In this document: piece after piece, positions 1 to 64,000 of the stretch
Layout: each line of letters opens with the position of its first letter
How positions within the stretch are numbered: the stretch's first letter is position 1
NCBI GenBank assembly: GCA_030390025.1
Contig: CM059432.1
Span: 59,212,001-59,276,000 of the forward strand
From: Squalus acanthias
Lineage: Eukaryota
DNA: 64,000 bases
Reading direction: 5' to 3'
Translations under genes and position numbers: made by a program
Notes under the pieces: generated by a model
What the model was told of the DNA's origin: nothing
Seen by the model: the letters and a program-made list of their open reading frames with translations, nothing else
Databases searched by the model: none

Positions 1-592
1 TAGGTCCTAACTAGAATATTGACTTGACTATTCCAATGCACTCCTGGCTGGCCTCCCACATTCCACCCTACGTAAACTTGAGGTCATCCAAAACTCAGCT
101 GCCCGTGTCCTAACTCACACCAAGTCCCGTTCGCCCATCACCCCTGTGCTCGCTGACCTACATTGGCTCCCAGTTAAGCAGCGCCTCGATTTCAAAATTC
201 TCATCCTTGTTTTCAAATCCCTCCATGGCCTCGCCCCTTCCTATCTCTCTAATCTCCTTCAGCCCCACAACCCCCCAAGATATCTGTGCTCCTCTAATTC
301 TGCCCTCTTGACCATCCCTGATTATAATCGCTCAACCTTTGGTGGCCGTGCCTTCTGTTGCCTAGGCCCTAAGCTCTGGAATTCTCTGCCTAAACCTGTC
401 CGCCTCACTAACTTTCTTTCCTACTTTAAGATGCTCCTTAAAACCTACCTCTTTGACGAAGCTTTTGGTCACCTGCCCTAATTTCTCCTTATGTGGATCA
501 GTGTAAAATTTTTTGTCTTAAAATAATCCTGTGCAGCGCCTTGGAACGTTTTACTACGTTAAAGGTGCTATATAACTACAAGTTGTTGTTGT
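1..592 (+). mobile_element. L2-clade LINE, 3' fragment (ORF2 C-terminus and 3' tail)
   Basis: ORF 146-481 reads LADLHWLPVKQRLDFKILILVFKSLHGLAPSYL...GRAF...PKLWNSLP, the typical L2 ORF2 C-terminus; ends in a (GTT)n tail at ~582-592. Confidence 0.9.
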
Positions 593-922
593 AGAATGTG
601 GTCAGCAATTTGCCAGCACCAACTGTGCTCAATCAGTAGTTCACCAATCCGGAGGTGGGAAATCAGGCGGGGCCAGTGAGTGTGAAGGGCATTCAGCAGC
701 ACCTTAAACGGCACTTTATGATTAGCCACAAGCTGCACCAGCTTCTGGCCAATCTACGAATCAAGATATCACCCTGCAGTCAAACTACATCAAATACTGA
801 ACATTACGTACACTGATGCCACACTTGTCTTGCATCACATTGCCACTGCCTCTGGTAGCAGTATTACTACCTCCAGAGGAGTCTACACCTACCTCTTTTC
901 CCAGGGTTTCTTTGGAAATAAT

Positions 923-1684
923 GGGCCAGAAATTCAGCTTTCCGGCTTCCTGCGGGTGCAAGCATCGCGCACGTACTTACCTACCGTGCCTGCTGTTGTG
1001 CTTTGGGCCCACGAGGACTTCGGCTCCTGGGCCTCCTCCAGCTGCCGGCGCGCAGTGCTTGCGTATCCCAGGGGCGCAGTTAGTTCGAAGCGTCCCCTGG
1101 GATCACGTAGGCCATGGAGAGCCAATCCTAACAGGGCATTTTCATTCATAGATTTGACAGGAAGACCTGTCAAATCTATAAATAGAGATCGGCCCCAAAA
1201 CCACACTTAAACTTCAAATAATTTTTTTTTTTTAAATCACATTTTTAAAATAACTATAAGTTACATAAATTAACTACTTTAAACAAAAATTTAAATTTTT
1301 GAAAAAATTAATACTTTTTAACGGTGCTAAAAATAAACTTACCTTTCTTTAAAGTATCTAAAAAAAGATAAACCTGTTGAAAAAATGTTTAAATTGTAAT
1401 TAATTAACCACTTACCTTGTTAAAAACGGGCCTTGCGCCTCCTTTTTAAAAGTGCAGCTTCTCCATACTTACCCTCCCAGAGAAACCTGAAAAAAAAACG
1501 AAGTTCGCTGCGTGCGCACAGCCTCTCCCGCGCACGCGTTCGACTTCTGAACCCCTCCCTTCAGAGGAACGGAAGTTCCGGTTTCCCGCGCATGCGCAGT
1601 GCATGCAGGAAACCGGCACTTCAGGTGGCCTTACGGGTGAGTACACAACGCGTACTCACCCGACAAGAGCCGAATTTCTGGCCC
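923..1684. mobile_element. Non-autonomous PIF/Harbinger-type DNA transposon (MITE)
   Basis: Perfect 13-bp TIRs GGGCCAGAAATTC / GAATTTCTGGCCC flanked by a 3-bp direct repeat AAT (920-922, 1685-1687); no transposase ORF. Confidence 0.85.
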
Positions 1685-1859
1685 AATAGCATTAGAGTAA
1701 CAACATAAATGGTTGGTGCCAGTTCACTGTTCACTTGCTGCTCTGTATAGACCTTCCCCAGCCATTGCATACACACTGTTTGTTGTTGGTGGTGCTGTGA
1801 AATTAAACCCCACAATGTAAATTGGCTGGACTTCTATTGCAATTGGTGCTGAGTTATAT

Positions 1860-1975
1860 TACAATTGAGTCCAAAGCCCCACAGGTCAAGCTGAAGCTAT
1901 ACAGTACTCTGGTCAGATCATACTTGGTGTGCTGCGTATAGCTCTGGACAGTGCGATAAAGGGGGCCATCCAAGA
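1860..1975 (+). mobile_element. Highly decayed CR1 ORF2 fragment
   Basis: Translates IESKAPQVKLKLYSTLVRSYLVCCV*LW, matching the EYKS..V.L.LY..LVRPHLEYCVQFW motif of the other CR1 copies here. Confidence 0.5.
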
Positions 1976-2097
1976 AATGTGCATTTGTTGTATGGGTTTA
2001 TATAGATACAGATAAAATAACTAATTTATATTGATGGATACACTCGCCGATACTACAAACACAGGGAAGTGTCTTGCCCATTACTTTACCGAGACAT

Positions 2098-2773
2098 GAG
2101 GCTGGATTTTTACTCTGAGGCGGGGAGGGAGATGGATGGGAAGTGGGGGCTGGACTGAGGTCGGGAAACCCGGAAGAGCGGCAAGGAGGGAGGGAGGGAT
2201 CGGAGGCTGGAGAGGGGTGTTGGAGATCGGAGGCCTGGGGGCAGGGGCTGGAGATCAGAGGCCGGGGGCTGGAGATCGGAGGGAGTGGGAGATCAGTGAC
2301 CGGGGGGGTGGGGGTGAGATCGGAGGCCTCGGGTGTGAGGTCAGAAGCCTCATTGGGGAGGTCGGAAGCTTCGTGGGGGAGGTTAGGGGGAGATCAGAAG
2401 GGTCGGGGAGGGTTGTCGGATCGGGGAGGGTTGGTGAGGCAGGTACGCTGAATCCAACAGGTAAGTGGAAAGGCATTTACCTCCTGGATCCAGCAGTGCT
2501 CGCCTCCCTTTAGCTGCTAGGTTTCCTGAGGCCGGCCAGCGTTAAATTTTAAATCGTGGATCAATATGAGGAATGCAGCCTGATTATTATATTTAAATTG
2601 CCAACCCACCTCCTGGGAGCAGGTTGGTTGCCCGACCCCGCCCCCCATCCCATCTCCGTTAAAACCGGAAGTGGGAAGGTTGGAGGCAGGTTGGGGTCGG
2701 GATTCAGATTTTTAACACTTTACCCTCCCATCCGACCCAAACCCGCCTGCTTTTTGGAGTTAAAATTCCCCCC
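2098..2773. mobile_element. Harbinger-like non-autonomous element with G-rich interior
   Basis: Imperfect TIRs (GGCTGGATTTTTACTC ... GAGTTAAAATTCCCCCC); left end resembles the TIR at 9492; internal GGAGATCGG-type repeats. Confidence 0.6.
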
Positions 2774-2811
2774 ATAGTCTCAGCCAACTCCTTTTTCTTA
2801 AGTAGCCACTA

Positions 2812-3062
2812 AGAACAGCAACAATTTGCATAACAATTTAACATAGTAAAATATCCCAAGGCGTTATCAAACAAAATTTGACACCAAGACACAAGGAGCT
2901 ATCAGGACAGGCGGCAAGAGACAGGTTTTAAGGAGTGCCTTAAAGGAGGAGAGAGAGGCGGAGAGGTTTAGGGAGGGAATTCCAGAGCTTAGCGCCTAGG
3001 CAGCAGAAGGCCCGGCCGCCAATGGTGTAGCGATTAAAATCGGGGATACGCAATAGGCCAGT
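2812..3062 (-). mobile_element. L2 LINE 3' end fragment
   Basis: Reverse complement matches the L2 3' region at 330-590 (GGCCGGGCCTTC...CTAAGCTCTGGAATTCCCTCCCTAAACCTCTCCGCC). Confidence 0.8.
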
Positions 3063-3339
3063 TGGGGTTAGTCACAGTGCTGAAATGTGTTTCCTTTCCC
3101 ATACTTTACAAAACTCCTCTCTTTCAACCACATGTCAAATCTCCAGTGACCGCAGGATATTATGAAGTTTATATTTAGTTAGTAATTTTCCTTATCTTTC
3201 CTACACATGCTGATTTATGAGTCTAACCATTTGGGGCACAAGCAGACTCACCAACTCTGCTAACCTTATATTAAATACTGTTGCAAAATTTGTTCTCAAT
3301 CAGATTATGTTAATAAGACCTCCTTTTGCATTAGATTAA

Positions 3340-4190
3340 GAAGCATCTTAAAGGAAGAGAGAGAGATAAAGAGGCAGAGAGGCTTAAGGAGGTAATTGCA
3401 GAGCCTAGGGGCCAGGCAGCTGAAGGCATGGCCTCCAATGGTGGAGTGATTAAATCAGGGATGCGCAAGAGGCCAGAATTGGAGGAGTGCAGAGATCTCG
3501 GAGGGTTGTAGGGATGGAGGACATTACAGAGATAGGGAGGGGTGAGGCCATGAAGGGATTTGAAAACAAGGATGAGAATTTTTAAATCAAGGCATTGCTG
3601 GACCAGCGAGCACAGGGTTGATGGGTGACCGGGACTTGGTGCAAGTTAGGATACGGGCAGCAGAATTTTGGATGAGTTCAAGTTTATGGAGGGTGGAAGA
3701 TGGGAGGCCAGCCAGGGGAGTATTGGAATAGTTAAGTCTAGAGGTAACAAACACATGGATGAAAGTCTCAGCAGCAGATGAGCTGAGGCGGGGCGGAGGT
3801 GGGCGATGTTACGGAGCTAGAAGTAGGTGGTCTCGGTGATGGAGTGGATGTGTGATCGGAAGCTCATCTCAGGGTCAAATAGGGCGCCAAGGCTGGAAGC
3901 GGTCTGGTTCAGTCTCAAACAGTGACCAGGGAGAGGGACAGAGTCGGTGGCTAGGGAACGAAGATTGTGGCGGAGACCAAAGACAATGGCTTCGGTCTTC
4001 CCAATATTTTGTTGGAGGAAATTTCTGTTCATCCAGGACTGGATGTTGGACAAGCATGACAAATCAGAAATAGTGGAGGGGTCAAGTCAGGTGGTGGTGA
4101 AGTAGAGCTGGGTGTCGTCAGTGTACATGTGGAACCTGACGTTGTGTTTTCAGATGATGTCGTTGAGGGGCAGCATGTAGATGAGAACAA
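3340..4190 (-). mobile_element. L2 LINE ORF2 fragment (RT C-terminal part)
   Basis: Reverse strand gives FHMYTDDTQLY (YADD-like motif) and ORF 3817-4062 CLSNIQSWMNRNFLQQNIGKTEAIVFG; homologous to 1-480. Confidence 0.85.
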
Positions 4191-4494
4191 CTACTGATAT
4201 CAGAAACCCATCTTCCGCATCGTGATTTTGGCACTACCAAAGGGGAAAATAGTGAAACATCAGAAGTTCATTGTCAAATTAACTAAAACTAATTAAAATG
4301 TAGTGCTCTGACATGCCCCTGATTAGCTGAATGGCACAATTAAAAAAGATGCATGTGATTGAATTCATTATCTTGGTTGGTCATTAATATTTTTGTCCTC
4401 TTGTGTAGGATAGGGAAATGGTAAAGCAGGTTTCAAAAGCCAAGAAAGTGTTAAGAGTGCAAGATGGAAGATTTGCAAGATCACAAGTTAATTG

Positions 4495-5530
4495 TGGATG
4501 AGGAAGGCCATTCAATCCATCTTAATGCATCTGTCTAAAAACACCCTGCAGCCCCATCTCCCACTGCTGCATCCATTTGTCTCTGAAATGATTTCCAGGA
4601 TTTTTTTTCCACTACTTTATATGAATCCACTCCATGTATTGATCATTCTTTGTATGAAAAAGAATTTCCTCATATCAATCCTAAATTTGCCTTTTATTGC
4701 TGTGAACATGTGTCCCCTTGTCCCATTCTCACAGCAACATTCTTAAAGCAGTATTCCAGATTTACCTTTTCCATATCCTCAAACATTTTATATACCTCTA
4801 TAAAATCACCACTTAGGTGCATCCTTTCCAGACTGAGCAGCTCCAGTTTCTCCAATCTTTTTTTATAATTCCGATCTCTAATACTGGGGGATCAGCCTCA
4901 TTGCCCTTCTCTGCACTGTCTCCAGTACTTGAATGTCTCCCCTGTGTCTTAATGACCAGAACTGTACATGGTACTCAAAGTGTGGTCTGATCAGTACACT
5001 GCACCATTTGATCACAACCTCCTCTGACATATATACTAAACTGTTTTTGCTATGTAGTTCAACATTATATTGACTTGTTGATTGTTGCTCTACATTGGTT
5101 GGACATGTTTAGCAGAGTCTACTAAGACTCCTAAGTCTTTTCCCACTTCATCTTAAGCTATTTCAACATTGTTCATTGTTTTGCTTATTTTTCTTTCACG
5201 CGTGCAGTACCTTTATTTGTCCACATTAAATTTAATCTGCCATTGGTTTGCCCATACACTTATTCTGTCCATCTCACTGTATAATTTTGAACCGCTTTCT
5301 CTGATTCCACTCCCCCTCCCAGTTTGGTATAATCAAATTTGACCATTTTGCATTCTATTTATAAGTCTAAACCGTTTGTGTAAATGAGAAACAGTAGCAC
5401 TCCCATCACCAAGCCCTGGGGCATCCCAGTCAATATTCCCCCGCACATCCTGCCTCAACTTCTCTAATGACTATTTGTTGCTTTCTATCCTTCAGCCAGT
5501 TTCTTATCTATTCCCAGGGTTTAGCCTGAA
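4495..5530 (-). mobile_element. Old, degenerate CR1 LINE 3' fragment
   Basis: Antisense shadow ILYTSIKSPL..ILSRLSSSSFSNL matches that of younger CR1 copies; heavily mutated. Confidence 0.7.
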
Positions 5531-6739
5531 TAGGATGAGAAGAAAATGATTGAAGAAACAAGACAATGACCAAGGTTGACCCCTTGCACAGTGAAGCTCA
5601 AGCATCCCAGAGGAGCGAGGAACTGCCCAATGTCACAGCAGACAACCTCTCACAAAAGAAAATATTGTGTACCTCACAACTCATGACACAGAGGGATAGC
5701 CCAGACACTGGAACTTACCAGTGACACATTGAATACCGACTTTAAGCTTAACTTTGTTAAATAATACTACAATCTTAAACATTGAATTGTTATACTGTTA
5801 CCAAGTAAAACCCAGCTGATGCTTCAATATTATGGTATTCAAATTACAGCTGTGCCTAACAGTAAGTTTTGTGATTGATATTAAATGTTAAATCACTTTA
5901 CAGAATTCCTTAATACTTAACCTTGTAGTGGTGCTGATTGTGTTATCATAGATGTTAAATAAAATTGTTAGTTAATGCATCTTTGTGTCTGACTTCATCT
6001 TTGATGACTCCAGCAAATAAGAGTTAATTACATTTCCCTTAGCGTTGTATTGCAATCTTCTTGTAATTGATTTGGCTTGAATAACTATTGATATAATTTG
6101 GATAGGGGGATCTAAAGCTGAGCTAATTTAGGCATCTTGTAAACTTGAATGGTAGATCCCAGACGAATCTTCCAATGTATGCATGTTAGGGGAAGAGGAA
6201 GATTCATCTGACACTTTTCAACTACAGATTATATATTAATAAGAGTTGCATTAAGTGTTTGGCAAATGAACAAGGCTTTGCAAATCATTTTTGGCCCTTC
6301 AAAAGAAAGCTACATAAATTCTAGTATCAAACAGCTTAATAGTTGACACCGTCTTCTGTGTAACTATTTAATTAGCTACTCCCAATCCATATGTTATTTT
6401 CTGTGCAATTATTAGTTATCCTTTGAGTGCTAACTTTGTGGTACTTTACAGAACATAACCTTTTAAGAATATAAACATGAAAAGCCAACTTAACTCATTG
6501 AGTCCTCTTATTTCAAAAGTCATGTGTAATTTACATAGACACTTCCCTACTTACTTGATCTTCTGAAGGGAGAGAATAACCACTGGCAAAGTGTTTGAGA
6601 TGATAATGTTCTGTGAAAACTTGCTCTCGGCACAAAGGTAACTGACCAAAAATTCCAGGATAACAATCCAACATGATGATCTACATTTTTCACATTTGAC
6701 TGGCTATATTCCATAGATGAAGGTTCAGTGATCCCTTGG

Positions 6740-6834
6740 AAGTCAATGGAAATGAAAATCAAAAAAGATGTATAACGGGCGGCTGATCCGATATTGCCTG
6801 TTTTAATACCATCACCCAAGTCAAAATGACCCCC
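6740..6834. mobile_element. MITE half (right arm ending AAAATGACCCCC)
   Basis: TATAACGGGCGGCTGATCC is the inverse of GGATCAGCCGCCTATTATA at ~7145; Harbinger-like terminus. Confidence 0.45.
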
Positions 6835-7103
6835 ATTGAGTAGGGTACCCAGGGGTCTTGCTACGATCCCTCCTGTTCCTGGAATATCTAAATCATCTGA
6901 AATTGGAGTCACAATGTACAGCAGTTACATTTGCAGATGACACCAAAATATATGCATTTCACATGGTCAGTCATACATTTCATACAGCCCCATTATTCAC
7001 TCACAGAATACTGTTCTTCTAAATGAGAGTTCAGGGAACAGTAACAAGATGAATTTGATACTTCTGAGGCCAGATTCATGTGATTGAAGCATTTTGAAAC
7101 TGT

Positions 7104-7190
7104 GGGGCAAAATTTTCGCAGGGGATGTAAAATGGGCGGTTGTGGATCAGCCGCCTATTATACACCCCGCCTGATTTTCCCTTCCATGAA
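7104..7190. mobile_element. MITE half (left arm starting GGGGCAAAATTTT)
   Basis: Harbinger-like terminus and sequence complementary to 6740-6834. Confidence 0.45.
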
Positions 7191-7629
7191 CAATTTGTTT
7201 TTCTTCGAGTAGAAATTAAAAAATATTAGTTCAAATCCTGTAATGTACAGTGCAACTACGTCATGATTGGTGAGGTGCATAACACAGAAAGAATCAGTCA
7301 CTTTTGTTCCATCAAAGTTGCCTTTTGAATTTTAATGAATTCACTGGACAGTGCTTTTTATCAACAATGTTATAAGAGACTTTTGATTTTGACACTTTAT
7401 TTGGTATATTTTCTGACATTTTGGAGTCAACTGTAATTCTGCACAAGATGCAATGAGGTGAAGGGTTGAAACACCAGTGCAAAATTGTCAGGAAAGGGAC
7501 ACACGGCTCTTTTGGTTGTTCTCCCTTTCCAACCAAAAATAATACAAAAGATCTCTTCAGTATTCCAATGAGGCTTGCTGAATCTGCACTGATAAGGTGT
7601 CAGGCTAATGCTGTTATTACATTGCAGTG

Positions 7630-8097
7630 AAAGAAAGACTTGCATTTCTATAGCGCCTTTCACGACCACCAAACATCCCAAAGCTCTTTACAGCCAATGA
7701 AGTACCTTTGCAGTATAGTCACTGTTGTAATGTATGGAGCGCTGCAGCAAATTTGCGCACAGCAAGCTCCCACAAACAGCAATGTGATAATGACCAGATA
7801 ATCTGTTTTTTTTTGTTATGTTGATTGAGGGATAAATATTGGCCAGGACACCGGAGAGATCTCCCCTGCTCTTCTTCAAAATAGTGCCATGAGATCTTTT
7901 ACGTCCACCTGAGAGAGCAGACGGGGCCTCGATTTTAACATCTCATCCAAAACACGGCACCTCCGACAGTGCAGCACTCCCTCAGCACTGCACTGGAGTG
8001 TCAGCCTAGATTTTTGTGCTCAAGTCCCTGGAATTGGACTTGAACCCACAACCTTCTGACAGAGGTGAGAGTGCTACCCACTGAGCCACAGCTGACA
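7630..8097 (-). mobile_element. tRNA-derived Deu-domain SINE (SacSINE1-like)
   Basis: Reverse strand has A box TGGCTCAGTGGG and B box GGTTCAAGTCC, a central body shared with 19990-20437 and 30980-31428, and an L2-like 3' tail (AAGGCGCTATAGAAATGCAAGTCTTTC). Family name is from recall. Confidence 0.85.
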
Positions 8098-9491
8098 CTA
8101 TGAATCGGATTAATGGAGTGAAATGAAGAAAGCCAGTGGAGGACGGATATCCTTTCCAGCTTTGACTGATGGATTTGTAATTTTGTTTACGTTTTTCCAA
8201 GTATCAGCCAATACTGGCTAGAAAATAAACCCAAATGCAACTCACAGAGCACATCCTATGATACAGATATCAAAATAGACATTCTGGAAACATACAGTAC
8301 AAAAAATACATTCCCATATATGGCAACCTAGAAAACCGCTTCAAAAAGCTGGCACACCAAAACCAGCCCTAAATACAGGCCTTATGACACATGAGGAATT
8401 AGACTGAAAGTGCAGCAGAATATGAGATTGTAATAAATTAAGCTGCAAGTATACTCAACATTCCTTCATTTTTGTTTCGGGGGAAAATACACAAAAGCAT
8501 AATTTACAGTAGTGGTGGATTCAGAAATTACTGAAGGGAGGTGTAAATGCTGAAGGCATGAAATTTATTGTTGTGGTGGATCTGCAAGCAATCCAAGAAA
8601 AAATTGATTTGACACTTTATTTGGTGAATTTTCTGACACTACTATAATTCTGCCTTTTCAAGCCAAAAATAATTTCTACTGGAAGGGTTGGGGATATTTG
8701 AAATATGAAAATAGAATTAATTATGGAGACTTTAGTACAACTTTACAGAGTCCAGTAACTCTGATCCCATGTTAATTAGTAAATTGAAACCTTCATAATA
8801 CACAATAATCCTAAGCAGCAGTGCATTCTGCAGGTTCAAAACAAAACTGGCTCACTATTGTATTTGTCTCTGTCCCTGGTCTCAATGCAGGCACTATAGA
8901 ATGTTACAGCACAGAAGGAGACCATTCGGCCCACCATGTCTGTGCTAAATCTTTGAAAGAGCTATTTAATTAGTCACACTCCCTTGCTCTTTCGGCATAG
9001 CCCTGCAGCTTTCTCCTTTTCAAGTATTTATCTAATTCCCTTTTGAAAGCTACTATTGAATCTGCTTCCACCACTCTTCAGATAGTACATTCCAGATCAC
9101 AGTAACTCACTGCTTAAAAAAAATCTCATTTCCTCTCTGGATTCTTTGCCAATTATCTTAAATCTGTGTCCTCTGGTTACCAACCCTCCTGCCAGTAGAA
9201 ACAGTTTCTCCCTATCTACTCTATCAAACTCCCCATCATTTTGAACACCTCTGTTAAATCCCCCCTTAACCTTCTCTTTTCTAAGGAGAACAATCTCAGT
9301 TTCTCTAGACTCTCCAATTAACTGAAGTATTTCATCCCTGGTACCATTCTCGTAAATCTCCACTGCACCGTCTCCAAGGCCTTGACATCCTTCCTAAAGT
9401 GTGGTGCCCAGAATTAGACACAAGACTCCAGCTGAGGCCTAATTAGTAATTTATAAAGGCTTACCATAACTTGCTTGCTTTTGTACTCTAT

Positions 9492-10144
9492 GGGCTGGAT
9501 TTTCATTGACCCGTGGAGGTGGGTTTGGAGGCGTGTGGGGGGTTAAAACTGCGGAAACTGGCAGGCGGGCACAAGCCCGCCTCCATGCAATTTTCATTAA
9601 ATCGTGTCTGCTGGTCCCGACTCCGTCTCGCCTCTAAGAGGCGGGATAGGCTGTTAAGGCCCTTAACAAGCACTAAATTGCCTCTATTATGCCATTTTGA
9701 AAGGCCTTTGTGATTTTAACTCTTTTTCTACATGAAGCACGCCTGTTCTGAACCACGAATGTGAAACCTGGCGGGAGCACATTTGGCTGGCTGGCACATA
9801 TCTGGGAGTGGTGGTGATGGATGGATGAGACATATCTGGGAGTGGTGGTGCAAAAATATCTGGGAGCAGACTTAGGGCTGCTGCTGCTCATTTTGCATCC
9901 AGGTCCTCTCACAGCAAAGGCCAGACAGTCTTTGCAGACCTTCAATGCAGCAGCAATGATGACATCATCAGAGGCGACTTTCAGACTGAAAACACTAATT
10001 GGTTCATGGGTTCCCACATGCTGGAACTCAATTGCCCAATTAGGTGAAAATCGCATCAATCTCTCACATCCAATTGCAGTCGGGTGGATAACACGAAAAG
10101 TGGATGACACGACCCCAACCCACCCCAGTATCAAAATCCAGCCC
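9492..10144. mobile_element. Harbinger-type MITE inserted in CR1
   Basis: Perfect 12-bp TIRs GGGCTGGATTTT / AAAATCCAGCCC; TSD TAT (9489-9491, 10145-10147); removing it restores CR1 TTGTACTCTATGCCTC. Confidence 0.9.
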
Positions 10145-10213
10145 TATGCCTCCATTTATACAGCCAAGGATCCCGTATGCTTTTATAACAGCCTTATGAA
10201 CTTGTCTTGCCAC

Positions 10214-10919
10214 TGTTGGACATCCTGGAAAGTTGTATTTTGGACATCTTGGGAGTTAAATATTAATAATTGAACCTCCTTGTATCTTAGAGCAAAAGGC
10301 TTTCCAAGATAAACAAGACAGCTTTAGGAGCCACAGGAAAAAGCATGGCTTATCTTCTGCTTTTATTGCCTAAGTATTATTTACGAGAAATGCTTGTGCA
10401 AGGAAATAAGTGACTGGGAAGACATCAAGCATGACTGATTAAAGTATAACATTGGTGACTAAGGTAAGAAACATAGGTAGAGGGATCTATTAACTACAGT
10501 ATGAAAAGATAATGATTAATATAAAGCCTACTCTTCAAAGGATTCGAGAACAATTAAATCAGGAAGACTTGTTTGAGAGAAGTAGCTTTGAAGTAAACAA
10601 CTACGACTGTTTACGCAAATAGATTGTATTCAAAGGATTCAGGAACAGATACGTCTTGAGATCTGATCTGTGACATGTACCTTTGATGTACAAAAACTAA
10701 GGTGTATAAAGGAACATGGTTTTCAACAGTTCTTCAGAGGGTTCAAAAGATAGAACTAGAAACCGAAAGCCACTTCTGTGTACAGTATAAATCGATCACC
10801 TACACTGGATATCAATAGTCTGTTCCATATACTCCACCGTCAAGTGTCTCGTGATTACTCAAAGCATGTCATTGTGAACCATAGAGGGAAGGAGGTTGAC
10901 TAACAATTGAATGCTAACA
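10214..10919. mobile_element. Solo LTR (706 bp) of an LTR retrotransposon or ERV
   Basis: Termini TGTT...AACA; 5-bp TSD GCCAC (10209-10213, 10920-10924); removing it restores CR1 CTTGCCACCTTCAA. Confidence 0.8.
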
Positions 10920-10999
10920 GCCACCTTCAAAGATTTGTGTATGATTACTTAAATTGAGACAGTGCTGAATAAACTATTTTAAGCGAACAACTTTAATTT

Positions 11000-11280
11000 T
11001 TAATAAAACAGAAAATGCTGGAAACACTCAGCAGGTCAAGCTGCATCTGTGGAGAGAAACAGAGGTAACGTTTCAGGTCGATGACCCTTCGTCAGAACTG
11101 GAAGAAGTTAGAGATGGACTTTAATTTTTAAGTAGCTTCAGGAGGGATAAGGGCGAGTCAGTATCATTAAAACTGAACTGTAAAGTAGAATTCTGTTGAA
11201 AGGCCGCACTCAAACATTAACCTGCTTTATTTCCTCTTTTAGAAGCTGATCAACCTAATGTGCATTTCAAACATTATCTG
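11000..11280. mobile_element. Penelope-like element terminal-repeat (pLTR) relics in inverted arrangement
   Basis: 11000-11110 on the minus strand carries a hammerhead core; 11190-11280 is a degenerate plus-strand copy of the same sequence. Confidence 0.6.
11063..11099 (-). ncRNA. Minimal type I hammerhead ribozyme motif
   Basis: Minus strand: AGUU-CUGACGA-A-GGGUC(AUC)GACCU-GAAA-CG-UU-ACCU; conserved core, 5-bp helix II, palindromic ACGU helix III, helix I with one mismatch. Confidence 0.7.
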
Positions 11281-11301
11281 ACACATACAGCTACATAACA
11301 T

Positions 11302-13678
11302 TAGAATCATAGAATGGTTACAGCACGGAAGAAGGCCATTTGGCCCGTCGAGCCTATGCCGGCTCTCTGCAAGAGCACTTCAGCTCGTCCCACTCCCCCG
11401 CCCTTTCCCCGTAGTCCTGCAAATTTCTTTCCTTCAGATACTTATCCAACTCCCTTTTGAAAGCCGTAATTGAATCTGCCTCCACCACCCTTTCAGGCAG
11501 TGAATTCCAGATCATAACCACTCACTGAGTAAAAAAGTTTTTTCTTACGTTGCCTTTGGTTCTTTTGCCAATCACCTTAAATCTGTGTCCTCTGGTTCTC
11601 GACCTTTCTGCCAGTGGGAACAGTTTCTCTCTATCTACTCTGTCCAGACCCCTCATGATTTTGAACACCTCTATCAAATCTCCTCTCAATCTTCTCTGCT
11701 CCAAGGAGAACAACCCCAGCTTCTCCAGTCTATCAACGTAACTGAAGTCCCTCATTCCTGGAATCATTCTCGGAAATCTTTTCTGCACCTTCTCTAAGGC
11801 CTTCACATCCTTCTTAAAGTGTGGTGCCCAGAATTGGACACCGTACTCCAGTTGGGGCGGAACCAGTGTTTTATACAGGTTCATCATAATTTCCACACTT
11901 TTGTACTCTGTACCTCATGAAGCCCAGGATCCCGTAAGCCTTTTTAACTGCTTTCTCAACCTGCCCTGCCACCTTCAACAATTAGTGCACACATAACCCC
12001 CAGGTCTCTCTGTTCGTGCACCCCCTACAGGATCGTACCATTTAGTTTATATGTCCTCTCCTCATTCTTTCTACCAAAATGTATCGCTTCACTTTCTGCG
12101 TTAAATTTCATCTGCCACGTGTCCACCCATTTCACCAGCCTGTCTATGTCTTCCTGAAGTCTATGGGGAGAAAAATTTGGTTGACTTGCGCCTCCCGTTA
12201 GTACCCTCTCCTTCTTGGGGTGCTACCAGTGAATTTCAGGCGCGGGGGCGCTAAAAGGAGCGCCCCGGCAAAGTTAGCACCCCAAACAGGGCGCGACCCA
12301 ATTTGTCCCCCTATTACTCTGCTTCTCACTGTTCACTATACTTCCAAGTTTTGTGTCATCTGCAAATTTTGAAATTGTGCCCTGTACACCCATGTCCACG
12401 TCATTAATATATATCAAGAAAAGCAGTGGTCCTAGAACCGTCCCCTGGGGAACATCACTGTATACCTTCCTCCAGTCCGAAAAACAACCGTTCACCACTA
12501 CTCTCTGTTTCCGATTACTTAGCCAATTCCGTATCCATGCTGCCACTGTCCCTTTTATTCCATGGGCTTCAACTCTGCTGGCAAGCCTATTATGTGGCAC
12601 TTTGTTGAAAGCCTTTTGGAAATCCATGTACACTACGTCAACTGCATTACCCTCATCAACACTCTCTGTTAACTCACTAAAAAACTCAAGTTGGTTAACA
12701 CAATTTGCCTTCAACAAATCCGTGCTGGCTTTCCTTAATTAATCCACACTTGTCCAAGTGACTGTTAATTTTGTACCTGATTACGGTTTCTAAAAGCTTC
12801 CTCACTACCGAGGTCAAACTGACTGGCCTGTAGTTGCTGGGTTTATCTTTACACCCTTTTTTGAACAATGGTGTAACATTTGCAATTCTCCAGTCCTCTG
12901 GTACCACCCCTGTATCTAAGGAGGATTGGAAAATTATGGCCAGTACCTCCGCGATTTCTACCCTCAATTTCCTCAGCATCCGAGGATGCATCCCATCCGC
13001 TCCTGGTGATTTATCTACTTTAAGTACAGCCAGCCTTTCTAATACCTCCTCTTTGTCAATTTTTATCCAATCAAGTATCTCCACTACCTCCTCCTTTACT
13101 ATGTCTATGGCAGCATCCTCTTCCTTGGTGAAGACAGATGCAAAGTACTCATTTAGTATCTCAGCCATACCCTCTGCCTCCATGCATATGTCTCCTTTTT
13201 GGTCCCAAATCGGCCCCATCCCACCTCTTACCACCCATTTACTATTTATATGCCTAGAGAAGGCTTTTGGATTACCTTTTATGTTGGCTGCCATTCTATT
13301 CTCATACCCTCTCTTTGCCCCTCTTATTTTCTTTTTCACTTCTCCTCTGACCTTTCTATATTTAGCCTGATTCTCAGATGTATGTGCAACCTAACATCCG
13401 TCATGCGTGCTCTTTTTCTGCTTCATGATATTCTCTATCTCTTTCGTCATCCAGGGAGCCCTGACTTTAGTTGCCCTGCCTTTCCCCCTACTGGGAATGT
13501 ACCTCAACTGTACCTGAACTATTTCCTCTTTAAAGGCAGCCCATTGTTCCATTACAGTTTTGCCTGCCAACCTTTGATTCCAGTTTACCCGGGCCAGATC
13601 CGTTCTCATCCCACTGAAATTGGCCTTCCCCCAGTTAAACATTTTTACTCTAGATTGCTCCCTCTCCTTTTCCTTAGC
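11302..13678 (-). mobile_element. CR1 LINE, ORF2 RT and 3' part (continues at 17396-18062)
   Basis: ORFs 12695-13339, 12274-12717 (VYMDFQKAF, VPQGTVLGPLLFLIYIND, KFADDTK) and 11522-11896; frameshifted; (ATAGAATC)-type tail at ~11302-11315. Confidence 0.95.
12165..12311. mobile_element. 147-bp Harbinger-type MITE inserted in CR1
   Basis: Imperfect TIRs GGGGAGAAAAATTTGG / CCCAATTTGTCCCCC; TSD TAT (12162-12164, 12312-12314); the paralogous CR1 at ~45511-45530 shows the empty site CTGAAGTCTATCACTCT. Confidence 0.85.
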
Positions 13679-16600
13679 CCTGGACCTTGTACAACAGGTA
13701 CAAGGTACTTTCTACCTGTATGGATGAGGAAAAGGACTGCAGGGAGGATGGGCAAAATGACCACGGCACTGTGGTACAGAGGGCCATCCAAGTGGGGGGA
13801 GAAGGAAGGAATGTGGTAGTAGTAGGGGACAGTATAGTCAGGGGGATAGATACTGTTCTCTGCAGCTGCGAAAGAGCGTCCCGAAACCTGTGTTGCCTGC
13901 CCGGTGCCAGGGTTAAGGATATCTTCTCGCGGCTGGAGAAGAACTTGGAGTGGGAGGGGGAGGATCCAGTTGTCATGGTCCATGTAGAAACCAACGACAT
14001 AGGTAGAACTAAGAATGAGGTTCTGCTGAAGGGGTTTGAGGAGATTGGGTCTAAATTAATAAGTAGAACCACAAGGGTAATAAGCTCTGGATTACTACCT
14101 GAGCCACGCGCAAATTGGCATAGGGTCAAGCAGATCAGAGAGTTAAAAGTGTGGCTCAAAGAGTGGTATGGGAAAAAGGGGTTTCAATTTATGGGGCACT
14201 GGTACCAGTACTGGGGAAAGAGGGAGCTGTTCCGTCGAGATGGGCTCCACTTAAACCGGGCTAGGACAAGCGTCCTGGCAAATCAAATAACTAGAACTGT
14301 AGATAGGGCTTTAAACTAAAAATGGGGGGGGGGGGGGGGGGGGGGAGGGGTCAGGTGAGGAGAAATTTAGAAATCTAAAGAGAAAGGTCAAGGCAATAGA
14401 GCAGTGTAGCGATTTGGGTAAAAATAAGCAGTGTGACAGGAAGGGACAGAGAGTTTAACGGTAGCAGTGCAGCAGAGAATAAGGTCCTAGCAGGGAATAA
14501 TGGTAAAAAATTTAAATTAAAGGCACTTTATGTGAATGCATGAAGCATTCGTAACAAGATAGACGAACTCGTGGCACAAAATAGAGATAAATGGTTTTGA
14601 TCTAATAGCCATTACAGAGACATGGTTGCAAGTTGGCCAAGGTTGGGAACTAACTGTTCCAGGGTACTTGACGTTTTGAAAAGACAAGCAGAATGGAAAA
14701 GGAGGGGGAGTAGCCCTGATAATAAAGGATGACATAAGGACAGTAGCGAGAAAGTATTTCGGCTCAGAAGATCAGGAATTAGAATCAGTATGGGTGGAGA
14801 TAAGGAATAACAAGGGGCAGAAAACACTGGCAGCAGTAGTATAAAGGCCCCCGAACAGTAGCTGTACCGTTGGACAGAATATTAAACAAGAAATAGTAGG
14901 AGCTTGCAACAAAGGTAATGCAATAATCTTGGGGGACTTTAATCTTCATATAGACTGGACAAATCAAATTGGCAAAGGTAGTCTGGAGGATGAGTTCATG
15001 GAATGCATTCAGGACAGTTTCCTAGAACAATATGTCATGGAACCAACCAGGGAACAGGTTATTTTAGATCTTGTACTGTGCAATCTCATAGTAAAGGATC
15101 CTCTGGGGCAGAGTGATCTTAATATGATAGAATTTCACGATAATTTTGAGAGTGACTTGCCTAAGTCAAAACTAGAGTCTTAAACTTAAATAAAGCCAAT
15201 TACATAAGTATGAGGAGCGAGTTGGCTAAGATAGATTGGAAAAATAGATTAAAAGGTATGGCAGTAGGTAAGCAGTGGCTAGCATTTAAAGAAATATTTC
15301 ATAATTCGCAACAAAAATACATTCCATTGAGAAACAAAAACTCCACGAGAAAAGTGATCCAACCGTGGCTAACTAAAGAAGTTAAGGATAGCATTAGATT
15401 GAAAGAAGAAGCTTATAATGTTGCAAAGAATAATAGTAAGCCTGAGGCTTGAGAGAGTTTCAGAAACCAGCAAAGGTTGACCAAAAAATTGATAAAAAGG
15501 GAAAAAATAGACTATGAGAGAAAACTAGCAAGAAATATAAAAGCAGATTGTAAGAGCTTCTACAAGTATGTAAAAAGGAAGAGAGTAACAAAAGTAAACA
15601 TTGGTCCCTTAGAGGCTGAGACAGGAGAAATTATTATGGGGAATAAGTAAATGGCAGAAACATTAAATAAATATTTTGTATCTGTCTTCACAGTAGAAGA
15701 CACAAAAAGCATACCAAAAATGGTGGGGAACCAAGGGTCTAATGAGGGTGAGGAACTTAACGTAATTAATATAAGTAGAGAAAAAGTACTAGAGAAACTA
15801 ATGGGACTAAAAGCCAACAAATCCCCTGGACCTGATGGCCTACATCCTAGGGTTCTAAAAGAGGTGGCTAAAGAGATAGTGGATGCATTGGTTTTGATGT
15901 TCCAAAATTTCCTAGATTCTAAAATGGTCCCAGCAGATTGGAAGCTCGCAAATGTAACACCGCTATTCAAGAAAGGAGGGAGAGAGAAAATAGGGAACTA
16001 CAGGCCAGTGGCCTGACCATCAATCGTCGGGAAAATGCTGGAATCCATTGTTAAGGAAGTGGTATCAGGGCACTTAGAAAATCATAACATGATTAGGCAG
16101 AGTCAACATGGTTTTATGAAAGGGAAATTGTGTTTGACAAATTATTAGAGTTTTTTGAGGATGCAACTAGCAGGGTAGATAATGGGGAATCAGTGGATGC
16201 AGTATATTTGGATTTCCAAAAGGCATTCGATAAGGTGCCACATAAAAGGTTATTACACAAGATTAGGGCTCATGGGGTTGGGCGTAATATAGTAGCATGG
16301 ATAGAGGATTGGTTAACGGACAGAAAACAGAGAGTAGGAATAAACAGATCTTTTTCAGGTTGGCAGGCTGTAACTAGTGGGGTGCCGCAAGGATCAGTGT
16401 TGGGGTCTCAGATATTTACAATCTATATTAATGACCTAGATGAAGGGACCGAGTGTAATGTATCCACGTTTGCTGATGATACAAAGCTAGGTGAGACAGT
16501 AAGCTCTGAGGAGAACACAAAGAGTCTGCAAAGGGATATAGATAGACTAAGTGAGTGGGCAGTAAGGTGGCAGATGGAGTATAATGCAGGGAAATGTGAG

Positions 16601-17395
16601 GTTATTCACTTTGGTAGGAAGAATAGAAAAACAGAATATTTTTTAAATGGTGAGAAACTTTCAAATGTTGGTGTTCAGAGAGATTTGGGTGTCCTCGTGC
16701 AAGAAACACAGAAAGCTAGCATGCAGGTACAGCAAGCAATAAGGAAGGCAAATGGCATGTTGGCCTTTATTGCAAGGGGGTTGGAGTATAAGAGTAAGGA
16801 AGTCTTGCTACAATTGTACAAGGTCTTGGTGAGACCACACCTGGGGTACTGTGCACAGTTATGGTCTCCTTATCTAAGGAAGGATATACTTGCCTTGGCA
16901 GTGGTGCAACAAAGGTTCACTAGATTGATTCCTGGGATGAGGGGGCTGTCCTATGATGAGAGATTATGTAGAATGGGCCTATGCTATCTGGAGTTTAAAA
17001 TATTGAGAGGTGATCTCATTGAAACATACAAGATTCTGAAGGGGATTGACAGGGTAGATGCGGAGAGGTTGTTTCCCCTGGCTGGAGAGTTTAGTACTAG
17101 GGGGCATAGTCTCAGGATAAGGAGTAGACCATTTAAGACAGATGAGGAGGAATTTCTTCACTCAGAGGGTTGTGAATCTTTAGAATTCTCTGCCCCAGAG
17201 GGCTGTGAATGCTGAGTCTTTGAGTAGATTCAAGGTTGAGATAGATAAGATTTTTGGACTCTAGGGGAATCAAGGGATATGGAGATCAGGTAGGAAAGTG
17301 GAGTTGAGGTCGATGATCAGCCATGATCTTACTGAATGGCGGAACAGGTCGAGGGGCCATATGGCCTATTCCTGCTCTTATTTCTTATGTTCTTA
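13679..17395 (+). mobile_element. Near-full-length CR1 LINE (ORF1 esterase + APE/RT ORF2, disrupted)
   Basis: ORF1 esterase at 13687-14319; endonuclease motifs (IAITETW, GDFNLH); RT ORF 16130-17215 ([29 protein letters not shown]); tail TTTCTTATGTTCTTAT. Confidence 0.95.
13687..14319 (+). pseudogene. CR1 ORF1 SGNH/GDSL esterase domain (5'-truncated, open frame)
   Basis: Motifs VVVGDSIVRG, CCLPGA, VHVETND (GxND-like) and DGLHLN. Confidence 0.85.
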
Positions 17396-18062
17396 TAGCT
17401 AACTTAAACGTTATGATACGATGATCACTGTTCCCTAAATGTTCACCTACTGACACTTGCTCCACTTGACCTACCCCATTCCCCAGAACCAGATTCAGCA
17501 ATGCCTCCTCCTTCACGGGCCGGAAACATACTGATGAAGAAAGTTCTCTTGAACACACTTCAGAAATTCTTCCCCTTCTCTGCCCTTAACACTATTACTA
17601 TCCCAGTTTATATTAGGATAGTTGAAATTGCCCATTATTACTACTCTATAGTTCTTGCATCTCTGTAATTTTTCTGCAAATTTGCTCCTCCATATCTTTC
17701 CCACTATTTGGTGGTCTATAGAATACACCTAGTAGTGTAATGGCACCTCTATTATTTCTTAACTCTAGCCATACAGATTCTGTCCTTTACCCTTCCAGGA
17801 CATCCTCCCTCTCCAGCACTGTAACATTCTCCTTGACCAATACTGCCACACCACCTCCTATCTTTCCTTCCCTATCTCTCCTGAACACTTTATAACCAGG
17901 AATATTTAATACCCAATCCTGCCCTTTTTTGAGCCAGGTCTCAGTTACTGCCACAACATCATATTCCCATGCCTGCAGCTCACTTAACTTGTTTACTACG
18001 CTTCGTGCGTTCACATACATAGACTGTAAACCCATCTTAGACCATCCTGTATTCTATCTTAG
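17396..18062 (-). mobile_element. 5' continuation (endonuclease region) of the CR1 at 11302-13678
   Basis: ORFs 17787-18035 (YVNARSVVNK..VAVTETWL) and 17513-17728; collinear with the paralog at 46860-47420. Confidence 0.9.
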
Positions 18063-18726
18063 TTTGTCGGTGATAATAGCAGCAAATGCGTAAGATACTC
18101 ATATAACATTCCTCTGTCCGTTATTCTAACAGAGGGGTTAATCTACTTAAAATAAAAGGTTTCGTTTCTTGGAGCAGAAATAAAAACTATTGTAAATTGC
18201 AATCATTAAATAAACTAAAACAGACAAAAAGCATGGTTTACAGGAATGGAGGCTGAACTTTGTGCTTTCAGATGGACCAGACAACAGTCTCCAGTCTGGG
18301 GATTGTAATTTATTATTGATTCCTACATTCCCTATGGATGGTGCCGACTCTCTCCCTAGTAACAAAGGGACACGCACCCCAAGCACATGAACAAACTGAT
18401 AATCACTTAAATAACAGAATATAATTGGGCACTATAATGCACCACAATGGAAATTGTAAGATATCAAATCTAACATTGTCCCCACAAATGACCTGCACAA
18501 TTCACCTGTGCCACTTTTGGAGTTGTTTGTTCCCTTCAATGAATTCCACATTTATAAAGTTGCCACTGAATGTGCGTCCTATATCACAAGTAGGTTGTAA
18601 AATAAAAGTTGTATCTGATTTTTTTCTTCAAAGACATCCTATCCCCATCTCCCCATATTTTATTCCTGGTCTTTACACCATTTGTAGTTGAGAAGGTAGG
18701 CTCCCCATGGCATTTATGTACTAGAC

Positions 18727-18921
18727 CAGCGGTTCCCAACCTTTTCCTTCATGCGGACCACCAGCCGTTTAAAAATTGCTTCTGCGGACCACCAGCCGTT
18801 TAAAAAATTTTTAACAGCCTATGGCTGACGGGAGTCAAACTTATATATTTTTTTTCACGGACCACCTGCAGTACCCTCACGGACCACCAGTGGTCCGCGG
18901 ACCACAGGTTGGGAAACGCTG
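18727..18921. mobile_element. hAT (Charlie-like) MITE, 195 bp
   Basis: TIRs CAGCGGTTCCCAACCT / AGGTTGGGAAACGCTG (15/16 match); perfect 8-bp TSD TACTAGAC (18719-18726, 18922-18929); repeated CGGACCAC subterminal motifs. Confidence 0.92.
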
Positions 18922-19426
18922 TACTAGACAAGTCATTACATTTTGTCAGTGCTAGCAAGCAGAATGACTAGAATGCTGAGCTAAGATTGACACACTCCAC
19001 ACTCAGCTTCTTCCCTTATCAGTAAAGCTAACAGGCTGGACAGGAGTAATGAGAAAGTGTGGGAGGGAGGGAGGCAGGCTGTGCTTTTATAATGCCACAA
19101 ATTTGGTATTTTCACCCCAACAGAATTATACTGCCAGGGCTTCTGTATTAAATTCATTCAAAAATAAACAAAAAACATTCCAAAAATTATTAATTCACAG
19201 TATTTGTACATAGCAAATGGGAACCCACTCCACCTCATTATTTTTTGGTGGTTCAATTCCTGTTTACAATTGAAAGACAAATAAGAGATGGTGAACTAAT
19301 CCAAATATATGTAGTATAGTAGTTTGAATCCTAATAGAAATTGGATAAAATTATCAATAAATTGATGTATCAGAGTGAAGTAATTTGTTCCCTGTACTTG
19401 AAGCAATTTAAATTGTACTTGCATTG

Positions 19427-19482
19427 ATATGTGCGCATGTGTGTATATATGTGTGTGTGTGTGTGTATGTGTATATCTATAT
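19427..19482. repeat. (GT)n/(AT)n compound microsatellite
   Basis: ATATGTGCGCATGTGTGTATATATGTGTGTGTGTGTGTGTATGTGTATATCTATAT. Confidence 0.8.
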
Positions 19483-19989
19483 CTCAGGAGCTTCTCCCAA
19501 GGTTATTCTCATTTATAGGTCATCACAGAGAAATGCGACAAGTCCATCCAGCCTCCCTAAATCATCCAAGATACAGACAGATTACACCAAATTCTATTAG
19601 TACTGATGGAAGCAGATAATTTATTACCTAATCTATTACTCAATCTACAACAGTTGGGTTGTGTCTCCAAAAGGTAAATGGAGTGCCTATTATTTTTCTC
19701 TTCTGACACATTGGCCTCAAAATTGGTTTATCGGGCCACATTTTATGAGGCAAGCAACTGCAAACACATGCTGAACATGACCAGGCAACTCATTAGTGAC
19801 TTGGCATTGGGCTTTGGCCCACTGCGTCACCAAGAGCGTACGTTTCCCAGCCCTGGCATCCTTCACCTTTATGAGCCAAAAAAAAATCACTTAAAATATA
19901 CATATTTTAAGTTGAATTAAAAGATAACAGAACAGGTCATTTGCTAAAGTAACAGAATTATACGTACGTATGTGAAGTTCTTACGTGAC

Positions 19990-20437
19990 TGTCAGCCATG
20001 GCTCAGTTGGTAGCACCCTGAGTCAGAAGGTTGTGGGTTCAAGTCCCACTCTAGGTACTTGAGCACAAAAATCGAGGCTGACACTCCAGTGCAGTGCTGG
20101 GGGAGTGCTGCACTGTCAGAATGAGGCATTAAACCAAGGCCCCGTCTGCTCTTTCAAGTGGATGTAAAAGATCCCATGGCACTATTTTGAAGAAGAGCAG
20201 GGGAGTTATCCCTGGTGTCCTGGCCAATATTTATCCCTCAATCAACATCAATAAAACAGATTATCTGGTCATTATCACATTGCTGTTTGTGGGAGCTTGC
20301 TGTGTGCAAATTAGTTGCCGCGTTTCCTACATTACAACAGTGACTACACTTCAAAAAGTACTTAATTGGCTGTAAAGTGCTTTGGGACATCCAGTGGTCA
20401 TGAAAGGCGCTACATAAATACAAGTCTTTTCTTTTTC
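19990..20437 (+). mobile_element. tRNA-derived Deu-domain SINE (SacSINE1-like)
   Basis: A box TGGCTCAGTTGG 19999-20010, B box GGTTCAAGTCC 20036-20046; body and tail shared with the two other copies. Confidence 0.85.
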
Positions 20438-20744
20438 ATCAGAGGAAGTCCTCAATATGTAAATCCCAGGCAGAAATGGGAATGGGGCTGTGAGCAGATG
20501 GCTGAATGGACTGAGAAGTGACAACTGTTTTTATATGGCATGAACAGGTGTTCCTCGATTATAGAGGAAGTGTTAGCATCTTATTATCACCTTTGCCAGG
20601 GAAGAACTTCAAGAGGCAACATTTATTTTGTCTAATAAATTTTAAGATTTTAAAATGATTCCAAGTTGATTATTGTTTTTCACCAAAAAAATTATGCTCA
20701 ACTTCCTAAAAACCGATTACTTCTGTGAGCCTCATGCTGGAATA

Positions 20745-20992
20745 CAGTAGTGTAGTGGTTATGTTACTGGACTAGTAATCCAGTGGCCAGGATTTATAAT
20801 CCAGAAAATGTCAGTTCAAATCCCACCATAGCAGTTTGAGAATTTAAATTCAGTTTTTAAAATTTGGAAATTAAAAGCTGGTGTCAGTAAAAGGGACCAT
20901 GAAGCTGTTGGATTGTTGCAAAAAAAAAATCTAGTTCACTGATGTCCTTTAGGGAAGAAAATCTGCCGTCCTTACCAGGTCTGGTCTATATG
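20745..20992 (+). mobile_element. Second tRNA-derived SINE family, 3'-truncated by CR1
   Basis: A box TAGTGTAGTGG 20748-20758; B-box-like AGTTCAAATCC 20813-20823; body unrelated to the Deu SINE. Confidence 0.65.
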
Positions 20993-22292
20993 TCAGCATG
21001 GATTTGTTCAGGGAAGTCTGACTAACTTGATAGAATTTTTTGAGGAGGTAACAAGGAGGGTCGACGAGGGTAGTGCATTTGATGTAGTCTACATGGATTT
21101 TAGCAAGGCTTTTGACAAGGTCCCACATGGCAGACTGGTCAGAAAAGTAAAAGCCCATGGGATCCAAGGGAAAGTGGCAAGTTGGATCAAAAATTGGCTC
21201 AGTGGCAGGAGCAAAGGGTAATGGTCAACGGGTGTTTTTGTGACTTGGAAGGCTGTTTCTAGTGGGGTTCCGCAGGGCTCAGTACTATGTCCCTTGCTTT
21301 TTGTGGTATATATCAATGATGTAGACTTCAATGTAGGGGGCATGATTAAGAAGTTTGCAGATGATACAAAAAATGGCCGTGTGGCTGATAATGAGGAAGA
21401 AAGCTGTAGACTGCAAGAAGATTTCAATGGACTGGTCAGGTGGGCAGAAAAGTGGCAAATGGAATTCAATCCAGAGAAGTGTGAGGTAACACACTAGGGG
21501 AGGGCTAACAAGGTAAGGAAATACACAATAAATGGTAGGATACGGAGAAATGTAGAGGAACAGAGGGACCTTGGAGCGCATGTCCCAGATCCCTGAAGGT
21601 AGCAGGACAGGTAGATAAGGCAGTTAAGAAGGCATACGGGATACTTTCTTTATTAGCCGAGACACAGAATAGAAGAGCATGGAGGTTTATGCTTGAACTG
21701 TATAAAACACTAGTTAGGACACAGCTGGAATACTGCGTACAGTTCTGGTCACCACATTACAGGAAAGATGTGATTGCACTAGAGAGGGTACAGAGGGGAT
21801 TTACAAGCATGATGCCAGGACTGGAGAATTTTAGCTATGAGGAAAGATTGGATCGGCTGCGGTTATTTTCTTTGGAACAGATGAAGCTGAGGAGAGACTT
21901 GATTGAGGTGTATAAAATTATGACGGGCCTAGATAGAATGAATAGGAAGTACTTATTTCCCTTAGCAGAGAGGTCAATAACCAGGGGGCATAGTTTTAAA
22001 GTAATTATTAGAAGGATTAGAGGGGAGTTGAGGAGAACTTTTTTCATCCTTTTTCCTTTTCTGACTTTTTCCAGGTGGTGGGAGTCTGAAACTCACTGCC
22101 TGAAAGGATGGTAGGGGCAGAAACCTTCATCGCATTTAAAAAGTACTTGGATATGCACATGAAGTGCTGTAACCTACAGGGCTACGGACCAAGAGCTGGA
22201 AAGTGGAATTAGGCTGGATAGCTCTTTTTCGGCCGGCACAGACACGATGGGCCGAATGGCCTCCTTCTGTGCCGTAAACTTCTATGATTCTG
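20993..22292 (+). mobile_element. CR1 LINE RT/3' fragment
   Basis: ORFs 21027-21221 ([13 protein letters not shown]), 21240-21497 (KFADDTK) and 21689-22114; tail CTATGATTCT. Confidence 0.92.
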
Positions 22293-23639
22293 TGTAATTA
22301 AGCTTTTTATCAGTGAAAAAACAAGCAGGAATAGAAGTAGGAAATTAATCAAATTAAAGTACTTCAAGATTAAAGTACCCCTTCCAACATCTTTATTACT
22401 CTTCAATGTTTTAACTAGAAACAATCTATATTTGTAGTTAAATAGAACCAGTGATCCACAGGGTTATCAACTTTGAATTATTACAGACTCTGCATCATAA
22501 ATTGCAGCTAAATGGAGGTTAATACTAAATAACCTTTATCTCACCGATACTATTAATTATGCTCAATACAAAATAATTTCACATTTTTAATGAAATCTTG
22601 CTGATGACGTTACTATATAATTTACTATTACTAGTGTCAGCCACAGCTTCTGCTCTACTGCAGTAGGACATTTCATAATAAATTATGTTCCATTAATCTC
22701 ACGTCAATCATGAATCTCACAGCCTGCTGTAACCTTCAGCTTCTGTAAAACAGCACAGAAGGTCAGTTTCCAGCTTAGGCGAGTTGTTTTGTGAGGTGGG
22801 TTCCCAGATTTGCTGATGTGCTTCAAGGGATTTCTTTCTCACTCGGGAAACTGCCCGCTTTATTTACATGACAACAACACTCAGAGCTTGTAAATCATTT
22901 TAAAGTACCGACTTCTTAGTTGCCATGGCTACGTGTCAAATGAATCTTCATGAACCCATATTTAAATCATGTACTGTACAGTGAAGCAATAGAGTGCTAG
23001 TAGCTGGTAAGATGAAACTAAAGCACACTCATGAAGGAGCCAATTATATGGGGCACTGCAATAAGTGCAAGACCAGGTTTGATAATCCCATTGAAGCTAT
23101 GTGAAATTCTAACAATGAAATCACAATAATATCAAATGTAGGTCTCGGCTGGAAATCAGAAGTGAACAAGGTAGATATAAATGAATAGGTACAACATGAT
23201 AATTATGCCCTTTTTTGTAAAGCTGTCTCTTCATCTCCTTTATCTGCCAGTTTTTATTTTCCTAAAGTCAATGACCAGGAGCCATTGTTTACGGTGACTG
23301 AAAAGTATTTTCTTTCTAACACATTTAATGACAAAACTTGCCAGGGTTTTTACCAATGTTTTGAGAATCAAATTCTACAATTCGTTCAAATTTTATAATT
23401 AGGGCAACTTGCTTATGGTGACTGAGTAAATCAAATTCTATTTTTATCACACGGAATTACAGGACTTTTATTCATGTTTTATAATCATTTTCTGCAATTG
23501 TGTGCCTTGTTCCTTGGAAACTGCAAACTGGTGGTTGTCTCTGTGATGTTTAGCTGGGTTCATTTCTAGAGGGCAAGTTACCTTCTGATACCTTGCCTAA
23601 ATGGCCAATCAGTGAGTGTTAGCAGGCTATTCACCCACA

Positions 23640-24852
23640 AAGTGGGAATCAGAGATGCCGGCGCTCAGGATAGAGAACCCGCTGTCAACCTGCCTCCACA
23701 CGAGTCTCCCAGGTGTCGGGTCTGTCGGCGCTGAACAGACCCGACACCCAGCGGCGGGGGAGGCAATTCACATCATTAAATGGGTTGTTAACATCCAATT
23801 AACTGTTATTTTAAGCCTACATTTCAATTTTACGTGCTCCCCCATGGGTTACCCACTGCTCGGGGAACACGTCAGCTCAGCATGTCATGAATGGATTCAG
23901 CATTGAATTATCTTATGACCTGACAGCTGCCAAAGTTGTATGAAAGATCCCATGTTACAGCTGTTCACTTTCAAAACTCAGAAACCATTGCTGACTGCAT
24001 TTGGAAGACATATTGAGCTTTCTGCAGCTTGCAAGTGTTTGCAGCCAACTCTGTATACAGTGCCACCTCATTGGAACAACCTCTCTCACCATTGACAGAT
24101 CGCTTCTGTCATCTCAACCTCACCTGCCATCTATTCCATCAGCATCGTTGCCCTTGAAAATATCTCACCATGGTCCTAAGAATCCCACCAAGATCAACCC
24201 CAACACCAGCATCACCATCACTGGGCACACCAGCAGCAACAACAACAACACCAGCCTTCTCCGCAATCAACTGATGCTGCAAGGACAGAGGGCATCAGCA
24301 CCCGACCACATTGCTGCCCAGGAGGCCAGGGATGGCCTCAACATGGCCAGATTTACTTCACTTGACACTGTACACTCTGGCTGCCACATGATGTGCCAGG
24401 TTGGCACCACCCCACACCAACGCCATAAAGCATCCCTACAATGCCCAAGCCATTCCTTTCACACTCATCTCCATTGTGGGGGGGGGGGGGGGGGGGGGGT
24501 ACCGTTATGTCTCAACATTCACTGCAACTCACTAAGCCACTTCCAAAGGTGCACACAAATCTGTCCAAGAACGTAAAGTGTTGAAAATAAAGGTTTCAAT
24601 GTTTGACACCACATTAACAGAAACTTTACATGAACATTGCATAAAACACCCAAGTGCCTACCCTGGTGTGTTGTGAGTTGGTATGCTTGCAGTAGGATGA
24701 GGGTGCGTGTGGCTTGGCAGTAACGTTTCATGATCTACTGGGATCATTGAAAGGCTTGCACCACTGCAGCCTAGTCCTCCCGACGACATCCCTGCTTGTG
24801 CCCTCCTGTGCAATGTGCAACCAGGCTGCGTTGATCTCCTGGGGAGGTCTCT
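23640..24852. mobile_element. Probable decayed Harbinger derivative
   Basis: GC-rich start, Q/H/P-rich low-complexity stretch and internal AATAAA; architecture resembles other Harbinger relics here but no clear TIR or catalytic motif was seen. Confidence 0.35.
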
Positions 24853-27293
24853 TACATAAGAACATAAGAAATAGGGGCAGGAGTAGACCATTTGGCCCTT
24901 CGAGCCTGCTCCGCCATTCAATAAGATCATGGCTGATCTTCAATCTCATCTCCACTTTCCTGCACTATCCCCATATCTCTTGACTCCCTTAATATTCAAA
25001 AATCTATCGATCTCTGTCTTGAATATACTCAACGACTAAGCCTCCACAGCCCTCTGAGGTAGAGAATTCCAAAGATTCACCACCCTCTGAGTGAAGAACT
25101 TTCTCCTCATCTCAGTCCTAAATGGCCGACCCCTTATTCTTGAGACTGTGACCCCTGGTTCTAGACTCCCCAGCAAGGGGAAACATCCTCCCTGCATCTA
25201 CCCTGTCAAGCCCTGTAAGAATTTTGTATGTTTCAATGAGATCGCCTCTCATTCTTCTAAGCTCTAGAGAATATAGGCCTAGTCTACTCAATCTCTCCTC
25301 ATAGGACAATCCCCCCATCCCAGGAACCGGTCTGGTGAACCTTCGTTCCACTCCCTCTCTGGCAAGTATATCCTTCCTTAGGTAAGGAGACCAAAACTGT
25401 ACACAATACTCCAGATGTGGTCTCACCAGGACCCTATATAATTGCAGTAAGACGTCTTTACTCTTATACTCAAATCCTCTTGTAATAAAGGCCAACATAC
25501 CATTTGCTTTCCTAATTGCTTGCTGTACCTGCATATTAACTTTCAGTAATTCATGTACAAGGACACCCAGGTCCCTCTGAACACCAACATTTCCCAATCT
25601 CTCACCATTTAAAATATACTCTGCTTTTCTATTTTTTCTACCAAAGTGGATAACTTCACATTTCTCCACATTATATTCCATTTGCCATGTTCTTGCCCAC
25701 TCATTTAGCCTGTCTATATCCCCTTGAAGCCTCCTTGCATCCTCCTCACAACTGACATTTCCACCCAGCTTTGGATCATTAGCAAACTTGGATATATTAC
25801 ATTTGGTCCCCTCATCCAAATCATTGATGTAGATTGTGAATAGCTGAGGCCCAAGCACTGATCCTTGCGGTACCCCACTAGTTACAGCCTGCCAACCCAA
25901 AAATGACCCGTTTATTCCTACTCTCTGTTTTCTGTCCGTTAAACAATCCTCAATCTATGCTAGTATATTATCCCCAATCCCATGAGCCCTAATTTTGTTT
26001 AATAACCTCTTGTGTGGCACCTTATCGAATGCCTTCTGAAAATCCAAATACACCACATCCACTGGTTCCCCCTTATCAATTCTGCTAGTTACAATCTCAA
26101 AAAATTCTAACAGATTTGTCAAACACGATTTCCCTTTCATAAATCCGTGTTGACTCTGCCCAATCCTAATATTATTTTCTAAGTGCCCTGTTACCACGTC
26201 CTTAATAATAGATCTAGCATTTTCCCTATACTGATGTCAGGCTAACTGGTCTGTACTGCCTGTTTTCTCTCGCCCTCCTTTCTTAAATAGTGGGGTTACA
26301 TTTGCTACCTTCCAATCCGTGGGAACCGTTCTAGAATCTATGGAATTTTGGAAAATGACAACCAATGCATCCACTATCTCTATAGCCACCTCTTTCAAAA
26401 CCCTAGGATGTAGGTCATCAGGTCCAGGGGATTTATTGGCTTTCAGTGCCATTAATTTCTCCAGTACTATTTTTTTTTACTAATACTAATTTCTTTCAGT
26501 TCCTCATTCTCGCTAGACCCTTGGTTCACCGCTATTTCCGGGAAGTTTTTTGCATCTTTGTCCGTGAAGACAGATACAAAGTATTTGTTTAATTTCTCTG
26601 CCATTTCCTTATTCCCCATTATAATTTCTCTTGTCTCAGCCTGGAAGGGACCCACATTTACTTTCGCTAATCTTTTCCTTTTTACATAGCTATAGAAGCT
26701 TTTACAGTCTGTTTTTATGCCTCTCGCTAGTTTACTCTCATATTCTATTTTCCCTTTCTTTATCAATTTCTTGGTCCTCCTTTGCTGAATTCTAATACCC
26801 TCCCAATCCTCAGGCTTACTACTCTTTTTGGCAACATTATAAGCCTCTTCCTTTGATCTAATACTCCCTTTAACTTCTCGTTAGCCATGGTTGGACCACT
26901 TTTCCTGCGGGGTTTTTGTGCCTAAAAGGAATGTATATTTATTGTAAATTATGTATTAATTCTTTAAATGCTAGCCATTGCTTCTCTACCATCATACCTT
27001 TTAATGTAGTTTCCCAATCTACCTTAGCCAACTTGCCCCTCATACCTACATAATTTGCTTTGTTTAGATTTAAGACCCTAGTTTCGGATTTAACTAAAAT
27101 CACTTTCAAACTCAATATAAAATTCATATTATGTTCACTCTTCCCTAAAGGCCCCTTTACTATAAGGTTATTAATTAACCCTTTTTCATTGCACAATACT
27201 AGATCTAAAATACCCTGTTCCCTAGTTGGTTGTCCAACAAACTGATCTAGAAAACTATCTTGCATACATTCCATGAATTCATCTGCCCATGGG
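24853..27293 (-). mobile_element. CR1 LINE ORF2 (5'-truncated, frameshifted)
   Basis: ORFs 26467-26766, 26237-26452, 25955-26197 and 25118-25900 with RT motifs; tail ACATAAGAACATAAGAAA. Confidence 0.95.
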
Positions 27294-27603
27294 AAGGGAA
27301 GAGAACCTCCCTGCGTGCTGTGGGAGAGCCTGGGTGCAGCCGTGCACCTTTGTGCAGTGCTCGTCAGTGTTTGCAGCACCTGAATGCTGTAGAAAACTGA
27401 CAACAGAACTGTCAAAATCAATTTGGACATGGCCCCTTTAAGGAAACCGGCTGATGACGCGTCATCAAATGACGTCATCAGACCCGCTTCCGGGAACCTT
27501 GCAGGGCGGGCTTAACAAGCCCAATCAACATAAAATCACTTGGAAAGTGTGGGCTGGGACCACGACACCAACCCCGGCCGCCCCAGTCGGCGAAATTGAG
27601 GCC
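27294..27603. mobile_element. Terminal fragment of a Harbinger-like element
   Basis: GC-rich, TGATGACGCGTCATCA palindrome, ends in TIR-like CGAAATTGAGGCC; abuts the truncated CR1. Confidence 0.45.
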
Positions 27604-28173
27604 GGTGTTTCTGACCAATTTCCCCTTCTCTAACCCAGGGGCACTAATGGCCCAAGCTATTGCTCTGACTGAAATCATCTAACTTAGTACAGACCAGGGA
27701 TTGAACTGAAGACTTTTCTGATCTACATGGCTCAGGTAACCACTGCCTTAACCAGCTGAACCCTCAGAGAGGACCAGTTCTGCCCTTTACAGAAAATTAA
27801 TTCAAAACTTCAGTTTTCTTCGTTCAACAAATTATCTCACCAGCTTCATCATATTATTGCAGTAATTCCAACAATTCGGGGGCTAAATTCGATATGCCCC
27901 AAAAACGGGCGCAGAGATCGCGATGCGCGAATAATCCACGCCCATTGATTATAATGCAAACATTGTGTTGCCTGCTCATTTAAATTATTTCAGCATGCAA
28001 TCGGCGCTAACTGCTCTGTTGATTGGCTGCATGCATCAGCAGGGGGCCCAAAATCGTAAAGTACTAGCACCAGTTAAAGCTAGCCTGCACCTCTTAAAGG
28101 GGAGGTGCATTGTGGCTGCAACAGCTGCTGGCAGTCATTCAGGAAGTGAAACTGGCCTGGGATTTAGTGAAGA

Positions 28174-28413
28174 ATGCCGCAACATGGGAAAGAGCGGGCT
28201 CCAATGTTTTCGGATGCTGTGCTGGCGGTTTTGGTGAAGAAGGTGCAAAGTAGGAGAGAACTCCTGTATCCACAGGGGGCCAGGAGGCCCTCCAGACACA
28301 TGCTCAGAAGGAAGTGGGAGGAGATAGCTGTGGAAGTCAATGCCAGGAGTCAAGCCCCGAGGACCTGGGTGCAGTGCCGAAAGAAGTTCAATGAACTCCC
28401 ACGAGTGGTCAAG
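28174..28413 (+). pseudogene. Harbinger Myb/SANT-like DNA-binding protein, first exon
   Basis: RAPMFSDAVLAVLVKKVQSRRELLY...WEEIAVEVNARSQAPRTWVQCRKKFNEL; open for 80 codons and ends at a donor AAG|GTCAGT. Confidence 0.85.
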
Positions 28414-28539
28414 GTCAGTGAATGCATCTTCAAATGCCATATCCTACCAACTGCATCACAACCTCAGCCACTGTTCAATGCACCACACCCTATCACTCAC
28501 CTACCAACAATCACCTCCCATGTCATCAGCGGACAGCTC

Positions 28540-29279
28540 ATGTCGCCTAGTAGCCAACCTTTGGTTTGCCATGGTGGCTGAAGTGCAGCTGGCACAGTGG
28601 ACTGCCACAGAATGAAGGCATCATAACTGCTGCCAGGATACCGGGCATTGACCTGCATGACTCACTGCTAATGGCCATATGCCAGCTGGACGTTCAGGGA
28701 GCGGAATCCCTTTTGGTTCTGGTACATGGCAGAGTTGACATGCCATGCCCATAAAGCGATGTGCGTACAGTCACTGGCACCGGGCACCATGTGGAAGTCT
28801 GCATTCTGAGCAAAGCCGCGTGCTCGCACCACCTGCTGGTCTCTGGCAAGAGAGAATGAAATGTAGTCAGCTCTCTGTGAAGAGAGCCTCGGTGACCTCC
28901 CTTACGCAACAGTGGATGTCAAACTGCAAGATGTTGCAAATATCTCCAGCTCCAACCTGGGAGGAGCATAAAAGTTCGTTGCCACGGTCAGCTTCACCAC
29001 CACTGGCAATGCGGTCCTTGCCCTGCTCTGAGGTTGCAGTTGTGGCTGAAGCAGAGGGCAGATTTCAGTGAGGATGTCCTTACTTAAGCGCATACGCCTC
29101 ACATATTGTTCCTCGCTGAAGATCAGGTAGGAGAATTGCTCCCTGGGTGGATATGGTCTCCTGCTGAGAGCCTTTCTCCCCCTCCTCCCTCTTCCAGCAG
29201 CTTGTCGAGTTCTGTGTGGCCTCTATTCATTCTCCAAGTCATGCTGTATTCCAAGAGGAATTCCACTAGTGCACCTATG
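28540..29279 (-). pseudogene. HARBI1-like DDE transposase relic (frameshifted)
   Basis: Reverse strand pieces: EEQYVRRMRLSKDILTEIC..LPVVVKLTVATNFYA; PMVPGASDCTHIAL; YQNQKGFRSLNVQL; VNARYPGSSYDAFIL. Confidence 0.9.
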
Positions 29280-30979
29280 TCTGGCAGCAAGTGGTTTGTG
29301 CAGAAGTCTTTCAGCACGTGCCACACCACTCCCTGTGGACTTTTGCAACTTAAAACAACTATGGAAAGCACCAAACATCTGTAGAATCGTAGCCAAAAGG
29401 CATCAACCAGCAACTAACCTGTAAGTAGTTGATGATCCGTTTAAACCGCGCTGATGGGGAGCTGCATCCTCCTGTGTGGCCCATTCAAATTTTTATGCAT
29501 GCACGGTATCTACGATAAGCGGCCTGTGCGGGACCCTGAAGCTGACTGCGCGGCTTAGTGGGAACACTGGTGGGGACTCCTTCCTGCTGCTGCACTTGTG
29601 TTCAGCTGTGCAAGTTTAAGAGAGGATGTTAGCTGGAGCGTTGAGCTCCAAAATGGCAGCGCTGGCATCAAACCAGCGCTGCACGCTGACTGACGTCACG
29701 ATCTGCCTGCTCTGCATACTTCTGGCGGACGTTCACCACCCAATGCCCTCACCAACGTGGCGTCCAGCCTGATGCACACCACAAGTGTGTGCGCACGCCA
29801 TGGGCACCATTTTGGACCTCTAAGGGCACTCGTAGCACCAAAAACTAGGCATTAACGATCCAAATTGTGTGCCTTTAGTCACGATAACAATGCCTAACAG
29901 TAAAGGAAAGCACAGGTAAATTCGAGTAGCAAATTGGATATGGTTAGGGAACAGGGATGAGTCAGTGGCACAATATTATTACTTAGATTATTAGTTGAAG
30001 ACAAGATCACCACAATGTAGGGAGCATGTGGTAACAACTGGGAAGAGGTGAACTGCAGCTAGAGTAGCAAAACTCTAGGCCTTGGATGCTGGACCAAAAG
30101 GTACTGTTTATCAGTGTCCATTGCTTGTTGGGGAGATTGCAAAGTGAAAGCCTATAGTTTAGGTCATCTGCCTTACAACAGAAGTAAGACTCGGTCACAC
30201 TTCAGGATTTCTGATAACTATAACTCGGTGTGGAGGAGAAAAATTAAGGGTTGTGTTTTAAAACAAAGTGAATTCATCCAGGTTGAAAAAGATAGGTCAT
30301 AGGCTGCAGGCATTAAAGAATGCACATTCTAGCCAGACAACCCAGGCTCATCAAGACAAGCCCTCAAGATATTGGATTGGTTAACTCCTCATATTAAGAT
30401 CCTATCTTAAGAAACTTCTTTGCTACCTCTAACTCTTTGCGCCCTTCCACCTCCCCCCTTCTCCAGCACCATGACCTGCTCAATCCTTCTCCCTATTCAA
30501 CATTACTCCCCAGCCTGTCTTCTCTGCTGTTGTCATGCCACACTGAAGTCCCTGTCAGGAGAGGGAGAAGGGACCAGGAGGGAGAGGTCAACTGGGAGAG
30601 AGGGAGTGGAGATGCGATCGGGAGGGAGGGGGCTGACTGGGTCTTCGGCACTGTAAAGGAGCCGGGAGGGCAACCCCTCCTCCGCCCAACTCCACATTCA
30701 GGTAAGTATATTTTTTAAACTTACCTTTTTGATAGCGGCCTCCAGACATTCCTTTAAGGACCACTGGTTAGACCACAAGTAGACCAGGTGTTCTTGGACG
30801 CAGTTGGCCTGACACTAAAAATTTTAAAATAAATTTATATTTACAACAAAAACTGGTCATAGAAATTTAAGATCATCACTCGGGCCAATTATATCTTACT
30901 TTCAGAGTTTCAACTGAGACAAAATGGAGTCTTGGACAAAATGGAGTTAGAAATTAGCCCCTCTCACAATTTGAATAAA

Positions 30980-31428
30980 TTAAAAGAAAAAGAAAGACTT
31001 GCATGTATATAGCGCCTTTCATGACCATCGGACGTCTCAAAGTGCTTTACAGCCAATGAAGTACTTTTTGAAGTGTAGTCACTGTTGTAATGTAGGAAAT
31101 GGGGCAGCCAATTTGCGCACAGCAAGCTCCCACAAACAGCAATGTGATAATGACCAGATAATCTGTTTTTTAGTGATGCTGATTGAGGGATAAATATTGG
31201 CCAGGACTCCGAGGATAACTCCCCTGCTCTTCTTCTAAATAGTGCCTTCAGATCTTTTAGGTCCACCTGAGCGAGCAGACGGGGCCTCAGTTTAACGTCT
31301 CATCTGAAAGACGGCACCTCCGACAGTGCAGCACTCCCTCAGTACTGCACTGGAGTGTCAGCTAGATTTTTGTGCTCAAGTCTCTGGAGTGGGACTTGAA
31401 CCCACAACCTTCTGAGCCACAGCTGACA
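30980..31428 (-). mobile_element. tRNA-derived Deu-domain SINE (SacSINE1-like), short deletion in head
   Basis: Closely similar to 7630-8097; lacks ~20 nt between the A box and GAAGGTTGTGGGTTC. Confidence 0.85.
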
Positions 31429-31940
31429 CTGATTACACAATTGAAGCCTTGAACAATGAAAATAATAAAGAGTTTGTACACATACAGAAGTTATGTAATC
31501 TGTAATATGGATTGTTGCTTTTCTAATATCAATATAATGTAAATAAATGGATAATGAGGTCACTGTAAAAGTATTCACACTATCTGAGTTGGCTTTTGCT
31601 TATGTCTATGAAAACAGTTCAAACATTAAACAAATAGGGAATCCTTTGTAATTAATTCTTCACCAATTCATTTTTTCTTTTTTTGTATTGCACAGAGGCA
31701 ATGTTTTCTTGATTTCACTGACACATATTCCTGCTTAAAAACAGTACTTCTGGCTGAGAGGAACATAGCCTTTGGCAAGCTGCTTAGAAGGGACATGTTG
31801 CTCAGAGTACAAATAATTCAGGATAATAATGTGCATGTCCTTACATCTGCAAGTGCAAAATACAAACAGACCATTATATTTTAGAAAGTACAAGTAAATT
31901 ATAATACCCTACAAATACAGAAAAATGTTTGCATACAGTT

Positions 31941-32588
31941 TGGAATGTTGGCCTTTATTTCAAAGGGGTTGGAGTATAAAAGCAGGGAAGTCCTGCTACA
32001 ACTGTACAGGGTATTGGTGAGACCACACCTTGAGTACTGCATACAGTTTTGGTCTCCTTATTTAAGGATGGCTATACTTGCATTGGAGGCAGTTCAGAGA
32101 CGATTCACGAGGTTAATTCCAGAGATGAGGGGGTTGACTTATGAGGAAAGGTTGAGCAGGCTGGGCCTATACTCATTGGAATTTAGAAGAATGAGAGGTG
32201 ATCTTATTGAAACATATAAGATACTGAGGGGGCTTGACAGGGTAGATGCAGAGAGGATGTTTCCCCTCGTGGAGAAATCTAGAAGGCGGGGGCACAGTTT
32301 TAGAATAAAGGGTCGCCCTTTTAGAACTGAGATGAGGAGGAATTTCTTCTCTCAGAGGGCCGTAAATCTGTGGAATTCTCTGCCCCAGAGAGCTGTGGAG
32401 GCTGGGTCATTAAATACATTTAAGGTGGAGATAGACAGATTTTTGCAAGATAAGGGAGTGAAGGGTTATGGGGAGCGGGCGGGGAAGTGGCTTTGAGCCC
32501 AAGATCAGCCATGATCTTATTGAATGGCGGAGCAGGCTCGAGGGGCCAAGTGGCCTATTCCTGCTCCTATTTCTTATGTTCTTATGTT
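31941..32588 (+). mobile_element. CR1 LINE 3' fragment
   Basis: Open ORF 31945-32496 (LVRPHLEYCIQFWSP ... NLWNSLP); tail TTATGTTCTTATGTT. Confidence 0.95.
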
Positions 32589-34075
32589 TAGAGTTCAGTG
32601 AATGATTAATGTAAAAAGTAATCTGTAAACAATCCACCAAATACAGCAGTCTTGGCAGAAACCATACAACACGTGTCACTAATCTGAAGAGTACAGACTG
32701 AATTTACAGAAATACTGAATTCCTGACCTAAGGTATCAGGCAGACCCACACTTACTACAGAACAATGTTCCCTTAAAAAAACTACTTGGGATCTGGGTTT
32801 AAATAGCCCAAAACTGATGAGATGAAAATTTCATCTCCCCGATGGCTGCAGGATCCAATGTGAAATGAATTTGGGTAGCCTCAAAATAGTTCCTAATGGA
32901 CATGGGTCTATAAGCACAAAACTGCCCCAAATTACATACTACTTGGCAAACTCACACAGAGAGACTGCAAGATGTGGAAAATGGAAAAAAATATCACTTT
33001 GATGCAGTAGGGATGCTCTTCTGAGGTTGGGCTGAGGCCCATTCCTGGGCCAAAGCTTTACTCTTGCATCTGGCTGTGCTCTTTCTGGCCTGGGAGTTGG
33101 GTGCCTAAAATGGGAATTGCTCCATTTCCCAGCACTAACATCCCTCACCTTGATGAGCACAAAAAGAGAAAGCTTATTTTGAATTTCAAGCACTATTTTA
33201 TATAATTGTCAAGTACAGCACCATTTCCTGTGTCTGCAGTTAAACTACACTTTTTCGTCAATGCAAAGCCATTTTGGTTGCACACTGACATGCCAGGTCC
33301 TAATGTGACACACAAATGCACTAAAGCAAGAACCCCTCCAGAAGGTATCTCACAGCAGTTTGACCTCACATCAGCTCCTGTATAATTCTAGCCAGGTGCA
33401 AAGTTACATGTTAAGAATGCTCAGGTAGTCTACTGGACCTTCTGGAAACTTAAAACATTTTCTGTACAATCTTTCTAATGTTACATAAAGAAACTGCTGT
33501 TTCTGCTTGCACTCTCTGAACATTCAATACTTAGCCACCTGGAAAGCAAAGCAGTGTGGGCAAATGACTGTGGCTACAGGTCCTCATGCAGTAGGTGGTA
33601 AAGTTACCCTTTTGACTGTTTGGTAAAGCGCACTCTTATATATATATCTGCTCAGTAAGTTACTTGTATGACCCGTGCTGCCTGTATATTCTATGGGGGT
33701 GGGGTAATATCTGGTAGGTCCATCTTCTTTAAATGCTGCCCGACTCTCCTTTGCTCCATCCTGTGCTATTTCTCCTCCTTCATGATAATAGCATACAAGA
33801 GTATGGTCATGTTGAATGCCATGCCTTGCCTTGGAAGCCCTCAATGTGGGTTGGGATTCCAGGGAGTGAAAATCTCAGGGTGGTTTCACACTGTCGGTGA
33901 GAAGCAGTGAGAAGTAACGAGCGGGATCGATTTTGTGGAAGAAAAACAACATTTGCCCGATTCTACTACCAAAAGAAGTTACTTGCCCAACTGATGTGCT
34001 GGAATCATGCTAAAAATTATGGTGAACTTCTTGACCAAAATTTAACTGGACAAAAGCTCTTATCTTGGCTCAAGC

Positions 34076-34190
34076 TGGGACCTTGTGTACAAATTGGTTG
34101 CCGCGTTTCCCTACATTACAACAGCGACAACACTTCAAACGTATTTCACTGGCTGTGAAGCGCTTTTGGACTCCTGAGGTTGTATATAAA
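34076..34190 (+). mobile_element. 3' fragment of Deu SINE
   Basis: TGGGACCTTGTGTACAAATTGGTTGCCGCGTTTCCCTACATTACAACAG matches 20290-20420. Confidence 0.65.
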
Positions 34191-34640
34191 TAATTGGACC
34201 ACATCATAAACAGGAACGTTGACTGATTTTCTCCTGTGCAGCTCAGGGCACCGATACCATAAAACACTCCAGCTAAAATCAGCAAACATCAGGGATCGAA
34301 CTTGGGACCTTCCTAGTCTGCACCGGCTACACAGTTCCTTTACCAAGTAACTGTTATTTATCATCTTGACATTGATGATAGTGAATGTACAGCAGATATG
34401 TCATGGCTAGCAGTGAAACATGATTAATCTGATCAAATGAGATTAACAAATAAAACCTGCGGCTCAAGTCACTTCACATTATTATTCAACATATTCTCAC
34501 ATGTATCGTAGCTCAATGACAAACTGGCTTCATAGAGCGGCTGTACCCAACTTTCAAAGACTGGAAAATCAATCATTTAACAGCAAAAAGAGTCCTTTAA
34601 ATTAATCTCTGACTGTAATTATACTTTTATACAATTATAC

Positions 34641-34746
34641 TTCGTCAGGTACCTTTACCTGACGAAGGGCCAGCAGCTCCGAAAGCTCGTAATTTTAAAT
34701 AAAACTGTTGGACTATAACCTGGTGTTGTGCGACTTCTCATTTTTG
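34641..34746 (+). mobile_element. 106-bp Penelope-like pLTR fragment with 9-bp TSD
   Basis: Flanked by CAATTATAC at 34632-34640 and 34747-34755; contains a hammerhead core followed by AATAAA; 5' inverted duplication. Confidence 0.7.
34655..34692 (+). ncRNA. Minimal type I hammerhead ribozyme motif
   Basis: UUAC-CUGACGA-A-GGGC(CAGCA)GCUC-C-GAAA-GC-UC-GUAA: helix I UUAC/GUAA, helix II GGGC/GCUC, palindromic AGCU helix III; predicted cleavage after C34688. Confidence 0.72.
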
Positions 34747-34832
34747 CAATTATACGGGCAGATACCAGTCTCAAATTGGTATCTCTGGGTTCTAATGCAC
34801 AGTCAGCAGATTAGTTTTACTTACTCAGTGCA

Positions 34833-35185
34833 TATAGAATTACATAGAATATACAGCACAGAAACAACCAGTCCATGCTGCTGTTTATGCTCAACTCGAG
34901 CCTCCTCCCATCCTCCCTCATCTAACTCTATCAGCATAACCTTCTATTCCCTTCTCCCTCCTATGCTTTTCTAGCCTCCCCTTAAATGCATCTATGCTAT
35001 TCGCTTCAACCACTCCCTGTGGTAGCGAGTTCCACATTCTCACCACTCTCTGGGTAAAGAAGTTTTGTCTGAAATCCCTATTTGATTTCTTGGTGACTAT
35101 CTTATATTGATGGCCTCTAGTTATGCTCTTCCCCACAAATGGAAACACTCTCTCTGTGTCTAATCTATCAAAACCTTTCATTATT
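34833..35185 (-). mobile_element. CR1 LINE 3' end
   Basis: ORF 34918-35181 (TRGHQYK..NFFTQRVVRMWNSLP); tail ATAGAATTACATAGAAT. Confidence 0.9.
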
Positions 35186-35877
35186 CAGACCAAACTGAGA
35201 TCAACACCACAATAACACTACAATTGATTACAATTGCCTCTGGATCCCTGGGTTAGGAAAGAGAAAGAAAATTAATTCGGGTTCCTTCTCTTGATCACTG
35301 TGTGAGAATTCATTGCTGTAAAATGTACAAGTCTGAACATCAAGTGAGACTCGGATCAGGCTCAGTTGTGATGAAACCCCCCACAGCTGAATAGCCTGCC
35401 TGCACGCAAGTCTAGATTACCTGATCAGCGTCAACTTAGTTGCTGACATTAAAATAATACCAATTGGAAGATCTAGGCTTCACTATACAAGAACATACAT
35501 GGAGAATGACAATTTGCAGGAAGTATTGCCTGAAGGACAGGAGAGAAGAAAATACATCCAAACTCTGGTTGGATGTATTCCTGAAGGTATTGTCCCACGA
35601 CCCTCCCGTCTCCATCCACCCCGCCCCACGCTCTCACCATTGGTCACCCGACACAACCATCCTCATGGCACATCGCCTTCCCATGCCAATTGGAAAGCAA
35701 ACAGACTCTCTTTTCCACGAATGGATGTTTTTGACAGTCAGCCAAATGGCCCTATTCCCTATCCCCAATATTTTTATAACTAATAAATTAAAGTGCTCAA
35801 AGAAAATGTTAAAAAAAATATTTTTAATGGTGCAATAATTTTTCTCCGTGAGATTAATCTTTAATTCATGGCGAATT

Positions 35878-36852
35878 TGCTTTTTTGATATATATAAATG
35901 ACCTGGATATTGGAATACAGAGTAGAACTTCTAAATTTGCCGATGACACCAAACTTGGGGGTGTGGCAAACAGTGAGGATGATACCAATCAACTGCAAAA
36001 TGACATAGAAAGGCTAGCAGAATGGGCAGACAAGTGGCAGATGGAATTTAATACAGAGAAGTGTGAGGTGATGCATTTTGGCAGAAGGAACAGGGAGAGG
36101 CAATATACACTTAATGGCACAGTTTTAAAGAGTGTGCAGGGAAAGAGGGACCTGGGAGTTAATGTGCATAGGTCCCTGAAGGTGGCGGGACATATTGAGA
36201 GAGTGGTTAGCAAAGCATATGGGATCTTGGGCTTCATAAATAGAGGTATTGAGTACAAAAGTAGAGAAGTTATGCTGAACCTTTATAAAGCGCTGGTTAG
36301 GCCACAACTGGAGTATTGCATCCAGTTCTGGTCACCACACTTTAGGAAGGATGTGAAGGCCCTTGAGAGGGTGCAGAGGAGATTTACCAGAATGGTTCCG
36401 GGGATGGGGGATCTTAGCTACAAGGACAGGTTGGAGAAGCTGGATTTGTTTTCATTAGAGCAAAGGAGGTTGAGGGGTGATTTGATAGAGCTGTACAAGA
36501 TTATGACGGGTTTAGATAGGCTAGACGAGGAAAGGCTGTTCCCACTAGTTGATGGTACAAGGACTAGGGGACACAGATTGAAGGTTTTGGGCAAGAGATA
36601 CAGGGGGGACGTGAGGAAAAACTTTTTTACGCAGCGAGTGGCGAGGACCTGGAATTCGCTGCCGGTGGAAGTGGTGGAAGCGGAGACACTCAATGTTTTC
36701 AAGGGAAGACTGCAGAGGCACTTGAGGGAAATAAACTTGCAGGGCTACGGGGATAGAGCGGAGGAATGGGGCTGACTGGATCGCTCTACAGAGAGCCGGC
36801 ATGGACTCGATGGGCCGAATGGCCTCCTTCTGTGCCGTATGACTCTATGACT
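35878..36852 (+). mobile_element. 5'-truncated CR1 with an uninterrupted 296-codon ORF2 C-terminus
   Basis: ORF 35885-36775 runs from IYINDLD..KFADDTKL to the native stop; tail TATGACTCTATGACTC. Confidence 0.95.
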
Positions 36853-39222
36853 CCAGGGCAATCCTGGAGGGTTAGCAACTCTAGAGAGCCCCTGAGGAAA
36901 GTTCTGATGCTCCTCTCACAAGAGTGTCCAAAATTTAATAAAGTACGAGTTATCCAGTGAGATGTACAAAACTCCATTACAGCAACAAAATTCACCAAAT
37001 ATAACAAATGATTTCTGCATTAAAAATAGATAAAAAAGCAATTTCTAAAGAATTGTTTCCTGGACCACTTGGTGCTCATGGGGAATTTGACGTAATGAAG
37101 TTTCTATAAATAAATGGAAGTCTTCTTTCATCATGCTAAAGGTTAAATTCAGCCTGCTCCTTGTGAAGTGTGACTTCAGGAGCATCATTACCAGGAAGCA
37201 TTTACATCAAACACAGAAACTGCCAGAAACTGCAGCAACGTCTGTAAATCAAAACTACAAGAACAGCAAGCAGCATGGCCTCTTCTTGAAATCAAAGCAC
37301 AAAAGTCAGATGATTTTCAGCCCAAAGGCCATTTTATTGGATATCAAGGTTTCTGACCCCTGCAACCACAGAAATTTTAGTTGTTTAATGTCTGAACAAC
37401 TTAATAAGCCATGATTTGTGAAAATAAAATACTTGCTTTTGATCATTTCTGATTGCACGTCGGTTCAACCTTGGCCTCAACAAAACCCTCCCCGTTTCAT
37501 AAAGGTATGACTTACAGATTTAAATCATTCGGGAAAAGTCAGTTTTGTAATTGAATGAATTTGCATAAGAAAGTAGATCTAATTTGCACATTAATAAAAT
37601 TGACTACATAGCATATTTAACTAATTGGTTATCCATAAAAATAGCAATTATATTCTTACATAAAAGGTCAAACTCAAGGTATTTGAACTGGTAATAAAAA
37701 TCCGCACTGGATCGGATGCTTATCTTACCACTTATACCTCCTCAGTCCTTTTACACAGGGACAACCCAAGCGTTTCAAAGACTACAACAACTTTTACTTG
37801 ATCAAAGCTGGTTATGTTTCCTGGACAAAATCATAGAATTAAGGGAATCCTACAATTTTGTGTTGATTTCCATTTAATCAAAATTTCCTATAGCAACACC
37901 CTTCTCCAGTATAGGGCAAGCATGAAGGTGATTGAGCACAAAAAGTCCATGAAGCAATAAAATATAAATCTTTCTGATTTGTTGAAGTGAAGCGGGACAA
38001 ATGGTGTAATATTTTATCATGCCACCATAGTGCATTTGCTTGCAGCATCTTGAAAGCTGTGAAAAATCTGAATTAGTAAAGAACATGTGGACTCATTTCT
38101 GGTACTTCAAAAAAAACATCAGCTTCATACCCATACAGCAGGATCGTATTTTGGCTCTGACTACAACCATTAGCTGGGCAGGAATACTGCTGAAGCTTTA
38201 CTTCATTGTGGATCTTTCCCCATTCGAGTATTCTCAATAATTAAAAAAGACAAACAGAATGCTCCTCCATAATGGTTATCTGGCTGTTGCAGGGCACTGG
38301 GACCTCTGAAGAGATTTTGAAGCATATTGAATTCAAGAGGCAATTAGCAACATTTCTGGGGAGAGTGGGGATTGCATAATATGGTGAAAAGCAGCTAGAT
38401 GTGTTGATCTACCAAAAATAGTCTGACCTGCTGATCATAATAGACTTTTCCTATTCCTAAAGATCCATGCGTTGCGCAGCGAGAGGCTGACTGAGTGAGA
38501 CACTGACAGAAGAATGGGAAACAGGTTTAGCCTGAGTAGATTGTAGGAATGAGAAGCAGTCGAGCTGCAAGAGCTCAGTGGAGCAAGAAGGCAGCTGACT
38601 GGGGTCAGGGAGTTTGCCCTGATCTGGAGTTGTTTCAATAGTAATAGATGCCAGCTGCAGGACCCTCTGGTTGCTGTCCAAAGACAAGAGCCAAAAGGTC
38701 ACCAGTCTTGAACATGTTGTTAGGTACCTGCAAGAAATATAGGGGGAGATATTCCCTACCTTAGCGCCACCCATTAGTGCGGCACTAAGTCAGGAAAGCG
38801 GCGGCTGCCGCTCTTCCACCAGCTGGTGGCAGGTCCCTCGGTGTCCTCCATTTTCAACATCCTGGTAGTGCTGTCATTTTTAAGTAGTGCTCCGAAAAAA
38901 AATGGTGGAGTGGGGACGTCAGTCGGCGTGCAATGGCAACTTAGCACCACCACTGCGAACTTCGACCCTATTGCTGAGTTCAGCGCTGGGTCCTAAGCAC
39001 GACAGGTAAACCTAGTGTGCAAAGAGACTGACAGAGGCACAGTCAGCACCTCTTAAAGGGACACACACATCTTTCAGGTAAGTTTGCATTTAAACTTTTG
39101 GACTAGGTTTCTTGATTTTATTGAAGTAGTGGCTTGCTGCAATAGATGTTAAAAGTTTTTAAGTGCATAGGGAGTGCTGCTGGACACTTGCGAGGCCTCG
39201 GATAGTAAAGGAAGGCCTCTGA

Positions 39223-39358
39223 TAAATCAGAAAATGCTGCAAACACTCAGCAGGTCAGGCAGCATCCGTGGAGAAAGAAACAGAGTTCATGTCTCAGGTC
39301 GAGATGCTGCCTGACCAGCTGAATATTTCCAGCATCTTATGCTGTCATTTCTGATTTA
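39223..39358. mobile_element. Fold-back relic of the same Penelope-like pLTR family as 11000-11110
   Basis: CAGAAAATGCTGCAAACACTCAGCAGGTCAGGCAGCATC followed by its imperfect reverse complement GATGCTGCCTGACCAGCTGAATATTTCCAGCAT; hammerhead core deleted. Confidence 0.65.
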
Positions 39359-39706
39359 CAGCATCCGCTCACAGAGGGAAGAGGAAGACACAGAAGAGGA
39401 AGAATCAGAACAGGAAGAAGCCAAGGAGGAGGAAGCAGAAGAGGAGGAACCTGAAGAGGAGGAATCAGAAGGAAGGATGCAGCCCAGACGGCCCCTTTCT
39501 GGCCGGGATATCCGGGATGGAATCATCCGCCTGCGGTACCAGTGACCACAACCCCAATTCCCCTTTCAACATTAGTCCCACACCTTACCTTCCCTCTGTT
39601 ACTGACCATCACAGCGTCCTCTTTGCAACAATTCTGAAATAAAAGCCACCACACAGAAAACTTGATTTTAATTTTTATTAGTTTTGAACCCATTGCCCCT
39701 CTAATT

Positions 39707-42700
39707 CATAGAAACATAGAAGATAGGAGCAGGAGTAGGCCATTTGGCCCCTCGAGCCTGTTCCGCCATTTAATGAGATCATGGCTGATCATCCAAATTC
39801 AGTACCCTGTCCCTGCTTTCTCCCCATATTCCTTGATCCCTTTAGCCTTAAGAAATATATCTAACTCCTTCTTGAATATATTTAATGAATTGGCCTCAAC
39901 TGCCTTCTGTGGTAGAGAATTCCACAGATTTACCACTCTCTGGGTGAAGAAATTCCTCCTCATCTCAGTCCTAAATGGCTTACCCCTTATCCTTAGACTG
40001 TGACCCCTGGTTCTGGACTCCCCCGCCATCGGGAATATCCTTCCTGCATCTAGTCTGTCTAGTCCTGTTAGAATTTTATAAGTTTCAATGAGATCCCCTC
40101 TCATTCTTCTAAACTCTAGCGAATATAAGCCTAATCGACCCAATCTCTCTTCATACGTCATTCCTGCCATCCCAGGTATCAGTCTGGTGAATCTTCGCTG
40201 CACTCCCTGCATGGCAAGAACAACCTTCCTCAGATAAGGCAACCAAAACTGCACACAATACTCAAGGTGTGGTCTTACCAAGGCCTTGTACAACTGCAGC
40301 AAGACATCCTTGCTCCTGTACTCGAATCCTCTCGCTTTGAAGGCCAACATACCATTTGCCTTCTTAACCGCCTGCTGCACCTGCATGCTTACCTTCAGCG
40401 ACTGGTGCACAAGGACACCCAGGTCTCGTTGCACTTCCCCTTTTCCCAATCTATTGCTGTTCAGATAATAATCTGTCTTCCTGTTTTTGCCACCAAAGTG
40501 GATAACCTCGCATTTATCCACATTATACTGCATCTGCCATGCATCTGCCTAATCACTCAACCTGTCCAAATCATACTGGAGTTTCTCTGCATCCTCCTCA
40601 CAGCACACACGCCCACCCAGCTTTGTGTCGTCTGCAAACTTGAAGATATTACATCTAGTTCCCTCATCTAGATCATTAATATACATTGTGAATAGCTGGG
40701 GTCCTAGCACCGATCCCTGTCACTGCCTGCCATTCAGAAAAAGACCCGTTTATTCGAACTCTTTGCTTCCTGTCTGCCAACCAGTTCTCTATCCAAGTCA
40801 GTACCTTACCCCCAATCTCATGTGCTTTAACTTTGCACGCTAATCTCTTATGCGGGACCTTATCGAAAGCCTTCTGAAAGTCCAAATACACCACATCCAC
40901 TGGTTCTCCCTTAGCTATTCTACCAGTTACATCCTCAAAAAATTCCAGCAGATTAGTCAAGCATGATTTACATTTTGTAAATCAATGTTGACTTTGTCCG
41001 ATCCTGTCACTGTTTTCCAAGTGCTCTGCTATTACATCTTTGAAAATGGACTCTAGCATTTTCCCCACTACCGATGTCAGGCTTTCCGGTCTTTAATTCC
41101 CCGTTTTCTCTCTACCACCTTTTTTAAATCATGGGGTTACATTAGCTACCCTCCAATCCATGGGAACTGTTCCAGAGTCTATAGAATTTTGGAAGATGAC
41201 CAGCAATGCATCTACTATTTCTAGGGCCACTTCCTTAAGTACTCTAGGATGTAGATTATCAGGCCCTGGGGATTTATCGGCCTTCAATCCCGTCAATTTC
41301 CCTAACACCATTTCCCTACAAATACTGATTTCATTCAGTTCCTCCCTCTCATTAGACTCTATGTTCCCTGACATCGCTGGGAGGTTATTTGTGTCCTCCT
41401 TTGTGAAGACAGAACCAAAGTATGTATTTAATTGGTCTGCCATTTCTTTGTTCCCCATTATAAATTCCCCTGATTCTGACTGCAAGGGACCTACGCTTGA
41501 CTTCACCAATCTTTTTCTCTCACATATCTATAGAAGCTTTTACAGTCAGGTTTTATGTTCCCTGAAAGCTTACTCTCATACTCTATTTCCCCCGCTTAAT
41601 TAATCCCTTTGTCCTCCTTTGCTGAATCCTAAACTGCTCCCAATCCTTAGCTTTGCTGCTTTTTCTGGCCAATTTATATGTTCTCTCCTTGGATCTTATG
41701 CTAGCCCTAATTTCCCTAGTTAGCCACAGTTGAGTCACCTGTTTTGTTTTAATTTTATGCCAAACAGAGATGAACAAATTCTGTAGTTCATCCATGCGAT
41801 CTTTAAATGTTTGCCATTGCCTATCCACCGTCAACCCTTGAAGTAACGCTCCCCAATCCATCCTAGCCAACTCGTGCTTCATACCATCGTAGTTTCCTTT
41901 ATTTAAATTCAGGACCCTAGTCTCTGAGTCAACTACTTCACTTTCCATCTTAATGAAGAATTCTATCATATTATGATCGCTCCTCCCCAAGGGGCCTCGC
42001 ACAACAAGATTGCTAATTAATCCTTTCTCATTACATTATACCCAGTCTAAGATGGCCTGATCTCTAGTTGGTTCCTCGACATATTGGTCCAGGAAACCAT
42101 CCCGTATACACTCTAGGAATTCCTCCTCCACAGTATTGTTCCTAATTTGGATAGCCCAATCTATATGTAGATTAAAGTCACCCATGCTAACTGCTGTGCC
42201 CTTATTGCACGCGTCTCTAATTTCCCATTTAATGCCATCCCCAACCTCAGCATTACTGTTTGGGGGTCTGTATACAAATCCTACTAATGTTTTCTGCCCC
42301 TTGGTATTTCTCAGCTCTACCTATACAGATTCCACATCATCACAGCTAATATCCTTCCTTACTATTGTGTTAATCTCCTCTTTAACCAGTAATGCTACCC
42401 CACCTCCTTTTCCTTTTTGCCTGTCCTTCCTGAATATTGAATACCCCTGGGTGTTGAATTCCCAGCCTTGGTCACCCTGGAGCCATGTCTCCATAATCCC
42501 AATTATATCATATCCGTTTACATCTATTTGCGCAGCTTATTACGAATGCTCCTCGCATTAAGACACAAAGTCTTCAGGCTTGTATTTTTAACATGCTTAG
42601 TCCTTTTAGAATTATTATTTACTGTAGCCCTGTTTGATTTACACCCTTGATTTCTCTACCTTCCACTTTTGCTTTTCTCCTTCCTGTCTTCTGTTTCTAT

Positions 42701-43195
42701 CCTTGCTTCCCTTTCCTCTGTCTCCCTGCACAGGTTCCCAACCCCCTGCCATTTTAGTTTAAACCCTCCCCAACAGCACTAGCAAACACTCCCCCTAGGA
42801 CATCGGTCCCGGTCCTGCCCAGGTGCAAACCGTCCAGTTTGTACTGGTCCCACCTCCCCCAGAACCGGTTCCAATGTCCCAGGAATTTGAATCCCTCCCC
42901 CTTGCACCATTCCTCTAGCTACGTATTCATCTGAAATATCCTTCTATTTCTACTGTGACTAGCACGTGGCACTGGTAGCAATCTTGAGATTATTACCTTT
43001 GAGGTCCTATTTTTTAATTTACTTCCTAACTCCCTATATTCAGCTTTTAGGACCTCATCCCGTTTTTTACCTATATCATTGGTACCTATATGCACGACAA
43101 CTGGCTGTTCACCCTCCCCCTCCAGAATGCCCTGCAGCCACCCCGAGACATCCTTGACCCTTGCACCAGGGAGGCAACATACCATCCTGGAGTCC
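39707..43195 (-). mobile_element. Long CR1 LINE (partial esterase ORF1 + disrupted ORF2)
   Basis: ORF 42919-43269 (CCLPGARVKDV, VHIGTNDIG); ORF2 pieces 41583-42002, 41129-41509, 40676-40960, 39799-40533; tail CATAGAAACATAGAA. Confidence 0.95.
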
Positions 43196-43592
43196 ATAGC
43201 CCTTTTAATTGCCCACATTGCAAACTCCATAGTCTCGCTCCCAGAGGCTGTAAGAAGCTGCAACGCCACTCCTGGACGGGAACTTCGGGTCAGATGCCTC
43301 TACTAATGCCACCAGAAGGGCGTTACATGGTAAGTTAGCGCTGCGCTACAAAGCTCCAGGCCCCAGCGCGAATTTTTGCCCAGTAGCGCTCTGGCCATTT
43401 TCAGCGGCCATAAACCCGAGGCTGCGGTAACATCAGCAGGTTTCTGTCAATGTCCAATTTTCCCCCCAAAGTACTTATCATGTTCGGGCTCCATCTTCTT
43501 CCTCGTGGCGTTGGTTACAAACAAAGTCTACTGAGAAAATCTAAACAGGTAGATTTTCTGTTTAACTGATAAGGAGCATACACACTCTCTTC

Positions 43593-44375
43593 GGAACATA
43601 GGAACAGGAGTAGACCACTGAGTCCCTCGAGCCTGTTCCGCCATTCAATGAGATCATGGCTGATCTGCGATCTAACTCCATATACCCACCTTTGGCCCAT
43701 ATCCCTTAATACTTTTGGTTAACAAAAATCTATCAATCTCATAAAATTAACAATTGATCTCGCATCAATTGCAGTTTGCAGACGAGAGTTCCAAACTTCT
43801 ACCACCCTTTGTTTGCAGAAGTGTTTCCTAATTTCACTCTTGAAAGGTCTGGCTCTAATTTTTAGACTATGCCCCCAGTCCTAGAATCCCCAACCAACGG
43901 AAATAGTTTCTCTCTATCTACCCTATCTGTTCCCTTTAATATCCTGAAAACTTCAATCAGATCACCCCTTAACCTTCTAAATTCTAGGGAATACAACCCT
44001 AATTTGTGTAATCTCTCTTCGTAACTTAACCCTTGGAGTCCGGGTATCATTCTGGTAAACCTACACTGCACTCCCTCCGAGGCCAATATATCCTTCCTAA
44101 GGTGTGGTGCCCAGAACTGCTCACAGTACTCCAGGTGTGGTCTAACCAGGGTTTTGTATAGCTGCAGCATAACATCTACCCTCTTGTATTCTAGTCCTCT
44201 AGCTATAAAGGCCAGCATTCCATTAGCCTTTTTGATTATTTTCTGTACCTGTCCATGACATTTTAACAATCTATGTACCTGGACCCCCAAGTCACTTTGG
44301 ACCTCTACTGTGTTTTTAGCTTTTCACCATTTAAAAAGTACCCTGTTCTATCCTTTTTAGGTCCAAAGTGGATGA
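43593..44375 (-). mobile_element. CR1 LINE 3' fragment
   Basis: ORF 43862-44290 (KANGMLAFIARG..LVRPHLEYC); tail GAACATAGGAACA. Confidence 0.92.
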
Positions 44376-44668
44376 TCTTATGGGATATACTGCACTTACT
44401 CAACTCCAGGTACCTTAAGAAGAACAGAGGAGCACAGACCCCCAAGTGTGTGCAGTGTGGTGTTTAACCAGCTAAAATCATGTAGCTTACCAGCAGAGAG
44501 GACTGGTAGTCTTTCCATTGCTTGTCCAGTAAGGACAGCTCTACCCATTAGCACATTGGCTTGAAAGATTATCTGGAGCCAAGTGGGAAGAATCCCAGTC
44601 CCCACCAACAGGTCTACCCATTAATGTGCTATGCTGACTGGTCGATCCTCAATAGTGCACTTCAGACC

Positions 44669-47600
44669 TTAGAATCATAGAATGGTTACAGCACCGAAGA
44701 AAGTCATTTGGCCCGTCGAGCCCGTGCCGACTCTCAGCTAGTCCCACTCCCCTGCCCTTTCCCCGTAGACCTGCAAATCTTTTCCTTCAGATGCTTATCC
44801 AACTCCCTTTTGAAAAGTAAGATTGAGTCTGCCTCCACCACCCTTTCAGGCAGTGCATTCCAGTTCTTAACCACTCGCTGTGTAAAAATGTTTTTTCTTA
44901 CGTCGCCTTTGGTTCTTTTGCCAATCACCTTAAATCTGTGTTCTCTGGTTCTCGTTCCTTCTGCCAATGGGAGCAGTTTCCCTCTATCTACTCTGTCCAG
45001 ACCCCTCATGATTTTGAACACCTCTATCAAATCTGCTCTCCAATTTTCTCTGCTCCAAGGAGAACAACCCCAGCTTCTCCAGTCTATCAACGTAACTGAA
45101 GACCCTCATTCCTGGAATCATTCTCGGAAATCTTTTCTGCACCTTCTCTAAGGCCTTCACATCCTTCCTAAAGTTTGGTGCCCAGAATTGGACACAGTAC
45201 TCCAGTTGGGGGCGAACCAGTTTTTACACAGGTTCATCATAATTTCCACACTTTTGTACTCTATACCTCTATTTATGAAGCCCAGGATCCCATAAGCCTT
45301 TTTAACTGATTTCTCAACCTGCCCTGCCACCTTCAACGATTTGTGCACACATACCCCCAGGTCTCTCTGTTCGTGCACCCCCTACAGGATTGTACCATTT
45401 AGTTTATATGTCCTCTCCTCATTCTTTCTACCAAAATGTATCACTTCACACTTTTCTGCGTTAAATTTCATCTGCCACGTGTCTGCCCATTCCACCAGCC
45501 TGTCGATGTCTTCCTGAAGTCTATCACTCTACTCCTCACTGTTCACTATACTTCCAAGTTTTGTGTCATCTGCAAATTTTGAAATTGTGCCTTGTACACC
45601 CACGTCCAAGTCATTAATATATATCAAGAAAAGCAGTGGTCCTAGAACCAACCCCTGGGGAACACCATTGTATACCTTCCTCCTGTCCGAAAAACAACCG
45701 TTCACCACTACTCTCTGTTTCCTGTCATTTAGCCAATTTTGTATCCATGCTGCCACTGTCCCTTTTATTCCATGGGCTTCAACTTTGCTGGCAAGCCTAT
45801 TATGTGGCAGTTTGTCGAACGCCTTTTGGAAATCCATGTACACTATGTCAATCGCATTACCCTCATCAAACATCCGTGTTACCTCATCAAAAAACTTGAT
45901 CAAGTTGGTTAAACACGATTTGCCTTTAACAAATCCGTGCTGGCTTTCCATAATTAATCCACACCTATCCAAGTGACTGCGAATTTTGTCCCTGATTACT
46001 GTTTCTAAAAGCTTCCCCACTACCGAGGTTAAACTGACTGGCCTGTAGTTGCTGAGTTTATCTTTACACCCTTTTTTGAACAAGGATATAACATTTGCAA
46101 TTCTCCAGTCTTCTGGCACCACCCCCGTATCTATGGAGGATTGGAATATTATAGCCAGTACTTCCGCGATTTCCGCCCTCAATTCCCTCAGCATCCTAGG
46201 ATGCATCCCATCCGCTGGTGCTTTATCTACTTTAAGTACAGCCAGCTTGCTAATGCCTCTTCTTTATCCATTTTTATCCCATCAAATGTCTCCACTACCT
46301 CCTCCTTCACTATGTCTATGACAGCATTCTCTTCCTTGGTGAAGACAGATGCAAAGTACTCATTTAGTACCTCAGCCATACCCTCTGCCTCCATGCATAG
46401 GTCTCCTTTTTGGTCCCTAATCAGCCCAATCCCTCCTCTTACTATCCTTTTACTATTTATATGCCTATAGAAGATTTTTGGATTACCTTTTATGTTGGCT
46501 GCCATTCTATTCTCATACCCTCTCTTATTTTCTTTTTCACTTTTCCTCTGACCTTTCTATATATAGCCTGATTCTCAGATGTATTTGCAACCTGACATCT
46601 GTGATATGCGCTCTTTTTCTGCTTCATCATATTCTCTATCTCTTTCGTCATCCAGGGAGCCCTGACTTTAGTTGCCCTTCCCCCTAGTGGGAATGTACCT
46701 CAACGTTACCTGAACTATTTCTTCTTTAAAGGCAGCCCATTGTTCCTTTACAGTTTTGCCTGCCAATCTTTGATTAAGTTTACACGGGCCAGATCTGTTC
46801 TCATCCCACTGAAATTGGCCTTCCCCCAGTTAAACATTTTTACTCTAGATTGCTCCCTGTCCTTTTTCCATAGCTAATCTAAACCTTATGATATATGATC
46901 ACTGTTCCCTAAATGTTCACCAACTGACACTTGCTCCACTTGACTGACGTCATTCCCCAGAACCAGATCCAGCAATGCCTCCTCCCTTGTCGGGCCGGAA
47001 ACATACTGATGAAGAAAGTTCTCCTGAACACACTTCAGATATTCTTCCCCTTCTCTGCCCTTTACACTATTACTATCCCAGTCTATATTAGGATAATTAT
47101 TACTACTCTATAGTTCTTGCACCTCTCTGTAATTTCTCTGCAAATTTGCTCCTCCATATCTTTCCCACTATTTGGTGATCTATAGAATACACCTAGTAGT
47201 GTAATGGCACCTCTAGTATTTCTTAACTCTAGCCATATAGATTCTGTCCTTGACCCCTACCCAATCCTGCCCTTTTTTGAGCCAGGTCTCAGTTATTGCC
47301 ACAACATCATATTCCCATGTGGCTATTTGTGCCTGCAGCTCACTTACCTTGTTTACAACGCTTTGTGCATTCACATACATCCACTGTAAACCTATCTTAG
47401 ACCATCCTGTATTCTCTCTTAGCTCGCCCCCCCCCCAATACCTTACTATTTCTTACTTTAGTGCTCTCTGCCTCTCCTAATCCTTTGAGCAGTTTATTTT
47501 CCCTTTCTAATGCTACATCCTGGTGCCCAACCCCCTGCCAAATTAGTTTAAACCCTCCCCAACAGCACCAGCAAACCTCCCTGTGAGGATATTGGTTCCG

Positions 47601-48410
47601 GCCCTGTTGAGGTGCAACCCGCCTGGCCTGTACAGGTCCCACCTCCCCCTTGTCCCAATGCCCCAGGAATCTGAAGCCCTCCCTTCTGCACCATCTCTCC
47701 AGCCACGCATTCATCTGCTCTATCCTCCTATTTCTATACTCACCGGGAGTAATCGGAGATTACTACCTTTGAGGTCCTGCTTTTTAATCTCTTTCCTAGC
47801 TCCCTACAATCTGCCTGCAGGACCTCATTCCTCTTTCTACCTATGTCGTTGGTACCAATATGGATCACGACCTCTGGCTGTTCACTCTCCCGCCTCAGAA
47901 TGTTCTGCAGCCGCTCAGTGACATCCTTAACCCTGGCACCAGGGAGGCAACATTCCATCCTGGAGTCATGTCTGCGGCCGCAGAAACGCATGTCTGCTCC
48001 GCTAACTATCAAATCCCCTACCACTATTGCTCTCCCTCTCTTCTTCCTCCCACCTTGTACAGCTGAGCCACCCATGGTGCACTCAGGGAACTCCTGTACT
48101 ACCTGCCTGGTCCTCCTCTTCTGTCCGGCGGGCACACATTCCCTCTCTGCCTGCGCACTCCTTAGCTGCGGGGTGATCACCTCCTGAAACGTGCTATCCA
48201 CGAAGTTCTCAGCCTCACGGATGCACCGCAGTGACGCCAGCTGCTGCTCAAGCTCCTAAACCCGGAGTTCGAGCTCCTGCAGCTGACGACACCTCCTGCA
48301 CACGTGGTTATCCAGGACACAGGAAGCGTCCTGGATTTCCCACATGGCGCAGAATGTGCATTCCGTGGGACTGAGCTCCCTGCCATGCCTCTATTTAATA
48401 GACTATTAAC
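44669..48410 (-). mobile_element. Near-full-length CR1 LINE (zinc-finger/esterase ORF1 + ORF2)
   Basis: ORF 47740-48201 (AIVVGDLIV, CCLPGA, HIGTND); ORF2 pieces 46227-46505, 45529-46206, 44734-45090; closely similar to the 11302-18062 copy. Confidence 0.95.
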
Positions 48411-48437
48411 TAACTTACAGAAATAAACTTAAGACTA

Positions 48438-49005
48438 GGGGCTAGAAATTGGGTTGCTTTTCTCCTCACGGGGCGCAAATGCCCTAGTGCCCGGGCGCGG
48501 CACTGCTAACACCGCCTGCGAAATTCAGCGCTGGCGGTAACCGATAGTGCCCCGCTCCGCTGTGCCAGCGATAATGAGGTAATCGCTGTGCGCAGCGCCC
48601 AGGCCGCAAACTTCCCTTGCGCCCCCTGACCTATCACCGGACGATATGTGCGACAGAATCGGGGGCGGTTTTGCAGTGGCGGTAGCGCAATTTAAAGGGC
48701 AGGTGTCGGGCGGCCATTTTTATTTTGGCCGACTGCCAGCACCTGCCCCCTTTCACATTTGTATGAGTCTTGGGCTGTTTCCACAGCACCCCACTCCCCG
48801 GTGGTCCAGCAGGGCCCTGGTGTGCGCAGCGCTAGGCCCCTCCCCTTTAATCAGGAAGCGCCGCGACATTGAGTAGTCACCTCCCAAGAAGGAGCTGGAG
48901 CGCTGCTGGATTTACGGGGTAGGGGCGCTAACTTTTTCAGGGCGCTAAAATGAGTGCCTTGGCGAGGTTAGCGTCCCCAAAATGGGCTATACCCAATTTA
49001 TCCAC
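48438..49005. mobile_element. Harbinger-type non-autonomous element, same family as 12165-12311
   Basis: TIRs GGGGCTAGAAATTGGGT / ACCCAATTTATCCAC(C); probable TSD CTA; right ~60 bp similar to the right end of the 147-bp MITE. Confidence 0.75.
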
Positions 49006-49077
49006 CTAAGAGTCATAAAAGAAGGGCCTTTCTGGCTCCTGTGTTGGTTTACTGAGTCTCCCACAGAGGGCTGACCT

Positions 49078-49238
49078 GGACTGGGAATTTCCTTAGAGCT
49101 GTTCCCGCTTGCATTGCTGCTGTAACTTCACCGGAAGTTCAGCAGAAACCCCGTTTACACACATAAACAGGGTTTCTGCCACACCTCTGGAGAAGTTACA
49201 GTGGTGGAACGGGAGCAGCTCAGAGGAAATTCCCAACC
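49078..49238. mobile_element. Palindromic (hairpin) MITE
   Basis: Nested inverted repeats: TGGGAATTTCCT/AGGAAATTCCCA, GAGCTGTTCCCG/CGGGAGCAGCTC, TGTAACTTC/GAAGTTACA, GCAGAAACCC/GGGTTTCTGC. Confidence 0.8.
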
Positions 49239-50094
49239 TTGGTTTTAATCTTAAAACATTGGATGTGCCATCTTGGAGCCAATTCAATCGCAACAAACAA
49301 ACACAGAAAGTGCTGGATATTGGCATTGCTCAATTTCACCCTTTATATTCCCCAAATATTTTCAGAATTTAGAATCATCGGAAATTAATTTTTAAAAATT
49401 CCCCCCCACCATTTTCCACCACTACGCACCAGCATTAAGCGTTTATCTGCTGATTTCTGGCCTCAAGTAACAGTGAGCAGGTTACTGACAATCCTATTAT
49501 GCATTCTTTAGAAATATATCCTACTTAAGAAATATATATTTGTAACATTTTCAAATAGCATAAAATATCCAAGCACTGAATTTCCACTGCAGTGGGATTG
49601 GACCCATTGGGACACAAGGTCAGGCAGGAATTGGAAACAGCAAGTCTCTGCCCTGAATATGTCAACTGGGATTTCCCGTAGCAGCTGCGTGCAGGCGGCA
49701 TTCCATCCATCCCTTGACATTTAAAAACAAAGAGGGCCAGTGGGATGGCATCACCCACCTTCTGAGCACCCAGAAACCTGGATGCCAGAAAGTTACTGGA
49801 ATACAGTTCAATGAAGGGACGCAGGGGTCTTAGACTGGAACACTCCAGAATACTCAAGGCCGCAGCGAGTAAATCAGCCCTCTTATAAACGAGGTCAATT
49901 TCCACATTGTTTATACATCTCAGCTAGTTGCACCAGCTTCTACCCCAGCAGCTGCACCCACCCCACTGCCCTTTCTACTGAGCGGCCACAATGCGCACAA
50001 ACTGGCGTGGGTGCCTGCCCCATTTAAGAGGTGAGCCACCCTTTTCTCGGATACTTCAGTGAGGTCAAGAGCATAGGTCAGAGTGGAGCAGTCA

Positions 50095-50142
50095 GCGGCG
50101 GAGTGGGATTGCGGCGGAGTAGGATTGCGGCGGAGTGGGATT
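50095..50142 (+). repeat. 3 x 16-bp tandem repeat GCGGCGGAGTRGGATT inside a MITE relic
   Basis: Three adjacent copies; a TIR-like GGAATTTGGCCCCC follows at ~50182-50195. Confidence 0.8.
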
Positions 50143-51134
50143 GCCGCTCCACCACACGTACAGCGGCACGTACAGGAACAAGGAATTTGGCCCCCTCCCC
50201 CACTGAAGTGGTTTACTGGTGTGATATGTACCATCTCCCCACTAGTCATCACTAACATTGTCACGAACAAAATTTACCAGATCTAGGACCTAATTACTAT
50301 CAGTTGAATTAAATATCATGTCAGTAGTTTTAAAATGATCATTAATCATCAAAATATAAAACAATACATTTTGTGGTATTAAGGAATCTACTAAGGCCCT
50401 TTGCATATATCCAACCATTGATGTACACTTGTAAAAGATATAGCAGATATAAAGTCACTGATTAATAACTGTATTTCCTGACCGTGGGAATAAACTCTGA
50501 AGCAATTATCCAAATGCATGAAAATGTTACCACATTTTACTCGAGCATTATTTCTAAATATTTTTTACAATGACCCAGGAGCCAAGATTTTCCATTCATC
50601 CTCTCCCAATTTCTCAGAACTGGGACAGACAGGAGCAGGACATGGGTCATGGATTTATTCTGCTGGCCCTGTCAAAAGCGACAATTGATATACAATATGT
50701 ACACCCATATATGGCCAAACATACTACAATGAATTTCAAAAGATGCAAATACATCATCCAATGTATTTCCTGTCATTTGCAGCATAGCAACACCACGCAT
50801 CAGGGATTCTCATATGTCTCTAGCAACTGCTGTTACTATGGCAGCGGCGGAAGATATTTATAATTTAAAGCTAGTGCAGGGTGATAACTGCTGTCTTTAG
50901 CAAGATTTTCAATTATTTTTTAACATTCAACCAGCAGCACAGAGGCCACCAGCCATGCTACACTGCAGCACAGCTCTGAGGTGTGCCACACTCAATCTCT
51001 GCCAATCGTCAACCCCAGCTGGCAGACTCCCCAGTGGAAGATGTGGAGCCACCTAAATTATTCAAATAGCCCGAGGGCCAGAAATTTGGATAAGTCAGGG
51101 GTGCAACTTTGTGCCAGTTCTGCAATAGTGGCAT

Positions 51135-54100
51135 ATCTAGACTAGAGTTTGGACTATTTGGCCTAGGGTTTGGACTATTTGGCCGAGGGTTTGGAATATT
51201 TGGCCTAGGGTTTGGAATATTTGGCCTAGGGTTTCGAATATTTGGCCTAGGGTTTGGAATATTTGGCCTAGGGTTTGGAATATTTGGCCTAGGGTTTGGA
51301 CTATTTGGCCTAGGGTTTGGAATATTTGGCCTAGGGTTTGGAATATTTGGCCTAGGTTTAGAATATTTGGCCTAGGGTTTGGAATATTTGGCCTAGGTTT
51401 AGAATATTTGGCCTAGGGTTTGGAACATTTGGCCTAGGGTTTAGAATATTTGGCCTAGGGTTTGGAATATTTGGCATAGAGTTTGGAATATATATTTGGC
51501 CTAGGGTTCGGAATATTTGGCCAAGGGTTTGGAACATTTGGCCTAGGGTTTGGAACATTTGGCCTAGGGTTTGGACTATCTGGCCTAGAGTTTGGAATAT
51601 CTGGCCTAGAGTTTGGAATATTTGGCCTAGAGTTTGGAATATTTGGCCTACGGTTTGGACTATCTGGCCTAGGGTTCAGAATATTTGGCCTAGGGTTCGG
51701 GATATTTGGCCTGGGGTTCGGGATATTTGCCCTGGGGTTCGGAATATTTGGCCTTGTGTTTGGACTATCTGGCCTAGGGTTTAGAATATTTGGCCTAGGG
51801 TTCAGGATATTTGGCCTAGGGTTCGGGATATTTGGCCTGGGGTTCGGGATATTTGCCCTGGGGTTCGGAATATTTGCCCGAGGGTTTGGACTATCTGGCC
51901 TAGAGTTTGGAATATCTGGCCTAGGGTTTGGAATATTTGGCCTAGGGTTTGGAATATCTGGCCTAGGGTTTGGAATATTTGGCCTAGGGTTTAGAATATT
52001 TGGCCTAGGGTTCGGATATTTGGCCTAGGGTTCGGGATATTTGGCCTAGGGTTCGGGATATTTGGCCTAGGGTTCGGGATATTTGGCCTAGGGTTCGGGA
52101 TATTTGGCCTAGGGTTCGGGATATTTGCCCGAGGGTTCGAAATATTTGCCCGAGGGTTCGAAATATTTGGCCTAGTGTTTGGAATATTTGGCGTAGTGTT
52201 TGGACTATCTGGCCTAGGGTTCGGAATATTTGGCCTAGAGTTTGGACTATCTGGCCTAGGGTTCGGAATATTTGACCTAGGGTTCGGAATATTTGGCCTA
52301 GGGTTTGGAATATTTGGCCTGGAGTTCGGAATACTTGCCCGAGGGTTCGGAATATTTGGCCTAGGGTTTGGAATATTTGGCCTAGGGTTTGGAATATTTG
52401 CCCGAGGGTTTGGAATATTTGGCCTATGGTTTGGACTATTTGGCCTAGAGTTCGGAATATTTGGCCATGGGTTCGGAATATTTGGCCTAGGGTTCGGAAT
52501 ATTTGGCCTAGGGTTTGGAATATTTGGCCATGGGTTTGGAATATTTGGCCTAGGGTTCAGAATATTTGGCCTAGAGTTTGGAATATTTGGCCAAGAGTTT
52601 GGAATATTTGGCCTAGAGTTTGGAACATTTGGCCTAGAGTTTGGAACATTTGGCCTAGAGTTTGGAATATTTGGCCTAGGGTTCGGACTATCTGGCCTAG
52701 GGTTCGGAATATTTGGCCTAGGGTTCGGACTATCTGGCCTAGGGTTCGGAATATTTGGCCTAGGGTTCAGAATATTTGGTCTAGGGTTTGGAATATTTGG
52801 CCTAGTGTTTGGACTATCTGGCCTAGGGTTCGGAATATTTGGCCTAGGGTTTGGAATATTTGGCCTAGGGTTTGGAACATTTGGCCTAGGGTTTGGACTA
52901 TCTGGCCTAGAGTTTGGAATATCTGGCCTAGAGTTTGGAATATTTGGCCTAGAGTTTGGAATATTTGGCCTAGGGTTCAGAATATTTGGCCTAGGGTTCG
53001 GGATATTTGGCCTAGTGTTCGGAATATTTGCCCGAGGGTTCGGAATATTTGCCCGAGGGTTCGGAATATTTGCCCGAGGGTTCGGAATATTTGGCCTAGT
53101 GTTTGGACTATCTGGCCTAGGGTTTAGAATATTTGGCCTAGGGTTCGGGATATTTGGCCTAGGGTTCGGTATATTTGGCCTAGGGTTCGGGATATTTGCC
53201 CGAGGGTTCGGGATATTTGCCCGAGGGTTCGGAATATTTGCCCGAGGGTTCAGAATATTTGGCCTAGTGTTTGGACTATCTGGCCTAGGGTTTGGAATAT
53301 TTGGCCTAGGGTTTGGACTATCTGGCCTAGGGTTCGGGATATTTGCCCGAGGGTTCGAAATATTTGCCCGAGGGTTCGGAATATTTGGCCTAGTGTTTGG
53401 AATATTTGGCGTAGTGTTTAGACTATCTGGCCTAGGGTTTGGAATATTTGGCCTAGGGTTTGGACTATCTGGCCTAGGGTTTGGAATATTTGGCCTAGAG
53501 TTTGGACTATCTGGCCTAGGGTTCGGAATATTTGACCTAGGGTTCGGAATATTTGGCCTGGAGTTCGGAATACTTGCCCGAGGGTTCGGAATATTTGGCC
53601 TAGGGTTTGGAATATTTGGCCTAGGGTTTGGAATATTTGCCCGAGGGTTTGGAATATTTGGCCTATCATTTGGACTATTTGGCCTAGAGTTCGGAATATT
53701 TGGCCTGGAGTTCGGAATATTTGGCCTAGGGTTCGGAATATTTGGCCTAGGGTTTGGAATATTTGGCCTAGGGTTCGGACTATCTGGCCTAGGGTTCGGA
53801 CTATCTGGCCTAGGGTTCGGACTATCTGGCCTAGGGTTCGGACTATCTGGCCTAGGGTTCGGACTATCTGGCCTAAGGTTCAGAATATTTGGCCTAGAGT
53901 TTGGAATATTTGGCCAAGAGTTTGGAATATTTGGCCTAGGGTTCAGAATATTTGGCCTAGAGTTTGGAATATTTGGCCTAGGGTTCGGACTATCTGGCCT
54001 AGGGTTCAGAATATTTGGTCTAGGGTAGACTATCTGGCCTAGGGTTCGGAATATCTGGCCTAGTGTTCAGAATATTTGGTCTAGAGTTCAGAATATTTGG

Positions 54101-56420
54101 CCTAGGGTTTGGAATATTTGGCCTAGGGTTTGGAATATTTGGCCTAGGGTTCAGAATATTTGGTCTAGAGTTCGGAATATTTGGCTTAGGGTTTGGAATA
54201 TTTGGCCTAGGGTTCGGAATATTTGGCCTAGGGTTTGGAATATTTGACCTAGGGTTTGGAATATTTGGCCTAGTGTCCAGAATATTTGGTCTAGAGTTTG
54301 GAATATTTGGCCTAGTGTTCAGAATATTTGGTCTAGAGTTTGGAATATTTGGCCTAGGGTTCGGAATATTTGGCCTAGGGTTTGGAATATTTGGCCTCGG
54401 GTTTGGAATATTTGCCCGAGGGTTCGGAATATTTGGCCTAGGGTTTGGAATATTTGGCCTAGGGTTTGGAATATTTGGTCTAGAGTTTGGAATATTTGGC
54501 CTCGGGTTTGGAATATTTGCCCGAGGGTTCGGAATATTTGGCCTAGGGTTTGGAATATTTGGCCTAGGGTTTGGAATATTTGGTCTAGAGTTTGGAATAT
54601 TTGGCCTCGTGTTCAGAATATTTGGCCTAGGGTTTGGAATATTTGGCCTAGGGTTCAGAATATTTGGTCTAGAGTTTGGAATATTTGGCCTAGGGTTCAG
54701 AATATTTGGCCTAGGGTTTGGAATATTTGGCCTAGGGTTCGGAATATTTGCCCGAGGGTTCGGAATATTTGGCCCAGAGTTTGGAATATTTGGCCTAGGG
54801 TTCGGGATATTTGGCCTAGTGTTTGGAATATTTGCCCGAGGGTTCGGAATATTTGCCCGAGGGTTCGGAATATTTGCCCGACGGTTCGGAATATTTGGCC
54901 TAGTGTTTGGAATATTTGGTCTAGAGTTTGGAATATTTGGCCTAGGGTTCGAAAAATTTGCCCGAGTGTTCGGAATATTTGCCCGAGGGTTCAGAATATT
55001 TGGCCTAGGGTTTGGAATATTTGGCCTAGGGTTTGGAATATTTGCCCGAGGGTTCGGAATATTTGCCCGAGGGTTCGGAATATTTGGCCTAGGGTTTGGA
55101 ATATTTGGCCTGGAGATCGGAATATTTGCCCGAGGGTTTGGAATATTTGGCCTATGGTTTAGACTATTTGGCCTGGAGTTCGGAATATTTGGCCTGGAGT
55201 TCGGAATATTTGGCCTGGAGTTTGGAATATTTGGCCTGGAGTTCGGAATATTTGGCCATGGGTTCGGAATATTTGGCCTAGAGTTTGGAATGTTTGGCCT
55301 AGGGTTCGGAATATTTGGCCTAGGGTTCGGAATATTTGGCCTAGGGTTCGGAATATTTGGCCTAGGGTTCGGAATATTTGGCCTAGGGTTCGGAACATTT
55401 GGCCTAGGGTTCGGAATATTTGGACTAGGGTTCGGAATATTTGCCCGAGGGTTCGGAATATTTGGCCCAGAGTTTGGAATATTTGGCCTAGGGTTCGGGA
55501 TATTTGGCCTAGTGTTCGGAATATTTGCCCGAGGGTTCGGAATATTTGCCCGAGGGTTCGGAATATTTGCCCGACGGTTCGGAATATTTGGCCTAGAGTT
55601 TGGAATATTTGGCCTAGGGTTTGGAATATTTGTCCTAGGGTTCGAAATATTTGCCCGAGTGTTCGGAATATTTGCCCGAGGGTTCAGAATATTTGGCCTG
55701 GTGTTTGGAATATTTGGCCTAGTGTTTGGAATATTTGGCCTAGAGTTTGGAATATTTGGCCTAGAGTTTGGACTATCTGGCCTAGTGTTCGGAATATTTG
55801 GCCTAGAGTTCGGAATATTTGCCCGAGGGTTCAGAATATTTGGCCTGGTGTTTGGAATATTTGGCCTAGTGTTTGGAATATTTGGCCTAGAGTTTGGAAT
55901 ATTTGGCCTAGAGTTTGGACTATCTGGCCTAGGGTTCGGAATATTTGGCCTGGAGTTCGGAATATTTGGCCTGGAGTTCGGAATATTTGGCCTGGAGTTC
56001 GGAATATTTGGCCTAGAGTTTGGAATGTTTGGCCTAGAGTTTGGAATGTTTGGCCTAGAGTTTGGAATATTTGGCCTAGGGTTTGGAATATTTGGCCTAG
56101 AGTTTGGAATATTTGGCCTGGAGTTCAGAATATTTGGCCTAGGGTTCGGACTATCTGGCCTAGAGTTTGGAACATTTGGCCTAGAGTTTGGAATGTTTGG
56201 CCTAGAGTTTGGAATGTTTGGCCTAGAGTTTGGAATGTTTGGCCTAGAGTTTGGAATATTTGGCCTAGAGTTTGGAATATTTGGCCTAGAGTTTGGAATA
56301 TTTGGCCTAGAGTTTGGAATATTTGGCCTAGGGTTCGGAATATTTGGTCTGGAGTTCGGAATATTTGGCCTAGGGTTCGGAATATTTGGCCTAGGGTTTG
56401 GAATATTTGGCCTAGGGTTT
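51135..56420. repeat. 21-bp minisatellite/satellite array, ~250 units, consensus GGAATATTTGGCCTAGGGTTT
   Basis: Directly visible periodicity over ~5.3 kb with recurring variant units (GCCCGAGG, GGACTATCT, CTAGAG, CTAGTG, TTC/TTT). Confidence 0.99.
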
Positions 56421-56602
56421 ATAAAAGAAGAGTTTCTCCTTCAGGTCTTGTGCAAAGCAGTAATTATTGATCATCTTGTCTATTTTCCAATTACTGTACA
56501 CAAAAGCTCCATTAGCTGGTAGACAAAAGAGATACATGTGTTTTATGCAACTATATTTGAGAATAAGTCAAGTTCCATGCTCACTATAAAACCTGGGATT
56601 AT

Positions 56603-56954
56603 GGGGTGATTTTAACTCTATCCACCTGGCGTAAACCACGCAGTTGGGCAGTTAAAAACGAGCAGCTACTTACCCGCACGGAACTGGACCCTTTCCCACA
56701 ATTTCCAAATTGAACATGCAGGGTTCTACAGGCGGATGAGACGGCCACCTAAAGCAGATGGGGGCTTCATGAATTTATGCAAATCAGTGTCCTATTATAC
56801 CAACTGGTCTGCAGACAGAAGAGGCCCTCCAAGATAGTTATAAATATTTCCTTTGTGGGGAATGGAAGAGCAGAAGTGTTCCACAAGGGAAGTCACGGAT
56901 CCCCAGATTCCTCTTTTCCTTTACACGAGGACCTCCTGAAACCACTTACCTGCC
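56603..56954. mobile_element. Terminal fragment of a Harbinger-like element truncated by CR1
   Basis: Starts GGGGTGATTTTAACTC, similar to the 2098-2773 termini; ends at the CR1 junction. Confidence 0.45.
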
Positions 56955-58306
56955 CATCTGTCGTTGGAAAAATGCTGGAGTCCATTATTAAGGAAGTAGT
57001 AGCAGGACATTTAGAAAATCATAATACAGTCAAGCAGAGTCAGCATGGTTTTATGAAAGGGAAATCATGTTTGACAAATTTGCTGGAATTCTTTGAGGAT
57101 GTAACGAACAGGGTGGATAAAGAGGAACCAGTAGATGTCGTGTATTTGGATTTCCAGAAGGCATTCGATAAGGTGCCACATAGAAGGTTACTGCACAAGA
57201 TAAGAGCTCACGGGGTTGGATAGAGGATTGGCTAACTAACAGAAAAGAGAGAGTCCGGATAAATGGGACATTTTCAGGTTGGCAAACTGTAACTAGTGGG
57301 GTGCTGCAGGGATCAGTGCTGGGGCCTCAACTATTTACAATCTATATTAATGACTTGGATGAAGGGACTGATGTAATGTAGCCAAATTTGCTGATGATAC
57401 AAAGATAGGTGGGAAAGCAAATTGTGTGGAGGACGCAAAGAATCTCCAAAGGGATATAGATAGGCTAAGTGAGTGGGCAAAAATCTGGCAGATGGAGTTT
57501 AATGTGGGAAAATGCAAGGTTATCCACTTTGATAGGAAAAATAAAAAAGCAAATTATTATTTAAATGGGGAGAGATTACAAAATGCTGAGGTACAGAGGG
57601 ATCTGGGGGTCCTTGTACTTGAATCACAAAAAGTTAGCATGCAGGTACAGCAAGTAATTAGGAAGGCAAATGGAATGTTGGCCTTTATTGCAAGGGGGCT
57701 GGAGTATAAAAGCAGGGAAGTCCTGTTAAAACTGTACAGGACGTTGGTGAGACCATACCTGGAGTACAGTTTTGATCTCCTTATTTAAGGACGGATATAC
57801 TTGCATTGGAGGCAGTTCAGAGAAGGTTCACGAGGTTGATTCCGGAGATGAAGGGATTGTCTTATGAAGAAAGGTTGAGCAGGTTGGGCCTATACTCATT
57901 GGAGTTTAGAAGAATTAGAGGGGATCTTATTGAAACATATAAGATTCTGAGGGGCTTGACAGGGTAGATGCAGAGCGAATGTTTCCCCTCGTGGGGGAAT
58001 CTAGAACTAGGGGGCATAATTTCAGAATAAGGGGGCACCCTTTTAAATCGGAAATGAGGAGGAACATCTTCTCTCAGAGGGTTGTGAATCTTTGGAATTC
58101 TCTTTCCCAGAGAGCTGTGGAGGCTGGGTCATTGAATATATTTAAGGTGGAGATAGACAGATTTTTGAAAGGTAAGGGAGCCAAGGGTTATGGGGAGCAG
58201 GCAGGGAAGTGGAGTTGAGGCCAAGATCAGATCAGCCATGATCTTATTGAATGGCGGAGCAGGCTCGAGGGGCCAAACGACCTACTCCTGCCCCTACGAC
58301 TTATGT
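56955..58306 (+). mobile_element. CR1 LINE RT/3' fragment
   Basis: ORFs 56777-57223 ([27 protein letters not shown]), 57426-57788 and 57979-58218. Confidence 0.95.
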
Positions 58307-58624
58307 AAGCTGGCGAAGAAGAGAACTCTGCTCTGCATCCATGGCTGCTGACCCCATGAAGAAAGCCCTCACTACAGAGGAGCGCCAGTATCTGGATGTC
58401 TCATTATCTATTTTTTGTTTCTTGGCTACCGCTGCCACCTTCAAGAAACTTGTGCTATGTACCTCAGGCAGAATGACCAAATATGTGAAAAAAGGCCCAA
58501 GGGGTGTGGGAGTTGTACATTTGTGCTGCACTTGATAGACCCACAAAATAAGGAAAATGTGTGATGGTATTGGGAGCAATAACCAAGATTGACCCACAAA
58601 AACTTAGCAGAGAAGTAAACTTAC

Positions 58625-58830
58625 CTTTGTCTTGCTTCCAATACCAGCACACCTTTTCCTCATTTTCAGCCAAGTACCAAGGAGCTAGGTGACGGCATTG
58701 CATCTGTTGGTGACATCATTCCAGGCAGTTTGCACCTAAGTTTTTACTGAAGGGTGGCCTACAGCCCTAAATAGGGCCTCCCCCTTAGATGTGCCTCCTG
58801 TAGCACCTTCTCCAGCAACAAAGTGAGAAG
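58625..58830 (-). pseudogene. Decayed Harbinger Myb/SANT-like exon
   Basis: Reverse strand: VQTAWNDVTNRCNAVT*LLGTWLKMRKRCAGIGSKTK followed by AAG|GTAAGT; same layout as 28174-28413. Confidence 0.6.
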
Positions 58831-58846
58831 AGTTGCCTACATGCCT

Positions 58847-61800
58847 CCATAAGAATATAAGAACATAAGAATTAGAAGCAAGAGAAGGCCATATGGCCTC
58901 GCGAGCCTGTTCCGCCATTCAATAAGATCATGGCTGATCTTCGATCTCAACTCTACTTTCTCGCCCGATCCCCAAATCCCTTGATTCCTCTAGAATCCAA
59001 AAATCTATCTATCTCAGCCTTGAATATACTCAACGATTCAACATCCACATTCCTTTGGGGTAGAAAATTACACAACCCTCTGAGTGAAGAAATTCCTCCT
59101 CATCTCCGTCTTAAATGGTCGACCCCTTATCCTGAGATTATGCCCCTTAGTTCTAGACTCTCCAGCCAGGGGAAACAGCCACTCAGCATCTACCCTGTCA
59201 AACCCACTCAAATCTTACATGTTTCAATGAGATCACCTCTCATTCTTCTAAACTCGAGAGAGTATAGGCCCAATCTACTCAATTTCTTCTTATAGGACAA
59301 CCCTCTCCTCCCAGGAATTAATCTAGTGAACCTTTGTTGCACTGCCCCTAACGCAAGTATATCCTTCCTTAGATAAGGAGACCAAAACGGTACACAGTAC
59401 TCCAGGTGTGGTATCACCAAAGCCCTGTACAATTGATCCTAGACTTCCTTATTCTTGGACTCCAATCTCCTTGCAATGAAGGCCAACATGTCATTTGCCT
59501 TTCTAATTGCTTGCTGTACCTGCATGCTAACTCTGCGTTTCCTGTAAGAGGGCCCCTAAATCTCTCTGAACACCAATATTTAATAGTCTCTCACCATTTA
59601 AAAAATATTCTGTTTCTCTGTTCTTCCTGCCAAAGTGAATAACCTCACATTTCCCCACATTATACTCCATCTGCCACTTAACCTGTCTATATCCCTTTGC
59701 AGGCTCTTTGTGTCCTCTTCACAGCTTTCATTCCCACCTAGCTTTGTGTCGTCACCAATCTTGGATACATTACACTCGGTCCCTTCATCTAAGTCATTAA
59801 TATAAATTGTAAATAGTTGAGGCCCAAGCACTGATCCTTGCCGCACACCACTAGTTACAGCGTGCCAACCAGAAAATGACCGGTTTATCCCTACTCTCTG
59901 TTTTCTTTCCATTAACCAATCCTCTATCCATGCTAATATATTACCCCCAACCCCATGAGCCCTTATCTTGCGTAACAACCTTTTATGTGGGACCTTATCG
60001 AATGCCTTTTCAAAATCCAAATATAATACATCTACTGGTTCCCCTTTAGTTACATCCTGCTAGTTACATCCTCAAAAAACTCTAATAAATTTGTTAAACA
60101 CGATGTCCCGTTCATAAAACCATGTTGACTCTGCCTAATTATATTATGACTTTCTAAGTGCCCTGTTACCACTTCCTTAATAATGGATTCCAGCATTTTC
60201 CGACAACTGATGTCAGGCTCACTGGCCTGTAGTTCTCTGTTTTCTCTCTCCCTCCTTTCTTGAATAGCAGGGTTACATTTGCGACCTTCTAATCCACTGG
60301 GACCATGCTAGAATCTAGGGAATTTTGGAAGATCACAACCAATGCATTCACTATCTCTCCAGCGACCTCTTTTAGAACCCTAGGTTGTAGGCCATCAGGT
60401 CCAGATGATTTGCCGGCTTTTAGTCCCATTAGTTTCTCAACTACTTTTTCTCTGCTGATCTTAGTTAATTTTAAGTTCCTCAATCTCATTAGCCCCTTGG
60501 TTCCCCACTATTTCTGGTATGCATTTTGTGTCTTCTACTGTGAAGACATAAAAAAATATAAGGGGCCAACTCTTACATTTGCTACTCTCTTCCTTTTTAC
60601 ATACTTGTAGAAGCTCTTACAATCTGTTTTTACATTTCTTGATAATTTACTCTCATATTCTATTTTCTCCCTTTTTATAATTTTTTTGGTCATCCTATGC
60701 TGGTTTCTTAAGCTCTCCCAATCCTCAGGCTTACTACTATTCTTCACAGCATTATAAGCCTCTTTGTTTAATCTAATACTATCCTCAACTTCTTTAATTA
60801 GCCACAGATGGCTCCGTGGCATTTATATCTCAATGGAATGTATATTCATTGAGCATTTTGGAATATTTCTTTAAATGTTTGCCACTGCTTATCAACTGTC
60901 ATACCTTTTCATCTAATTTCCCAATCTACCTTAGCCAACTCACCTGTTATACCTATGTAATTGGCTTTATTTAAGTTTAAGACTCTAGTTTTGGACGTAA
61001 GTATTTTACTCTCAAACCCAATGTAAATTCTATCATATTATGATTACTCTTCCCCAGACGATCCTTTACTATGAGATTACTAATTACCCTGTCTCATTAC
61101 ACAATATAAGATCTAAAATAGCCTGTTCTCTGGTTGGTTCCATGATGTATTGTTCTAGAAAACTGTCTCAAAAGCATTCCATGAACTCGTCCTCCAGACT
61201 ACCATTGCCAACTTGACTTGCCCAGTATATATGAAGATTAAAGTCCCCCACAATTATTGCATTACCTTTGTTACAAGCTCCTATTATTTGTTGATTAATA
61301 CTCTGCCCAACGGTATAGCTACTGTTAGGGGGCCTATAAACTAATCCCACCAGTGTTTTCTGCCCCTTGTTATTTCTTATCTCCACCCATACTGAGTCTA
61401 CTTCCTGATCTTCCAAGCCAAGGTTCTTTCTCACTACTTCTCACTTATGTCATCCTTTATTATCAGGGCTACTTCCCCCCCTTTTCCATTCTGCCTGTCT
61501 TTTTGAAACATCAAGGACCCTAGAATATTTAGTTCCCAACCTTGGTCACCTTGCAACCATGTCTCTGTAATGGCTTTTATCTCTATTTGTGCCACTAATT
61601 CATCTATCTTGTTATGAATGCTTCATGCATTCAGATAAAGAGCCTTTACTTTTAATTTTTTACCATTATTCCCTGCTTTCACCTTATTCGCTGGTGCACT
61701 ATTACCGTTAAACTCTCTGTCCTTTCCTGTCACATTCTACTTATCTTTACCCAAATTATAACACTGCTCCATTGCCTTGACTTTTCTCTTTAGATTTCTA

Positions 61801-62790
61801 AATTTCCCTTCACCTGACCACCCCTCTCCAATGCGCTTTTGAGTTTAAAGCCCTATCTACAGCCCTAGTTATGTAATTCATCGGACCACTGGTCCCAGCA
61901 CGGTTTAAATGGAACCCGTCGCAATGGAACAGCTCCCTCTTTCCCCAGTACTGGTGTCAGTGCCCCGTGAATCAAAACCCCTTCCTCCCACACCACTCTT
62001 TGAGCCGCACATTTAACTCTCTGATCTGCTTGTCCCTATGCCAGTTTGCACGTGGCTCAGGTAACAAGCCAGAGATTATTACCTTTGAGGTTCTGCTTTT
62101 TAATTTGAACCCTAGCTCCTCACACTCTCTCAGCCAGAACCTCATTCCTAGTTCTGCCTATGTCCTGTTCCTACGTGGACCACGACAACTGGATCCTCCC
62201 CCTCCCACTCCAAATTCTTCTCCAGCCACGAGGAGATATCCTTAACCCAGGCAACACAACCTTCGGAACTATCGGTTGTGACTGCAGAGAACAGTATCTA
62301 TCCCTATGACTATACTGTCCCCTACCACAACTACATTCCCTTTCACTCCCCCCACTTGAATGGTCTCCTGTACCATGGTGCCATGGTCAGTTTGTGCATC
62401 CAACCTGCAGACTTTGCCCTCAACCACACAGGCAGCAAAAACCTCGTACCTGTTGGATAAGGGCAAAGACCACGGCTCCTCCAGCACGGCACCTGGGATC
62501 CTCTTAACTGCCTGAGTCGCAGTTACACTCTCCTGTCCCTGACCACTAACCAGACCTGTACCACTACCTAACTTAAGGGGTGTGACTGCCTCCTGAATCA
62601 AAGTGTCCAGGTAACTCTCCCCCTTCCTGATGTCCCGCAATGTCTGCATCTCAGACTTCAGCTCAACAACTCTGAGCTGAAGTTCCCTGAGATGCAGACA
62701 CTTACTGCAGACGTGGTCATCCAGGATCGCAATGCTCTCTACACACTCCCACATGCTGCAGTTGTGGCACACCACCTGCACTGCCATCCC
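58847..62790 (-). mobile_element. Near-full-length CR1 LINE (ZnF/leucine zipper/esterase ORF1 + disrupted ORF2)
   Basis: ORF 62269-62856 MAVQVVCHNCSMW..HVCSKCLHLRELQLRVVEL..VVVGDSIV; endonuclease 61168-61434 (VYRPP, GDFN); RT 59598-60020; tail CATAAGAATATAAGAACATAAG. Confidence 0.95.
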
Positions 62791-62794
62791 TATA

Positions 62795-63410
62795 TATTTT
62801 TTTAATTCGTATATGGGATGTGAGCGTCGCTGGCAAGGCCAGCATTTATTGCCCATCCCTAACTGCCCTCGAGAAGGTGGTGGTGAGCTGCCTTCTTGAA
62901 CTGCTGCAGTCCGTGTGGTGAAGGTACTCCCACAGTGCTGTTAGGTAGGGAGTTCCAGGATTTTGACCCAGTGACGGTGAAGGAACGGCGATATACTTCT
63001 AAGTCAGGATGGTGTGCAACTTGGAGGGGAAGGTGTTCCCATGCACCTGCTGCCCTTGTTCTTCTAGGTGGAAGAGGTCGCGAGTTTGGGAGGTGCTGCC
63101 GAAGAAGCCTTGGCGAGTTGCTGCAGTGCATCTTGTAGATGGTACACACTACAGCCACGGTACGCCAGTGATGGAGGGAGTGAATGTTTAAGGTGGTAGA
63201 TGGGGTGCCAATCAAGCGGGCTGCTTTGTCCTGTATGGTGTCAAGCTTCTTGAGTGTTGTTGGAGCTGCACTCATCCAGGCAAGTGGAGAGTATTCCATC
63301 ACACTCCTTACTTGTGCCTTGTAGATGATAGAAATGCTTTGGGGAGTCAGGAGGTGAGACACTCGCCGCAGAATACCTAGCCTCTGACCTGCTCTTGTTG
63401 CTACAGTATT
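62795..63410 (-). mobile_element. 3' fragment of a different CR1-group LINE inserted in the CR1 5' region
   Basis: ORF 62859-63362 IYKAQVRSVMEYSPLAW..LDTIQDKAARLI..WNSLP; AATAAA and an A-rich tail on the minus strand. Confidence 0.85.
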
Positions 63411-63705
63411 TACGTTGTTTTATTTATTTAATTAATTAAAGTTTATGTATTTAATTAACTTAGCTTACAGTTTAGTTTTTTAACTAATTACTAGATCTAG
63501 TTTAAGTTATAGGTAGATTAAAATAAATATTTACCTGTAACACAAAGTACTACAAATACTGGAAGCAAAAAGCAGCACCTCCTTCCCCCTCTGCTCCGAA
63601 TTCCCACTCTCTCCAAATTCCCAACTTTAACACTTTGTTTAGAAGCACTCCATTTAAGACCACTCTGTGCTGACCATTATGGTGAACTGCAGCCCTTTAT
63701 AGGCT
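63411..63705 (-). mobile_element. Probable 5' UTR of the CR1 at 58847-62790
   Basis: Lies immediately beyond the nested LINE; AT-rich then purine-rich on the minus strand. Assignment is by position. Confidence 0.4.
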
Positions 63706-63719
63706 GCATCATCTCCAGA

Positions 63720-63985
63720 TTTTGTGTTTTCCCAGTCAAGTGACTAAGCACTCTGGATCACCCCTGTCCTCGCTAACCTGCATTGGCTCAACTCCCCCAG
63801 CACCTCTAGTTTAAAATTGTTATCCTTGTGTTTAAATCCTTTTATGGCCTCAACTCTACATACCTCTGTAATTTCCGCGAACCGTTCAACCCTCCCGAAC
63901 TCTCTGTCCCTCTGACTCTGACCTTTTGTGCATTCCACCCCTTTCCTTCTACTCATAATTGGTGGCTGTGCCTTCAGCCTACGCT
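63720..63985 (+). mobile_element. Decayed L2 3' fragment
   Basis: ITPVLANLHWL..FKIVILVFKSFYGL; homologous to 130-370. Confidence 0.8.
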
Positions 63986-64000
63986 ACCAATATATTTAGT

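Follow-up and report, generated by a model that had tools for sequence, protein, structure and literature searches.

The locus and its hammerhead motif

The stretch of DNA that we analyzed (the window) is 64,000 nucleotides long, and about 52% of it matches elsewhere within the window. Most of this repeated sequence is debris of LINEs with fragments of reverse transcriptase (RT). The open reading frames (ORFs) of the window have Pfam matches to RT, to the esterase-like domains of LINE ORF1, and to one Myb/SANT domain. (This Myb/SANT-like DNA-binding domain, PF13873, lies at 28171-28578 on the forward strand, with E = 5.4e-13. It is probably the accessory gene of a Harbinger-type transposon.) Pfam recognized no host exon in 150 of the 180 non-repeat ORFs of at least 55 amino acids or in 26 repeat ORFs; such a search overlooks short exons, and the insertion described below may therefore lie in an intron. 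A 21-bp tandem repeat, present in about 240 copies at about 51005-56500, gives rise to spurious open frames of up to 832 amino acids.

The earlier note had described a minimal hammerhead ribozyme within 34632-34755. A check of the letters of the window showed that every element of it lies exactly where that note had placed it:

34655-34692, forward strand: type I minimal hammerhead motif (by consensus fit and descriptor)
34655, forward strand: helix I 5' strand, TTAC (letters)
34659, forward strand: catalytic core, CTGACGA (letters)
34681, forward strand: GAAA (letters)
34684, forward strand: palindromic AGCT (letters)
34686, forward strand: CTC cleavage triplet (letters)
34689, forward strand: helix I 3' strand, GTAA (letters)
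34698-34703, forward strand: AATAAA in an AU-rich stretch 3' of the hammerhead, a putative polyadenylation signal (letters)

As RNA, helix I (UUAC/GUAA, 34655-58 with 34689-92) encloses the core CUGACGA (34659-65), an extra A (34666), a weak helix II (34667-80), GAAA (34681-84), and G-C-U-C (34685-88), with the cut predicted 3' of 34688. The stretch 34655-34692 has all of the basic parts, namely the CUGANGA core, GAAA, and NUH, and it lacks a helix III loop. It also has the features of the minimal hammerheads (min-HHRs) of Penelope-like elements (PLEs), namely the extra base A34666, the pair G34667-C34680, and G34685/C34686 inside the AGCU palindrome. The consensus line in Fig. S3 of PMC4209133 fits the window hammerhead at each item (a U-rich 5' side, CUGANGAH, a G...C helix II, GAAAN, palindromic 15.2-16.2, NUH, and an AU-rich 3' side), and the four family features named in the Discussion of that paper are matched, covariation excepted.

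Helix II is the weak point. In the register that keeps G10.1-C11.1, it has one G-U pair and one C-C mismatch (-0.9 kcal/mol); a slipped register reaches -3.3 kcal/mol but loses G10.1-C11.1. The earlier note's "complete minimal hammerhead" is right about the motifs and their positions, but "complete" does not describe this helix.

The earlier note had also suggested searching with Rfam hammerhead models and with a descriptor, and the two gave different answers. Rfam yielded no hammerhead match at the gathering score in the whole window, nor at E up to 10 in 34400-35000. (The Rfam hammerhead models represent hammerheads that have helix III.) Our strict minimal-hammerhead descriptor, which was composed after the motif had been seen, had one match in the window and none in 200 dinucleotide resamples, and we rejected a chance origin of the motif.

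A descriptor search whose pattern forced the core and AATAAA returned 10 metagenome loci. Six of these are in contigs that are dense in ORFs and resemble those of prokaryotes or phages, and they appear to be chance matches. The other four (L002:87-132, L003:667-716, L006:1795-1847, and L010:3637-3684) have no ORF of at least 150 amino acids; they look like hammerhead motifs followed by AATAAA and are probably eukaryotic DNA. Beyond the motif itself, all 10 lack similarity to the element, and we do not count them as support. Exact stretches of the 3' part of the element were found at no locus in viral, metagenome, or prokaryote contigs and in no paper.

The window also contains a second hammerhead family. 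One copy, at 10990-11131 on the reverse strand, is a 114-bp insert (11004-11117) with a perfect 14-bp target-site duplication (TSD) and no inverted arm. Its core starts at 11095, and its 5' end is 22 nt upstream of the core. At 39223-39341 there is an inverted pair of the same family, with arms of 80 nt and 39 nt that are joined directly and end before the core; we found no convincing TSD at this site. No second copy of the family at 34652-34746 is present in the window, so the hammerhead there is single, not tandem.

The repeat family and the empty site

We aligned contigs from four of 18 runs to 34330-34845 at 80% likeness: X5 (a second sample of organism A, about 55% read), X8 (organism B), X7 (organism C), and X12 (organism F). 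The family is present in all four runs, with 7531 aligned contigs in X5, 874 in X8, 648 in X7, and 1585 in X12. The depth summed over 34708-34725 is 0.8-7.7 million, versus 7-16 in the flanks (a sum of depths, not a copy number). This shows that the family is very abundant in all four runs, and the multi-copy family that the earlier note's reading called for is there.

Where do its members begin and end? Among the X5 matches listed, 17 contigs extend left as far as 34653. At the 3' side, loose ends cluster at 34737-34746, where the window copy also ends. Among the loose ends listed for X5, 66 contigs depart at 34740 (agreement 0.40) and 51 at 34745 (agreement 0.37, median loose-end length 255 nt), in both cases for unrelated sequence. 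In 70 contigs, a short extension rich in AC (median 19 nt) follows 34746. This pattern fits an optional PLE tail combined with an internal start of reverse transcription, as in the PAc element discussed below and in PLEs generally (PMC8557442). The "tiny non-autonomous ribozyme retroelement" of the earlier note is therefore upheld in part: there is a repeated family with a PLE-type minimal hammerhead, here with a 5' inversion, but a fixed 106-bp unit is unsupported, because family members continue into the tail past 34746.

Other copies have a better helix II than the window copy does. Among the loose ends listed, helix II is a perfect 5-bp stem in 13 contigs from organism A, 11 from B, 15 from C, and 6 from F. 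Its fifth pair is swapped from C-G to G-C within the family, and the covariation rests on that one pair. Position 34691 in helix I is variable in the family contigs. H17 is C in the window copy and U in most family contigs (72% of the depth in X5, and about 100% in X8, X7, and X12).

The earlier note took CAATTATAC, at 34632-34640 and 34747-34755, as a 9-bp TSD around a 106-bp insert (34641-34746). The letters of these direct repeats are exact, and the window holds no other copies. Such repeats are common here: there are 113 pairs of 9-bp direct repeats 60-200 nt apart in positions 1-50900, versus 27-51 in each of five resamples.

In two related organisms, B and C, the site is empty. One 585-nt contig in each bridges the insertion site without a gap, aligning to 34330-34613 and then directly to 34745-34845. 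The earlier note's proposal of an insertion is thus borne out, with the orthologous site empty in B and C. But 131 nt (34614-34744) are skipped, whereas a 106-bp insert with a 9-bp TSD predicts that 115 nt would be missing, and those boundaries are not supported. Over 385 letters of flank, B and C differ from the window at 16, and with the site empty there, the insertion is younger than the split of A from B/C. (Because B and C stem from one study and have every listed flank difference in common, we count them as a single lineage.) In organism F, a 38-nt piece of a contig starts at 34587 and stops at 34624 (bin depth 3.81 of 9.79), and the right flank is not bridged. Among the X5 contigs listed, neither junction is bridged.

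The contig from organism F also skips or replaces 91 nt at 34496-34586, which is a separate and older indel in the left flank. In the right flank, a 10-bp hairpin is predicted at about 34760-34786, 5 nt from the insertion site.

Together with the inverted arm described below, we assign the parts of the insertion as follows:

34614-34624, forward strand: likely left TSD copy, TGTAATTATAC, identical to the right copy at 10 of 11 letters (131 = 120 + 11 in B and C; end of the contig from F)
34625-34640, forward strand: 16-nt target-like filler made of the 8-bp units TTTTATAC and AATTATAC (letters; length missing in B and C)
34640-34651, reverse strand: 12-nt inverted copy of 34656-34667, which includes the helix I 5' strand, the core, and the start of helix II (perfect reverse complement)
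34652-34746, forward strand: sense copy of the end module of the family, with the hammerhead, AATAAA, and 3' segment but without the optional tail (contig alignments)
34745-34755, forward strand: likely right TSD copy, TGCAATTATAC (contigs from B and C resume at 34745)

Because 131 nt are missing rather than 115, the insert is more likely 34625-34744 (120 bp), with an 11-bp TSD that has one mismatch and with a 16-nt filler; the 11-bp length comes from what is missing in B and C, not from the letters at the junction. AATTATAC occurs twice in the left flank, at 34617 and 34633, within an 8-bp tandem. The outer copy (34617) fits the empty site (TGTAATTATAC at 34614-24 versus TGCAATTATAC at 34745-55), and the endpoint of the contig from organism F, 34624, agrees with these boundaries. 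The filler continues the AATTATAC of the target, includes the left "TSD" of the earlier note, and shares C34640 with the inverted arm; it probably arose at insertion. At the other end, the initial TG of the right TSD copy also matches the 3' end of the element (a microhomology), and X5 family contigs align to 34746 before entering the tail. As a single event, an 11-bp duplication flanking a 120-bp insert, with the filler as the first part of that insert, is the simplest explanation, and the perfect 9-bp TSD was probably misassigned.

We did consider that the 9-bp TSD and the 106-bp insert are correct and that the extra 16 nt come from a separate slippage duplication in lineage A. The 9-bp repeat is perfect while the 11-bp repeat has a mismatch, and the site is a low-complexity TATAC repeat, both of which are in keeping with this idea. 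But two separate events would have had to strike the same few bases, the whole 131 nt is absent from B and C, and the contig from F stops at 34624. Also, the C at 34632, which counts toward the 9-bp match, likewise ends the 8-bp unit before it. We think these boundaries are unlikely. Since the question concerns boundaries only, either answer is compatible with the fold-back insertion that we propose below.

Likeness to Penelope-like elements

Every feature of PLE insertions that we tested points to the locus as a likely short PLE insertion that carries a minimal hammerhead; this kind of insertion is already known, and the finding is ordinary. The repeat family at 34652-34746 is likely a Penelope-like retroelement.

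First, the hammerhead resembles the PLE min-HHRs described by Cervera and De la Pena (2014; PMC4209133), which are type I, lack a helix III loop, have CUGANGA with one extra base and the pair G10.1-C11.1, have a short helix I and U-rich and AU-rich flanks, and occur mostly as single copies. Palindromic 15.2-16.2 is G-C, and the same G-C-U-C is found in S. mansoni family 1 and Adineta vaga 2 (Fig. S3 of that paper). Most min-HHRs are reported there as single elements that are probably related to truncated PLEs. Unlike these min-HHRs, the window copy has an imperfect helix II. The sections of PMC4209133 available to us describe no 12-nt inversion over the core, and the opposite-strand min-HHR pairs in them are 100-700 bp apart. 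We found no shark example in the available part of its supplement file 2.

Second, the insertion has the features of EN+ PLE insertions: an AT-rich target, a short TSD (11 or 9 bp), an empty orthologous site, clustered internal 3' ends with an optional tail, and a 5' inverted piece (34640-34651). Truncated EN+ PLE inserts likewise combine a short, variable TSD, an AT-rich target, a 5' inverted piece, and an optional 3' tail (PMC3846280, PMC8557442), and inverted 5'-truncated PLE copies are often adjacent (PMC8557442). In Adineta vaga, the Pen2 and Pen3a inserts have an inverted pLTR and TSDs of 8-10 bp, and palindromes of 18 and 38 bp at the 5' ends of pLTRs were interpreted by Arkhipova et al. 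as self-priming (PMC3846280). The window copy differs from Pen2 and Pen3a in that its inverted piece is just 12 nt, with a 4-nt loop, and begins within the hammerhead, not at the end of the pLTR; in addition, it has a 16-nt target-like filler, and no ORF is left. (EN+ PLEs are defined by a single ORF with a telomerase-like RT and a GIY-YIG endonuclease. Pfam found no GIY-YIG domain among 176 ORFs of the window.)

Third, the layout is like that of PAc, a Poseidon-type PLE of Anolis carolinensis (Frangieh et al. 2024, PMC11167929): the hammerhead is about 80-110 nt upstream of internal 3' ends, the tail is AC-rich, and the target contains ATT.

The element could instead be a dedicated short non-autonomous element (SINE-like, or a retrozyme monomer), copied from a short RNA whose start lies just upstream of the hammerhead and mobilized in trans by PLE proteins, so that its 5' end is not a random truncation. 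The sense copy (from about 34653) and the arm (to 34656) do both stop a few nucleotides upstream of helix I, and in the copy of the second family the start is 22 nt ahead of the core. Vertebrates are reported to have retrozyme monomers that derive from PLE pLTRs (bioRxiv 10.64898/2026.07.22.740005), and the animal non-LTR retrozymes of that preprint are short, non-coding, PLE-related, and scattered in genomes as monomers, with a type I hammerhead, as is the case here. But tandem units with two or more hammerheads define those retrozymes, whereas here there is one unit, flanked by a TSD and bearing a 5' inversion. With just one hammerhead copy of this family in the window, we rejected the identification as a retrozyme. 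Also, family members go past the 3' end into the tail, and the aligned contigs cover the 5' ends of other copies only up to where the window copy leaves the family sequence. Overall, a dedicated short element seems improbable to us.

The inverted arm and how it may have formed

The perfect 12-bp inverted repeat that the earlier note had seen over the catalytic core is exact: 34640-34651 is complementary to 34656-34667, with CCTT as the loop. The hairpin predicted for 34640-34700 has z = -4.83. Perfect hairpins of at least 12 bp with a loop of up to 10 nt occur three times in the window and in none of five resamples. (The other two, at 1148-1179 and 23712-23748, are 14-bp hairpins that are unrelated to hammerheads and are possibly the centers of small DNA transposons.)

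Folding predictions suggest that the arm would disable the ribozyme. With the arm, all seven core positions are predicted to be paired (a probability of 0.00 of being unpaired), and folding as a ribozyme would cost 20.6-21.7 kcal/mol relative to the ensemble. Removal of the arm still leaves a gap of 4.2-5.3 kcal/mol, and helix I then pairs just 5-7% of the time. So, of the "antisense lock" proposed in the earlier note, sequestration of the core holds as a prediction (7 of 7 core bases, about 21 kcal/mol), while the silencing of cleavage in a host transcript is unsupported. Literature searches in other wording turned up no description of an antisense lock over a PLE hammerhead.

Could the arm be a functional or selected lock that shields a host transcript from cleavage by the hammerhead? 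The predicted pairing and energies would suit this idea. Also, the AGCU palindrome could permit dimers in trans among the many copies of the family. Dimeric cleavage of PLE hammerheads was reportedly described by Lunse et al. in 2017. The PAc hammerhead was cleaved only with protein, and was dispensable for insertion in vitro (PMC11167929); because its cleavage is protein-assisted, it is uncertain that a monomer is inert in cells. But a single min-HHR of S. mansoni had no detectable cleavage, and its dimers and trimers had low activity (PMC4209133). In the window copy, helix II is weak, no host exon was recognized in the window, and a hammerhead copy elsewhere in the window lacks an arm. Because the insertion is younger than the split of A from B/C, there is no conservation to cite for a lock. 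We consider a selected lock highly improbable. The sequestration that is predicted for the core is likely of no consequence: a minimal hammerhead that stands alone and has a weak helix II would have almost no activity in any case.

We think it quite probable, instead, that the 131-nt gain was built from the hammerhead-bearing end of an abundant repeat, likely a PLE, and that the 12-bp arm is a by-product of its insertion. Palindromes at the 5' end are a described feature of PLEs, so the fold-back is likely an insertion scar of an already described kind. The breakpoints of inversions vary, which we also count in favor of a by-product: among the matches listed, one X5 contig has an opposite-strand joint at 34665/34710, and the inverted pair of the second family (39223-39341) stops short of the core. 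An origin of the arm at the ribozyme's cut site can be rejected, as the arm starts at 34667 and the predicted cut is at 34688.

How might such an insertion arise? Going by what is known of PLE biology, a PLE protein with RT and GIY-YIG would nick an AT-rich target, with ATT on both strands about 11 bp apart. Both target strands may be nicked, by analogy with PAc, for which both strands were cut and extended in vitro (PMC11167929). Reverse transcription would begin at an internal start site just before the tail, and the first-strand cDNA would end about 95 nt on, a few bases upstream of helix I. The end of the cDNA might then fold back and copy 12 nt of itself, or the second target end might prime on the same RNA, judging from the product; the two routes would leave an identical product. 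(Priming by the second target end is known from work on L1 as twin priming.) The end would be joined to the target via a 1-nt microhomology, and slippage during copying of the 8-bp unit of the target would give the 16-nt filler. In a transcript of the forward strand, the arm is predicted to pair with the core and to block the ribozyme fold. The copy in the window was likely dead on arrival.

A bolder idea is that PLE fold-back routinely lays an antisense arm over the core, and that host transcripts tolerate these self-locked copies in their sense strand more readily than unlocked ones, since the latter (by AGCU pairing in trans or with a PLE protein) would cut the pre-mRNA. We regard this as very doubtful.

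The insertion carries little weight alone, being just one among a great many short copies of a repeat that bears a hammerhead and belongs to a described kind. It is of value as a clean worked example, in which the empty site corrects the boundaries. Its junction records a probable fold-back and a templated filler, and so bears on the unresolved step of second-strand synthesis or 5' joining in PLE insertion. The portions of the PLE literature that we consulted leave open whether minimal hammerheads are cleaved in cells. If arms that cover the core were enriched among sense-oriented copies in genes, this would be indirect evidence for such cleavage. And if the idea of self-locked copies were true, the comparison of locked with unlocked copies would be a natural, genome-wide test of cleavage by PLE minimal hammerheads in vivo.
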